Shown in pieces: positions 1-64,000 of a stretch of DNA of 64,000 bases (positions are counted from its first letter, which is position 1; the number at the start of each line of letters is the position of its first letter). Origin of the DNA: a virus; IMG/VR virus record IMGVR_UViG_3300045003_000166, positions 8,564-72,563 of that record; one strand, 5' to 3'. The translations under genes were made by a program, and so were the position numbers. The notes beneath the pieces were generated by a model. It was not told where the DNA came from. It ran no database searches and saw only the letters and a program-made list of their open reading frames with translations.

Positions 1-174
1 GGTCTCACCTTCTCTGGGCTCGTCCTGCCGGTGGCGGCCGTGCTCGACACCACCGGCGGCACCTCCACCCAGGGCTGCTATCTCAGCGCCGCGTCCAGCA
101 CCGGTTTCACCGTCTCCTGGCACACCACGACGGTCAGTCAGGTGAACTACTGGGCGCCTCGGTATGCGAACTAG
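1..174 (+). CDS. 3' end of minor tail protein (partial)
   Basis: Frame +1 open from base 1 to TAG at 172-174 (…STGFTVSWHTTTVSQVNYWAPRYAN), typical tail-protein C-terminus, directly upstream of tail-fibre genes. Confidence 0.6.
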   Translation, partial: GLTFSGLVLPVAAVLDTTGGTSTQGCYLSAASSTGFTVSWHTTTVSQVNYWAPRYAN

Positions 175-187
175 GAGGGAGGGCGGC

Positions 188-652
188 ATGGCAGACAAGA
201 CCAGGGTCCTGATCCAGGACGTGACGTACGACCCGGGCAAGCGCTGGTGGCGCATCGCCCAGCAGGTCACTGCGCCCGACGGGACGACCCACCGGATCCT
301 GCACGCCATCGCGGACCACGCCACCGTCAACCACGCCGCGGAGTACGGCCTCGACCCGCACGACAGCGCCACCGTCGTCGACTGGCTGCTGCACGAGCGC
401 TTCGCCCCTCCCCCAGCCGACCCGACCGTTCTCTGCCCTTACCGCAACCCGCCGCAGCAGGCATGGGCGGCGCATCAGGAGCGGCTGGCCGAGGTGAAGA
501 CCCGGGTGGAGATCGCCGACCCGGACGGCCACCTGGGCAAGATCCACGCCGCCCACCGTCCCACCAAGGGTGACATCGCCACCGCCCGGCACCGTGTCAC
601 CTGCGACCGTGCACACGTCGCCCACCTGATGGAACGAGGAGCAACCCGATGA
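188..652 (+). CDS. hypothetical phage tail-region protein
   Basis: ATG after GGAGGG RBS; ATGA overlap with next gene. Confidence 0.7.
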   Translation: MADKTRVLIQDVTYDPGKRWWRIAQQVTAPDGTTHRILHAIADHATVNHAAEYGLDPHDSATVVDWLLHERFAPPPADPTVLCPYRNPPQQAWAAHQERLAEVKTRVEIADPDGHLGKIHAAHRPTKGDIATARHRVTCDRAHVAHLMERGATR

Positions 653-1770
653 GCGACACACTCACAGCCAACATCGGCCTGCTCGTCGCCGACCCGAACG
701 ACGTCGTCACCTACACGACGCACATCGGCAACAACCTGACGAAAGTGGACACCTTCCTCGGGGCCGTCGACTGCCTGTCCACCACCCGGCCCACCACCAC
801 GTACAAGGGCCAGATCATCTTCGAGGAGGACTCCCAGCGCTACGCACAGAACACCGGAACGTCCGCCAGTCCCAACTGGCTGTACATGTCCCATCAGGCC
901 TTGTCCGCCACCAGCTCCTCCCGGCCCACGTCGGGCCTGACGGCCGGGGAGCTGATCTACGAGTCCGACAACACCCTGGTCCGACCGCGTGGATCCGGCC
1001 TCTGGCTGCCCAACGTCGCGTCCTGTACGTCGGGAGCGCGGCCCGCCAACCCGGTGGCGGGCGACCTGCTCACCGAGTCCAACACCCACCGCCTCATCCA
1101 GTGGACCGGTTCGGCGTGGCTGCAGACCGCGTTCAGCAACTTCGTCGCCACCAGCTCCACCCACCCCGGCGCGCCATTCCAGGGCCTGGAGATCTTCGAA
1201 TCGGACACCGGCCTGTCCGCGATCTACAACGGGTCCAACTACCTATACGGGATGCAGCAGCTCGCGCCCACCCAGAAGCTGGGATCGGCGGCGAACACGG
1301 TGACGTTCACCAGCATCCCGGCTGTCAACAACCTGCTGATCACCTGGCGCACACGCACCACCAGCGGCAACAGCAACGACAACATGTTTCTGCAGTTCAA
1401 CAGCGACACCGGGCTGCACTACGGCGCCGAGCTGCTGGACGCGACCGGGACGACAGCCGCCGCGTCCAGCAACGCGATCAACTCCGCCAGCGGCGTGCTC
1501 ATCGGCGTGATCACGGGGGGAGCCGGAAGCGCGGGATACGGTTCGTGCGGTTTCGCGTTCATTCCCGGTTTCTCGCAGGCCGCCTCCGGCACCCAACTGG
1601 ACTGCGTCAGCACCTGGTTCGCGGCCTGGGGAACGGGCGCCAGCAACATGTTCGCCGGAATCTCCGGAGGTGCCTACAACCCGTCTGCCGCGGTCACCAG
1701 CCTCACCCTCAACCCGGCCAACGGCCAGCTCGTGGCCGGCAGCGTATTCAGCCTCTACGGGAGCAATTAG
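649..1770 (+). CDS. minor tail / tail fibre protein
   Basis: Ser/Thr/Gly-rich; four repeats of the S/T-(R/H)P…G-x-(I/L)-x-E-(S/E)-(D/N)-T type; C-terminal beta domain ending FSLYGSN. Confidence 0.75.
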   Translation: MSDTLTANIGLLVADPNDVVTYTTHIGNNLTKVDTFLGAVDCLSTTRPTTTYKGQIIFEEDSQRYAQNTGTSASPNWLYMSHQALSATSSSRPTSGLTAGELIYESDNTLVRPRGSGLWLPNVASCTSGARPANPVAGDLLTESNTHRLIQWTGSAWLQTAFSNFVATSSTHPGAPFQGLEIFESDTGLSAIYNGSNYLYGMQQLAPTQKLGSAANTVTFTSIPAVNNLLITWRTRTTSGNSNDNMFLQFNSDTGLHYGAELLDATGTTAAASSNAINSASGVLIGVITGGAGSAGYGSCGFAFIPGFSQAASGTQLDCVSTWFAAWGTGASNMFAGISGGAYNPSAAVTSLTLNPANGQLVAGSVFSLYGSN

Positions 1771-2009
1771 TGGATGCCGACATCGAGCGACACGGCGACC
1801 TGGTCCACCACGTGGTGGACTGCCGGACCGGCGCACAGACGATCACTCCGTTCACCGAGGCGGAGACCGCCGCGTTCTGGGATAACGAGCGGCGCGGCGC
1901 CGAACTGGCCGCCCAGAAGGCGCAGGAAGACGAGCAGATCAAGGCGCTTGTCGAAGCGCATTCCGACCCGCTCGTCCAGTTGCTGGCCAGGAAGGCGGGG
2001 CTGGCGTGA
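1770..2009 (+). CDS. small tail-associated hypothetical protein
   Basis: GTG overlapping previous stop; VDCRTG…TPFTEAE motif often seen after actinophage fibre genes. Confidence 0.6.
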   Translation: MDADIERHGDLVHHVVDCRTGAQTITPFTEAETAAFWDNERRGAELAAQKAQEDEQIKALVEAHSDPLVQLLARKAGLA

Positions 2010-2194
2010 ACGAGCCCACCGAGTCGATCCCCGCCCCGGTGCTGATCGCGGAACTGGAGGCCGAGCTCACCCAGTCGATCGCGGACCGCGTGGTGCTCAA
2101 AGCACGTATCACCGTGCGCGACCAGCGGATCGCACAACTCGAACAGGAACTGGCCGCCGCCCGGGGGTCAGCGGACGGCGGCCAGCTGTCCTAA
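2006..2194 (+). CDS. small coiled-coil protein
   Basis: GTGA overlap; heptad pattern. Confidence 0.55.
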   Translation: MNEPTESIPAPVLIAELEAELTQSIADRVVLKARITVRDQRIAQLEQELAAARGSADGGQLS

Positions 2195-2596
2195 TAGGCC
2201 TTCGGCAACTGGTCGCCGTCGGTCGCGGTCAGCGTCCACTGGCACGAGGTGGTCACGGCGATCCGGTGCGCCCCGGCGACATCGTGGTAGTACATCGTGT
2301 GGTTTCCGGCTGGGCCGGTGAGGTCGTCGACGACCAGGCCGCTGTCATGGTCGCCGTACTCGACGGCGCGGAAGCGTCCCGTGGTGGGGCAGGCGAAGGT
2401 GTAGTGCAGCGACCAGTCTGAGCCGGTGGCGAAAGCCGCCGTCGTGGTGTTCCCGCTTCCCGACACCTGCAACACGACGGAGGTGTTCGCGTGCGCCGGA
2501 GACGACCCGGCCTGTGTGAGTCCGAACGTTGCGAGGCCGGCGGACGCGGCGAGCGCGCCGACAACGAGGCGGGCCCTCCCCCTGAACGGTTTCATG
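2191..2596 (-). CDS. putative secreted protein
   Basis: Signal-peptide-like N-terminus (basic, hydrophobic, AHA); small beta-rich domain; start codon uncertain. Confidence 0.55.
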
Positions 2597-2648
2597 CGTC
2601 CAGTGAAGGGCCAAGTATGACGATCTGTCAAGTTGGCGGGAGGAAGAG

Positions 2649-2876
2649 CTAAGCCTCCGCCATGGCCTTCGTCAAGGCCTCGTTCTTTGCCCGCAGCGCG
2701 CCGAGCTCCCCGCGGGCGTTGTTCAGGGCCGTCTCCAGCATCGCGTTCTCGTAGGTGAGCTGGGCGACGAGCATCGCGAACTTGCGCTGCAGCGTCTCCA
2801 CTACCTGGCTCTGGTCGACGGTGACGGGCGGTGCCTCCTCGGCCGCGCCGTTCTGGACGTCGGTTTCGACGGTCAT
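2649..2876 (-). CDS. small coiled-coil protein
   Basis: ATGA-coupled to the upstream glycosyltransferase. Confidence 0.6.
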   Translation of the reverse strand: MTVETDVQNGAAEEAPPVTVDQSQVVETLQRKFAMLVAQLTYENAMLETALNNARGELGALRAKNEALTKAMAEA

Positions 2877-3733
2877 GTCAGCTCCCTGGAAAGCGCGCGG
2901 TACTGCTCGAGGATGTCGGTGGCCAGCACGGCGTCGCGCTGGGGGTAGAAGGTGTAGTGCGACACGAGCGCGTCGCCGACGATGACGTTGTCCTTGCCCA
3001 CCAGCGGCGGCCGGTGCACCGTGATCCAGTGCTCCTCCTCCGGGTAGTCCAGGACTCCCGGCACGGGCAGCGCGCAGAAGTCCTCCCCGTCGATGACGTG
3101 GCAGGACACGGAGAACTGCTGGCGCGGCGCGAGCGGGAAGTTCTGGTAGAAGAAGACCTCCTCCGGCTTCCCCACGCGCAGGTGTTCGAGTAGCAGGCGG
3201 TGGATGCGCACCGCGAACTCACCGTCGCCCCACCCGACCGGGTCCATGCAGAACGCGGACTGCACGATCCCGAACTCCCTCGGGATCTTGCCGAGCTTCT
3301 GCGCGTACCAGGAGACGATCGCGTTGTTCCACATCAGGGCGAAGCAGGCGAGCGTGCCAGGCAGCGCGACCTTGGCCTTCACCAGGTTCTCCACCGCGGC
3401 TTCGTGCACATACACGATGTCGTCGTCGAAGCGGAAGAAGACCGCGTCCGCGTCCGTCATGTACCGGTACGCGTAGCCGGTGTTGCGCTGCTTCGGGTAG
3501 AGGCGCGGCAGCCCGGCCGGCTTCTCGATAATCTTCACCCAGGTGCTGTGCGCCTTCGCCAGTCGGTAGGCGTAGGCGAGGTCGGAGACCTGGTTGTCGT
3601 CCGTGTTGAGGTACAGCCAGTACTCGTCGACCAGGCCGCGCTCGTGGTCACGTCTCAGGTACTCGAACAGAATGTTAACAGTCTGCTCTCGCCCGAAGGG
3701 TGTCCACGCCACTACCTTCTTGCCGCCGATCAC
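2873..3733 (-). CDS. glycosyltransferase (GT-A fold)
   Basis: GTG start at 3733 (VIGGKKVVAWTPFGR); FFRFDDDIVYV DxD motif. Confidence 0.7.
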   Translation of the reverse strand: MIGGKKVVAWTPFGREQTVNILFEYLRRDHERGLVDEYWLYLNTDDNQVSDLAYAYRLAKAHSTWVKIIEKPAGLPRLYPKQRNTGYAYRYMTDADAVFFRFDDDIVYVHEAAVENLVKAKVALPGTLACFALMWNNAIVSWYAQKLGKIPREFGIVQSAFCMDPVGWGDGEFAVRIHRLLLEHLRVGKPEEVFFYQNFPLAPRQQFSVSCHVIDGEDFCALPVPGVLDYPEEEHWITVHRPPLVGKDNVIVGDALVSHYTFYPQRDAVLATDILEQYRALSRELT

Positions 3734-4719
3734 GCCTTCTCCTCCCCGAACAGCGCGCTTTCCCAGAGGGGCGCGAGGTTCTCGATCGTGTAGTCCTGGG
3801 CGCGCAGCCGGGCCGCGTCGCCCATTTGCTCGCGCAGGTCCGCGTCGTTCAGCAGCAATCCGAGGTACTCGCCCCACTCCTGGGCGGTGGAGGCGAGGAA
3901 ACCGGTGACACCGTGCACCACCCAGTCCCGGTACGGGACGATGGGCGAGGCGACGATCGGAATGCCGAGGAACGCGGCCTCCAGCGCCTTCGTCGCGCCC
4001 TTCGCCTCGTTGTAGGGGGTGGAGCGGTAGGGAGCGGCCCATACGTCGAAGTCGACCGTGTCCAGATATGCCTCGTTGGGCTGGACCCAGCCGGTGTGCC
4101 GCCATCCGGGAGCGGTCAGGCCCAGTTTGCGCAGATGCGGGTAAGGGATGCCGACCGTGTGCACGACTCCGCCGTGGTCCGGTACGGCCTTGAGTGCCTC
4201 GAACGCGATCGGCAGCTCGAACACGGTGGAGGAGGTGCCCGCCCAGCCGACCACCGGCTTCGGGTTCTCGGGGCGCGGCCGGTCCAGGTACTTCGCGGGC
4301 AGGCTGTTGGGGATCACCTGGACGTTGTCGCAGTACTGCTCCAGGATCATCGCGAGCACGTCGCTGCAGACGGTGACGGCGTCCGCGGCGTAGGCGTTCG
4401 CCATGAGGCGGGTGCGCACCGTCGGCTCGGAGAAGAACCGGTATGCGACCTCGTTGGTCGAGTCCACGTGCCAGTAGTCGTCATCCGCGTCGAACACCGT
4501 GCGCACGCCCGGCGCGTGCACCATCCTCGCCCACTGGGTGGAGGGCTCCGGCGTGCACACCCGCTGTCCGAGGAACGCGTCGCTGTCCTCGTAGCCCTCG
4601 CCGATCCGTTGGCCGGCCTGGACGTCGTGGCCCCGTTCCCGCAGAGCCTGGGCGACGATCTTGGTCCGGTACCACGAACAGCCGGCGTCGTCCGCCGCCC
4701 AGAGCCACGCCTTACCCAC
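3730..4719 (-). CDS. glycosyltransferase (GT-B, family 4-like)
   Basis: GTG start at 4719; VGWAG, KALEAAFLGIPIVAS, HGVTGFLA motifs. Confidence 0.8.
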   Translation of the reverse strand: MGKAWLWAADDAGCSWYRTKIVAQALRERGHDVQAGQRIGEGYEDSDAFLGQRVCTPEPSTQWARMVHAPGVRTVFDADDDYWHVDSTNEVAYRFFSEPTVRTRLMANAYAADAVTVCSDVLAMILEQYCDNVQVIPNSLPAKYLDRPRPENPKPVVGWAGTSSTVFELPIAFEALKAVPDHGGVVHTVGIPYPHLRKLGLTAPGWRHTGWVQPNEAYLDTVDFDVWAAPYRSTPYNEAKGATKALEAAFLGIPIVASPIVPYRDWVVHGVTGFLASTAQEWGEYLGLLLNDADLREQMGDAARLRAQDYTIENLAPLWESALFGEEKA

Positions 4720-5683
4720 GGGAGGCCAGGTGCCCGGGCAGCCAGTGCGCGGCGAACCATTCCACCGTGTCGTGGACGCCCAGGCCGAGCGGGACGAGAG
4801 CGTCCGGTTCCAGGCCGAGCAGCCGCATCGTCTCGTTGTCCGCGACCACCCGGGCGCCCGGCGTCTCGCCCGGCCGCATCGGCAGGTGCACCAGCGAGGG
4901 CGCGGGGTCGTAGCCGATTTCCCTCGCCTCCTGGATGACGAGGTTCGCCACATACGCGACCGTGGCGTGCTCGCTCGGCCCGATCTCGACCACCTGCTCG
5001 AGCACGTCGCCCTTCGCGGCGTACTCGAGGGCCTGGACCAGGCCGCGCGCCACGTCGGTCACGTAGACGCAGTCGGAGATCTGCTGACCGTCCCCGTACA
5101 CCTCGATCGGCGTGCCGGTCAGGGCACGGGCGATGAACGCGGGCATGATCTTTCGGACCTTGCCCGGCCCGTACGGCGCCGCCATCACCTGCCGCGGCCC
5201 GTACGCGTTGACGACGCGCACCTGGTTGAGAGCGAGGCCGCGGTCCCGCACGAACATGTGGCCAAGGGACTCGACACAGGTCTTGCTTGCCGAATACGGG
5301 TTGCTCATCCCGTGGTTGCCGACGCAGATGTTGACGCACGGCAGTCCGTATTGGACGCAGGCCTCGAACACGTTCAGACCGGAGGCGACGTTGGTCTGCA
5401 CCGCGGGCCGCGGGTTGTGCACCGTCTCCTGGGTGCCGAGCACGGAGGCGAGGTGGATGATCCCGTCCGTGTGTGCGGCCAGCTCGGTGACGGCCACCTC
5501 GTCCCGGGTGTCGCCGAGCATCGTCGGGATGTAGGAGTCGAAATGGCCTGATCCGGGCCGCGATTCGACGGGATGACGCTTGGAGCGGTGGTCGAAGATG
5601 ACGGGCTCGTGGCCGCGCTTGAGCAGTTCGTCGACGACGTGTCCGCCGATGAATCCGGCGCCGCCGGTGACACCGATGCGCAT
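4712..5683 (-). CDS. NAD-dependent NDP-sugar epimerase/dehydratase
   Basis: VTGGAGFIG Rossmann motif; YSASK catalytic YxxxK; NAYGPRQ; VYGDGQQISDCVYVTDVA. Confidence 0.92.
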   Translation of the reverse strand: MRIGVTGGAGFIGGHVVDELLKRGHEPVIFDHRSKRHPVESRPGSGHFDSYIPTMLGDTRDEVAVTELAAHTDGIIHLASVLGTQETVHNPRPAVQTNVASGLNVFEACVQYGLPCVNICVGNHGMSNPYSASKTCVESLGHMFVRDRGLALNQVRVVNAYGPRQVMAAPYGPGKVRKIMPAFIARALTGTPIEVYGDGQQISDCVYVTDVARGLVQALEYAAKGDVLEQVVEIGPSEHATVAYVANLVIQEAREIGYDPAPSLVHLPMRPGETPGARVVADNETMRLLGLEPDALVPLGLGVHDTVEWFAAHWLPGHLASRG

Positions 5684-5797
5684 GAACGCTCCGGAAAGTG
5701 AGGGGACGGAGTATCAAGTGGAGAATACAGCGCAATGGACACGGTTCGGGTCGTTCGGGACAATGGCCAAGAAACCGGGCAGGAAGGGCGTGATCGC

Positions 5798-6595
5798 GTG
5801 AGGGTCATGTACGACGCGGCGTTCCCGCCGCCCGACCCGCACCTTGATGTCTGCGCTGGGTACATTGGCGGCGACACGCCCCATGTGTGGACCGATGCCG
5901 AATGGAACAGCCAGTCGGCCAGGTGGCGGCTGCCGATCTTCACACGGTCGAATCCGACCGATGCGAATCAGGCCGCGAGCGACGCGGCCAGCGCGATCGC
6001 CTGGGCGAGAGCGCACGGACAGCCAGCCGGAACGGCGATCGCCCTCGACTACGAGACGGCGAAAGACGCGGCGTACCTGACGGCATTCGACGCGGACGTG
6101 GTCGCGGCCGGCTGGACTGTGCTGGTGTACGGGTCACTGTCCACGGTCTTCCAGAATCCGCGGCCGAGCGCGGGCTACTGGACCGCGTCCTGGACGGGCG
6201 CGGCGCACCTTGATGTGGGCGCCGCAGCCACTCAGTGGGCCAGCGACACCATGCTCGGCAAACCGTACGACCTGTCCGAGGTCACGGACTCACTCAATCT
6301 CTGGGATACACAGGAGGCCATGGTGTCGCTCACTCCGCAAGAGGACAACGAACTGCTCCAGCTGTACAACGCCATGTTCAACGGCGGTTCCTCCATGGGC
6401 ATCACACCGTCCGGGGCGACGAACAACTCACTGGTCTCTAAGCTCGACTACCTGATCACCACCCTGGGACAGCTCGCTACGCCGACGGTCGACGCGACCG
6501 CCCTGGCCGCAGCACTGGCCGCGAACCCGGCGTTCGTCCAGGCGGTCGTGCACGGCCTGGCCGTCGAGTTGCACAACGCGACGCCGTCCAGCTGA
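5798..6595 (+). CDS. endolysin (GH25/DUF1906-like glycoside hydrolase)
   Basis: GYIGG, ALDYE, VLVYGS, YWTASW, ATQW, YDLS motifs; followed by a membrane protein. Confidence 0.75.
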   Translation: MRVMYDAAFPPPDPHLDVCAGYIGGDTPHVWTDAEWNSQSARWRLPIFTRSNPTDANQAASDAASAIAWARAHGQPAGTAIALDYETAKDAAYLTAFDADVVAAGWTVLVYGSLSTVFQNPRPSAGYWTASWTGAAHLDVGAAATQWASDTMLGKPYDLSEVTDSLNLWDTQEAMVSLTPQEDNELLQLYNAMFNGGSSMGITPSGATNNSLVSKLDYLITTLGQLATPTVDATALAAALAANPAFVQAVVHGLAVELHNATPSS

Positions 6596-6624
6596 CCTCG
6601 CAACGGGTGGCATAGGAGTCCGAC

Positions 6625-6945
6625 GTGACGATGTCGATCCCCGAGGGCAGTGTCGTCATCACGCCCATCGAGGTTTACCGCGAGGTACAGGCGACGCACC
6701 AGGCGGTGCAGCAACTGCTCGGCAAGCTCGACACGTTCGTCGGCACCCAGAGCGACCACGAGACCAGGCTGCGCAAGGTCGACGACCTGCCCCGCCAGGT
6801 TGAAGAACTGAAGACGGACAGTGAGGAGCACGACAAACGGATCGGCCATCTGGAGACGCGGATGGCGATGTACGCGGGCGCGTCGGGTGTCCTGGGCACC
6901 GCGGCCGGGTATCTGGCGAGCTGGGCCATCTTCGGCCACCACTGA
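6625..6945 (+). CDS. holin-like coiled-coil membrane protein
   Basis: Coiled coil plus C-terminal TM helix, directly after lysin. Confidence 0.6.
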   Translation: MTMSIPEGSVVITPIEVYREVQATHQAVQQLLGKLDTFVGTQSDHETRLRKVDDLPRQVEELKTDSEEHDKRIGHLETRMAMYAGASGVLGTAAGYLASWAIFGHH

Positions 6946-6976
6946 GCGGTGTCCGAATCGTCCGGACCTGTCCTGA

Positions 6977-7006
6977 TTGACGGATAGTCACGGGTACATC
7001 TAAGAT
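6977..7006 (+). promoter_or_regulatory. promoter with operator: TTGACG-GATAGTCAC…-TAAGAT
   Basis: -35 TTGACG, 18-nt spacer, -10 TAAGAT, ATG 7 nt later (leaderless). Confidence 0.7.
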
Positions 7007-7012
7007 CGCTGC

Positions 7013-7285
7013 ATGACACAGCGACGTCCCGTGACCCAAGGGCAGTTCGCCGAGGCCATCGGGTGTCACTACACCTTGGTCACCCGGTACCGCAACGGTG
7101 AGCGCCTGCCCACCGTCGAGCACCTCGCCAAGATCATCGAGGTCTACGAGTTGGATCCCATGGAAGTGATCAGGGCGGTGAACCGGGCGAACGAGAAGAA
7201 CGCCCAGGGTGAGAAGACCCACCCGATGGAGTTCGCGCACTACCTGCGCGACCACATCTTCACCCTCCCCGAGGCACCACAGTAG
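7013..7285 (+). CDS. XRE-family HTH transcriptional regulator
   Basis: TQGQFAEAIGCHYTLVTRYRNGERLPTVEHLAKI. Confidence 0.85.
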   Translation: MTQRRPVTQGQFAEAIGCHYTLVTRYRNGERLPTVEHLAKIIEVYELDPMEVIRAVNRANEKNAQGEKTHPMEFAHYLRDHIFTLPEAPQ

Positions 7286-7306
7286 GGTCGAAGTCCTCAT
7301 CAGCGA

Positions 7307-7337
7307 GAAGGGCCCCGGCTACACCCCGGGGCCCTTC
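7307..7337. terminator. hairpin between convergent genes
   Basis: GAAGGGCCCCGG / CCGGGGCCCTTC perfect 12-bp inverted repeat. Confidence 0.75.
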
Positions 7338-7379
7338 CGCTTTCCGCCGTTCCGCATGGGGTCAGAACGGAGGTCTGGA

Positions 7380-8174
7380 TCAGGCAGCTGCGGCGACGAT
7401 CTCGGCCATCGACAGGTCAGCCTTGAAGGTGTGACCCACTAACCGCTCAACCGCCAGGTACTCCTGCGCCATGGCCGGGTTGAGACGCGCGGACAGAACG
7501 AGCTCCGTACGCCCGGCCAGGACACAGAACATGCACGACAAGCGCGGCATCCCGGCGTCGTAAGCCGGGTGGTACGGAAGGCCAGAGCGGCGGATCGTGT
7601 CCCAGACCTGCTCCTCTGACCAGTCGAAGATGGGCAGCCAGCGATCCACGATCCGACGCCCGTTCGTCGCCGCGGCGTCGGGGCCGAAGGGGATCTTCTT
7701 GGCGCGCGCCGGAGACTCGGCCGCCCTGATGCCCAGGCAGTTCAGGATCCTGATCGGGCGGTCCGGGTGTGCGGCGCGGTGGTCGGCGGCCAGTTTCGTC
7801 ATGATCTTGGCGACCTGGCTGGTCTTCTGATCGGAAGTGCAGTACCTGGCCTGGCTGGACGGCCATGCCGGAGTCGTGGTGTCGCCCTTCGCCCGGAGGG
7901 TGTTGTGGCGCGTCACGACCTGGTCGAGCAGGTCTTCGGAACGAGCGACGGTCTCGAACCGCAGGCCGTATACCGCGGCCTGCTTCTCGGCAAGTTCGCG
8001 CGTTCCCTCCCACTCCACCCGGCCGAGGTCGGCGTGGACCACGACGATCCGGTCGCGGGAGACGCCCTCAGCGTCGGCGCGCTCGACTAGGTGGGTGAGC
8101 ATCGCCTGAGAGTCCTTGCCTGCGCTGGAGTTGATGAGGATCACGTCGTAGGAAGCGAGGTTCACGGTGGACAT
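7380..8174 (-). CDS. PAPS reductase family (PP-loop) protein
   Basis: Start MSTVNL; SSAGKDSQ PP-loop, RYCTSDQK, GIRAAESPARA, PYHPAY, RLSCMFC. Confidence 0.88.
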   Translation of the reverse strand: MSTVNLASYDVILINSSAGKDSQAMLTHLVERADAEGVSRDRIVVVHADLGRVEWEGTRELAEKQAAVYGLRFETVARSEDLLDQVVTRHNTLRAKGDTTTPAWPSSQARYCTSDQKTSQVAKIMTKLAADHRAAHPDRPIRILNCLGIRAAESPARAKKIPFGPDAAATNGRRIVDRWLPIFDWSEEQVWDTIRRSGLPYHPAYDAGMPRLSCMFCVLAGRTELVLSARLNPAMAQEYLAVERLVGHTFKADLSMAEIVAAAA

Positions 8175-8182
8175 GTCAGGCC

Positions 8183-8533
8183 TCAGACGGCGTAGTGCGC
8201 GGACCAGACGGACCACAGGATCGGCAGGTCGGCCTGGCGGTAGACGGCGACCTCGACCGCGCGCTCCTTGCCCGAACTCGGAGAGACGATCGCCTGCCAC
8301 ATCGTCTTCGGGGCGCGCCCCCGGGTCTCGGTGTACAGGGCCTTCACCCGCTTGCCGAAGGTGCCCCACACCGACCGCAGCACACCGCCGGACAGGCCGC
8401 GTTCCGTCAGGAACGACTCGACGGTGACCGGCTTCGCGAACACGCCGGCCAGCCGGGCGAAGGGCCGCAGCAGACGGCCGAGCCGGGCCAGGCGCAGCTC
8501 GGCGACGCGGGCGCGGATCTCGGGCTGGGTCAT
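8183..8533 (-). CDS. hypothetical protein
   Basis: ATG after GGAGAGGAG RBS, downstream of two operator/promoter copies. Confidence 0.65.
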   Translation of the reverse strand: MTQPEIRARVAELRLARLGRLLRPFARLAGVFAKPVTVESFLTERGLSGGVLRSVWGTFGKRVKALYTETRGRAPKTMWQAIVSPSSGKERAVEVAVYRQADLPILWSVWSAHYAV

Positions 8534-8612
8534 CGTTCGGGCTCCTCTCCTGTGACTATCTGTCAAAGAGGAGTCTGCCGGTCGTGTGACTATCTGTCAA
8601 TCCGCTGCGCGG

Positions 8613-8846
8613 TCAGCAGGGTACCCAGCCCGCGGGCCCGCGCCAGTAGCCGTGCGTGCCGCACTCCAGGCACTTGATCGAAGGATTGAGCGAGCCGTCC
8701 GGCTCCCACTGCCAGCCCTCCGGGCCGAGAGGGAGCTTCCCGCCGATGCGTTCGAAGTCTTTATCGTCCTTGAGCCAGGGCGACGTGCAGCGGTGGAAGA
8801 ACACCGGATGGCCGTCCACCGGGTCCTTCTCCACGCGCGGGATCAC
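8613..8846 (-). CDS. small Zn-binding protein (DUF6527-like)
   Basis: SLNPSIKCLECGTHGYWRG motif; GTGA overlap. Confidence 0.5.
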   Translation of the reverse strand: MIPRVEKDPVDGHPVFFHRCTSPWLKDDKDFERIGGKLPLGPEGWQWEPDGSLNPSIKCLECGTHGYWRGPAGWVPC

Positions 8847-8973
8847 TGGTTGCCTGCCCCGCCCCACTCCGGCTCACCGGTCTGTGAACAGACGTAGAAG
8901 CCCTTCCACTCACCAGTCCCCGCGGCCCGGGCACGGCCGCAGTGAGGACAAGCAGGAGGCCAGTTGACAGGCA

Positions 8974-9234
8974 TCAGAACTTCACCAGCTGCGTGCTCGA
9001 GTACCCCTGGCCGAAGCCGTCCCCGTCGCCCGTCCACTCGACGATCGGGTGCTGGACGTCGCTCGAGAACGGGTCCATGTGCACACCCGTCACCACGCCC
9101 TCCTGGCCCGAGAGCCGGTGCCTCACCCCGTCACCCACCTGGATGGGCGCCTGCGGCGCGGTCTGGGGCGGCGTGTAGGCCGGGTTGCCGGAGCGGTCCC
9201 CGGGCGGCTGGTCGGTTGCTACCTTCAGCGTCAC
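8974..9234 (-). CDS. small SH3/KOW-like beta-barrel protein
   Basis: VGDGVRH…GQEGVVTG; paralogous to 41379..41669. Confidence 0.6.
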   Translation of the reverse strand: MTLKVATDQPPGDRSGNPAYTPPQTAPQAPIQVGDGVRHRLSGQEGVVTGVHMDPFSSDVQHPIVEWTGDGDGFGQGYSSTQLVKF

Positions 9235-9638
9235 CGCAGCCTCCTGGGCGCGTCCGAGACGGCGTTCTGCGTGCCGGCGTAGAGGCCTTCCGGCGTGACC
9301 CCGGCCGGCCTAATCGAGTTGGGCGCGACGCCCTGGGCGAGGGAGGCGTCCTCTCCCGCGAACGCGACGCGCGGCGTGATCCGAGTGGTGTGCGGGTCGC
9401 GGTGGTGGCCGACCACCGTCCCCTCCCCCAGGGCGCGGTGCACGACCCGGGAGCCGACTGCTGGGGTCGGATCGGCGCCGTGCTGGTCCTGGTTCATCTC
9501 GGCCGCCCCGCGCGGGTGGTAGGCCTGGTTGAGGGCGAGCTCCTGGGGGATCGTCGCGCCCAGGTTCAGGCCGCCGGTGGACGGCGCGCCGTCGCCCTGG
9601 CTCTGGTACGGGCCGCCGCCCTGGAACTGGGCTCTCAT
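9231..9638 (-). CDS. hypothetical protein with SH3/KOW-like domain
   Basis: VGSRVVHRALGEGTVVG; TACACT 7 nt upstream of ATG. Confidence 0.55.
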   Translation of the reverse strand: MRAQFQGGGPYQSQGDGAPSTGGLNLGATIPQELALNQAYHPRGAAEMNQDQHGADPTPAVGSRVVHRALGEGTVVGHHRDPHTTRITPRVAFAGEDASLAQGVAPNSIRPAGVTPEGLYAGTQNAVSDAPRRLR

Positions 9639-9672
9639 GTCAACCAGTGTACGTATGAGTCCTGGAAAGGGA

Positions 9673-9707
9673 ACCGCCCCGGACGCGTTCCGTGCGTCCG
9701 GGGCGGT
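9673..9707. terminator. GC-rich hairpin, likely end of the Ro60/tRNA transcript
   Basis: ACCGCCCCGGACGCG / TGCGTCCGGGGCGGT 15-bp stem. Confidence 0.65.
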
Positions 9708-17517: not shown

Positions 17518-18144
17518 CCGGTTTCACCGCTCGGTGCGCCTCAGTCGGCCGGGGCGAAGCAGTCCGGCAGCACCGGCGCCCCGCCCACGGCAGCGCGGTG
17601 GGCGTTTTTCGCGGCCGTCGCCGCGGTCCTGGCGTCCGCGGTGTCATCGACCGTCAAACTGAACCGGCCGCACTCGCACCGCACGCTCAGAAGGCCGTCC
17701 GGCTGCGACTCCGTGTAGATCGTGTGCCCGGTCGCCGTCCGGGGCGCGTCACTCGGCGTCGTCGGTTCGGACATCGTCCGACCCTCCGCGCTTCGCCCAC
17801 GCGTCCTGCCAGTTGATCAGGACGAGCATGGTGCCGATGATCCCGACCACGATCGCGCAGAATTGTTCGAACCCTGTCATCTGGCGACCTTGAAGACGAT
17901 GTAGACAACGGCGATCAGCAAACCGTCGTTGATCAGGTCGTCCACGACATGTGCCCAGTTCACGGGAGCTTCTCCAGTTCGTCGATGTAGAAGTTGGTGC
18001 CGTCCTCGTCCCCGTCGAGCTGCACGTGGTAGACCCGGCTGCCCTCGCGGTGCTCGACCACCACGCCGGCCTCGCCCATCAGGGAGGACAGGCGGTTGAT
18101 GACCATCACCCGGTCGCCGGTCTGCAGCCGGGTGCGCAGGCCTC

Positions 18145-18723
18145 TCACCCGAGGATCGCTTTCAGGGAGGCCAGGAAGCCGGAAAACTCGGGGTCCGTGT
18201 ACTCCAGCAGCGCGACGTCGACCGCCGCCTGTGCGGTCTTCAGCTTCAGCTCCAGGTCCTCGGCCGCCACCTGCTCGGCGTCCCGGTCCGCGCAGTGCGC
18301 ACTGCACCGGTCCCGGAATTCCTCGAACTCCTGGCGCAGGGCGAGCAGCTCGTCCGTCTTGTCGGCGGCGAGCCGGGCGCGGCGGTTCAGCTCCTCGAGC
18401 AGCTCGGTCGCGTACTGCGCCGAGTCCCGCATCCAGCGCGCCACCGGGTTGTCGATGTCGCGGAACGTCTTGGTGTCGTAGTCGGAACGCGGGACCATGC
18501 ACTCCTTGGCGTCTTTGAGGATCGCCAGACCCTGGCCGACGTCGACCGGGAACACCGGCTGCGCGCCCTGCATGCCGATGCGCCGGAAGTGCATCACGCT
18601 CTTCCACCCGCCGCGGACGGTGCACAGGAACGGGCCGCCGTTCGTGTCGCCCCGCCAGTGCCACGGCGGAGCGGGGACTGCGCGCAAGGCCGCGAGGATC
18701 TCATCCAGCCGGGCGGCCGTCAT
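18145..18723 (-). CDS. hypothetical protein (Ead/Ea22-like N-terminus possible)
   Basis: RLDEILAALRAVPAPPWHW…; C-terminal coiled coil. Confidence 0.6.
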   Translation of the reverse strand: MTAARLDEILAALRAVPAPPWHWRGDTNGGPFLCTVRGGWKSVMHFRRIGMQGAQPVFPVDVGQGLAILKDAKECMVPRSDYDTKTFRDIDNPVARWMRDSAQYATELLEELNRRARLAADKTDELLALRQEFEEFRDRCSAHCADRDAEQVAAEDLELKLKTAQAAVDVALLEYTDPEFSGFLASLKAILG

Positions 18724-18945
18724 CCCCTCCCCGGAGCCGTACCGGGTGGTCACGAACCCACCGTGGGAACGCGGCCGACCACACCCCGGCCGTCCACCTC
18801 GAGGATGTCGCCCACCCGGGCGAAAGACACCGCGCTGTCGTCGGACAGGGCGTACACAACACCGCGGCCCTGCACGGGCGCGGCGCGGTATCCCAGCGCC
18901 TGCAGCCACCTGGCCGCATCCTGCGCGCCCTCGATCAGGTAGTCC

Positions 18946-19206
18946 TCACTCACCGTCGTCCCCCTTCTCCTGGCTGTCGTAGTCGAGCAGTTCGTCGACG
19001 GCGATCCCGAGCGCGTCGGCGAGGGCTTTGAGCACGGGCGCGGACGGCTTGCGGTCGCCGCACTCCAGGTGCGTGATCGTGGTGCGCGACACCACACGCT
19101 CCGTGTCAGTGGTCCGGTCGGCCAGGCCGCCCTGGGTGAGACCGGCGCGCTCTCGTGCCTTGACCAGGCGCTCGGGACTGAAGGGGAGTGAGAGGGTGCG
19201 TGCCAC
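18946..19206 (-). CDS. Cro-like XRE HTH protein
   Basis: ARERAGLTQGGLAD…SRTTITHLECGDRKPSAPVLKALADALG. Confidence 0.88.
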   Translation of the reverse strand: MARTLSLPFSPERLVKARERAGLTQGGLADRTTDTERVVSRTTITHLECGDRKPSAPVLKALADALGIAVDELLDYDSQEKGDDGE

Positions 19207-19332
19207 TCCGGAAAAATACCGCACATCACCGCACATCACAAGCGACGAGCGGTGTTCAACCAACAGTCCTCGACCTAAGTCTCTATGTGCGCTAAGGTGC
19301 GCCTAAGTGCGCTTATCCCGAGGAGCACACTC

Positions 19333-19731
19333 ATGGAAAACCCCATCAAGCACATCGCGGACGCAGTGGAGGATCGCCGTCTGGAGATCGGCCTCAAGAA
19401 GCAGGACGTGGCCACCCGCGCAGGAGTCACCCCCTCCTACCTGCGCAGAGTTCTCAACGGCGACCATCCGATGAGTGCAGACGTGAAAGCAGGCCTCGAA
19501 CGGGCGCTCCAGTGGCCCTTCGGCTACATCGACCGCATCCCCGGACCGCGCAAACCGCCTGCCGCTCCGCCCCCGGGCAGCAGGTATACCCAGGCCGAAT
19601 GGGACGCACTCGATCCGTCAGACCGGCTGCTCATCGCGGACATCCAGCACAAACTGGACGAACGCAAAGCCAATGCAACTGCACACAAGGGCGACCACCC
19701 AACTGAGCGACGACGCGCACGCGGTGCGTGA
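19333..19731 (+). CDS. CI-like XRE repressor
   Basis: RRLEIGLKKQDVATRAGVTPSYLRRVLNG…LERALQW; divergent from the Cro-like gene; GGAG RBS. Confidence 0.82.
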   Translation: MENPIKHIADAVEDRRLEIGLKKQDVATRAGVTPSYLRRVLNGDHPMSADVKAGLERALQWPFGYIDRIPGPRKPPAAPPPGSRYTQAEWDALDPSDRLLIADIQHKLDERKANATAHKGDHPTERRRARGA

Positions 19732-19745
19732 GTAAACTAGATTGA

Positions 19746-20465
19746 ATGATTGTCGGTCTTTTCATAGCTCTAGGAGCTACTTTCATCGCATCGCTGCTCG
19801 GCATCGGACTTCTGTTGCGTGAAATGCGCCGAAACCGACGGATACTGTCCGCCCGGCTCGACGCCCACGCCGAGGCGCTGCGGATGCTGGCCGAGCTCGT
19901 GAAAGCGGAACTGCCCCAGGAGCCGAAACCGCCACAACGGCCCGAGTTCACCGTGTACAAGGGTGGCAAGACCCTTCTTTCCCTGGCCGCGCTGGCGGGC
20001 ACCACCGCGGCCGGGTGGGGCGGTCGGCATCTGCGGGTCGTAGCCGGCACGAGCGTCGCCACGGCGCTCGCAGCGGCCGTTGCCGGAATACTCGTCGTCG
20101 GCTCGGGGCACGGGTCGCGGCAAGCCGGCCGAGTGCCCGTCACGCCGCCTACGGCTTCTTCGACACCGTCCACGCCACCGTCCGCTATCCCTCCGTCGAA
20201 CTCTTCCACCGCCGTCCCCGGGACCAGACCGGCGCCAGGCTCGAGCAGCATCCCCATGGTCCCGATCGGTATGCGCCGCCGTCCGCCGCGTCCGTCCCCA
20301 AGCGCGAGCGGGCCCGGACGCAGTTCCGTGCCCGGGCCGTCGCCCTCGGTATCGGTGCCTGTGACGGCTGGGGGTCCGCCGTCATCTCCGTCGCCGAGTC
20401 CCACCTGCGCACTCAAACTGGTGCTCGACCCAGTTCGGCTGGTGTACGTGCAGGTGTGCGTCTAG
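19746..20465 (+). CDS. membrane protein with Pro/Ser-rich tail
   Basis: N-terminal and central TM segments; follows the repressor. Confidence 0.55.
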   Translation: MIVGLFIALGATFIASLLGIGLLLREMRRNRRILSARLDAHAEALRMLAELVKAELPQEPKPPQRPEFTVYKGGKTLLSLAALAGTTAAGWGGRHLRVVAGTSVATALAAAVAGILVVGSGHGSRQAGRVPVTPPTASSTPSTPPSAIPPSNSSTAVPGTRPAPGSSSIPMVPIGMRRRPPRPSPSASGPGRSSVPGPSPSVSVPVTAGGPPSSPSPSPTCALKLVLDPVRLVYVQVCV

Positions 20466-20908
20466 CCGTCGGTTTCGACCAGCTGGCGCCGGCACCTTCG
20501 GGCAGTACCGCGTCCGCTGGAACACTCTCCGTCCCGCGTGCGACCAGGACGACCACTCGCCGGGGACGTGTCCGATGAGGAAGCAGAGCAGCTTCCTCAC
20601 TTCTGAAGCTGGGGGACGTTCGCGTAGGTGGGGATGGGGGCGTTGGAGACCAGGGACGGCATGTCGGTCTCCACCAGGGGCCCCGCCGACCGTCCTGAAG
20701 AACACGCCCATCGAACCGCCCTCGTCTGACCCGTAGGAGCCGTCGTCACGAACGTCGCCGCAGGTTGGCCTTCACGATCAGCAATACCGTCATCAGAAGG
20801 CTGCTGACCTTGCACGCCTGCGCGACGATGATCGTCTGGCTGCCGCCTCTCTTCTGCAGCATCGTTCTTCCTTTCAAGTGCCGTGCCCGTTATAGGCACT
20901 TTGCGATA

Positions 20909-21331
20909 CTAGGGAAGGGTGTGACTATCTGTCAACACGAGCCGGGCGGGCGGATTGATCAGGTACAGGCCGAGCCGGAAGAAGGCTTCCGCGTCGTCGC
21001 GCAGATGGCCGATGGCCCGGTTACATCCGGAACACAGCAGTCCTCGAACTTCCCCCGTAGTGTGGTCGTGGTCGACGGCGAGTTTCTTCGTGCGCCCGGT
21101 GGCACGGCGGCACCCCGCGCACCGGCCATTTTGTGCGGCGTACAGCCGCTCGTAGTCCCCGGGACCGAGGCCGTAGACCGCTCGGACCTTGCGGTCGTGT
21201 TCCGCGGCCCGGCGCAGAGCGGTGACCTTGCGGTGATGTGTCACGCACCTAGGTCCGGGGTGAGGCGCCGGCCGCTTGGTCGTGATGCCCTCAGCCGCAC
21301 AGTCCTTGCAGGGCTTCGGCTGTGTGGTCAC
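20909..21331 (-). CDS. recombination endonuclease VII (HNH/EndoVII)
   Basis: YGL…YERLYAAQNGRCAGC…LAVDHDHTTGEVRGLLCSGCNRAIG. Confidence 0.92.
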   Translation of the reverse strand: MTTQPKPCKDCAAEGITTKRPAPHPGPRCVTHHRKVTALRRAAEHDRKVRAVYGLGPGDYERLYAAQNGRCAGCRRATGRTKKLAVDHDHTTGEVRGLLCSGCNRAIGHLRDDAEAFFRLGLYLINPPARLVLTDSHTLP

Positions 21332-24300
21332 ACCGCGGCCTTCGCCGCCGCGTTCTTCTCCGCCTGCTTGGACGTCATCCACCGGCTTACCCCGTGTTCG
21401 TCAATCAGGGGGACAGCGGACGCGCTGATCGGCACGCCGAGGAAGTCGAACCGCATCGCGGTCTCGATGGCGGCGGTCATCTCCTCCACCCGTTCCTCGG
21501 GAACCTCGAGGACGAGTTCGTCGTGCACCGGGTACCACACCGCGTCCGCGTAGCCGAGCTCGGCCGCGAAGTAGAACCAGGCGTCCACCAGGAGGTCTCG
21601 GCTGGAGGACTGCACTTCGTAATTGATATTGGCGTAGGAGGCCAGGTCGCCGCTCGCCCAGCGCTTGACCGGGATGCGGCGTCGGCTGACCGTACGGATG
21701 CTGTCACGGAACTGGGCTAGTTCACGGGTCAGATCGGCGATAGCCGGATACCGTTCCCGGTAGCCGGAGACGATCTGCTGAGCGGCCTCGAGTGGGATGT
21801 TCGCCTGTTGGGAGAGCGCCTTCCCACCCCCGCCGTACACGACTAAGAATCCTGTCATCTTCCCGACATCACGAGTGATCTCGATGTCCATGGCGGCCAA
21901 CTCGTCCACGGTGAGCTGGTGCAGGTCGCCTCCGGCCAGGATGACCTCGATCATCTTCTGCTCGCCAGCCAGCGCGGCTACGACGCGCAATTCGATCTGG
22001 TCGAAGTCGGCGGTCAGCAGGATGTTGCCGTCGTCCGGGATGAGGCACCCGCGCATCCGCGGGTCCTTCTTGCTGAAGTTCTGGAAGTTGGGACCGGCCG
22101 ACGACATGCGCCCGGTCACCGCACCGATCGTGTTCAGGACCGGGTGCACCCGTCCGTCGGGGGTGAGGTGCTCCCAGACGCCCTTGGTCTTGTTGAGCAT
22201 GTCCTGGTGGCCCTTGAACCGGATCAGCTGCTCGGCCGCGGTCCGGCCGTCGGCGTCGAGCGGGTAGTCGAGCAGGAGCCTGACGTTCTCCTTAGCCAGG
22301 GAGGGCGCACCTCCCTCCGTCATTGCGCCGGGCCACGCGTTCCAGTCCACGCCGTGCTCGGCCAGGTATCCCTGGATCCTCGGGGAGCGGGCCGGGGTGC
22401 CGCCGGTCAGCTCCTTGATGACCGCCTCCGCCTCCCCCGTCTCCCGCGCGGCCTCGTCGGTCAGCTCCTGCAGCATCTCCCGGTCCACGCGCATGCCGCG
22501 GGCGCGGATCCGGGCGGCCTGCCCGGTCAGCCAGGACTCGGTGCGCAGCAGGGTGGCCGGCGCCTGGGTGGCGGGGACGAGCAGGTCGGCCAGTCGCCGG
22601 GCAGCCACCGTGTCAAGGCCCGCGTAGACCAGGTAGGCCGGGTCGTCGATCGGGATGTTCGCCCAGCCGAAGGCCTCGACGTCGGCCTTCTTGGCGTTCT
22701 TCCGCCCGGTCCAGATCTCACGGAACCGCTCGTGAAGGACCTTTTCCCCCGCCTCCACCTGCGGCATCCCCCAGGAGGTGGCCAGGGTCTTGAGGTCTTT
22801 GCCGCCCAGTTTGTCGTCGGGCGCGGCCATGGAGGCGAGCGTCTTCGTGTCGACGAACCGCTGCGTGATGTCCACGCCGAGGAAAGTCAGCGCGCCCATC
22901 GGGTCGATGTCGGTGTGGGAGCAGAAGGACACGGTCTCGTCGGACAGCAGCTCGACGACGGCGGCGCGCTGCTCGTCGTCGTCCATCCGCAGGACCCAGG
23001 CGTAGCCGGTGGTGGCGACCTGGACCAGGCGCAGGCGGTAGTCCGGATCCCACGGCCCGAGGTCGGTCAGGGCGGTGGACTCGACGTCGAGGCCGTAGAG
23101 GGCGCCCCCCGGGAAGCAGGCGCGGAACACCGCCGGGTCGAACTCCCCGGGCCGCGGCGCGTGGATCACCGCCTCGCCCTGTCCGAGCGGGACGGTGAAG
23201 GTCCTCATGCCCGCGTCGTGCGCAGCAGGGTCAGCGGATGGCAGGTGGGGCAGCGGTAGATCAGCTCGGCCGGCGGCACCGGGGTCAGGGTCGTTCCGCA
23301 CGTCTCGCAGTCGATCGGGGGAAGGGTCGCCGCCAGGGGGAGCAGCCGGTCGATCGGCAGCCGCGGCCGTGTGCTCGGTTCGCTCATCGTCGCGTCCTGT
23401 ACTAGCTACTAGTTTGGGAGCAACTGGTAGATCACTAGCAGGTGAGCTACCAGACGGTGCCGCGGCCGGCTTAGGTGAAGCCAGCACCGACGGCGCGGGT
23501 TCAGCGGGGGTCAGCTCGCTATGAGCAGGCGAAGTGCCAACTGAAACGGCGGTTTGGTTGGAACCGCTCGGTTCAGGGCCAACTGAACTTGGTGCTGTGG
23601 GTTCAGGGTTCGGGCCGCTTCCCTGACTGCCGAACAGGTCGTCTTGCTCACCCGAGTCGGGCCCGACGATCGCCCACTTGGTGACCCGGCCGTGGCCGGT
23701 GCCGTCGGTCTTCAGCAGCACGAAGCCGTCGATGTTGCGGTCCCGCGTCCGCGCGTAGGCGTAGCCGAGCTGGCGCGGGTAGGACTTGCCGGAGGTGTCC
23801 TCCAGGCCCGGCGGGTGCTCGGCCACCGGGTCTCGGTCCAGAGCCCTGATCACCTGGGCGGAGGTGAAGCGGTCGTCGCCGAAGGTCCTGCGCAGCCAGG
23901 CCAGGTGCTCGCCCCAGTGCGCGCGCTCGAAGTCGGATTCGGAGCGCTTCACCTTCACGTTGTCCAGGAACCCGGGCACTCCGATATGGGCGAGGACACC
24001 GGCCAGCAGCTGCTGCCACTTCTCGAACGAGCCGAACGAGTCGGTGCGCACCCAGGGCTTCCCGGCCGCGAACCAGGAGCGCACCAGGGTGAGGCACGCG
24101 GCCACCAGCGCGGCGCGGTTCTCGTGCGCCCAGTCGCGCAGGTCCGGATGCTTGAAGTCGGACGACGGCCGGTTCTCCGGGCTCGCGCCCGGGTATGACA
24201 GGGTGATGAAATAGCAGCGGCGCCCCATGTCGCCCGCAACCTCCACCCGGTTGCCGAGCGACATCCAGGTGATGCGGTTGGGGAAGTCCACCAGGTTGGA

Positions 24301-25929
24301 CACTCCCAGGACGCGGTCCTGGTAGGTGACGGAGGTCAGCGCCCGGGCGAACGACGGGCCGTCGAGCTTGTGCGCCTCGTCGAAGACGAACAGCTCCGCG
24401 CCGGACCGGAACGCCGAGGTGATCACCTTGCGCTGTTCGGCGTCGTCGGTCGTGTACGGCAGCGGCTGACAGGCCTGCCCGGTGGCGACGATGGACACGG
24501 CGTCCGCGAACAGGTTCTTGCCGGAGCCGGCCTCCTTGCCGTCCACCACGGCGAGCGGCGCGAGCGGCACTAGTCCGCGGATGAACGGGGTGAGCAACAG
24601 CGCGAGCGCGCCGGCCCGCGACGCGTCGTCGGGGAAGGGGAAGCCCTCCAGCAAGTCATCGAAGATCAGGGACTTGGCCGCGGCCACGTCCTGCGCCGTG
24701 GGCTCGTCCGGCACCTTCACGTCCGCCAGATCGTCGGACAGCATCAGGTAGGTGCACGTGGCCTCGTCGTAGCCGGGCTCCTGCACGAGCGACCCGTCGG
24801 CGCGCAGGTACGGCACGCGGCTGATCCGCTCCAACCTCGCGAACTCGCCGGGCTCGGACATGACGGCGCCGAGTGTCCGGTCGTCCGGCCACGCGTCCAC
24901 GTCCACCGCCTCCTCCCCCGCGCCGGACCGGGCGACGGTGCGCGCCGTCTCCGCGATCAGCCGGGCGAAGGCGTCCTTGTGCAGGGGGATCGTCGTGGCG
25001 CCGCGGCGCACTGTGGGGATGCCGCCGAAGTCGAAGAGCCTGGTGCCGCTCCACCGCTCCCTCAGGGCGTCGGTCAGCTCCCTGATGACGCGCAGCTTGT
25101 CGCCGTTGACGACCAGCGTCGGGCGCCCGTCGTCCTCCACCTCCTGCGCCCCCGCGCGCTTCTTCGCGGAGGCCTTCGGCTTCGTGTCCGCGGGCCGCGC
25201 GCCCTTCACCCCCGACGCCGCGGCCTTTTCGATCATGTTGGCGAGCATCGGGCCGCGCCGGTCGTGCGGCTGGCCACCCAGGACGTCGTCGAGGCCGGCC
25301 TTCTTGCCCGCCCCCATCCGCACGAACCGCACGCTGCGCGCGCCCTGGTCGGTCAGCGCCTCGGCCAGAGCGCAGCCGGCGTTGTAGACCTCCAGGTTGG
25401 TGGCGGCGTCGGCGTCGAGGATCACGATCACGTCGCGCCCCTCGGCCACCGCCAGGTGCGGGGTGGGTACGCCGTCCTGCGACCACATCCGGCAGCCGCC
25501 GATGCCGTAGACCGCGGTGCCCTCGGGAGCGTAGGACGCGGCAGCCAGGGTCTGCTTGGTTCCTTCGACGATGAGCATGCGCCCCGCGCCGTCCTGCGGG
25601 CGCGCCGCCCAGAGCTTCGCCGCGGCGTCCCTGCCCCACAGGTACTTGGCCGGCTTGCCGTGCGCGTCCTTGATCCTGCCGTCCGGGACGCGCAACTGGC
25701 GGCGCACCGCGCCGTCCGGCTCGGTCCAGGGGTACAGCAGGGCGGGAACCGCCTGGTCGCCGTGGTGGGCGAACTCCTCGGGCAGCTGGTCGGCTGTCAT
25801 CACCGACCGCACGCCGTGCGCGGCGGCGACGTGGGGCAGGATGCCGTGCCCGGCGAGGTACACCGCGTGTGTCGGATCGATGGGCAGGCCGTCCCAGCCC
25901 GGTTCGATCTCGTCAGACACCGCGGTCAC
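21328..25929 (-). CDS. primase (TOPRIM) / helicase-like / family A DNA polymerase fusion ORF
   Basis: IVEGTKQ and LDAD TOPRIM; GKEAGSGKN P-loop, FDEA; LDVES 3'-5' exonuclease; TGRMSS, DFDQIELR, RDVGKMTGFLVVYG, VHDELV PolA motifs. Confidence 0.85.
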   Translation of the reverse strand: MTAVSDEIEPGWDGLPIDPTHAVYLAGHGILPHVAAAHGVRSVMTADQLPEEFAHHGDQAVPALLYPWTEPDGAVRRQLRVPDGRIKDAHGKPAKYLWGRDAAAKLWAARPQDGAGRMLIVEGTKQTLAAASYAPEGTAVYGIGGCRMWSQDGVPTPHLAVAEGRDVIVILDADAATNLEVYNAGCALAEALTDQGARSVRFVRMGAGKKAGLDDVLGGQPHDRRGPMLANMIEKAAASGVKGARPADTKPKASAKKRAGAQEVEDDGRPTLVVNGDKLRVIRELTDALRERWSGTRLFDFGGIPTVRRGATTIPLHKDAFARLIAETARTVARSGAGEEAVDVDAWPDDRTLGAVMSEPGEFARLERISRVPYLRADGSLVQEPGYDEATCTYLMLSDDLADVKVPDEPTAQDVAAAKSLIFDDLLEGFPFPDDASRAGALALLLTPFIRGLVPLAPLAVVDGKEAGSGKNLFADAVSIVATGQACQPLPYTTDDAEQRKVITSAFRSGAELFVFDEAHKLDGPSFARALTSVTYQDRVLGVSNLVDFPNRITWMSLGNRVEVAGDMGRRCYFITLSYPGASPENRPSSDFKHPDLRDWAHENRAALVAACLTLVRSWFAAGKPWVRTDSFGSFEKWQQLLAGVLAHIGVPGFLDNVKVKRSESDFERAHWGEHLAWLRRTFGDDRFTSAQVIRALDRDPVAEHPPGLEDTSGKSYPRQLGYAYARTRDRNIDGFVLLKTDGTGHGRVTKWAIVGPDSGEQDDLFGSQGSGPNPEPTAPSSVGPEPSGSNQTAVSVGTSPAHSELTPAEPAPSVLASPKPAAAPSGSSPASDLPVAPKLVASTGRDDERTEHTAAAADRPAAPPGGDPSPDRLRDVRNDPDPGAAGRADLPLPHLPSADPAAHDAGMRTFTVPLGQGEAVIHAPRPGEFDPAVFRACFPGGALYGLDVESTALTDLGPWDPDYRLRLVQVATTGYAWVLRMDDDEQRAAVVELLSDETVSFCSHTDIDPMGALTFLGVDITQRFVDTKTLASMAAPDDKLGGKDLKTLATSWGMPQVEAGEKVLHERFREIWTGRKNAKKADVEAFGWANIPIDDPAYLVYAGLDTVAARRLADLLVPATQAPATLLRTESWLTGQAARIRARGMRVDREMLQELTDEAARETGEAEAVIKELTGGTPARSPRIQGYLAEHGVDWNAWPGAMTEGGAPSLAKENVRLLLDYPLDADGRTAAEQLIRFKGHQDMLNKTKGVWEHLTPDGRVHPVLNTIGAVTGRMSSAGPNFQNFSKKDPRMRGCLIPDDGNILLTADFDQIELRVVAALAGEQKMIEVILAGGDLHQLTVDELAAMDIEITRDVGKMTGFLVVYGGGGKALSQQANIPLEAAQQIVSGYRERYPAIADLTRELAQFRDSIRTVSRRRIPVKRWASGDLASYANINYEVQSSSRDLLVDAWFYFAAELGYADAVWYPVHDELVLEVPEERVEEMTAAIETAMRFDFLGVPISASAVPLIDEHGVSRWMTSKQAEKNAAAKAAV
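23205..23387 (-). CDS. nested out-of-frame Zn-ribbon ORF
   Basis: CETCG…YRCPTCH; its TGA overlaps (ATGA) the internal PolA ATG at 23208. Confidence 0.45.
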   Translation of the reverse strand: MSEPSTRPRLPIDRLLPLAATLPPIDCETCGTTLTPVPPAELIYRCPTCHPLTLLRTTRA

Positions 25930-25991
25930 CTCGCCTCACACGGGCCCGGACGCTTGCACACCGGGCGGGGACGGTCTTGGATCTGAGGCGG

Positions 25992-26022
25992 CGCCCCCGC
26001 CTACTTGACCTAGGCGGGGGCG
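25992..26022. terminator. hairpin
   Basis: CGCCCCCGCCTA / TAGGCGGGGGCG. Confidence 0.6.
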
Positions 26023-26042
26023 TCTCGTACTGCGGGTGGTGC

Positions 26043-26444
26043 CTACGCGAACGGGTCCTTCGGCGCGGTCAGGCTCGCGAGGTAGTCGCGGGCGACCTGC
26101 TTGTCCTCGTCGGTCGGCGTCTGCGGCACCCAGACCGGCTTGCCGTTCTCGTCCTTCTTGTTCGGGACGGTGACGATCCGGGCCAGCAGCATGTTGCGCT
26201 CCTGGCCGATCCGGCGGCTGAGCTCTCCGACGAAGATCTTCTGGAAGATCCGGACGCTGTCCTCGCGGACCGGGGCGCCCGGCCCGTCCAGCACGACGAT
26301 GTCGGTGAGGACCGCGTCGCTCTTGCCGTACTTGGTCTCGACGTCCTTCAGGTGCTCCTGGGGCGTGAACAGCACCAGGCGGTCCTTGAAGTCGGCCAGC
26401 TTCGTTCCGCCCGACGGGGCGGCGAAGGGGTCGGTGACGGTCAT
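26043..26444 (-). CDS. putative ssDNA-binding protein
   Basis: OB-like ETKYG…DIVVLD pattern; DPFA C-terminus; lies between exonuclease and primase. Confidence 0.5.
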   Translation of the reverse strand: MTVTDPFAAPSGGTKLADFKDRLVLFTPQEHLKDVETKYGKSDAVLTDIVVLDGPGAPVREDSVRIFQKIFVGELSRRIGQERNMLLARIVTVPNKKDENGKPVWVPQTPTDEDKQVARDYLASLTAPKDPFA

Positions 26445-26519
26445 CGGTTCTCCTGTTCCTTGTCCTGTGTTGTGTATCAATGTCTTACTACAGGCGGTTC
26501 ACAACGATACCGCCCGGTT

Positions 26520-27593
26520 TCACACCAGCGCCAGTTCCGCCTGTCGCTGCTTGCCGAGCTGCTCGAGCTCGGAAGTCCACTCGCCCGCGGCCGTGGCCTT
26601 CTTCCACACCGCGGACAGGTCCGCCTTGCTGCGCGCCGCGCCGATCAGGTCCTTGTACGTCGGCTCCGCGACGGGCGCCGCAGGCTGCTCGGGGCTGGCG
26701 CCGCCGATGAACACCGACCCGGCCAGCGCCCTGCGCTTGCGCCAGGCACGCACCTGCTCGCACAAGGTCGCCGCCTCCCAGCCGGCCTCGATGTCGACGG
26801 CGTACAGCGTCGCCTTCGCCTGCCCCACCGGGAGGTGCACGACCAGGCCGATGCGCTGGTCGACCGGAGGCATCGGCTCCCAGCGCTGCTCGCCGCCGTT
26901 CCAGATGCCCTCCGCGTGGGCGTAGAGGGCGAGCTGGATCGCGATCTCGTTCCAGCCGTAACTCAGGTCCCTGCCGGTCTTCGTGTCGTCCACCACCCAG
27001 GTCCCCGCGGGCAGGTGGATCGGCTCACGGCCCGGCCGCTCCGCCGTCAGATCCTTGGCCAGGCACGCGATCCGGTCGAAGGTGCCGGCCACTTCGAACT
27101 GCGGAACGACGACGACGCGTTCGATGTGCTCGGGCAGGAAGGTGAGTCCCGCCTCCTGGACGAGCTGCTGGTAGGCGAGCACGTCCTGGTCCCAGGGCTG
27201 CGGGACGTCCGGTGTCTCGCCCCGGTCCACCGCCTCGGTGAAGGCGTGCAGCGCGGTGCCCAGGTTCGCCGCGCCCTTCGCGTTGGCTGCGGTCTTCGCG
27301 TCCTCCGCGATCTGGTTGAGCTTGTCCTTGTCGTCCAGCGGCGTGGCGGCCGTCAGGGCGAACAGGTCCGGGCGCAGCGCCAGGCCCTTGATCGCCATGC
27401 GTTCTCCCCACTTGCCCAGGGCGAAGGTGTCGCTGATCGACTTGGCGAAGGTGGTGGCGCGCGTGTAGGCGGTCTCCTTCCCCTTGGCGTCGGTCAGGGG
27501 CGGCAGAAGGTAGCGACCCCAGCGGTCCCTCTTCGGCTCGTACGGATCGGTCTTCTTCACCCCGTCGGCGGCGGTGAACGGGTCGTTCATCAA
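26520..27593 (-). CDS. PD-(D/E)XK exonuclease (RecE/Cas4-like)
   Basis: YTRATT, GTALHAFTE, AGTFDRI, DTKTG, QLALYA. Confidence 0.85.
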   Translation of the reverse strand: MMNDPFTAADGVKKTDPYEPKRDRWGRYLLPPLTDAKGKETAYTRATTFAKSISDTFALGKWGERMAIKGLALRPDLFALTAATPLDDKDKLNQIAEDAKTAANAKGAANLGTALHAFTEAVDRGETPDVPQPWDQDVLAYQQLVQEAGLTFLPEHIERVVVVPQFEVAGTFDRIACLAKDLTAERPGREPIHLPAGTWVVDDTKTGRDLSYGWNEIAIQLALYAHAEGIWNGGEQRWEPMPPVDQRIGLVVHLPVGQAKATLYAVDIEAGWEAATLCEQVRAWRKRRALAGSVFIGGASPEQPAAPVAEPTYKDLIGAARSKADLSAVWKKATAAGEWTSELEQLGKQRQAELALV

Positions 27594-27865
27594 GGCGTGC
27601 TCTCCTTCAACTGGATCGACAGGTTCTGGTACAGCTCGGCTCGACCGTCACCACTGCATGCAGCCAGGGCGTCGAGGGCGTCGATGCACAACTGGGCGTG
27701 GTAGTTGGACAGGTGCACGCCGCGTCCGATCGCGCAGTCGTTACCACGCAACTGGTTCCAGCGACGACGCAGCGCCGTCTGCTCGTCCTGGGTGAATGCG
27801 GACCCGTTGACATGGGCCAGCACGCCCTCGGCGAGGATGCAGTCCAGATCGCGATCCGTGATCAC
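27590..27865 (-). CDS. hypothetical protein
   Basis: GTGA-coupled ORF (VITDRDLDC…). Confidence 0.55.
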   Translation of the reverse strand: MITDRDLDCILAEGVLAHVNGSAFTQDEQTALRRRWNQLRGNDCAIGRGVHLSNYHAQLCIDALDALAACSGDGRAELYQNLSIQLKESTP

Positions 27866-29466
27866 GACACCGCCCGGTCGAGGATCTTGCTGGCGTGGTG
27901 GATCGAGATGGCGTTCGACAGCTCGTTCTTGCTGAGGTTCTTGACGTTGATGCCGAGCCGGACGGCGTGACCCACCTGCGCTTCGCTGGGCCGCGCCTTC
28001 TTCTTGCGCCAGGACGCGTCCCGGGAGGCGACCATCGGGTCTTCTTCCTCCGCGTACTGCTCGGCCCAGCTCATCGCGAGGTCGAGGGAGAGGCCGCCCA
28101 TCAGCCACTCGCCACCACGGGCGGAGTAGACCCCGCACTTGCCGATCTTGAACGTGCCGTCGTCGCCGTCCGGCCACAGGAAGTAGGTGTGCTCGCGGGT
28201 GGGGATGAACCACACGCCCTTTGCCGTCTGCAGCCACGCCGCGTGGGAGGAGGTGAACAGGTCCAGTTCGCGCGCCGAGACGTCGAGCTGCAACCGGACC
28301 GACGCGTCGCGAGCGGCGCCTTCCGTCTCCTCTCGCTCCAGTGCCTCGAGCAGCAGCTCGCCCGGCTGCGGCCGGATGCCGGTCTCGGTCAGGTCGACGA
28401 TGGAGCGCAGCGACTTGCCCTCGGACGCGCCCACGACGTCGAGCAGGAGCGCGTCCCTCTTGCCCGGGTGGGGGCGCAGCACGCGGCCGGCCATCTGGAC
28501 GTAGAGCCCGTGCGACTGGGTGGGCCGGGCGAGCACCGCGCAGGAGAGCTGCGGCATGTCGAAACCCTCGGTGAGCACACCCACGGAGGAGAGCACCTGC
28601 GTGTCGCCGTGCCGGGTGCGCTTGTAGATGAGCTGGCGTTCCTCGGTCGGCGTCTCCCCCGTCACGGTCTCGGTGGGAATCCCGGCCGCGTTCAGCGCGT
28701 CGGCGAATGTCTGCGCCGCGGCGACGGTGGGGGCGAACAGGGCGCCCTGCCGGTCGGCCGCGTGCTCGCGGTACGCCTCGGCCACCACGGATCCGGCGTC
28801 CGCTTCGATGAGGGCGTCGCCGAGCGCGCCGTCCTGGTAGTCGCCCCGGGACTTCTTCACCTTCCCCAGGTCCAGGTCCGGGATGGCGACGGACGTGCCG
28901 CGCACGTCCACCAGGAAGCCCTCGCGGATGCCGAAGAGGATGTCGCGCTTGAACACGACGTCCTGCCACACGTCGCCCAGGCCCCGGTCGTCGGCGCGGT
29001 TCATGGTGGCGGTCACGCCCAGCGCGAGGACGTCGCGGAAGCAGCCGTAGTGCTCCAGGATCTCCATGTAGGTGCGGGCCGCAGCGTGATGCGCCTCGTC
29101 GACGATCACCAGGCCGACATCGCGCAACTGCTCGCGTCGGGAGAGCCGGGCGAGGGTCTGCACGGAGCCGACGACGACCTGCGCGTCCACCTCGTTCTCG
29201 GCCGCCTTCACCACGCCGACGCGAAGGGAGCGGTCGAAGGCGCGGATCTTGTCCACGGCCTGGCGCGCCAACTCGTCGCGGTGCACGAGGACCAGAGGCT
29301 TACGGCCCGCGGTCGCCGCCCGGTGGCAAAGTGCCGCGATGACCGCCGTCTTGCCCAAACCGGTAGCCATGACCACGGCGGGGCGCAGTATGCCGTCCGA
29401 CCACGCCTTCTCGACAGCGGCACAGGCGGCGTCCTGATAGTTCCTCAGGCGCAGGGATTCCATCAC
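27862..29466 (-). CDS. SF2 DEAH-box helicase
   Basis: ATGLGKT, DEAHH, TAT, LTEGFD, QMAGRVLR. Confidence 0.93.
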   Translation of the reverse strand: MMESLRLRNYQDAACAAVEKAWSDGILRPAVVMATGLGKTAVIAALCHRAATAGRKPLVLVHRDELARQAVDKIRAFDRSLRVGVVKAAENEVDAQVVVGSVQTLARLSRREQLRDVGLVIVDEAHHAAARTYMEILEHYGCFRDVLALGVTATMNRADDRGLGDVWQDVVFKRDILFGIREGFLVDVRGTSVAIPDLDLGKVKKSRGDYQDGALGDALIEADAGSVVAEAYREHAADRQGALFAPTVAAAQTFADALNAAGIPTETVTGETPTEERQLIYKRTRHGDTQVLSSVGVLTEGFDMPQLSCAVLARPTQSHGLYVQMAGRVLRPHPGKRDALLLDVVGASEGKSLRSIVDLTETGIRPQPGELLLEALEREETEGAARDASVRLQLDVSARELDLFTSSHAAWLQTAKGVWFIPTREHTYFLWPDGDDGTFKIGKCGVYSARGGEWLMGGLSLDLAMSWAEQYAEEEDPMVASRDASWRKKKARPSEAQVGHAVRLGINVKNLSKNELSNAISIHHASKILDRAVS

Positions 29467-29491
29467 GTGTCCTTTGTCAGTTGTCTTAGAG

Positions 29492-29591
29492 CGGCCACAG
29501 CGGGAGTCGAACCCGCTTTACGACGTCCAAAGAGATCGGTCGAAAACGCCTGTGTCGCACTCCCAGCGCCAGGAGTGTCCGGACCATGGCC
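29492..29591 (-). ncRNA. tRNA-like element (acceptor stem plus T arm, atypical core)
   Basis: GGCCATG…GCGGG TTCGACT CCCGC TGTGGCC G; internal CACTCCT/GGGAGTG and CGAC/GTCG helices; downstream of the promoter at 29642-29656. Confidence 0.55.
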
Positions 29592-29652
29592 TCCAACGGA
29601 AAGGTCAGCATTTTCCGCTGTGGACAAGGATACCGAGCCAGGTGACTATCTG

Positions 29653-29857
29653 TCAATACAGAAGGTTGATGACCTTGCACCGGTTGCAGTCCGGCAGGCA
29701 GTGCAGTTCGTCGTCCAGTTGGTGGGGAAGGGCGCGGTCGAGTGCGCGGACGTCGCCGCGACTGAGCACCTTGTAGCCGGCCGACTCCAGGAACCGTCAC
29801 CGCCAGGTTGATCGACACCTGGCCCGGCGTCTGCGGCTCGGCGAACGGCTTCGTCAT
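29653..29857 (-). pseudogene. small gene with one extra base
   Basis: MTKPFAEPQTPGQVSINLAV then +1 shift to RFLESAGYKVL…CLPDCNRCKVINLLY; span 205 nt = 3n+1. Confidence 0.5.
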
Positions 29858-30591
29858 CAGTGCACCGCGGCGAGGACCGACACGGCCAGGCACAGGAACG
29901 TGGCCCAGGCCAACTGTCCGAACGTGCCGCGGCGCGCGGGTCGGCCCCGGCGGCGCAACGGCGTCACGGCCTCCTCCCGCACCGGCTCGAGGAGTTGGGT
30001 GGACGGGCCGCCGTCGGTCATCGATGCGCTAGAGCGCTGGGGCAGGCGGCTGGTAGGCAGTGGCTCGAGCATCTGGGTCACGGCCTCGTCGTCCAACGGG
30101 TGCGGGCGCACCAGCAGCCGACTGGCGGGCGCCTTACCGTCGCCCCGTGGCGGGATCGCCGGCCGCACGGTGGTGGGGCGCACGGCCATGCCGTCGAAGG
30201 TGCCCTGCTCGCCGTCGCGGATCCGCGCCTCCTGGTCGAACGGGTGCCCCAGCGCGGCGTGTACGTCAGGAGTGTGCGGAACGCCTCGCGGGACTCCGGT
30301 GACGTCGGCGAAGCGCTCCTCCTGCGCCTCGATCAGCTCGCCGTGGTCCCTGTACTTCCCCGGCATGGCCGGCGGTTCCATGACCTCGTCGCCCTGCTCG
30401 CCCGTGTGCCGGTAGAACAGCCAGCGGCCCTCGTTGAACTCGGCGATCGGGTGGCGCTTGGGTTCACGGCGCGTGGACCAGCGCAGGATCCGCAGTGTGC
30501 CGTGGCTGTTGACCGCGTAGGCGTCCTCGAAGATCTGGGGGACGGACGGGTCCACGAAGACGTGGACGTCATGGCGCTTCTCGAGCTCCAT
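29857..30591 (-). CDS. hypothetical protein with C-terminal TM helix
   Basis: MELEKRHD start after GAAAAGG; hydrophobic C-terminus. Confidence 0.6.
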   Translation of the reverse strand: MELEKRHDVHVFVDPSVPQIFEDAYAVNSHGTLRILRWSTRREPKRHPIAEFNEGRWLFYRHTGEQGDEVMEPPAMPGKYRDHGELIEAQEERFADVTGVPRGVPHTPDVHAALGHPFDQEARIRDGEQGTFDGMAVRPTTVRPAIPPRGDGKAPASRLLVRPHPLDDEAVTQMLEPLPTSRLPQRSSASMTDGGPSTQLLEPVREEAVTPLRRRGRPARRGTFGQLAWATFLCLAVSVLAAVH

Positions 30592-30904
30592 ATCAATACC
30601 TTTTCTCACAATGGCTCTCACGAAGCAGAAGAGCCGCGACGGACATCACCGCACATCCCTGGAAATGAGCGGTACTTGAAAGTGACACAAACACGACATG
30701 GAACACTTGCGCTTGGCAGACTGGTAACCTTCAACCGGGCAGTCTCGGTTTTCCACTCCGGCCTTCGGGGAGAGAAACCCCAGGTCCGGCCTCCGTTCAG
30801 TTGTCAATCGCTCGGGCGAGAGGCCGAATTGTGGATCTTCCCCTCACGATCTCTCACAAAGAGTTATCGATCTTGGTTATCTCTCACGGCTTCCCACCCC
30901 CGCA

Positions 30905-31183
30905 TCACGCCTCCCGGATCTTCGCGGCGTGGCAGGTCCGGCACACCGGGACCGGCTTGCCGAACAGCGTCTTACTCGGCACCTCGCGCACGACGCCGTC
31001 CGCGCGCCAGCCCTCGCACAGGTGAGGCTCGTAGACCGGGCAGAGGCAACAACATGCGGCGTCGGCCGGGATCCTCGTCAGCGCCAGTTGGGCGGTGACC
31101 GCAGCCATGCGCTTCAGCGCACCGGCCGCCGCGTCCACGCTCTCCCGGAACGCCTCCGGGTCGAAGGGCTTGTCAGTCGTCAC
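30905..31183 (-). CDS. small Cys-rich protein
   Basis: CCCLC…CEG…CRTCH. Confidence 0.5.
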   Translation of the reverse strand: MTTDKPFDPEAFRESVDAAAGALKRMAAVTAQLALTRIPADAACCCLCPVYEPHLCEGWRADGVVREVPSKTLFGKPVPVCRTCHAAKIREA

Positions 31184-31376
31184 CGCGCTGCATCTCCCTG
31201 AACGCCTCCACCAGCTCCTCCACCGCGCTGATCGTGGCGGAGAGAGCGGCGGCCAGCAACCCTTCCTCGTGGCCCGCGCACCGGCCGTTCAACTGGTGCC
31301 ACCCGTCCAGCTCCGCCAGGCTGTCCTTCGCCTTTTCCAACTGCTCGGTCGGCATCATCGTGTCGTAGTGCGCCAC
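31173..31376 (-). CDS. hypothetical protein overlapped by the integrase tail
   Basis: GTG after GGAGGAG RBS; helical acidic sequence. Confidence 0.5.
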   Translation of the reverse strand: MAHYDTMMPTEQLEKAKDSLAELDGWHQLNGRCAGHEEGLLAAALSATISAVEELVEAFREMQRGDD

Positions 31377-32571
31377 CAGTCTCCTCCCTCCTGACACGCG
31401 CCAGCGCGTCCCGGCCCGCGGCCAGGTCCTCGGGCCGCGCGTGCACGTAGTTGTCGTAGGTGAAACTCGCCTTCGTGTGCCCCATCCACGCCGCGATCAC
31501 ATGGCCCTGCACACCGGCCCGGGCCATCCGGGAGCCGGCCGCGTGGCGCATCGCCTCGTACGGCGTCACCTTGCGCACCCCGGCCTGGTCCATCAGCCGG
31601 TACATGTAGCGGCGCAGCCGCTGCGTGTCGAACGGGGCGCCCAGTTGATCGGCCAGCACGTAGCCGCCCTGCGGGTCCAGGAACCAGGCGTCGCCCGCGT
31701 TCTCCCGCTCCGCCTCCTGGACGCGTCGCCACTCGCGCAGCGCGTCGGTGAGTGCTTCGTCCAGGGGGAGGATGCGGATTCCGGCCGGGGTCTTCGCCTC
31801 CTTCTCCACCGGCTTGCCCTTCACCATGGTGCGCACGATCATCCCCACCGCCACATTGCGGGCGATCAGGTGCACGTGCGGCCAGCGCAGCCCGCACAAC
31901 TCCTCCGGGCGAAGGGCGCGGGCGAACAGCTCCACCAGCGCGGCCAGCCGGTCCTGCGCGGCGCACGCGAAGAAGCGCTCCTCCTCGGCGTCGCTCCACA
32001 GGTCGTGCACCGGCTTGCTCCGCTTCGGCCGCTGCACGAGCCGGACCGGGTTGTAACCGATGCGCCGCTCGGCCACTGCCACATCCAGGGCCGTCTGTAG
32101 CTGCGCCAGCGTCTTGGAGATCGACGTGGGCCCGTGTCCGCGCCCGTACTTCTTCGACACGCTGCGGGCGCGTCCCTGCGTCTCCATCCACACGACCAGC
32201 TTGTCGAACTCGGCCTTGTCCAGTTCCTGCAGCGGGCGCGTGCCCATGAACCGGCGCACCGGGGCGAGGAGGTTCCGGTAGGTGTTGAGAGTCGCCGCTT
32301 CCTTCCCCCGCAGTCCCGCCTCCCAGGCGTCCAGCTCCTCGTTGAGCGTCCGCTTGGAGGGAAGGACGATCATGCCGGTGTTGATCTCGTGCCGGATGCG
32401 GGCGAGCTCGGCGCGCGCCTCCTTCAGCGTGTCCCAGGTGGAGGTGTCCTGGTTGCGCTTGCCCGGCTGCGCCGGGTCCGGGGGCAGGTCGACGACGAGC
32501 CGGTACCGGACGGTCTTGCCGTCCGCCAGCTTGATCCTGCGGATCGGCTCCTTGCCCGCCTTCGCCACCAC
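31180..32571 (-). CDS. int: tyrosine integrase
   Basis: LRPEELCGLRW, AKTPAGIR, YEAMRH, MGH, YDNYVH catalytic residues; arm-binding N-terminus. Confidence 0.92.
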   Translation of the reverse strand: MVAKAGKEPIRRIKLADGKTVRYRLVVDLPPDPAQPGKRNQDTSTWDTLKEARAELARIRHEINTGMIVLPSKRTLNEELDAWEAGLRGKEAATLNTYRNLLAPVRRFMGTRPLQELDKAEFDKLVVWMETQGRARSVSKKYGRGHGPTSISKTLAQLQTALDVAVAERRIGYNPVRLVQRPKRSKPVHDLWSDAEEERFFACAAQDRLAALVELFARALRPEELCGLRWPHVHLIARNVAVGMIVRTMVKGKPVEKEAKTPAGIRILPLDEALTDALREWRRVQEAERENAGDAWFLDPQGGYVLADQLGAPFDTQRLRRYMYRLMDQAGVRKVTPYEAMRHAAGSRMARAGVQGHVIAAWMGHTKASFTYDNYVHARPEDLAAGRDALARVRREETGGALRHDDADRAVGKGEGQPGGAGRVAPVERPVRGPRGRVAGRRSLRHDQRGGGAGGGVQGDAAR

Positions 32572-32653
32572 GGCCTCCTTCCGCCGTCAACCTTGACAGA
32601 TAGTCACGCCGCTGTCCACACTCGAGCGAACACCCTGTGGACAAGGACCCCGC

Positions 32654-32848
32654 ATGAAACCCACCCTGGACGAGATCCGCGCCTGGCCTGCCACCGTCGG
32701 CGTGAGACAGGCCGCGGCGGCGTTCGGCATCAGCGCCAGCCACGCCTACGCCCTGATCCGGGCCGGTCAGTTCCCGGCCCGGACGCTCCCGCTCGGCGAC
32801 CGGGTGAGGGTGGTCACCTCGTCGATCGTCGAGGCGCTCGGCGGCTAG
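32654..32848 (+). CDS. xis: excisionase-like HTH protein
   Basis: WPATVGVRQAAAAFGISASHAYALIRAGQFP; divergent from int, behind the operator-promoter at 32593. Confidence 0.8.
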   Translation: MKPTLDEIRAWPATVGVRQAAAAFGISASHAYALIRAGQFPARTLPLGDRVRVVTSSIVEALGG

Positions 32849-33656
32849 AGCACCAAAACCCCGTCGCCCACGATCTCCCAGCCGTCGGCGTTGTGCTTCT
32901 CGGACAGTTCGTCCGCGCGGTCCTCGGCCAGTTCGAAGGAGTCGGCGCGGATCGTGAGGTCCTTGTGTATGCCCCGGTCGATGCCCAGTCCGGGGCACTC
33001 GTCCCAGAACAGACGCACGGTGAACTTGTACATGGGATCCGACCTCCCGAATTCTTGACTGATAGTCACATCATCTCCCATGCGTGACTATCTGTCAACC
33101 TCCGGGCCGAGGTCGGAGGTTGTCGTTCGCATCCGCCTCGAGCTCGTCGAACGAACTCGGCAGCACACGGACGGTGCCGATCACGATCCCCGTCATCCGG
33201 TCACGCAGCGGGTAGGAGAAGCCCTCGACCAGATCGCCCTGCAGTCCCGACTTCTCGTCGAGGGACCGCTCCAGGAAGCGCGTCTCCGCCTCCGACCGGG
33301 TGGCGTAGTACGTCTTCCCGTCCCCGACGACGCGGTAGAGTTCAGGCACGGCGCACCGGATACACGGCGTAAGCCCAGCCGAAACCACGGTCCGCGGTCA
33401 CCCGGTTCGGGTCGTTCACGTCGATCGGGCAGGAAGCGCCGACCGACGTCTCCGGCTCCCCCACCTCCCAGAACCGGCGCGCCGGATGCCACTCCACCTC
33501 GCGCAGCGCGTGCTCCAGCTCCTCCTGCGTCGCGCCCCACGCGAGCACCCGCACACCGGTGCGCTCCGAGTTGAGGGTATCCATGCACGTCCCCTACGCT
33601 TGTCACTGGGCAATCTAGTTTGAGATTAGGGGAAACTAGTTTCCTCTGGCAAGGGG

Positions 33657-34412
33657 ATGGCTATGCCGCGTCAGGCCAAGTTTCCTGGGATTGCGGACAA
33701 ATACCGCGAGCTGATCCTGGAGGGAAGACTCAAGCCCAACACCCAGCTGCCCACCGTCGAAGAACTCGCCGGGCGGGAAGGTGTGGCCTCCGCGACCGCC
33801 GCGAAGGTCTACGCCGCGCTGCAGGTGGAGGGACTGGTGCGGATCTCGCACCGCGGCGTCTTCGTCAGCGACGAACACGGCGTCACCCTCGTGGGCCTGG
33901 ACCGGCTCTCGCGCATCCGGCGCGGACTGCCCTACCTGGTGGAGGGCGAGAGCGCGTACGTCAACTCGGCCGAGGTGGTCACCCCGCCCGCGTACGTGGC
34001 GGACCTGTTCGACCTGGACCCGTCGCTCGCCCGGGTGCTGCGCCGCGAATACGTGATCGGGCGCAGCACGCACAGGCTCATGCTCGTCGTCGACTGGATG
34101 CCGGCGGAGGCCGCCGTGCTCGCCCCGAGCCTGCTCAAGACCAACCCGAGCGGCGTCAACCAGGCCGTGGCGCTGTACCTGAAGGTCTCCGGCCGGGTCA
34201 TCACCTCCGCCCGCGACGACATGCACGCGCGCCGGGCTAGCGGCCGGGAGGCGGCGCAGCTGCTCGTGGCCACCGGCTCCCCGGTGCTCGGCCACGTGTC
34301 ACGGTGGTGGGACGACGACGGCGTCATCGTCTACTCGGAGGCGGTGCTGCCCGAGCGCGAGGTGATCGGCTACCAGACGATGCCGCCGGACCAGCTCGAG
34401 CTGGTGGACTAG
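33657..34412 (+). CDS. GntR/HutC (UTRA) regulator, KorSA-like
   Basis: LKPNTQLPTVEELAGREGVASATAAKVYAALQVEGLV…GVFV plus UTRA-like C-terminus. Confidence 0.88.
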   Translation: MAMPRQAKFPGIADKYRELILEGRLKPNTQLPTVEELAGREGVASATAAKVYAALQVEGLVRISHRGVFVSDEHGVTLVGLDRLSRIRRGLPYLVEGESAYVNSAEVVTPPAYVADLFDLDPSLARVLRREYVIGRSTHRLMLVVDWMPAEAAVLAPSLLKTNPSGVNQAVALYLKVSGRVITSARDDMHARRASGREAAQLLVATGSPVLGHVSRWWDDDGVIVYSEAVLPEREVIGYQTMPPDQLELVD

Positions 34413-34660
34413 CGCCTGCGGGCGCGGGAGATCGCCAGGGGGATCCAGACGAACAGTCCCCACGCTCCTCCCGTCCAGAACGTCAGCCAGAAGTGCAGGC
34501 GGTTGTTGAGCCCGCGGCGGCGGACATACACCGGGCCTGCCTGCTGGACCACGTTGACGACGACCTGGGGCGGAGGATAGCCGTACGGAGGCTCCTGGTA
34601 TGGGCCTCGATACGGCTGGGGCGGACGGCCAGGCACGGAGTCTTCAGGCTGGTAGGACAC
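34409..34660 (-). CDS. small Pro-rich membrane protein
   Basis: PYGYPPPQVVVNV…LHFWLTFWTGGAWGLFVWIP. Confidence 0.6.
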   Translation of the reverse strand: MSYQPEDSVPGRPPQPYRGPYQEPPYGYPPPQVVVNVVQQAGPVYVRRRGLNNRLHFWLTFWTGGAWGLFVWIPLAISRARRR

Positions 34661-34731
34661 GGCGAAACCCCCACGGGACGGTTGACCGCAGCGTACCGCT
34701 CCGCAGGGGTCTGCGTCGGAGGTTTCCTCTT

Positions 34732-35193
34732 TCAGCCCCAGTACGAGACCAGCCACCAGCCCGGCTGGTTGTCGCCGTCCGGCGCCCCGATGCCCTGCGA
34801 GGAGAGGAACGCGGCCAGCTTCTCCCTCCACGCCGGATCGACGTCCAGGCTCGTCACCGGTTCGCGGTCGCCGCGGTGCGCGGTCTTCTCCGACCCGACG
34901 GCGTACAGGTAGGGGATCGGGTAGTCGCCTGAGCAGTGCGTGTCCCAGTCGACGCCCAGCTCCTGCTTGACCTGCTTCGCCGCGTCGTACCAGGCCGAGA
35001 CCTCCTCGCGGCCCTCGCCGTCCGCCCACCGACGGTACGCCTGGTAGTCGCCGTTGTAATGCTCGTCCCACGGATCGGTGCGTCCGCGCGACTTCAGGAT
35101 CGCCTTCACCACCAGATCCATGTCGGTGTCGAACTCCTGCTGGTCCTCCCAGCAGTAGCCGTAGAACAGCACGCCGTTGGTGCTCTGGCCCAT
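34732..35193 (-). CDS. hypothetical protein
   Basis: MGQSTNGVLFYGY…PGWWLVSYWG, RBS upstream. Confidence 0.7.
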   Translation of the reverse strand: MGQSTNGVLFYGYCWEDQQEFDTDMDLVVKAILKSRGRTDPWDEHYNGDYQAYRRWADGEGREEVSAWYDAAKQVKQELGVDWDTHCSGDYPIPYLYAVGSEKTAHRGDREPVTSLDVDPAWREKLAAFLSSQGIGAPDGDNQPGWWLVSYWG

Positions 35194-35196
35194 GTG

Positions 35197-36108
35197 TCAG
35201 TCCTCACTGGCGGCGGCGCGCACGCGCTCGTCGCGGTCGGGGGCGAACAGGTCGAAGATGTTCACCCCGAAGTGGAAGGTGTAGTGGGTGAGATCCGGGT
35301 ACAGCCGGATCCACGGACGCTTCGCGCGCAGGCCCCGCAGGGACCGCTCCCAGCTCTCCGCCTCCGGCAGGTCGTCCCAGAGATCGCTGACGTGCTCGTC
35401 CCAGTAACTCCGCCGCACGTCGTCGGAATATTCCGCAGCGTCCCACTCGGCGCGGCCCTGCTCACTGCGCGCCCACTCAGGCATCCAGTCCTCGGGCATC
35501 TGCGGCGCCGCCCAGTCGGCGACACTGCGACTCGGGAAGGAGTCCGCGACCGTGTACCAGGCGACCACCGGCTCGTCGTCGCGGCACCGCAGGAACTCCT
35601 GCACCGCCGGCCAACCCAGGTCGTAGCCGTTGAGGGCGCGGCGGTAGATGCCGGTGCGCAGTCCCTCCTCGATCACCCCGGCCATCCAGGCGCGGTCCGG
35701 TCCCTCGACGAACGGGAAGCGGTCCGCCCAGTGCGCGAGCTTTGCGGCGAGGCGCACCGGGTCGCTGCCGAAGGCCAGCGCGGTGTTCAGCTCACAGTTG
35801 CCGGTGCGCAGCTCCACGCCCGCGATCACCATCCGGAAGTTGCCCACCTTCAGCGACGTGCGCAGCGAGTCGAGGAAGTCGCGCCACAGGTGGGAGCCGC
35901 CGGGCGCCTTCGCCTTCTCGAACGCGTCGAACAGGTGGCCGTTGTCGCGGTCCCGCTGCAGCAGGGCCATGATCTCCTCGGCCCGGTTCCAGCCGCCCAC
36001 GTCCCAGGCCACCTCGCCGGGCATGCCGGCGATCCTGAGCAGGTGGTGGTACTCGGCGCCGGCCAGCTCCACGCTGCCGGACGGGGAGGTGAAGACGAGT
36101 TTGCTCAT
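35197..36108 (-). CDS. hypothetical protein
   Basis: 303-aa ORF with strong GC3 bias, ATGA-coupled. Confidence 0.7.
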   Translation of the reverse strand: MSKLVFTSPSGSVELAGAEYHHLLRIAGMPGEVAWDVGGWNRAEEIMALLQRDRDNGHLFDAFEKAKAPGGSHLWRDFLDSLRTSLKVGNFRMVIAGVELRTGNCELNTALAFGSDPVRLAAKLAHWADRFPFVEGPDRAWMAGVIEEGLRTGIYRRALNGYDLGWPAVQEFLRCRDDEPVVAWYTVADSFPSRSVADWAAPQMPEDWMPEWARSEQGRAEWDAAEYSDDVRRSYWDEHVSDLWDDLPEAESWERSLRGLRAKRPWIRLYPDLTHYTFHFGVNIFDLFAPDRDERVRAAASED

Positions 36109-36395
36109 CGCGGCTGCCCGTCCGATCCGCGCCAATCGTCCCAACCCCTGCGGTGCACGGCCGGTTCGTGATTCTCGGCCAGCAGGCATCGGTCGCCGAA
36201 CCGGGAGACTGACGGGCACTGCGACACGCTCGGGTTCTGCCAGGTGCCCGGGTCGGTGAACGCGTAGGCGGTCTTCCACCTGGCTCCGCACGGCTTGCAG
36301 ACGAACTTGTCGTCCTCGAGCTCGACGGTCCGCCCGCACACCGAGCAGTTCGGCATCGCCATCTCCAGCTCGGGAGGATCCTCGCGTTCCTCCAT
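36105..36395 (-). CDS. Zn-ribbon protein
   Basis: CSVCG…CKPCG. Confidence 0.6.
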   Translation of the reverse strand: MEEREDPPELEMAMPNCSVCGRTVELEDDKFVCKPCGARWKTAYAFTDPGTWQNPSVSQCPSVSRFGDRCLLAENHEPAVHRRGWDDWRGSDGQPR

Positions 36396-36733
36396 CAGCT
36401 CCTCTTCCTGTTGATCAGGCGCTCGTCTTCGAGCAGGTGCGCGCGCAGCGACGCGCCCAGCTCCTCCAGCGCCAGGCGCAGACGGGCGGCGTCCGCCTCG
36501 GCCGCCGCCACCCGGGTGAGAAGGTCGGAGGCGTCCACGCCGCGGGTGACCCGCGAGCCGGCCAGTGCGAGGCGCACCTCCTCCAGGTTGTAACGGCGGT
36601 GCCCGGACGGCGTCACGTCACAGGGGATCTTGCCGGTCTTCGCGTAGCGGCTCACGGTGGCCACGTCGATTTTCAGCATCCGGGCCACCTCGCCCGGCCG
36701 AGCGGTGCGCGCGGGCGCGATGTCCTCCATCAC
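36395..36733 (-). CDS. BldC/MerR-like HTH protein
   Basis: PGEVARMLKIDVATVSRYAKTGKIPCDVTPSGHRRY. Confidence 0.82.
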   Translation of the reverse strand: MMEDIAPARTARPGEVARMLKIDVATVSRYAKTGKIPCDVTPSGHRRYNLEEVRLALAGSRVTRGVDASDLLTRVAAAEADAARLRLALEELGASLRAHLLEDERLINRKRS

Positions 36734-36942
36734 GCCTCCCAGCTGATGTCGATGTTCGCCTTCGCGATCAGGTCGTCGATCTCGCGCAGCGCTTGGTCCC
36801 GGTCCTGTTCGCTGAGGTTCTTCAGCGACTCCTCGTCCTCGCTCATCTCGGAGATGGACAGGAACTCCACGTCGCGGGCGTGGTCGAGCATGATCTCCGC
36901 GGCGATGCGCCGCAGCTCCTCCTGGGACGGGTACGCGCTCAT
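36730..36942 (-). CDS. hypothetical acidic protein
   Basis: coupled ORF. Confidence 0.6.
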   Translation of the reverse strand: MSAYPSQEELRRIAAEIMLDHARDVEFLSISEMSEDEESLKNLSEQDRDQALREIDDLIAKANIDISWEA

Positions 36943-37286
36943 GGTCGCCCGCCCAGCAGCAGGTACGCGCGCATGATCGTGCCCGCGCCCTGGTCCTGGA
37001 CGTGCAGGTCGAGCCAGTTGCGTAGCAACCTAACGGCCTCGGCCCGGTCGTCGGCCTCCATCCTCAACTGGGTGAGGTAGACCGTCAGGTCGACGGCTTC
37101 CTCCCAGGCGTCCTGCAACGCGTCGCGGCCGTTGTGCGTCATCAAGGGCTGGCCGTAGCGCTCGACCCCCAGGTTCCTGCGCTCGCGGATCGCCTCGATC
37201 AGCCGGTCCTGGACGCACTCCCGGCCACCGCTCGGCAGCGGCTGGTCGCCCGGTCTCTGCTTGTGGGAAGAGGAATCCTCCGTCAC
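36939..37286 (-). CDS. all-alpha NTP-pyrophosphohydrolase-like protein (tentative)
   Basis: GVERYGQPL…LQDAWEEAVDLTVYL EExxD motif. Confidence 0.5.
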   Translation of the reverse strand: MTEDSSSHKQRPGDQPLPSGGRECVQDRLIEAIRERRNLGVERYGQPLMTHNGRDALQDAWEEAVDLTVYLTQLRMEADDRAEAVRLLRNWLDLHVQDQGAGTIMRAYLLLGGRP

Positions 37287-37501
37287 GACGCCACCTTTTC
37301 CCAGCCCGAGCCCTCACGCTCCGTCGCGTCGACCCAATACGGTGAGTCGTGCGTCAGGGCGGTCGCGGCGGCCAGGGCCAGTGTCGCGTGCACCTGTGCC
37401 GCACGAAGGTGATAGGACTCCTGATCACTGCCGTATTTCTCGCTCTTGGCCAACTTCAGGAACTCTTCGGCTTCCTTGTAGTGCTCCGGTCCGGTCGCCA
37501 T
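37283..37501 (-). CDS. hypothetical protein
   Basis: TGPEHYKEAE…AQVHATLALAAATAL, a motif common in actinophages. Confidence 0.65.
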   Translation of the reverse strand: MATGPEHYKEAEEFLKLAKSEKYGSDQESYHLRAAQVHATLALAAATALTHDSPYWVDATEREGSGWEKVAS

Positions 37502-37797
37502 CAGGCCTCTTTCTTTCTCAGTTGTTCGGCGAAGGCCTCGACGCGCAGCGTCAGCAGGACCACCGACTTGGTCAGTTCGTGCACGTCCGCCAGCAACGTG
37601 TCTGGGTCGAGTGACGGGCCCGGCGTCGCGGCCAGGGCGGTGCGCGCCTCCGCCAGGTTGAACCGGAAGTGGCCGCCGGGTGTCGTGTCGTGCGGCAGCC
37701 GGCCCAGGCGCACGTAGCGGCTGATCGTCGCGGAACTCAGATGCAGGATGTCGCCGAGCTGGCCGGAGGTCAGCGTCCGGGAAGGCGGAGTGCTCAC
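37501..37797 (-). CDS. second BldC/MerR-like HTH protein
   Basis: LTSGQLGDILHLSSATISRYVRLGRLPHDTTPGGHFRF. Confidence 0.78.
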   Translation of the reverse strand: MSTPPSRTLTSGQLGDILHLSSATISRYVRLGRLPHDTTPGGHFRFNLAEARTALAATPGPSLDPDTLLADVHELTKSVVLLTLRVEAFAEQLRKKEA

Positions 37798-38522
37798 GCC
37801 GCCTCCCTCCGCACACCTCTCGGCCTGGCCTTCGGGTCGTCGATCGTCTCGTCGTCCCATGCCTGGGGCGGAGCCCAGCCCCGCGACGCGGCGAGGTTGC
37901 GGGCCCTGGTCGCCGCCTGCGCCGTCATGCCGTACTCCAGCGGGTCCTTGTTCCACAGCTCCTCGTAGACTTCGCGGGCCCGGCGGTCCGTGAGGACCGT
38001 GACCCGGTCGGTGGGGCGCAGGAAGTTGGCCAGGGTGCGGCCGAACCGCCGGGCGAGGAAGGCGTGCGAGAAACCGACCGCCACCAGGGCTCTGGTCCTG
38101 CGGTGGAAGCCGGTCGCGTCCACCAGCTGGTGGTCGGCGAGCGCGGCGGACTCCGGCTCCAGGGCGAGCAGCGCCGCCGCGGTGCGCAGCCGGACCCTGG
38201 CCGAAGGCTCCCGGCCCGGCTTACCGTACAGGAGCGTGTTCAGCACCGAGGGCGACACCCCGGCCAGTCTCGCGATCCGGCGCCGGCCCAGTCCCGCCGC
38301 CCTCAGGCTGCGCACGTGTGCCCGCACGGGCTCGGCGTCGGTGAACGGCTTCCACTGCCCGTACGCGATCAGGCGGTTGCGGCGGTCGTCGTAGTCGGAC
38401 CGCGCCGCGGCGCACGGGTAGCAGCGGCAACCGTGGATCCGGTATCCGGCGTAGGTACCGTGTCGGAAGGTGGAGGATTCCCCCTCCCCCGAAGTCGGAA
38501 CCGGCTCTCGGTTCTGCGTCAT
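37794..38522 (-). CDS. Zn/HTH DNA-binding protein
   Basis: HGTYAGYRIHGCRCYPC; HVRSLRAAGLGRRRIARLAGVS; PPQAWDDETIDDP. Confidence 0.7.
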   Translation of the reverse strand: MTQNREPVPTSGEGESSTFRHGTYAGYRIHGCRCYPCAAARSDYDDRRNRLIAYGQWKPFTDAEPVRAHVRSLRAAGLGRRRIARLAGVSPSVLNTLLYGKPGREPSARVRLRTAAALLALEPESAALADHQLVDATGFHRRTRALVAVGFSHAFLARRFGRTLANFLRPTDRVTVLTDRRAREVYEELWNKDPLEYGMTAQAATRARNLAASRGWAPPQAWDDETIDDPKARPRGVRREAA

Positions 38523-38658
38523 CGCAGGCCACCCGTCAGTTTCGCCAGCGGGCGGCGCAACAGGAACGCGGTCAGTACGAGCAGGCCGGCGGCGGATGTG
38601 GCGACCGCGACCAGCAGGGCGCGCTCTTCCGGGTCCGGCCGGTCCAGAACCGGCGTCC

Positions 38659-39018
38659 TCATCGCGCGTCCCAGGCGGCCCACACCGCGTGGTGGCCGGT
38701 GGGGGTGTTCCACTCGCCGGTGCGGTCCGACAGCTCGTCGACCAGGTTCAGGCCCCAGCCCCGCTGGTCGTCCGGACGCTCCGGGTCCAGCACCTCGAAC
38801 GGGTTGGGGCCCGGGTCGACGACGATGACGCGCGCCCCGTACCGGTCCTGCTGCGCGATCACGCGCACGTCGCCGGGCAGGGCGTACTGGATGGCGTTGG
38901 TCGTCAGCTCCGAGAGCACCAACGCGGCGTTGTCCGCGATCTCGGCCGGGAAGCGGGAGGACACGGTCCGGCGCGCGTCGGACAGTGTGGTCGGCTCGCC
39001 GTTGAGCAGAAGCGTCAC
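38659..39018 (-). CDS. HATPase_c (RsbW/anti-sigma-like) protein
   Basis: ALVLSELTTNAIQYA N-box; VVDPG; QRGWGLNLVDELSDR G-box. Confidence 0.85.
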   Translation of the reverse strand: MTLLLNGEPTTLSDARRTVSSRFPAEIADNAALVLSELTTNAIQYALPGDVRVIAQQDRYGARVIVVDPGPNPFEVLDPERPDDQRGWGLNLVDELSDRTGEWNTPTGHHAVWAAWDAR

Positions 39019-39611
39019 TGAACTGCACCTTCCTCGAAACGAGAACCGGTTCCGGCCGGGGCGGAGGATGAGGGATCGCTTCCGCCCAGTGCCTCTTCCA
39101 GGAGTTCGGCAACGCGCTTGTGGGCTTCGAGCCAGCCGCCCATGAACTCGACGTCGTCCTTGTCCGACGTCGGAGCCTTCCTCAGCTCGGCGAGGACGTC
39201 CTCCACCCGGCGCAGCGCGAGCAGCGGATCCGGGCACGGGATCTGCGCGCCCTCGGGGAGGGAGAAGCCGAACGCCGCGTCCACCAGGTCGATCGCGTGC
39301 TGGACGCCGACCGCGGTCTGGCCGTTGGCGATCTGCTCGGAGCGCTCCAGCTCCTGCTTCGTCTGGCGCAGCCGGAGGATCAGGATCTCCGCCCGTTCGC
39401 GGTGGCTGACCAGCGGCCACCAGCCGATCGGGCGCTGCTCTCGCGGCAGCTGGTCGATTGACATGGCCAGGTTCCGGGCGGCGCACGCCACCAGGTCCCG
39501 TGCGGGTTGCAACGCGTAGATCGTCTCGTCGCCGAGCCGGGCGAGCTGGAGGCGGGCGACAGCGCGCAGAAGGTCGGCCTCGCTCCGGCTGACGGAGGTG
39601 GACTCGTCCAT
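39015..39611 (-). CDS. hypothetical protein
   Basis: coupled ORF. Confidence 0.55.
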   Translation of the reverse strand: MDESTSVSRSEADLLRAVARLQLARLGDETIYALQPARDLVACAARNLAMSIDQLPREQRPIGWWPLVSHRERAEILILRLRQTKQELERSEQIANGQTAVGVQHAIDLVDAAFGFSLPEGAQIPCPDPLLALRRVEDVLAELRKAPTSDKDDVEFMGGWLEAHKRVAELLEEALGGSDPSSSAPAGTGSRFEEGAVQ

Positions 39612-40015
39612 CAGATGTCACCTGCGGTTTCTTCGAAACTTAAGGTGGTTCCGGCACTGGGGGAGGAAAAGGAACCGCCGTCCTCCCCGTGGTCGGCGGT
39701 GTCGCGCTCATATTGCTCGAGCAGCCTGCGCAGTTCGGCGTCGCGATCCGCGTCCAACGCCTTGATCTGGTCCATGACCCGCGTCGTGTAACGGTCCAGG
39801 TCCGCCTTGCGGCCGGAGATCTGTGCCGCATACCTGTCGTTGACCGCCTTGCGGTCGGCGAGCAGGCGCCGGAAGCGGTCCACTTGCCACACGTCCTCGG
39901 GCTCGAGCGGGCCGTCGGCCAGGACGCAGGTCGCGCCCGCCAGCGGGGAGGAAGAGGGATTCACCGTCTCGCGGACGGCCTGACGCACCGCGGGATCGTT
40001 CCAGGCGCCGTCCAT
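39611..40015 (-). CDS. hypothetical coiled-coil protein
   Basis: coupled ORF. Confidence 0.55.
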   Translation of the reverse strand: MDGAWNDPAVRQAVRETVNPSSSPLAGATCVLADGPLEPEDVWQVDRFRRLLADRKAVNDRYAAQISGRKADLDRYTTRVMDQIKALDADRDAELRRLLEQYERDTADHGEDGGSFSSPSAGTTLSFEETAGDI

Positions 40016-40310
40016 CAGTCCGCGTCCGGGTCGCCGATGAACGACAGAACCGTCAGGGCGTTCTGGCCCTCGTCGGTCAGCTGCAGGCACAGTGCGCCGT
40101 CGGTGGCGCGGACCGCCTCCAGCTGACCGGCCTGCAGCAGGTCGATGACGGCCAGGTCGAAGGCCGGGTCGTTGACGCCGCCCTCCGCGTGGTCGCCGGT
40201 GACGATTGCGTGCACGGCCTCGTCGACGGGCATCGGGGACACGACACACCTCCATGGGCGTGAAATCAGGTTTGTGTCCCCAGTATCGGGCTTACGTGAC
40301 TATCCGTCAA

Positions 40311-40730
40311 GACATATTGTCACATGATTCAAGATTCAACTACTTTAGTTCACGATTCAACCACTTCGGGCGCCCCTTACAGATCCTGAGCGTGGCTAAC
40401 GGTTTATACCGGCCAGTAATACAACCAAGGTCCGGTTCCGGCAACTGAGAGCCGGTTTGGGATGAGGAAGAGGTTTCCTCAGCAGCTCCACTGTCAGTCA
40501 GCAGAATTTTTTATACGTCTACGTGTGTTGACCCTTTAGGGTGAACGTGCACGTTTAATGCGTTTTTGGTGGCTGGCGGAGCAGTGGCGGGCGCAACATC
40601 TTCCCCCACCCAAACCCTGTGCCGAATCACCGGAACCGGCTCTCGGTTCCGGTCGCCGGTCAAACCGAGAGCCGGTTCCGGCTTTCAGGCAATTAGGACA
40701 TACGTGGACGTAGACGTGTAAGCTGAACCT
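40311..40730. other. AT-richer divergent junction with repeats (candidate origin or packaging/genome-end region)
   Basis: Transcription direction switches here; three GATTCAA; T7 tract; 19-bp inverted repeat at 40630-40681. Confidence 0.5.
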
Positions 40731-40955
40731 ATGCCTAGTAAGACCTTCTATGTGAAGCCCGTCCACGCCCAGCTCTTCGAAGAGGCCGAGGAGTACGGGC
40801 GCCGCACCGGCCGCTCCCTGTCCGACCTGATCGCCGAAGGCCTGCGCCTCGCCCTCGTCGAGCACGGCGTGCACGGTCCTGCGAAACCTGTGCCTAGCTA
40901 CGTCCCCGCACCGCCGCGCGCTCCCGTCCCCAACCCGTTCGCCGCTACGGAGTGA
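40731..40955 (+). CDS. ribbon-helix-helix protein
   Basis: KTFYVK…RTGRSLSDLIAEGLR. Confidence 0.65.
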   Translation: MPSKTFYVKPVHAQLFEEAEEYGRRTGRSLSDLIAEGLRLALVEHGVHGPAKPVPSYVPAPPRAPVPNPFAATE

Positions 40956-40959
40956 CCGC

Positions 40960-41334
40960 GTGGACGTCCCTCCTCCCGAACTCCATCGCCAGGACGTCCT
41001 GGAAACTGTGGCCGGCCTGAGCGGTTACTACTCCGGTACCGATCTCTACGCGCGATACCGCACCCGCTGCGAGGTCAACGGTCGGCAGCCAGGAACTCAC
41101 CAGCGCTTTTACCGGGAACTCGGTCGCCTCGGTTACTGCAAGCACGTGGTGTTCAACATCTCCTGCTATGTCATTGATTCGTCTGCCGAGCGGCACCCGG
41201 GTTCGATCGATCCGGTTCGTGCGATGACGGAGACGATGGCCGCGGCCAGGGAGCGGCGTAGGACGACCGCGCCCCGGCGCAAAGTGCCGAAGCCGGAGAC
41301 GAAGCGAAGGTTCCGCGTCCCCTACTCGGACTGA
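40960..41334 (+). CDS. winged-helix-like protein
   Basis: TDLYARYRTRCEVNGRQP…FYRELGRLGY resembles primase C-terminal wHTH. Confidence 0.5.
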   Translation: MDVPPPELHRQDVLETVAGLSGYYSGTDLYARYRTRCEVNGRQPGTHQRFYRELGRLGYCKHVVFNISCYVIDSSAERHPGSIDPVRAMTETMAAARERRRTTAPRRKVPKPETKRRFRVPYSD

Positions 41335-41378
41335 CGCACCGTCGACCCGCGGCGGTGTCCGTGTCTACACTGCTTGAC

Positions 41379-41669
41379 ATGGACACCGCCCAGTCCCGGA
41401 TGTATGACGCCGACCAGGGCAGCATGAACTCCGGCTCCTGGTACACACCGCCGAACGACACCCCGGCCGACCAGCCGTTGCCCGTCGGCTCCCAGGTGAC
41501 GCACGCCAAGTCGGGCGAGAGCGGCACCGTCACCGGATACCTGGACCACCCGCACTCCGGCGAGCGCCTGCCCACCGTGCGGTGGGAGGGACAGCCGGCC
41601 CTCGGCGCCGCGCCCGACCAGGGCTACTCCCTCACCTCGCTGACCGGGCCGACCGGAAACAACGGATGA
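41379..41669 (+). CDS. small SH3/KOW-like protein, paralog of 8974..9234
   Basis: YTPP…VGSQVTH…SGESGTVTG…PTVRWEG…QGYS. Confidence 0.6.
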   Translation: MDTAQSRMYDADQGSMNSGSWYTPPNDTPADQPLPVGSQVTHAKSGESGTVTGYLDHPHSGERLPTVRWEGQPALGAAPDQGYSLTSLTGPTGNNG

Positions 41670-42185
41670 CGACCGAGCAGCAGGAGGCGGCCGAGAACCT
41701 CCGGCGCGTTGTCGGCGAGTATCTCGAGGTGCACAGCCTGGGCCGCGGCGTCCTGACCGACATCGGCGTGGTCTGCGCCCAGCAGTACTTCGACAAGGGA
41801 ACGCCGCACACCACCGTCGTCTCGCTGTATCCCGACGCTCCTCCCCACTACCGGCGCCTCGGCTTGCTCGAGTACGAGTGCACGCGGCTGCGCGCGGTCA
41901 TCCGCGGCGCCGACGAGTTGACGGAGGATGAGGAGTGAACGAGGTCCGGCTCGTCGACCACTTCGCTCTGCGCAAGGAGGAGCTGGACAACCTCCGCGAG
42001 ATCTGCGCGCCCGCCCTCGAGTACGGCGCCTCCCTCGCCCAGATCACCGGCTACCCGGTCCTCGTCGACCAGGAGGTTCCGGCCGGGATGCTCCGCGTGG
42101 TCGGTTCCGGCAGCCACGCCGACTACCCGCTGAACTGGATGACGCTGGACGCGTTACTGCGCCCGTGGAACCAGGGCGCGAAATC

Positions 42186-42623
42186 GTGAGGCGTGCCTGG
42201 ACCGGGCCCGCGGTGTTCGGCGCCTTCGACGGAGCGGTCACGGTGCTCGGCGGGATGTTCACGCTGCTGCACTCTCCCAGGACGCTGGTGGAGACCGCCG
42301 CCGGCCTTGCGATCGCCGGCTTTTTCTCCATGGCCGCCGGGCAGTGGCTGGGGGATTCGGAGCACGGCCTGGGCGCGTCGCTCGCCATCGGTGCAGGGAC
42401 CGCGGCCGGCACCTTCCTTCCCGCCGTCCCGTACCTGTTCGCGCATGGAGGATTCGCCTTCTTCCTGTCCCTCTTGCTGTACCTGGCCCTGGGTGGCGGC
42501 ATCAGCGCCGCCCGCTCTCGCGACCGCGGCGCGGTGCGCGCCTCGCTGGAGACCGTGGGCCTGCTCGTCGTGTCGGGCGTGGCCGTGTGGTTGTGCTCCC
42601 TCGTCTTCGGAAGCAGTGGATGA
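42186..42623 (+). CDS. VIT1/CCC1-family membrane protein (minimal)
   Basis: VFGAFDGAVTVLG; AGFFSMAAGQWL; GTFLPAVPYLF; about 5 TM segments. Confidence 0.75.
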   Translation: MRRAWTGPAVFGAFDGAVTVLGGMFTLLHSPRTLVETAAGLAIAGFFSMAAGQWLGDSEHGLGASLAIGAGTAAGTFLPAVPYLFAHGGFAFFLSLLLYLALGGGISAARSRDRGAVRASLETVGLLVVSGVAVWLCSLVFGSSG

Positions 42624-42970
42624 ACATGGAAACCTCCCTCAAGCCGTCAGTGGGACGGATTGTGCACTACCAGTCGCACGGCTCGGCGGACGGCACGTAC
42701 CCGTCGGTGTGCCGGGCCGCGATCGTGACCGAGGTGCCCGAGACCTGGGACGCCCAGAGCGAGCGGGACATGCCGGTCGGCCTGTGCGTGCTCAACCCGA
42801 CCGGGATCTTCCTGAACACAGGGATCCTCCACCACGTGCCGACCGAGGTGCAGGGCGATCCGGACTGCCCAGCCAAGGCGTCGCATGGTGATCCGTTCCG
42901 CTACTGCCAGTGCGGCTGGATCGAGGCGTCGCCGAAGGGCGGCACGTGGCACTGGCCCGAGCGCGTCTGA
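42620..42970 (+). CDS. hypothetical phage protein
   Basis: PSVGRIVHY…CRAAIVTEV…VLNPTG…GTWHWPER. Confidence 0.7.
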   Translation: MNMETSLKPSVGRIVHYQSHGSADGTYPSVCRAAIVTEVPETWDAQSERDMPVGLCVLNPTGIFLNTGILHHVPTEVQGDPDCPAKASHGDPFRYCQCGWIEASPKGGTWHWPERV

Positions 42971-43629
42971 CCATGCGACTCGCGAAGGAGATCCGCGTCG
43001 ACCGGGACGAGCGCGGCGCGCCACAAATCACGATCGACGGCGAGACACTGCCGTGGTTCACCGCAGGGATCGTGACACCGGCGCCGAGCCTGGACGAGGT
43101 GCCCACGGTGACGATCACGATTCCGGCCGAGAAGGTCGTGGTCGAGAACCGGGCCACGCCGTCGGCCTCGTATCTGCGAAGGGTGTCGGGAGCCGCGTAC
43201 CGGTGCGGCCACCCGGCCTGTCTCGGTGTTCACATCACGGACAACGAGCAGTGTTGCTGACCAATTAGAACACTAGTTCTATCCTGGCGGATGTGACCGG
43301 GAAACCTCCGCCCCTGACCAGGATCGCGCGCGGCGAGGCCGAGCGCTTTCCCAAGGAGCGGATCCGCAGCGTGGACCGGCCCGCGGTCTACTGGGACGGC
43401 GAGGCCTTCGTCCCTGCCCGGATCACCGGCTGGATCCGCTACTACGGCGAGCTGTTCGTGCGCCTGCGCACTCGCAGGGACGTGTGGCGCGACCGCGAGG
43501 ACTGGTACGTCTGGGCGCCCGGCCACCTCATCGTCGTACGCCCCGATCCCATGGACCGCAAGGACTGGCTGCCGCCCCGGCCGTTCACAGGTTGACGAAA
43601 AGTCAACACCTTGAGGACAATGGCCATGC

Positions 43630-43978
43630 CATGGAATACCGCTGGGGCGAACTGTTCGACGGCCGGCCGCACGTCTACCGAGCCGGCCGCGACTTCGACA
43701 TGCCGCCGGCCGACTTCGCCCGCCTGGTGGAGCAGAAGGCGGAGGAGAACGGCCTGGGTGTCGCCGTGCGCATCGACGGGCAGTTCGTCGCCATCCACGC
43801 GCTGCCGATCGCGGAGCGCAACCTCGCCCCCAGCGAGGCGATGGAGGCCCGCATCGACGAGGCGATGGCGTTGCGCGCCCAGGGCTGGACGTATCGGGCG
43901 ATCGGCGAGCACTTCGGCGTGGACATCCAGGTAGCCCGGCGCCTGATTCTGCGCGAGCAGGGACGGCGGGAGCGATGA
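43630..43978 (+). CDS. HTH protein
   Basis: AMALRAQGWTYRAIGEHFGV. Confidence 0.65.
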
Positions 43979-44487
43979 CCACCACCGACATCCAGCCCGC
44001 GTTCACCGTCGAGGGCGCCGACGACATCCGGGCCCGGCAGCGGCGGGCGATGGAACTGCGCGCCCGCGCCTGGAGCCCACGCGAAATCGCGCAGGAGCTC
44101 GGGGTCACCACGCATGTGGTGTCCGCCTGGATTGCCGCGGCGGTGCGCGAGCACATCCCCACCGAGGTGCGCGAGCAGGTGCGCGCCCTGCAGCTGGACC
44201 GCTACGAGGTCCTGCTCAAGGCCTACTTCGAGATCCTCGCCACGTGCACCACCGTGGAGCAGCTGGAGAAGATCGGCCGGCTGTGCGTGCAGACGATGAC
44301 CCGCATCGACGTCCTGGCCGGCACCGAGCGGCCGAAGGAGGTGCGCCTGGACGGCCAGATCGTGCCCATCGGCCAGCTGGACTTGGAGCTCGCGGAGATG
44401 ATCCGGGAGGCGAAGGCGCGCGCCGCCGCCGAGGAGGCCGAGATCCGGGACGAGGACGACGAAGACGAGGACGTGTTCGATGGCTGA
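43975..44487 (+). CDS. terminase small subunit-like HTH protein
   Basis: AMELRARAWSPREIAQELGV…LQLDRYE…LAGTERP. Confidence 0.55.
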   Translation: MTTTDIQPAFTVEGADDIRARQRRAMELRARAWSPREIAQELGVTTHVVSAWIAAAVREHIPTEVREQVRALQLDRYEVLLKAYFEILATCTTVEQLEKIGRLCVQTMTRIDVLAGTERPKEVRLDGQIVPIGQLDLELAEMIREAKARAAAEEAEIRDEDDEDEDVFDG

Positions 44488-45635
44488 CACCGCGTACTGG
44501 TTCCAGCAGCTGGTCGCCGAGCGCGACGCCGAGTCGCCGGTCTACCGCCGCGGCCTGATCGCGTTCCTGGAGAACTTCGCCGCGGCCAATGGCAACGAAC
44601 TGACCGACGCCGAGGTGGTGCGCTGGGACCACGACCCGGACCTGAACAAGCTGGTGCCGGCCGGGTTCGTCCTGTTGCGCGTGCAGGGCTGGGTGAGGGA
44701 GTTCGACGTGGACCTGGCGGACGACGATGCCGCGCCCGTGACGGAGGGACTGGGATGACCATGCAACCGGTCGGCCGGGCGATGGCCACCACCGCGCCCG
44801 CCGCCCACACGGTGGAGCTGGTGCGGGCCGAGGACGGCGCGCTCGAGCTGCGGCACGTGGAGTGCCGCGGGTCGTGGGTGGTCCCGATCGACGTGCTGGC
44901 CGGCCCGGTGACGATGCTCGACGTCATCCACACCGTGATCGACCACAAGTGCGGCGAGTCCCAGGCCGCCGCACTTCCCCGAGCGGCCTGACGTGGCCGA
45001 GCCGAGGCGTGTGCGCCGCATCGCAGTCCCTTGTGAAGCTGTGCAGTGGGACGGCCGGAACATCGCCGAGCTCGAGCTGTTCGCGGGCGAGAAGTTCACC
45101 CATGCCACCGACGTGGATCTGGGCGACGACGGCGCCGCGATCCTGGGCGGCCGGTACCACTCCTGGGTGCCGCTCTATCCTGGGGACTGGGTCCTCAAGG
45201 CGTCGGACGGTTCGCTGTCCAAGGTCGACGACGAGGAGCTCCAGTCTGGATTCGAGGCGGCTCCGTGAGCTTCGACAACCAGACACCCAGGCCCAACGGC
45301 TGGCCCATGGACACCGGCGCGCCCGACGGCACCGGCAGCGCGCGCAACTACGTGAACCAGCCCAGCTCGCTGCGCTTCGACGTGCACCAGACCAACTCCC
45401 CCGGCCAGTTCCACGTTCGGTTGGGGGACAACACGGTGGGCTACGTCAACGAGTACCCGGACCCGCAACATGGCCGGCTGTACTCCGCCACCTTCCATCC
45501 GAAGGTGCTCGCGATGGCGACGCACCTGTCCCCTACCCGCAAGGGCTTCGTGTCGAAGGTCGACGCGGCCAACCACATCGCGGACAACTGCCGGGACATC
45601 GCCCAGATCGAGAACATCGGCGGTTGGAGGGCGTA

Positions 45636-46286
45636 GTGACAGACATCTACTACGACTGCGAGTTCGTCGAGGACGGCCGCACCATCGACCTCGTCTCGAT
45701 CGGCATGGTGACCGACGACGAGCGCGAGTACTACGCCGTGTCGAGTGAGTTCGACATGAAGAGGTTCGCCGCAAACGACTGGCTGGTGGAGAACGTCTGG
45801 CCGTTGCTGCCGAAGATCCACGGCGACGCGCGCAACCACATCCGGGCGCGCGGCTGGTTCGGCCGCCCGCGAGCGCGGCACAAGATCCTTAGTGATCTGT
45901 TCAACCCGTTCGCCGACGAGGTCAAGTACCGGGACACGATCCGTGCCGAGGTCGGAGCGTTCATCGCGACCACGGACGACCCGCAGCTCTGGTCCTGGTA
46001 TGGCGCCTATGACCACGTGGTGCTCTGCCAGCTCTTCGGCCGGATGATCCAGCTTCCCGACCGAGTCCCGATGTGGACCAACGACCTGCGCCAGGAGCAG
46101 GTCCGTCTCGGGGTTCCGGATGAGCAGATGCCGAAGCAGGCCGCGGGGCGTCACAACGCCCTGGCTGACGCGAAGTACCACCGCGAGATGGGCCGGTTCC
46201 TGCGCGAATACCGCAGGGACCTGACGTACGGCGGATTGATGCAGGCCGGTTACAGTGCCGCCGACGTCGAGGAACGGCCCAGATGA
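45636..46286 (+). CDS. DEDDh 3'-5' exoribonuclease (RNase AS/Rv2179c-like)
   Basis: YYDCEFVEDGRTIDLVSIG; WYGAYDHVVLCQLFG; TNDLRQ; HNALADA. Confidence 0.88.
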   Translation: MTDIYYDCEFVEDGRTIDLVSIGMVTDDEREYYAVSSEFDMKRFAANDWLVENVWPLLPKIHGDARNHIRARGWFGRPRARHKILSDLFNPFADEVKYRDTIRAEVGAFIATTDDPQLWSWYGAYDHVVLCQLFGRMIQLPDRVPMWTNDLRQEQVRLGVPDEQMPKQAAGRHNALADAKYHREMGRFLREYRRDLTYGGLMQAGYSAADVEERPR

Positions 46287-46625
46287 CCGGTGCCTGGTGC
46301 GCACGGTTGCGCTGGTCGCCGGATGCGCTGCGGTCCGTGCTCGATGCTCTTCCCCCGGCACGGTGCCAGGCCAGGATGCTGGCGTGGCTGACCGAGGGCG
46401 GCAGCTCGGTGCCGTACCCGAGCGACCTCTACGCGTCGCGGCAGGGCGGCACGCTCACGGCCGAGATGCTGGATGCGCTGCTGGCGAAGGTCTACGAGAA
46501 CGGCCGGCTGGGACCGAGCCAAGCGGAGCTCGACTACTGGGTCGAGGAAGGGATGCGGCTGAGGGACAGGTACCTCGCCGCTGTTGAGCGGGAGCGACGG
46601 GTGCGGGAAGAGGAGGCAATCATCC

Positions 46626-46820
46626 ATGGCCCAGTCCGGAAGTAAGTCAGGGTCCGGTCACCGTGAGTCGCCCGGCCCGGATCACAGCAAGGCCCAGTGG
46701 CGATTCCTGTTCGCCACCCACAAACCGTTCGCGCGCAAGTGGGCGGAACAGGTAGTGGCCGAGCGCGGCAAGAAGACCGGTTACCGCTCGTTGCCGGAGC
46801 GGAAGGGCGTGCACAAGTGA
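46626..46820 (+). CDS. small basic protein
   Basis: SKAQWRFLFATHKPFARKWAE…LPERK. Confidence 0.55.
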   Translation: MAQSGSKSGSGHRESPGPDHSKAQWRFLFATHKPFARKWAEQVVAERGKKTGYRSLPERKGVHK

Positions 46821-47062
46821 CGCAGCTGGTCCAGCACACCGCGCCCAACCTGATGACCTGGTACTGGATCTTCTGGTTCACGATCGGGTTCGGCGTGCCC
46901 GAGGGGATCGCGCTCGCGACCAGGCACACCGAGTGGACGCTGTCCTACCAGGTGTGGACATTGGAGGGCGCGTCCGGTTCGATCATGCAGTTCATCGTGG
47001 CGGCCTTTCTCGTCTGGCTGTTCCGCCACTTGGTGTTCCGGGACTGGAGGACGCTGCGGTGA
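46817..47062 (+). CDS. small membrane protein
   Basis: WIFWFTIGFGVPEGIAL…TLSYQVW…FLVWLFRHL. Confidence 0.6.
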   Translation: MTQLVQHTAPNLMTWYWIFWFTIGFGVPEGIALATRHTEWTLSYQVWTLEGASGSIMQFIVAAFLVWLFRHLVFRDWRTLR

Positions 47063-47292
47063 GTGACGATATCCGGCCTCCGTTCCTTGCCGAGTCTGTG
47101 CACTTCGTCCACCGCGACGGCACGTGCCGAGCCGCGCTCGTGGCCAAGGTCTTCGGCACTGCGCATCGGCGTGCCTCAGTGTTCGTCCTCAATCCGGACT
47201 TCTACCACACAGAGTTCCAGGAGGCGGTCTTCAACCAGGACGGTATGGCCGGCACCTGGCACCACGTGGACACTGCGGTGCCGCAGCACTGA
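47059..47292 (+). CDS. hypothetical protein, paralog of 42620..42970
   Basis: VHFV…CRAALVAKV…VLNP…GTWH. Confidence 0.55.
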   Translation: MSDDIRPPFLAESVHFVHRDGTCRAALVAKVFGTAHRRASVFVLNPDFYHTEFQEAVFNQDGMAGTWHHVDTAVPQH

Positions 47293-47302
47293 TTATCAAC
47301 GT

Positions 47303-49024
47303 GTGAGTACGAAGACCGTCCCCCGGCCCGGGTACCTGGATGGTGCCACCGCCGAGAACTTCAGCCTCGACGCGTACCTGTCCCGGTTCGACCCGCGCCT
47401 GCTCGCCTCCCCCGAAGGCCGGCGCGCCCTCACGCGCCTGGACCCGCTGCTGTGGGCGGTGGTCTACTTCCGCCACCACCTGGTGGGTGACGCCACCGGC
47501 GGCTACGTCGAACACCAGGAACCCGAGCTCGACTTCGATCCGGACCCGGTGGTCCCGCCCTCGGCCGAGGTGGCGAAGCACGCCGCCAAGCAGTGGCTGG
47601 ACAAGGTCACCTTCGCCGACCCGCACCTGGACTGGTGCCGCCAGGCCCGGCGCTGGATCAAGCGCTCCACCCGCCCCCGGCAGTACCGCGACGCCTACAT
47701 CGCGCCCCGCGAGCTCGGCAAGAGCACCTGGTTCTTCCTCATCCTGCCGATGTGGGCGGCGGCCCACGGCCACAAGAAGTTCATCGCCGCCTTCTCCGAC
47801 TCGTCCGGCCAGGCCGAGACCCACCTGCAGACCTTCAAGCACGAGCTCGAGACCAACGCCCTGCTGCGGCACGACTTCGAGGACCTGTGCACCGCGGCCG
47901 TCCGTAACCGCGGCGTGTCCATGCAGGACACCAAGGGCATGTACATCGCCAAGTCCGGCTTCGTCTTCTCCGCCAAGGGCATCGACACCAGCTCGCTGGG
48001 CCTGAAAGTCGGGAACCTGCGCCCGGACCTCCTGCTGCTCGACGACGTCGAGCCGGGTGAGGACAAGTACTCGGACTACCAGGCCGAAGGCCGGCTGAAG
48101 ACGATCCAGGACGTCATCTTCCCGCTGTCCGAGTACGCCCGCGTGGTGATCGTCGGCACGGTGACGATGCCCGGCTCAATCATCCACCAGCTGGTCAAGA
48201 GCGTGACCGAGTCCGGCGAGGAGCCGGAGGCGTGGATCGCCGAGCAGAACCTGCGCGTCCACTACTACCCGCCGATCATCACCCGGCCCGACGGCACCGA
48301 GCGCTCGATCTGGCCGGCCAAGTGGTCGCTCGCGTTCCTGAACGCCATCCGGCACACGCGCTCGTACCTGAAGAACTTCGCCAACTCCCCGCTGGGCGCC
48401 GACGGCGACTACTGGACGCTCGACGACTTCGAATACGGCGCCCTGCCCGGCTGTACGCGCGTTCTGCTGTCCGTCGACCCGGCGGTGACCACGGCGAAGA
48501 AGTCGGACTACACCGGGATCGCGGTGGTCGCCTGGCAGCCTCCCCCGCTGCGGGGCGAGTCCGTGCCGCAGGACGACGTCGAGGCGGTGCGCCGGCAGAT
48601 CGTCGGGCGCCTGGGCCTGTGCGAGGTCAGGCACGCCGAGCAGGTAAAGCTCACCGGCTCGGCGCTGCGGGCCAAGATCCTGAAGCTGCTCGAGCAGTAC
48701 CCGGAGATCGGCCTGGTGATCGTCGAAGACAACCAGGGTAAGGACCTGTGGCTCGACATCCTGCACCACCTGCCGGTCAAACTGCAGTGCTTCGAGCAGA
48801 GCGTGAAGAAGGAGGTGCGCGCGGCCGAGCTGCTCGCCCACTACCAACGCGGCCGGGTCAAGCACATCAGGAGGCTCGGCGCGCTGGAGGAGCAGATGGT
48901 GGCGTTCCCGAAGGGGAGCCACGACGACATGGTCGACGCCGTCGGCTCGGCGGTCTGCCGGTTCCTGAAAAGGCAAGACCCTGCGACGCGCAAGCCGCAG
49001 GGCCGGTCTGTCGTCTATGCCTGA
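47303..49024 (+). CDS. terL: terminase large subunit
   Basis: APRELGKST Walker A; LLLLDDVE Walker B; SVDPA…SDYTG; FPKGSHDDMVDA nuclease. Confidence 0.93.
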   Translation: MSTKTVPRPGYLDGATAENFSLDAYLSRFDPRLLASPEGRRALTRLDPLLWAVVYFRHHLVGDATGGYVEHQEPELDFDPDPVVPPSAEVAKHAAKQWLDKVTFADPHLDWCRQARRWIKRSTRPRQYRDAYIAPRELGKSTWFFLILPMWAAAHGHKKFIAAFSDSSGQAETHLQTFKHELETNALLRHDFEDLCTAAVRNRGVSMQDTKGMYIAKSGFVFSAKGIDTSSLGLKVGNLRPDLLLLDDVEPGEDKYSDYQAEGRLKTIQDVIFPLSEYARVVIVGTVTMPGSIIHQLVKSVTESGEEPEAWIAEQNLRVHYYPPIITRPDGTERSIWPAKWSLAFLNAIRHTRSYLKNFANSPLGADGDYWTLDDFEYGALPGCTRVLLSVDPAVTTAKKSDYTGIAVVAWQPPPLRGESVPQDDVEAVRRQIVGRLGLCEVRHAEQVKLTGSALRAKILKLLEQYPEIGLVIVEDNQGKDLWLDILHHLPVKLQCFEQSVKKEVRAAELLAHYQRGRVKHIRRLGALEEQMVAFPKGSHDDMVDAVGSAVCRFLKRQDPATRKPQGRSVVYA

Positions 49025-50292
49025 TGCGGGATGAATGGAATGACGGGAGCGGGCAACGTGGCCGGGTCGACGTGCTCGGTCGGTTCGTCTGGCGGGGTGA
49101 GGATCTTCGTTCCCGGCTCGTGCAGCGGCATTGGACCGTCGTCGGGGTTCGGTGCCTTTTCGCACTCGGTGCTCGTGGTTCCGGCGATGCCGTAGTTGGT
49201 CCATACGTCCTCGGCCGTGTTCCGGCGCAGGATCCGTTTGCAGTGCTTGCATGTGGTCAGTTGCGGGAACTTCTCCGGCTCGGTCATCGTGCCTCCTTGC
49301 GTCGGACGATCTTGATAACTGGCGGGGTCCACAGCGGAGCGTGCTTGCACTTCTCCCGGCCCTTGTCGCACTCCGTCAGGTGGTCCTCGCGCAGCACCTC
49401 CACCCAGGTGTGGAACGCGGCCCAGGCCGTCTTGTGCGTGCCGAAGACCTGCCAGGTGTCCTCGGAGTCGTAGTCGTTCGCGACGATGACGAACGGATGC
49501 TCGTGCTCGCCCATCGGGATCAGGCGGTGGAGCTCGACGAATCGGGCGTACTCATCCGGGATCGCGTACTCGGCCTCGATCCGGTGCGTCGCCTCGCTGG
49601 CGAGCAGGCTGGCGACGCCCGGATCGACTGGTGCTTCGGTTTCGGGGTACTCGGCGACGATCATGAGGCGACCCATTCCGACGTGCAGATGCTGCACAAG
49701 GACGTGTAGTTCGGGTTGTCGGCGAGTTTGGCGGGAGGCAGTCCGCAATGGCGGTCGTGGACCATGTCGAGTGTCCATGCCAGGCAGTCGTGCCGGTAAA
49801 GATCACCGCTCACCCACGACCACACGCGTCCGAAGCGATCGACGACGTCGGGGTGTTCAGCGCGCTCCACTTCAGCCAGGGCAGCGCGTGCAGTCTGCCA
49901 CTCGCGCACGAGCAGACTTGCAGGTCCGTCTTGCGTGGTTTTTGTCTCGATCTCAGTGAAAGCGGCAATCATGCGGCGACCTCTTCCGGGATGAACTCGT
50001 GCGCGAACCCGTCGGTGTCCTTGTGCCGCTTCAACAGCCACGCGATGTCACGGTCCGGCTCGCGCCGCCAGGGCCGCGTCTGCTCACGCATCCAGTCGTG
50101 CCAGTGCACCTTCGGCGCCTTCGGGGCACGACTGCCGGTGGCCTTGTACATGGGCAGAATCGTGACCGTGTGGAGCGGCTCGAGCTGCCAGTCCTTGCCC
50201 CAGCCGCGGCCGGGCAGGCGGAACTGGTCGACGATCTCCTTCGGCAGTTCTTCCTGTCCGCGGATCTGACCGCTCCAGTCCAGCGTTGCCAT
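49015..50292 (-). other. cluster of four small antisense ORFs between terminase and portal
   Basis: ORFs ending at 49015, 49284, 49661 and 49969 are ATGA-coupled, behind operator-promoter 50344-50358. Confidence 0.55.
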
Positions 50293-50377
50293 CGTCTCTC
50301 CCCTGTCCGGTTCCCTGCCGACACCTCCATTGTCCTGCGCGATGTGACTATATGTCAAGACAGAACCCGTAAATAAA

Positions 50378-50415
50378 GGCCGCCCGCGGACTGGGGGGAT
50401 AGTCCACGGGCGGCC
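50378..50415 (-). terminator. intrinsic terminator after tRNA
   Basis: GGCCGCCCG(T)GGACT / AGTCC(G)CGGGCGGCC stem followed by TTTATTT on the minus strand. Confidence 0.75.
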
Positions 50416-50519
50416 CGGCTCGGCACCCGACAGGCGCTCGGGGGTTCGCCTGTGCAACAACGGGCGCCGGTTACGCGCTCGACGCCGCAGCGTTGCCAAA
50501 TACCGACGGCGGAGCGCGG

Positions 50520-50593
50520 TCCCGGGAACAGGATTTGAACCTGTGACCAGGGCTTGATAAGAGCCCCGCTCTACCTGGCTGAGCTACCCCGGG
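50520..50593 (-). tRNA. tRNA-Ile with UAU anticodon (atypical C37)
   Basis: CCCGGGG TA GCTC…GAGC G GGGCT CT-TAT-CA AGCCC TGGTC ACAGG TTCAAAT CCTGT TCCCGGG A. Confidence 0.85.
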
Positions 50594-50754
50594 TGGGAGA
50601 GGCCGGGCCGTCCTAGTCCCGGTCCGGCCTCTGCGTCCATGATGCGCAGACACGTGACTATCTGTCAACCCGTCCGCGAAACCGGTCCTTATCGCCAGAA
50701 GGCGTAGGGGTCGCTACCCTTGGACAAGTAGTTGATATTCAAGGGAGGACGTGC

Positions 50755-52431
50755 GTGGCCAAGGGGCAGCAGCGAGCCGCCAACCCCGACCTGATGGTGG
50801 GGTTGCAGCAGCTCGCCAACGGGCTGCCCGACTACCACCGCGCAGAGATGTACTACGAGTGCACCATGCCGGAGTTTTTCGCCAGCATCCGGCTGCGGCG
50901 CGCGCTCGAGCGCACCGGTGTCTCCTTCCGCTTCAACCTCGCCTCCACCCCGGTCGATGTCATGGCGGACCGGCTGGAGATCGCCTCCCTCACCTGCCCC
51001 CAGGATGAGCAGGCCGACAACGCGCTGCAGGCGATCTGGCAGCACAACCTCATGGACCTGACGGCCGCGTCGATGCACCTGCGGGCCGGCGAATTCGGCG
51101 ACGCCTACGCGATCGTCTGGCCGTCCGCCCCCGAGCCGGACGAGGACGACGAAGGCGACGACGCCGGGAACGGGGCCAACGACGCCGCGATCGAGCAGTC
51201 CCGCCGCGCGCTCTCCCAGCGCGGCAGCTCGGCGTTCGCCACACGCGGCGTGCACCAGGTGCCGGACGACGTGGACACCGACGTCGACATCTTCTACAAC
51301 TCAGCGAAGACGACCCGGATCATCTACGACGCCGACAACCCGCGGGTGAAGCGGTTCGCGATCAAGAAGTGGACCGAGCCCGCCCCCCTGGGTTCGAAGG
51401 CGAAGCCGCAGACCCGGGTCAACCTCTACTACCGCGGCCGGATCGAGAAGTACATCTCGGCGCCCAACTCGAAGGGCAACCAGCTCAAGGACTGGCTGCG
51501 CTACGAGGACCCGGAGGACGGCGGCTGGCCGATCGAGAACCCGTTCGGCGAAATCCCGGTATTCCACTTCCGCACCGAGATGCCGTACGGGTCGCCCGAG
51601 CACCGCGGCGCGTACGGGCCGCAGGACGCCATCAACAAGCTGATGATCACGCAGATGGCGACCATCGACTACCACGGCTTCCCGCAGCGCTACGTGATCG
51701 CCGACCCGGGCAACATGAGCGACGAGCTCGCCGACTTCGACACCGACGACGACATCAACCGCTTCGAGGACACCGGCCACGACTCCACCCTGCGCTCCGG
51801 CCCGGGTGAAGTCTGGTGGCTCAACGGCGTGCGCCAGGCCGGCCAGTTCAACCCGCCCAACCCCGAGGTGTTCCTGCAGCCGCTGGACACCTACACCCGG
51901 ATGATGGCGCAGATCACTCGCACGCCGCTGCACTACTTCGATCCCCAGGTCTACAGCCGGTACGCGCCGTCCGGCGAGTCGATCCGGGCGAGCGAGGTGC
52001 CGCTGCTGAAGAAGGTGCGCAAGCGCCAGATCGCGTACGGATCGGCGTGGCTGGAAATCTTCCGCTTCGCCCTGAAGGTGGCCGGCATCACCACCGACCC
52101 GGCGCTGGATCTGCGCTGGGTACCGGCGGCCACGATCGACGACCAGGTCGGCTGGGCGATGATCATGCAGAAGCAGCAGGCCGGCGTCCCCGTCCGGCAG
52201 ACGCTGCTGGAAGCCGGCTACGACCCGGACATGGTGGACTCCTGGCTGGTGAACGGCGAAGGCCTCGAGCAGCGGGTGAACCTCCTGTCCAAGATCGCCA
52301 CCGCCGCCCAGGCGCTGGGTACCGCGACCGGGTTCGGCGTGCTCGAGCCGACCGACGTCAACAAGGTGATCATGAGCGTGCTCGAGCTTGACGACAAGAC
52401 ACAACCCGAACTCACCGTGGGGACGGCGTGA
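50755..52431 (+). CDS. portal protein (SPP1 gp6-like)
   Basis: YYE…FNLASTPVDVMADRL; FGDAYAIVW; NPFGEIPVFHF; QDAINK; PSGESIR. Confidence 0.92.
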   Translation: MAKGQQRAANPDLMVGLQQLANGLPDYHRAEMYYECTMPEFFASIRLRRALERTGVSFRFNLASTPVDVMADRLEIASLTCPQDEQADNALQAIWQHNLMDLTAASMHLRAGEFGDAYAIVWPSAPEPDEDDEGDDAGNGANDAAIEQSRRALSQRGSSAFATRGVHQVPDDVDTDVDIFYNSAKTTRIIYDADNPRVKRFAIKKWTEPAPLGSKAKPQTRVNLYYRGRIEKYISAPNSKGNQLKDWLRYEDPEDGGWPIENPFGEIPVFHFRTEMPYGSPEHRGAYGPQDAINKLMITQMATIDYHGFPQRYVIADPGNMSDELADFDTDDDINRFEDTGHDSTLRSGPGEVWWLNGVRQAGQFNPPNPEVFLQPLDTYTRMMAQITRTPLHYFDPQVYSRYAPSGESIRASEVPLLKKVRKRQIAYGSAWLEIFRFALKVAGITTDPALDLRWVPAATIDDQVGWAMIMQKQQAGVPVRQTLLEAGYDPDMVDSWLVNGEGLEQRVNLLSKIATAAQALGTATGFGVLEPTDVNKVIMSVLELDDKTQPELTVGTA

Positions 52432-52643
52432 TGGCAGGCAAGAAGGCCGCGGCGAAGAAGGTGCCCGCGAAGAAGACCGCCGTCCCGGCGAACATCGCCA
52501 AGGGCGCTCGGGTGAAAGACCCGAAGGGCAAGACCGGTGTCGTCACCTCGGTCACCGGCCAGATCGCGAAGGTGAAGCACGACGACGGCACCACCGACAC
52601 CCACCCGCTCGGCGCTCTGTCCCCCGCCACCCGCGACAAGTAA
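52428..52643 (+). CDS. small basic KOW/SH3-like protein
   Basis: AKGARVKDPKGKTGVVTSVTGQIAKVKHDDG. Confidence 0.55.
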   Translation: MMAGKKAAAKKVPAKKTAVPANIAKGARVKDPKGKTGVVTSVTGQIAKVKHDDGTTDTHPLGALSPATRDK

Positions 52644-52653
52644 GGACACGGAC

Positions 52654-52872
52654 ATGACGATGAGCAAGCCCGCCCGGGCGACGGTGAAGCCGACCGCGCA
52701 CGGGTACCCGGCCGTGAAGAAGGCACGCGCCGTACCCGCCATGCGCACCGACGCGCTCGGCCGGGCGAAGGCGAAGGCCCCGATGGGTGGTTCGCCCGCC
52801 GACCACGTGGTCGCCCCGCCGATCGCCGCGCGCACCGTGGACAGCAAGACCATGGGCAAGCGCCTGAAGTGA
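52654..52872 (+). CDS. small basic hypothetical protein
   Basis: RBS AAGGA; GTGA overlap with next gene. Confidence 0.5.
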   Translation: MTMSKPARATVKPTAHGYPAVKKARAVPAMRTDALGRAKAKAPMGGSPADHVVAPPIAARTVDSKTMGKRLK

Positions 52873-54779
52873 GCACGGACCCGGGCCAGGGATCGGGCGC
52901 GCCCGATTCCTTCGGCCCGGTCACCGACGCCGTCTTCGCAGCCACCGCCGCCTACACCGCCGACCTGGCCGCGCTGGAGGACCAGGCCGCGGCGGTTGCC
53001 GCGGGCCCTCTGCGCAACGGAGTCGCCGAGTTGTTGCGGCGCCTGACAGCCCTGTACGCGCGCTTGGCCGGATCACTTGACGCCCCGCTGCCCGTGTCCG
53101 CCGTCCCGCAGCTGCAGCAGGAGACCGCCGCGGCGCTGAACGCATTGCGCGCCCTCGACCCGACGCAGGCGATCGCCGACTCCGCCTCACAGGCCTACCA
53201 CCGCGCCGCGGCGTTCGGGCAAGAGCAGGTGGGCGCGGTCGCCGTCGACCAGCTGCCCGGCGCGCAGGCGGACGGCGCGCTCATCCAGGCCCTCGACGAC
53301 ATCGCCGGCACATTCTCCTCCCGGATCGACGAGGCCCAGCAGATCGCGCAGACGGTCGCAACCCTCGACTACCAATCCGCTGTCCTGGACACCGCGGCGA
53401 AGGCGGGCCAGGCGGCCGGCCGGGCGGAGGCCGCGGCCCGCTGGTCGGTGAACCGCGGCGGCAACGCCGGGATGCGCGACGTCGCCCGGCAGCGCGGCAG
53501 CTTCCTGCTCTGGGTGGGCGAGCCGACCGCGTGCCTGGCGTGTGTCGCGTACGTCGGCCACTTCGTCGTCCCCGGCCAGTCGTTCCCGATCGGGCTGACG
53601 TGGGGCGACAAGCCTCTGACGCCGTGGCCGGACCCGGATGTGCTCGACGGTCCGCCGCTGCACGCGAACTGCCTACCTGGAGACGCCCTCGTAACGTCCC
53701 GTAGTCGAATTACGGGTGCGACCTCTCGGGTATACAACGGTGAGCTCGTCGAAATCAGAACTCTGGCAAACAAAGTCTTCACCGCTACCCCCAACCATCC
53801 GGTATTGACGGACCGCGGTTGGGTCGCGCTCGGCTGCCTCGATAAGGGAAGCCACGTGGTCGGCACCCTCGGCAGTGAAGGGGTAGTGCTTCGAGACCAG
53901 AATGATCACCACGTGCCAACCCGCATCAAGCAGGTAGCGGAAGCGTTTTTGGGCTCGGGCCACGTGGTCTCCCGAGAAGTGCCAGTGGCCGCCGAAGACT
54001 TCCACGGCGACGGTACCGGTAGCGAGGTCGCAGTTGTAGGGACCAATCGCCTTTTGCGGCGTGGTCTCGATCCCTCGCTCCGAAAGCACCCTGCGGAGAT
54101 GGTGCTCGAGCGGGCTGGAGTGCGATTGCCGTCGTTCTCTCGTCCTCGCGCTGCGGAGCAGTTCACCCTCAGTCCTCTTTCGTCCGCGGACTGCAGCATG
54201 GGCCGCTTCCGCCAGACGAGCACGCTCGAGAGCGGGAGTCTGAGCCATGCGTACGTACATGGCTTCACTACGCCCTCGGGGTTCGACTCCTTGTTCCAGC
54301 AGGAAGCGATGGATTGTCCGTCGGCTGACTCCGCTGACTTCGGCCAGTGCCTTCTCGCTGGTTCCAGTGGCGTAGAGCTCGATCAGGTCATCAGCGTTCG
54401 CCGGTACCCATTTTCGGGACATGTCTACAACCTTGAGACGGAGGCAGGATGGTACATCAGCAATGGAATTGTAACCCATAACTGCCGGTGTGAGCTGATC
54501 ACCTGGCTGGGGCCGGCCGCCCTGCACCCGGTGGACACCGCGATCTACCACCGGCCCGAGCTGCAGGGGAACGTCGACCTGGCCGCGGCGATGCGCCGGG
54601 AGGCGAAGCGCGCCGTCCTGCGCGGCTGGTCGCTGCCCAGCGAGTCGGAGGCGGTGCGGCTGCGCGGAGCCGAGCGGCTGCTGCGCGCCGGGTCCGGACT
54701 GCCGAAGACGGTGGAGGCGCGGGCCCGCAAGGCGGTCAAGGACAGGCACTTCCCCGATCGCCGTCATGTCAATATCTGA
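52869..54779 (+). CDS. MuF/gp7-like minor head protein containing an intein
   Basis: ACLAC…PPLHAN|CRC motif interrupted by an intein; located between portal and scaffold. Confidence 0.85.
   Translation: MSTDPGQGSGAPDSFGPVTDAVFAATAAYTADLAALEDQAAAVAAGPLRNGVAELLRRLTALYARLAGSLDAPLPVSAVPQLQQETAAALNALRALDPTQAIADSASQAYHRAAAFGQEQVGAVAVDQLPGAQADGALIQALDDIAGTFSSRIDEAQQIAQTVATLDYQSAVLDTAAKAGQAAGRAEAAARWSVNRGGNAGMRDVARQRGSFLLWVGEPTACLACVAYVGHFVVPGQSFPIGLTWGDKPLTPWPDPDVLDGPPLHANCLPGDALVTSRSRITGATSRVYNGELVEIRTLANKVFTATPNHPVLTDRGWVALGCLDKGSHVVGTLGSEGVVLRDQNDHHVPTRIKQVAEAFLGSGHVVSREVPVAAEDFHGDGTGSEVAVVGTNRLLRRGLDPSLRKHPAEMVLERAGVRLPSFSRPRAAEQFTLSPLSSADCSMGRFRQTSTLESGSLSHAYVHGFTTPSGFDSLFQQEAMDCPSADSADFGQCLLAGSSGVELDQVISVRRYPFSGHVYNLETEAGWYISNGIVTHNCRCELITWLGPAALHPVDTAIYHRPELQGNVDLAAAMRREAKRAVLRGWSLPSESEAVRLRGAERLLRAGSGLPKTVEARARKAVKDRHFPDRRHVNI
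53670..54482 (+). mobile_element. intein (271 aa)
   Basis: Block A CLPGDALV; block B TPNHPVLT; block F VYNLET; block G NGIVTHN followed by Cys+1; lower GC than flanks. Confidence 0.92.
53673..54422 (-). CDS. HTH + DUF559/Vsr-like endonuclease encoded antisense inside the intein
   Basis: LIELYATGTSEKALAEVSGVSRRTIHRFL HTH; SPLE…Q…IGPYNCDL…AVEVFGGHWH…LLDAGWHVVII; AAGG upstream of ATG. Confidence 0.8.
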   Translation of the reverse strand: MSRKWVPANADDLIELYATGTSEKALAEVSGVSRRTIHRFLLEQGVEPRGRSEAMYVRMAQTPALERARLAEAAHAAVRGRKRTEGELLRSARTRERRQSHSSPLEHHLRRVLSERGIETTPQKAIGPYNCDLATGTVAVEVFGGHWHFSGDHVARAQKRFRYLLDAGWHVVIILVSKHYPFTAEGADHVASLIEAAERDPTAVRQYRMVGGSGEDFVCQSSDFDELTVVYPRGRTRNSTTGRYEGVSR

Positions 54780-54834
54780 GCATCAAGTCCTATAGTTGAC
54801 GCAACGTCCCCGGACTCCGCGATGGAGGCTGTAC

Positions 54835-55557
54835 ATGCTGATCGAGAATCCCTTCGCCCCGCTCGGCTTCCTGGGCGACGGCACCGCGGTCTACCCCTTG
54901 GCCGGCGCCGAGCCGCAGGAGGGCGAACTCGAGATCGAACCCGAAGACGAGGGCGTCGAGACCGGCGACGAGCCGGAGGACGGCGCCGACGCAGAGCCGG
55001 GTGGCGACGACGAGAAGGAGAAGCTGCGCGAGGCGCTGCGCAAGGCGAACGGCGAGGCCCGCAAGTACCGGCTGCAGGTGCGCGAGATGCAGGCGAAAGC
55101 AGCCGAGGCCGCGGTCGAGGAGGTCGAGGAGGAGGCGGCGCAGACCGGCGCTGAGGTCACTCCCGCCCAACTCAAGCGCGCGGTGGACAAGGCTAAGGCC
55201 GACGCCACGAAGGCGGCCGAGATCAAGTACCGCAAGGTCGCCGTCAACGCCGCCGCCCAGTCCGAGTTCGTCAAGGCGGGCGCGAAGGCCGCGAACGTGG
55301 CCAAGCTGGTGCGCCTTCTCGACGTGGACGACGTGGACATCGACGCCGAGACCGGCGAGGTGACCGGCGGCCTGGCCGAGCAGATCGACGCCCTCAAGGA
55401 CGAGTTCCCGGAGCTGTTCACCCCGGCGGAGGCTGCGAAGCCGGCCAAGCGCGCGCCCGTCAAGCGCGCCGCGGCGGCGCCCCGCCAGGAGGCGGAGCCT
55501 CAGGCCCTCAGTTCGGCCGAGAAGATCGCACAGCAGCTGCTCGGCACCGGCCGCTGA
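54835..55557 (+). CDS. capsid scaffolding protein
   Basis: Acidic N-terminus, ALRKANGEARKYR coiled coil, LKDEFPELF; GGAGG RBS. Confidence 0.88.
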   Translation: MLIENPFAPLGFLGDGTAVYPLAGAEPQEGELEIEPEDEGVETGDEPEDGADAEPGGDDEKEKLREALRKANGEARKYRLQVREMQAKAAEAAVEEVEEEAAQTGAEVTPAQLKRAVDKAKADATKAAEIKYRKVAVNAAAQSEFVKAGAKAANVAKLVRLLDVDDVDIDAETGEVTGGLAEQIDALKDEFPELFTPAEAAKPAKRAPVKRAAAAPRQEAEPQALSSAEKIAQQLLGTGR

Positions 55558-55559
55558 CC

Positions 55560-55982
55560 GTGGCGCTGCGCATCAGCCGGTCGATGCGCGACCGGATCGT
55601 CACCGACTGCGTGTTGCGCCTGCCCCTGGAGGGCTGCGGCGTGGTGTCAGCGAAGGGCAGGTTCATCCCGCTGCCCAATGCCGCCAAGTCGCCCGAGCGC
55701 TTCGCCTTCGACCCGGCGCTGCAACTGCGCGTGTGGCAGGAGCTGGACGCCGTGGGCGACCGGGTGGCGATCGTCTACCACTCCCACCCGGACAGCGCTG
55801 CTCGCCCGTCGGCGACAGATGTCCTGCACGCCCGGCTCCATCCGGGTGTGCACCATGTCATCGTCGGCCCGGTCGCCCGTGAGCCGAGGGAGTTCACCTC
55901 CTGGCAGGTGTCGGATCGTCAGACACTGGCGCGCGAGGACGTCGAGATCCTCGACGCCCCGCTGCCCGAGGGCGTGTTCTGA
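55560..55982 (+). CDS. JAB/MPN (M67) metalloprotease
   Basis: PLEGCG; IVYHSHPDSAARPSATD = E…HxH-x7-S-x2-D JAMM motif. Confidence 0.9.
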   Translation: MALRISRSMRDRIVTDCVLRLPLEGCGVVSAKGRFIPLPNAAKSPERFAFDPALQLRVWQELDAVGDRVAIVYHSHPDSAARPSATDVLHARLHPGVHHVIVGPVAREPREFTSWQVSDRQTLAREDVEILDAPLPEGVF

Positions 55983-56282
55983 GGTGGCGTTCCTCGGCCC
56001 GTTCGGCGCCCTGCAGAGTGCGGTTCGGGCGCAGGACGCCCAGATCCGGGCCGGGCAGGCGCAACTGGACCGGTTGCGGCGCGCTGCCGCGGACGACGAT
56101 CTGACGACTGTGGCGAGCACTGGAATCCTGCACCGCCTAATCGCCCGCGTCGCCGGAAAGACACGGTAGTTCTGGTCTTGACAATCGTGCCGTGATACCG
56201 TCGAAGCGGCACGGACAGGTATCCGGCGCCGCGCTGGGTCCGCGATGGGCCGACAACCCCATCGGAACCTCACGCGAAGGCC

Positions 56283-64000: not shown

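What the first reader, a model, noticed from the sequence alone, without database searches (positions are those of the whole stretch)
53670..54482. Intein whose endonuclease is encoded on the opposite strand
Seen in sequence: the MuF-like gene carries a 271-aa intein (CLPGD…TPNHP…VYNLET…THN/C) inside the conserved PPLHAN|CRC motif. Its central plus-strand region shows no LAGLIDADG or HNH motif and reads like shadow sequence. The minus strand holds an uninterrupted 249-aa ORF (54422 to 53673) whose stop TAG is the complement of intein codon 2, so it spans nearly the whole intein in register. That ORF has an N-terminal HTH, a basic linker and a DUF559/Vsr-like nuclease pattern (SPLE…Q…IGPY.CDL…AVEVFGGHWH…L..GW.V). 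Established: intein homing endonucleases are normally in-frame domains of the intein, and Vsr-like nucleases are known homing-type enzymes. Inference: this is a dual-coding mobile element, splicing from one strand and homing from the other. That would let the nuclease be expressed independently of late head-gene transcription. I do not know of this architecture being described.
Basis: partly seen in the sequence, partly recalled or inferred. Interest (0 to 1): 0.92.

Follow-up and report, generated by a model that had tools for sequence, protein, structure and literature searches.

The report
Intein with antisense homing-endonuclease gene
A self-splicing protein insert (intein) in a phage head gene carries its DNA-cutting "homing" enzyme as a separate gene on the opposite DNA strand; this is real and under selection, but the arrangement was already described in a 2025 preprint, so this is a new member of a known kind.

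Summary
Window 53670-54482 (+) is a 271-aa class-1 intein in the head gene 52869-54779. Window 54422-53673 (-) is a 249-aa ORF in exact codon register with it.

The minus-strand ORF is the real gene in the middle of the intein.
- It folds confidently (pLDDT 85) into an HTH plus a Vsr-type nuclease (Z 11.6 to 1cw0, 10.0 to I-Bth0305I). The plus-strand middle does not fold (pLDDT 32-44).
- Substitutions follow the minus-strand codon phase in the middle and the plus-strand phase in the exteins and last 21 codons.
- Antisense stop-making codons are about 15-fold depleted.
- One free-standing homologue lies beside an intein-less MuF gene.

The family is large: 122 of 123 loci show the same in-register arrangement.

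New here: synonymous sites of splicing block G spell TATAAT/TACAAT on the nuclease strand in 54 of 95 loci. Block F supplies an SD-like site and ATG.

The architecture itself ("anti-sense VSR-like HEN" inteins, including in minor capsid proteins) is in bioRxiv 10.1101/2025.01.02.630785. Expression, splicing and cleavage remain untested.

The parts
52869..54779 (+). Host head gene (MuF/SPP1-gp7-like by position), 636-aa precursor including the intein
   Evidence: ORF. Neighbours are SPP1-type portal, scaffold, Prok-JAB and major capsid. The exteins alone hit no family.
53670..54482 (+). Class-1 intein, 271 aa (Cys1 ... His-Asn, +1 Cys at 54483)
   Evidence: The A2 alignment has C1, T40, N42, H43, P44 and N271 invariant. 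The fold matches RecA, RadA and DnaB intein splicing domains.
53670..53867 (+). HINT N-lobe (intein residues 1-66; block B TPNHP at 53787-53801)
   Evidence: AF2 pLDDT 82-95 over residues 1-60 and 76 for the 61-70 block; conservation in A2.
54372..54482 (+). HINT C-lobe (intein residues 235-271; blocks F GHVYNLET and G NGIVTHN)
   Evidence: AF2 pLDDT 84-96. Substitutions in relatives follow the sense codon phase here.
53673..54422 (-). Antisense gene, 249 aa plus TAG: HTH - helical linker - Vsr-like nuclease - disordered tail
54294..54395 (-). Helix-turn-helix DNA-binding module (nuclease residues 10-43)
   Evidence: Pfam HTH_58, HTH_7 and HTH_23. Z 6.3 to the Hin recombinase DNA-binding domain and 5.7-5.9 to Mos1 HTH. 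pLDDT 95-96.
53760..54125 (-). Vsr/EDxHD-like nuclease domain (residues 100-221; E106, D132, E141, H148, H153, R160 conserved). Residues 157-221 are encoded opposite intein codons 31-95.
   Evidence: Z 11.6 to 1cw0 (rmsd 2.4, 113 aligned), 10.9 to 1vsr, 10.0 to 3r3p, 9.1 to 3hrl. The profile hits 3hrl at E 2.6e-5 and 3r3p at E 0.0022.
53676..53759 (-). C-terminal tail of the antisense protein (residues 222-249), predicted disordered, opposite intein codons 3-30
   Evidence: pLDDT 45-49. Both frames look constrained in relatives: codon position 2 differs at 0.027 per site.
54468..54473 (-). TACAAT, a candidate -10 box for the antisense gene, written by block G codons Ile267 ATT and Val268 GTA
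   Evidence: Sequence. The same position reads TAnnnT in 54 of 95 loci against 1.6% background, with strong synonymous-codon bias. Function is inferred, not shown.
54431..54434 (-). AAGG, a Shine-Dalgarno-like site 8 nt before the antisense ATG, complement of block F Asn-Leu codons
   Evidence: Sequence. An SD-like 4-mer lies at -17..-5 in 80 of 95 loci.
54420..54422 (-). Antisense start codon ATG, the complement of the His251 CAT just before block F
   Evidence: The same position is ATG in 46, GTG in 10 and TTG in 2 of 95 loci.
53661..53669 (+). N-extein half of the presumed homing site (CACGCGAAC = His-Ala-Asn); the other half is 54483-54491 (TGCCGGTGT = Cys-Arg-Cys)
   Evidence: Sequence. 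All 102 of 102 unique intein-bearing loci begin with Cys, mostly after H-x-x (-3..-1 residues: HPN in 36, other H-x-x variants in most of the rest). That this is the cleavage target is inferred.

Best explanation
This is a two-strand mobile element.

On the + strand, a class-1 intein (HINT N-lobe, an unstructured ~125-170-residue spacer, HINT C-lobe) is translated inside the phage's MuF-like head protein. It is presumed to splice itself out, restoring ...HAN-CRC....

On the - strand, in exact codon register, a separate 249-aa gene encodes an HTH DNA-binding module, a helical linker and a Vsr/EDxHD-type nuclease. This protein is the element's homing endonuclease. It is inferred to cut intein-less alleles of the head gene in co-infecting phages near the HxN|C(R)C-coding site. 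Repair then copies the intein and the nuclease gene together.

The middle of the intein evolves as minus-strand coding sequence that is merely kept free of plus-strand stops. Intein codons ~31-95 are truly dual coding: HINT N-lobe on one strand, the last helix and strands of the Vsr fold on the other.

The nuclease gene appears to carry its own expression signals inside the intein. A -10 hexamer is written in synonymous sites of block G. An SD-like site and the ATG are written in block F. It can therefore be transcribed against the late head operon and moves as a self-contained cassette.

Shown: anatomy, homology, fold, selection pattern, distribution. Inferred: splicing, transcription from the internal -10, cleavage target, homing.
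For: (1) Homology.
- P0001 has 126 database homologues (E down to 7e-68). Several are named very-short-patch-repair endonuclease by JGI or carry PF18741/PF04480.
- The A1 profile hits 3hrl at E 2.6e-5 and I-Bth0305I (3r3p) at E 0.0022.

(2) Fold.
- The antisense model has mean pLDDT 85.2, with residues 1-221 mostly above 90.
- Z is 11.6 to 1cw0, 10.9 to 1vsr, 10.0 to 3r3p and 9.1 to 3hrl over residues 100-221.
- The sense model has pLDDT 32-44 over residues 107-232, with only the HINT lobes confident. Those lobes match intein splicing domains.

(3) Selection, 10 Guernseyvirinae genes, 45 pairs.
- Exteins differ at sense positions 1/2/3 by .144/.092/.439.
- The intein middle differs by .204/.042/.081. 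Changed codons there are synonymous only in the antisense frame 1133 times and only in the sense frame 207 times.
- The last 21 intein codons differ by .010/.010/.111.
- The same direction holds in 103 unique loci and for the window against L004, L005 and L006.

(4) Stop depletion. Sense codons TTA/CTA/TCA, which are antisense stops, number 639 of 40284 in exteins, 48 of 1995 in the last 21 intein codons, and 28 of 25730 in intein codons 3..L-21.

(5) Arrangement. In 122 of 123 loci an in-register opposite frame of 294-1443 codons covers the whole nuclease match. All 102 of 102 unique intein loci start with Cys. In 95 of 102 the block F/G ... N|C end was found by pattern, and by eye in 6 of the other 7.

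(6) Free-standing homologue. L095 2501-3196 is 42% identical (E 1e-53). It has 3 stops in the in-register opposite frame. It lies tail-to-tail with an intein-less Phage_Mu_F gene (67 bits) that has an uninterrupted HPQCRC.

(7) Expression signals.
- The nuclease-strand hexamer opposite block G codons L-4/L-3 is TAnnnT in 54 of 95 loci (TATAAT 27, TACAAT 15). Background is 1.6% per offset.
- Ile is ATT in 55 of 74 cases there, against 438 of 1861 in exteins. ATA accounts for 40 of 49 Ile, against 327 of 1861. GTA accounts for 19 of 32 Val, against 301 of 2496.
- TGn precedes the hexamer in 29 of 54.
- A start codon lies opposite the residue before block F in 58 of 95, and an SD-like 4-mer in 80 of 95.

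(8) Mobility. Of 348 phage records matching the PK2 head gene, 58 cover at least 80% of it. Most of the listed others match in two pieces spanning 1044 nt, which is a precise absence of the intein at about 90% extein identity.

(9) Foreign composition. Intein GC is 0.55-0.65 against 0.72-0.79 in the flanks. Extein GC3 is 0.92 and intein GC3 about 0.70.
Against: - No expression data: no RNA run holds the stretch.
- The strict sigma-70 scan finds no promoter in window 53300-55000 or upstream of the nuclease gene in phage Snoke. No -35 element was identified.
- The window protein's own Pfam scores are below the curated cut-offs for both the intein and the nuclease families.
- The fifth residue of the EDxHD motif (Asp222 of I-Bth0305I) aligns with non-conserved Ala157.
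- The -10 hexamer is absent in 41 of 95 loci, and the start codon is not at the block F position in 37 of 95.
- Loci were collected by similarity to the nuclease, which favours intact antisense frames.
- Sequence pairs are phylogenetically related, not independent.
- The window's phage has no close relatives in the phage collection. Presence/absence polymorphism is therefore shown only for other clades.
- The preprint notes that some VSR-like inteins look vertically inherited.
Confidence: 0.75

Rival explanations
1. The minus-strand gene is real and selected, but it is not this intein's homing enzyme. It would be a free-standing selfish or accessory nuclease / DNA-binding protein that uses the intein as a harmless landing pad, with a target or role elsewhere. 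Examples are cutting competitor phage genomes at another site, or regulation of the late operon by antisense transcription.
For: A free-standing homologue exists next to, not inside, an intein-less MuF gene. The cleavage target is not known. The fifth EDxHD residue is not matched. Head-on transcription of the late operon would have regulatory side effects.
Against: 122 of 123 homologues sit in the same register in inteins. These are almost all at one MuF site; one locus, L106, sits at a second site in the same gene. Intein and nuclease are present or absent together, as a precise 816-nt unit, among about 90%-identical Salmonella phage genes. The free-standing copy also neighbours the same target gene.
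Confidence: 0.13
2. In this particular phage the element is a vertically inherited relic. The intein still splices, but the antisense nuclease is no longer expressed or active.
For: There are no close relatives with or without the intein to show recent movement. No promoter was found by the strict scan. The preprint reports vertical-looking patterns for several VSR-like intein groups.
Against: The ORF is intact at 249 aa with all family-invariant residues present. TACAAT, AAGG and ATG are all present at the family positions. The window against L004-L006 shows 36-42 changed codons synonymous in the nuclease frame and 12-16 in the intein frame in the middle region. The intein keeps a foreign GC content.
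Confidence: 0.09
3. The minus-strand ORF is a non-coding shadow of a novel plus-strand domain, kept open only by composition.
For: In high-GC DNA, in-register antisense frames are often open. Plus-strand motifs such as AAEDFHGDG are conserved.
Against: The frame stays open in 25 loci with GC 0.37-0.54, where chance is 5e-2 to 5e-9 for 24 of them. Substitutions follow the antisense phase. There is independent homology and fold similarity to Vsr, DUF559-like and I-Bth0305I structures. The sense middle has pLDDT 32-44. A free-standing homologue has a closed opposite frame.
Confidence: 0.03

Closest known systems
Inteins with anti-sense VSR-like homing endonucleases in actinobacteriophages (Gosselin, Arsenault & Gogarten, bioRxiv 10.1101/2025.01.02.630785; sections 6, 8, 15, 28 and passages read)
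   Same: A full cis-splicing intein whose HEN region does not fold in frame. A VSR-like nuclease is encoded on the antisense strand. Minor capsid (SPP1 gp7/MuF-type) proteins are among the hosts. The nuclease matches 1CW0 (their Z 10.6; mine 11.6) and 3R3P. Origin is proposed by invasion of an intein by a free-standing HEN.
   Different: That survey covers PhagesDB actinophages only and calls the architecture rare. [quoted passage not shown] Here the ORF overlaps the whole N-lobe. The family has at least 571 IMG/VR loci and 128 GenBank phage records from many host phyla. Codon-phase and embedded-signal evidence is added. The paper's supplements were not visible to me.
Anti-sense LAGLIDADG inteins (Synechocystis DnaX and others; Gorbalenya 1998 and Gogarten 2002, known to me only as cited in the preprint)
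   Same: The homing endonuclease is encoded on the strand opposite the intein.
   Different: The nuclease family is different (LAGLIDADG). I did not read these papers and did not compare sequences.
Fractured genes: split inteins with a free-standing Vsr-like HEG between the halves (Dassa et al. 2009, PMC2677866; abstract and passages read)
   Same: The same broad nuclease superfamily is associated with inteins in phage-like DNA. The HEG is a separate gene with its own control elements.
   Different: [quoted passage not shown] Here the intein stays contiguous because the inserted gene lies on the other strand, in register, and the sense frame is kept open.
I-Bth0305I, prototype of the EDxHD homing endonucleases (Taylor et al. 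2011, PMC3239194; passages read; PDB 3r3p)
   Same: A bipartite DNA-binding plus Vsr-like catalytic domain. Z 10.0 over residues 103-199. Glu, Asp, the extra acidic residue and His align with E106, D132, E141 and H148.
   Different: It is encoded in a group I intron of recA. It has N-terminal NUMOD repeats rather than this HTH plus long helical linker. Asp222 has no conserved counterpart in my alignment; H153 and R160 are invariant instead.
E. coli Vsr mismatch endonuclease (PDB 1vsr, 1cw0)
   Same: It is the best structural match to residues 100-221 (Z 11.6 and 10.9, rmsd 2.2-2.4).
   Different: Sequence identity is 19%. Vsr is a repair enzyme nicking T:G mismatches. It has no HTH arm and is not a mobile-element gene.

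Membership tests
Class-1 intein (HINT splicing domain) | Cys/Ser at position 1, block B TxxH, C-terminal His-Asn, and a nucleophile at +1 | tested here: met
   The window has C1, T40-P-N-H43, H270-N271 and +1 Cys. C1, T40, H43 and N271 are invariant in 26 inteins. Cys1 occurs in 102 of 102 unique loci. HN occurs in 84 of 95 and +1 Cys in 95 of 95.
Class-1 intein (HINT splicing domain) | HINT fold | tested here: met
   The AF2 lobes are confident. Foldseek hits the Mtu RecA intein at E 3.7e-4 and the Pho RadA intein at 4.1e-4, both with probability 1.00.
Class-1 intein (HINT splicing domain) | Pfam Intein_splicing above the gathering score | tested here: not met
   29.6 bits against a 35.8 cut-off, E 7e-7. 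The long insert splits the match.
Class-1 intein (HINT splicing domain) | Protein splicing activity | not testable with these tools
   Needs expression of the precursor and detection of the spliced 365-aa product.
Vsr-like / EDxHD homing endonucleases | Vsr-type nuclease fold | tested here: met
   Z 11.6 (1cw0), 10.9 (1vsr) and 10.0 (3r3p) over residues 100-221; the next unrelated rows score Z 6-7.
Vsr-like / EDxHD homing endonucleases | Motif residues E, D, x (acidic), H | tested here: met
   E106 and D132 are invariant; E141 and H148 are nearly invariant in A1. They align to E170, D196, the acidic position and H213 of I-Bth0305I.
Vsr-like / EDxHD homing endonucleases | Final Asp of EDxHD (Asp222 of I-Bth0305I, Asp97 of Vsr) | tested here: inconclusive
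   In the profile alignment it falls on non-conserved A157, while H153 and R160 are invariant nearby. This is a sequence alignment only; no structural superposition of side chains was done.
Vsr-like / EDxHD homing endonucleases | Curated family score (PF18741 REase_MTES_1575 / PF04480 DUF559) | tested here: not met
   The window protein scores 24.5 bits against a 38.2 cut-off. Many homologues carry precomputed PF18741 hits and a few carry PF04480.
Vsr-like / EDxHD homing endonucleases | Site-specific cleavage of the element-free allele | not testable with these tools
   Needs purified protein and an intein-less target.
Mobile (homing) intein | Sporadic presence or precise absence among closely related host genes | tested here: met
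   This is shown for relatives, not for the window's own clade. 58 of 348 Guernseyvirinae-type records carry the intein. Most of the listed others show a two-piece match spanning 1044 nt. SETP13 has a 1044-nt intein-less gene. The window has no close relatives in the collection.
Phage_Mu_F / SPP1 gp7 minor capsid protein (host gene) | Family profile match of the exteins | tested here: not met
   The window N- and C-exteins have no Pfam or PHROG hit. Hosts or neighbours of homologous elements do match: the L095 neighbour at 67.4 bits and SETP13 at 36.7 bits against a 29.6 cut-off. Window synteny fits: portal - gene - scaffold - capsid.

The most novel reading that the evidence does not exclude
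The element would be a self-contained, bidirectionally coded homing cassette.

- The last two splicing blocks of the intein double, through their synonymous sites, as the promoter -10 box (block G Ile-Ile/Val = TATAAT/TACAAT), the ribosome binding site (block F Asn-Leu) and the start codon (His before block F) of the antisense endonuclease.
- The C-terminal third of the Vsr fold would be co-encoded, codon for codon, with the HINT N-lobe including catalytic block B.
- This would be a conserved case of two folded, catalytically relevant protein modules written on opposite strands of the same ~35-65 codons.
- The arrangement would be not rare, but the dominant intein of MuF-type head genes in phages of many bacterial phyla.
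Probability: 0.45. Interest if true: 0.7.

Novelty: new member of a known kind. Interest (0 to 1): 0.5.

Why it matters
Inteins are taught as single in-frame fusions of a splicing domain and a homing endonuclease. This family shows a stable alternative: two genes on two strands that move as one unit. That supports the view that inteins and their nucleases have separate origins ("splicing first").

The instance itself adds little to the 2025 preprint. The family-level results obtained here do add to it and are directly testable in easy laboratory systems (Salmonella Jerseyvirus and E. coli Kagunavirus phages):
- Hundreds of members exist outside actinophages.
- Selection switches strand inside the intein.
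- The HINT N-lobe and the Vsr C-lobe are truly dual coded.
- The expression signals are hidden in synonymous sites of the splicing blocks.

It also matters for annotation. Gene callers usually report only the head gene. In 10 of the 11 GenBank records whose feature tables I inspected the nuclease is unannotated; only PK2 lists the antisense ORF, as a hypothetical protein.

Tried and rejected
I used the search for related loci instead.
- RNA evidence: the look-up of sequencing runs listed no RNA holder, only two soil-metagenome DNA holders that may be the source.
- The strict sigma-70/terminator scan found nothing in window 53300-55000. In Snoke it found nothing upstream of the nuclease gene. 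The TGcTATAAT in Snoke has a -35 below that tool's threshold.
- blastn of the window gene against phages gave no match, so no presence/absence test was possible for the window's own clade.
- phmmer of the single protein against PDB gave only a chance-level hit. The profile was needed.
- Foldseek of the antisense model gave no E below 0.001 (best 3r3p at 1.6e-3). VIA-align gave the clear Z-scores.
- NCBIfam gave nothing meaningful.
- The search of earlier findings returned only this same stretch.
- A whole-segment MAFFT of sense frames placed boundaries for only 63 of 103 and was replaced by separate N-terminal alignment and a C-terminal pattern.
- The MAFFT gap for the intein-less SETP13 allele was placed 6 nt short and shifted. 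I did not refine it and rely on the 1044-nt gene length.
- Literature searches that did not find the architecture. Searches found the single preprint. The preprint's supplements (its Supplemental Table 1 and Figures 1-2) were not seen and may already list minor-capsid VSR-like inteins.
- The rejected 'shadow ORF' reading is given under rival explanations.
- Not checked: the orientation of the match in the Pseudomonas, Klebsiella, Vibrio and other records. Only 3 records were inspected directly and 8 more were aligned.


Full report
**What is there**

The window is part of a 72.5-kb, roughly 94%-complete virus record from IMG/VR. The + strand ORF 52869-54779 (636 aa) lies between an SPP1-type portal gene (50755-52431) and a scaffold gene (54796-55557). 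A Prok-JAB gene and the major capsid gene follow. Inside it, 53670-54482 reads as a 271-aa class-1 intein. It has Cys1, block B T40-P-N-H-P, blocks F/G GHVYNLET...NGIVTHN, and Cys at +1 within ...PPLHAN|CRC....

The - strand carries a 249-aa ORF from ATG 54422 to TAG 53675-53673. Its stop is the complement of intein codon 2 (CTA), so the two frames are codon-for-codon in register. GC falls from 0.72-0.79 in the flanks to 0.55-0.65 in the intein. The exteins have GC3 of 0.92, while neither frame of the intein shows such a bias. The one exception is that the window's exteins themselves hit no MuF family; that label rests on synteny and on the hosts of homologous inteins.

**Which strand codes in the middle of the intein**

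Four independent lines agree on the minus strand.

(i) Homology.
- Pfam gives the minus-strand protein HTH families (residues 10-52) and REase_MTES_1575 (residues 106-180, E 2.8e-5), all below the curated cut-offs. The plus strand gets only the intein splicing domain.
- The protein has 126 homologues at E down to 7e-68. Several are named very-short-patch-repair endonuclease by JGI.
- A profile of 32 of them has E106, Q123, Y129, N130, D132, V140 and R160 invariant (along with G20, R49, H75, A77 and A92), and E141, W147, H148 and H153 nearly so. It hits the DUF559-like structure 3hrl at E 2.6e-5 and the homing endonuclease I-Bth0305I (3r3p) at E 0.0022.

(ii) Fold.
- With similar alignment depth (32 and 26 rows), the minus-strand protein is modelled at mean pLDDT 85.2, with residues 1-221 mostly above 90. 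The plus-strand intein scores 62.0: both HINT lobes are confident, but residues 107-232 score 32-44.
- The minus-strand model matches Vsr-DNA (1cw0) at Z 11.6 (rmsd 2.4 Å, 113 residues), 1vsr at 10.9, 3r3p at 10.0 and 3hrl at 9.1 over residues 100-221. Its N-terminus matches Hin/Mos1-type HTH domains at Z about 6.
- The plus-strand model matches only intein splicing domains.

(iii) Substitution phase.
- In ten Guernseyvirinae head genes (45 non-independent pairs), exteins differ at sense codon positions 1/2/3 by .144/.092/.439.
- The intein middle differs by .204/.042/.081, which is the wobble position of the antisense frame. Changed codons there are synonymous only in the antisense frame 1133 times and only in the sense frame 207 times.
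- The last 21 intein codons return to the sense phase (.010/.010/.111).
- Across 103 unique loci, amino-acid identity is higher in the nuclease frame for the HTH (0.31 against 0.18), the linker (0.34 against 0.18) and the core (0.48 against 0.33). It is higher in the intein frame over the N-terminal blocks (0.45 against 0.35). That alignment was built on the nuclease frame, which favours it.
- The window compared with its three closest relatives behaves the same way.

(iv) Stops.
- Sense codons that would be antisense stops (TTA, CTA, TCA) make up 1.6% of extein codons (639 of 40284) and 2.4% of the last 21 intein codons (48 of 1995). They make up 0.11% of intein codons 3 to L-21 (28 of 25730).
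- In the 25 loci with GC below 0.55, the chance of an open frame is 5e-2 to 5e-9 for 24 of them. The 25th has too little extein to estimate a frequency.
- The loci were collected by similarity to the nuclease, so this last test is somewhat biased toward intact frames.

**The family**

- tblastn of the nuclease finds 128 GenBank phage records at below 60% identity: Salmonella 64, Gordonia 15, Pseudomonas 15, Klebsiella 8, Escherichia 6 and others. I confirmed the antisense position under a MuF/head-morphogenesis gene directly in three (Snoke, Vivi2, PK2). PK2 even annotates the antisense ORF as a hypothetical protein.
- In 122 of the 123 loci held, an opposite-strand frame in exact register, 294-1443 codons long, covers the whole nuclease match.
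- All 102 unique intein-bearing loci start with Cys, mostly after H-x-x (HPN in 36). The C-terminal block F/G ... (H/S)N|C was found by pattern in 95 and by eye in 6 of the other 7. The median intein length is 274 residues.
- The nuclease stop is the complement of intein codon 2 in 65 of 102.
- The exception is informative. In L095 (a Thermoleophilia MAG) a 231-aa homologue (42% identity, E 1e-53) is free-standing. Its in-register opposite frame has three stops. It lies tail-to-tail with an intein-less Phage_Mu_F gene (67 bits) whose HPQCRC site is uninterrupted. So the nuclease is an autonomous gene that also exists outside inteins, beside the same target gene.

**True dual coding**

Nuclease residue i lies opposite intein codon 252-i. 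The Vsr fold runs to residue 221. Its last helix and two strands (residues 186-221, pLDDT blocks 94, 92, 84, 77) are therefore encoded opposite intein codons 31-66 (pLDDT blocks 93, 93, 95, 76), which include catalytic block B. The free-standing L095 protein keeps this segment, so it belongs to the nuclease and is not a mere read-through. In relatives, intein codons 31-95 show nearly equal change at positions 1 and 3 and little at position 2 (.115/.050/.144). That is what constraint in both frames would give. [quoted passage not shown]

**Expression signals inside the intein (inferred)**

- In the window, the minus strand reads TACAAT at 54473-54468 (complement of block G codons Ile267 ATT and Val268 GTA). 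It reads AAGG at 54434-54431 (complement of block F Asn-Leu), then 8 nt, then ATG 54422 (complement of His251 CAT).
- Across 95 loci, the hexamer at that position is TAnnnT in 54 (TATAAT 27, TACAAT 15). The mean at other offsets is 1.6%.
- The codon choice is strongly skewed there. Ile is ATT in 55 of 74 cases, against 438 of 1861 in exteins and 16 of 48 elsewhere in the last 21 codons. ATA accounts for 40 of 49 Ile at the next codon, against 327 of 1861. GTA accounts for 19 of 32 Val, against 301 of 2496.
- TGn precedes the hexamer in 29 of 54. Phage Snoke has TGcTATAAT there.
- A second TAnnnT, from the Trp-Tyr codons, occurs in 34 of 95.
- A start codon lies opposite the residue before block F in 58 of 95, and an SD-like 4-mer lies upstream in 80 of 95.
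- I found no -35 element, and the strict scanner reports no promoter. No RNA data exist for the stretch. The promoter is therefore a hypothesis supported by synonymous-site constraint, not a demonstrated feature.

**Mobility**

Of 348 phage records matching the PK2 head gene, 58 contain the intein. Most of the listed others match in two pieces spanning 1044 nt, at about 88-91% extein identity. That is a precise absence of the 816-nt unit. This presence/absence polymorphism fits ongoing homing, though precise loss cannot be excluded from these counts. No such test is possible for the window's own clade.

**What is known**

The preprint by Gosselin, Arsenault and Gogarten (bioRxiv 10.1101/2025.01.02.630785, version of 2025-10-20) surveys 784 actinophage inteins.
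[quoted passage not shown] The hosts are DNA polymerase, minor capsid, terminase and thymidylate synthase.
- It states that the in-frame region makes no recognisable structure.
- It matches the antisense protein to 1CW0 (Z 10.6) and, by HHpred, to 3R3P.
- It proposes origin by invasion of an intein by a free-standing HEN.
- It cites antisense LAGLIDADG inteins from 1998 and 2002.

I read sections 6, 8, 15 and passages of 3, 12, 14 and 28, but not the supplements. Its main text does not contain the words promoter, ribosome binding, Salmonella or metagenom-. Dassa et al. 2009 describe the related split-intein 'fractured genes' with same-orientation Vsr-like HEGs. Taylor et al. 2011 define the EDxHD family. 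My searches for the architecture elsewhere found nothing further.

**Verdict**

It is, however, a new member of a kind already described. What goes beyond the preprint's main text is:
- the size and host breadth of the family;
- the strict codon register;
- the strand switch of selection;
- the co-encoding of the HINT N-lobe with the Vsr C-lobe;
- the free-standing copy beside an empty target gene;
- the -10/SD/ATG signals written into blocks F and G.

All of these are computational. Transcription, translation, splicing and cleavage remain to be shown.

Noticed in passing
L106 (Frankiales MAG), sense frame of the head gene: The same type of intein with an antisense nuclease sits at a different site of the MuF-like gene (...ERDA|C ... 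HN|CVVC...). That is about 50 residues upstream of an uninterrupted PPRHPRCRC motif. It suggests a second insertion site at the gene's other Cys-x-x-Cys-like motif (output).
   Followed up: no
L095 2501-3196 (+) and 3180-4226 (-): A free-standing homologue of the nuclease overlaps by 17 nt, tail-to-tail, the 3' end of an intein-less Phage_Mu_F gene. This may be a snapshot of the state before intein invasion or after escape.
   Followed up: partly
window 55560-55982 (+): A 140-aa Prok-JAB (JAMM-type) domain protein (Pfam 66.3 bits) lies between the scaffold and major capsid genes. PHROGs places it with tail proteins. This is an unusual position in a head module.
   Followed up: no
L002 (Gordonia phage Vivi2) and relatives Affeca and Angelicage: The MuF-like gene is over 1050 codons, and the Vsr-like antisense match lies inside it. 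[quoted passage not shown] These genes may therefore carry two different non-canonical inteins, or the labels may differ.
   Followed up: no
L001 (Escherichia phage Snoke) annotation: The record's note gives a 273-residue intein (Cys244-Cys516), but its intein mat_peptide spans only 630 nt. The antisense nuclease ORF is not annotated. Some relatives label the head gene 'NAD+--asparagine ADP-ribosyltransferase'.
   Followed up: no
window 53670-54482: Neither frame of the intein shows the host's GC3 bias (0.92 in exteins against about 0.70 in the intein). Possible reasons are recent acquisition or two-frame constraint blocking amelioration.
   Followed up: partly
nuclease strand, 28 nt from the intein end, in 34 of 95 loci (window 54454-54449): A second TAnnnT hexamer (TACCAT in the window) is made by the conserved Trp-Tyr codons of the intein C-lobe, 26 nt before the antisense ATG. 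It could be an alternative -10 box.
   Followed up: no
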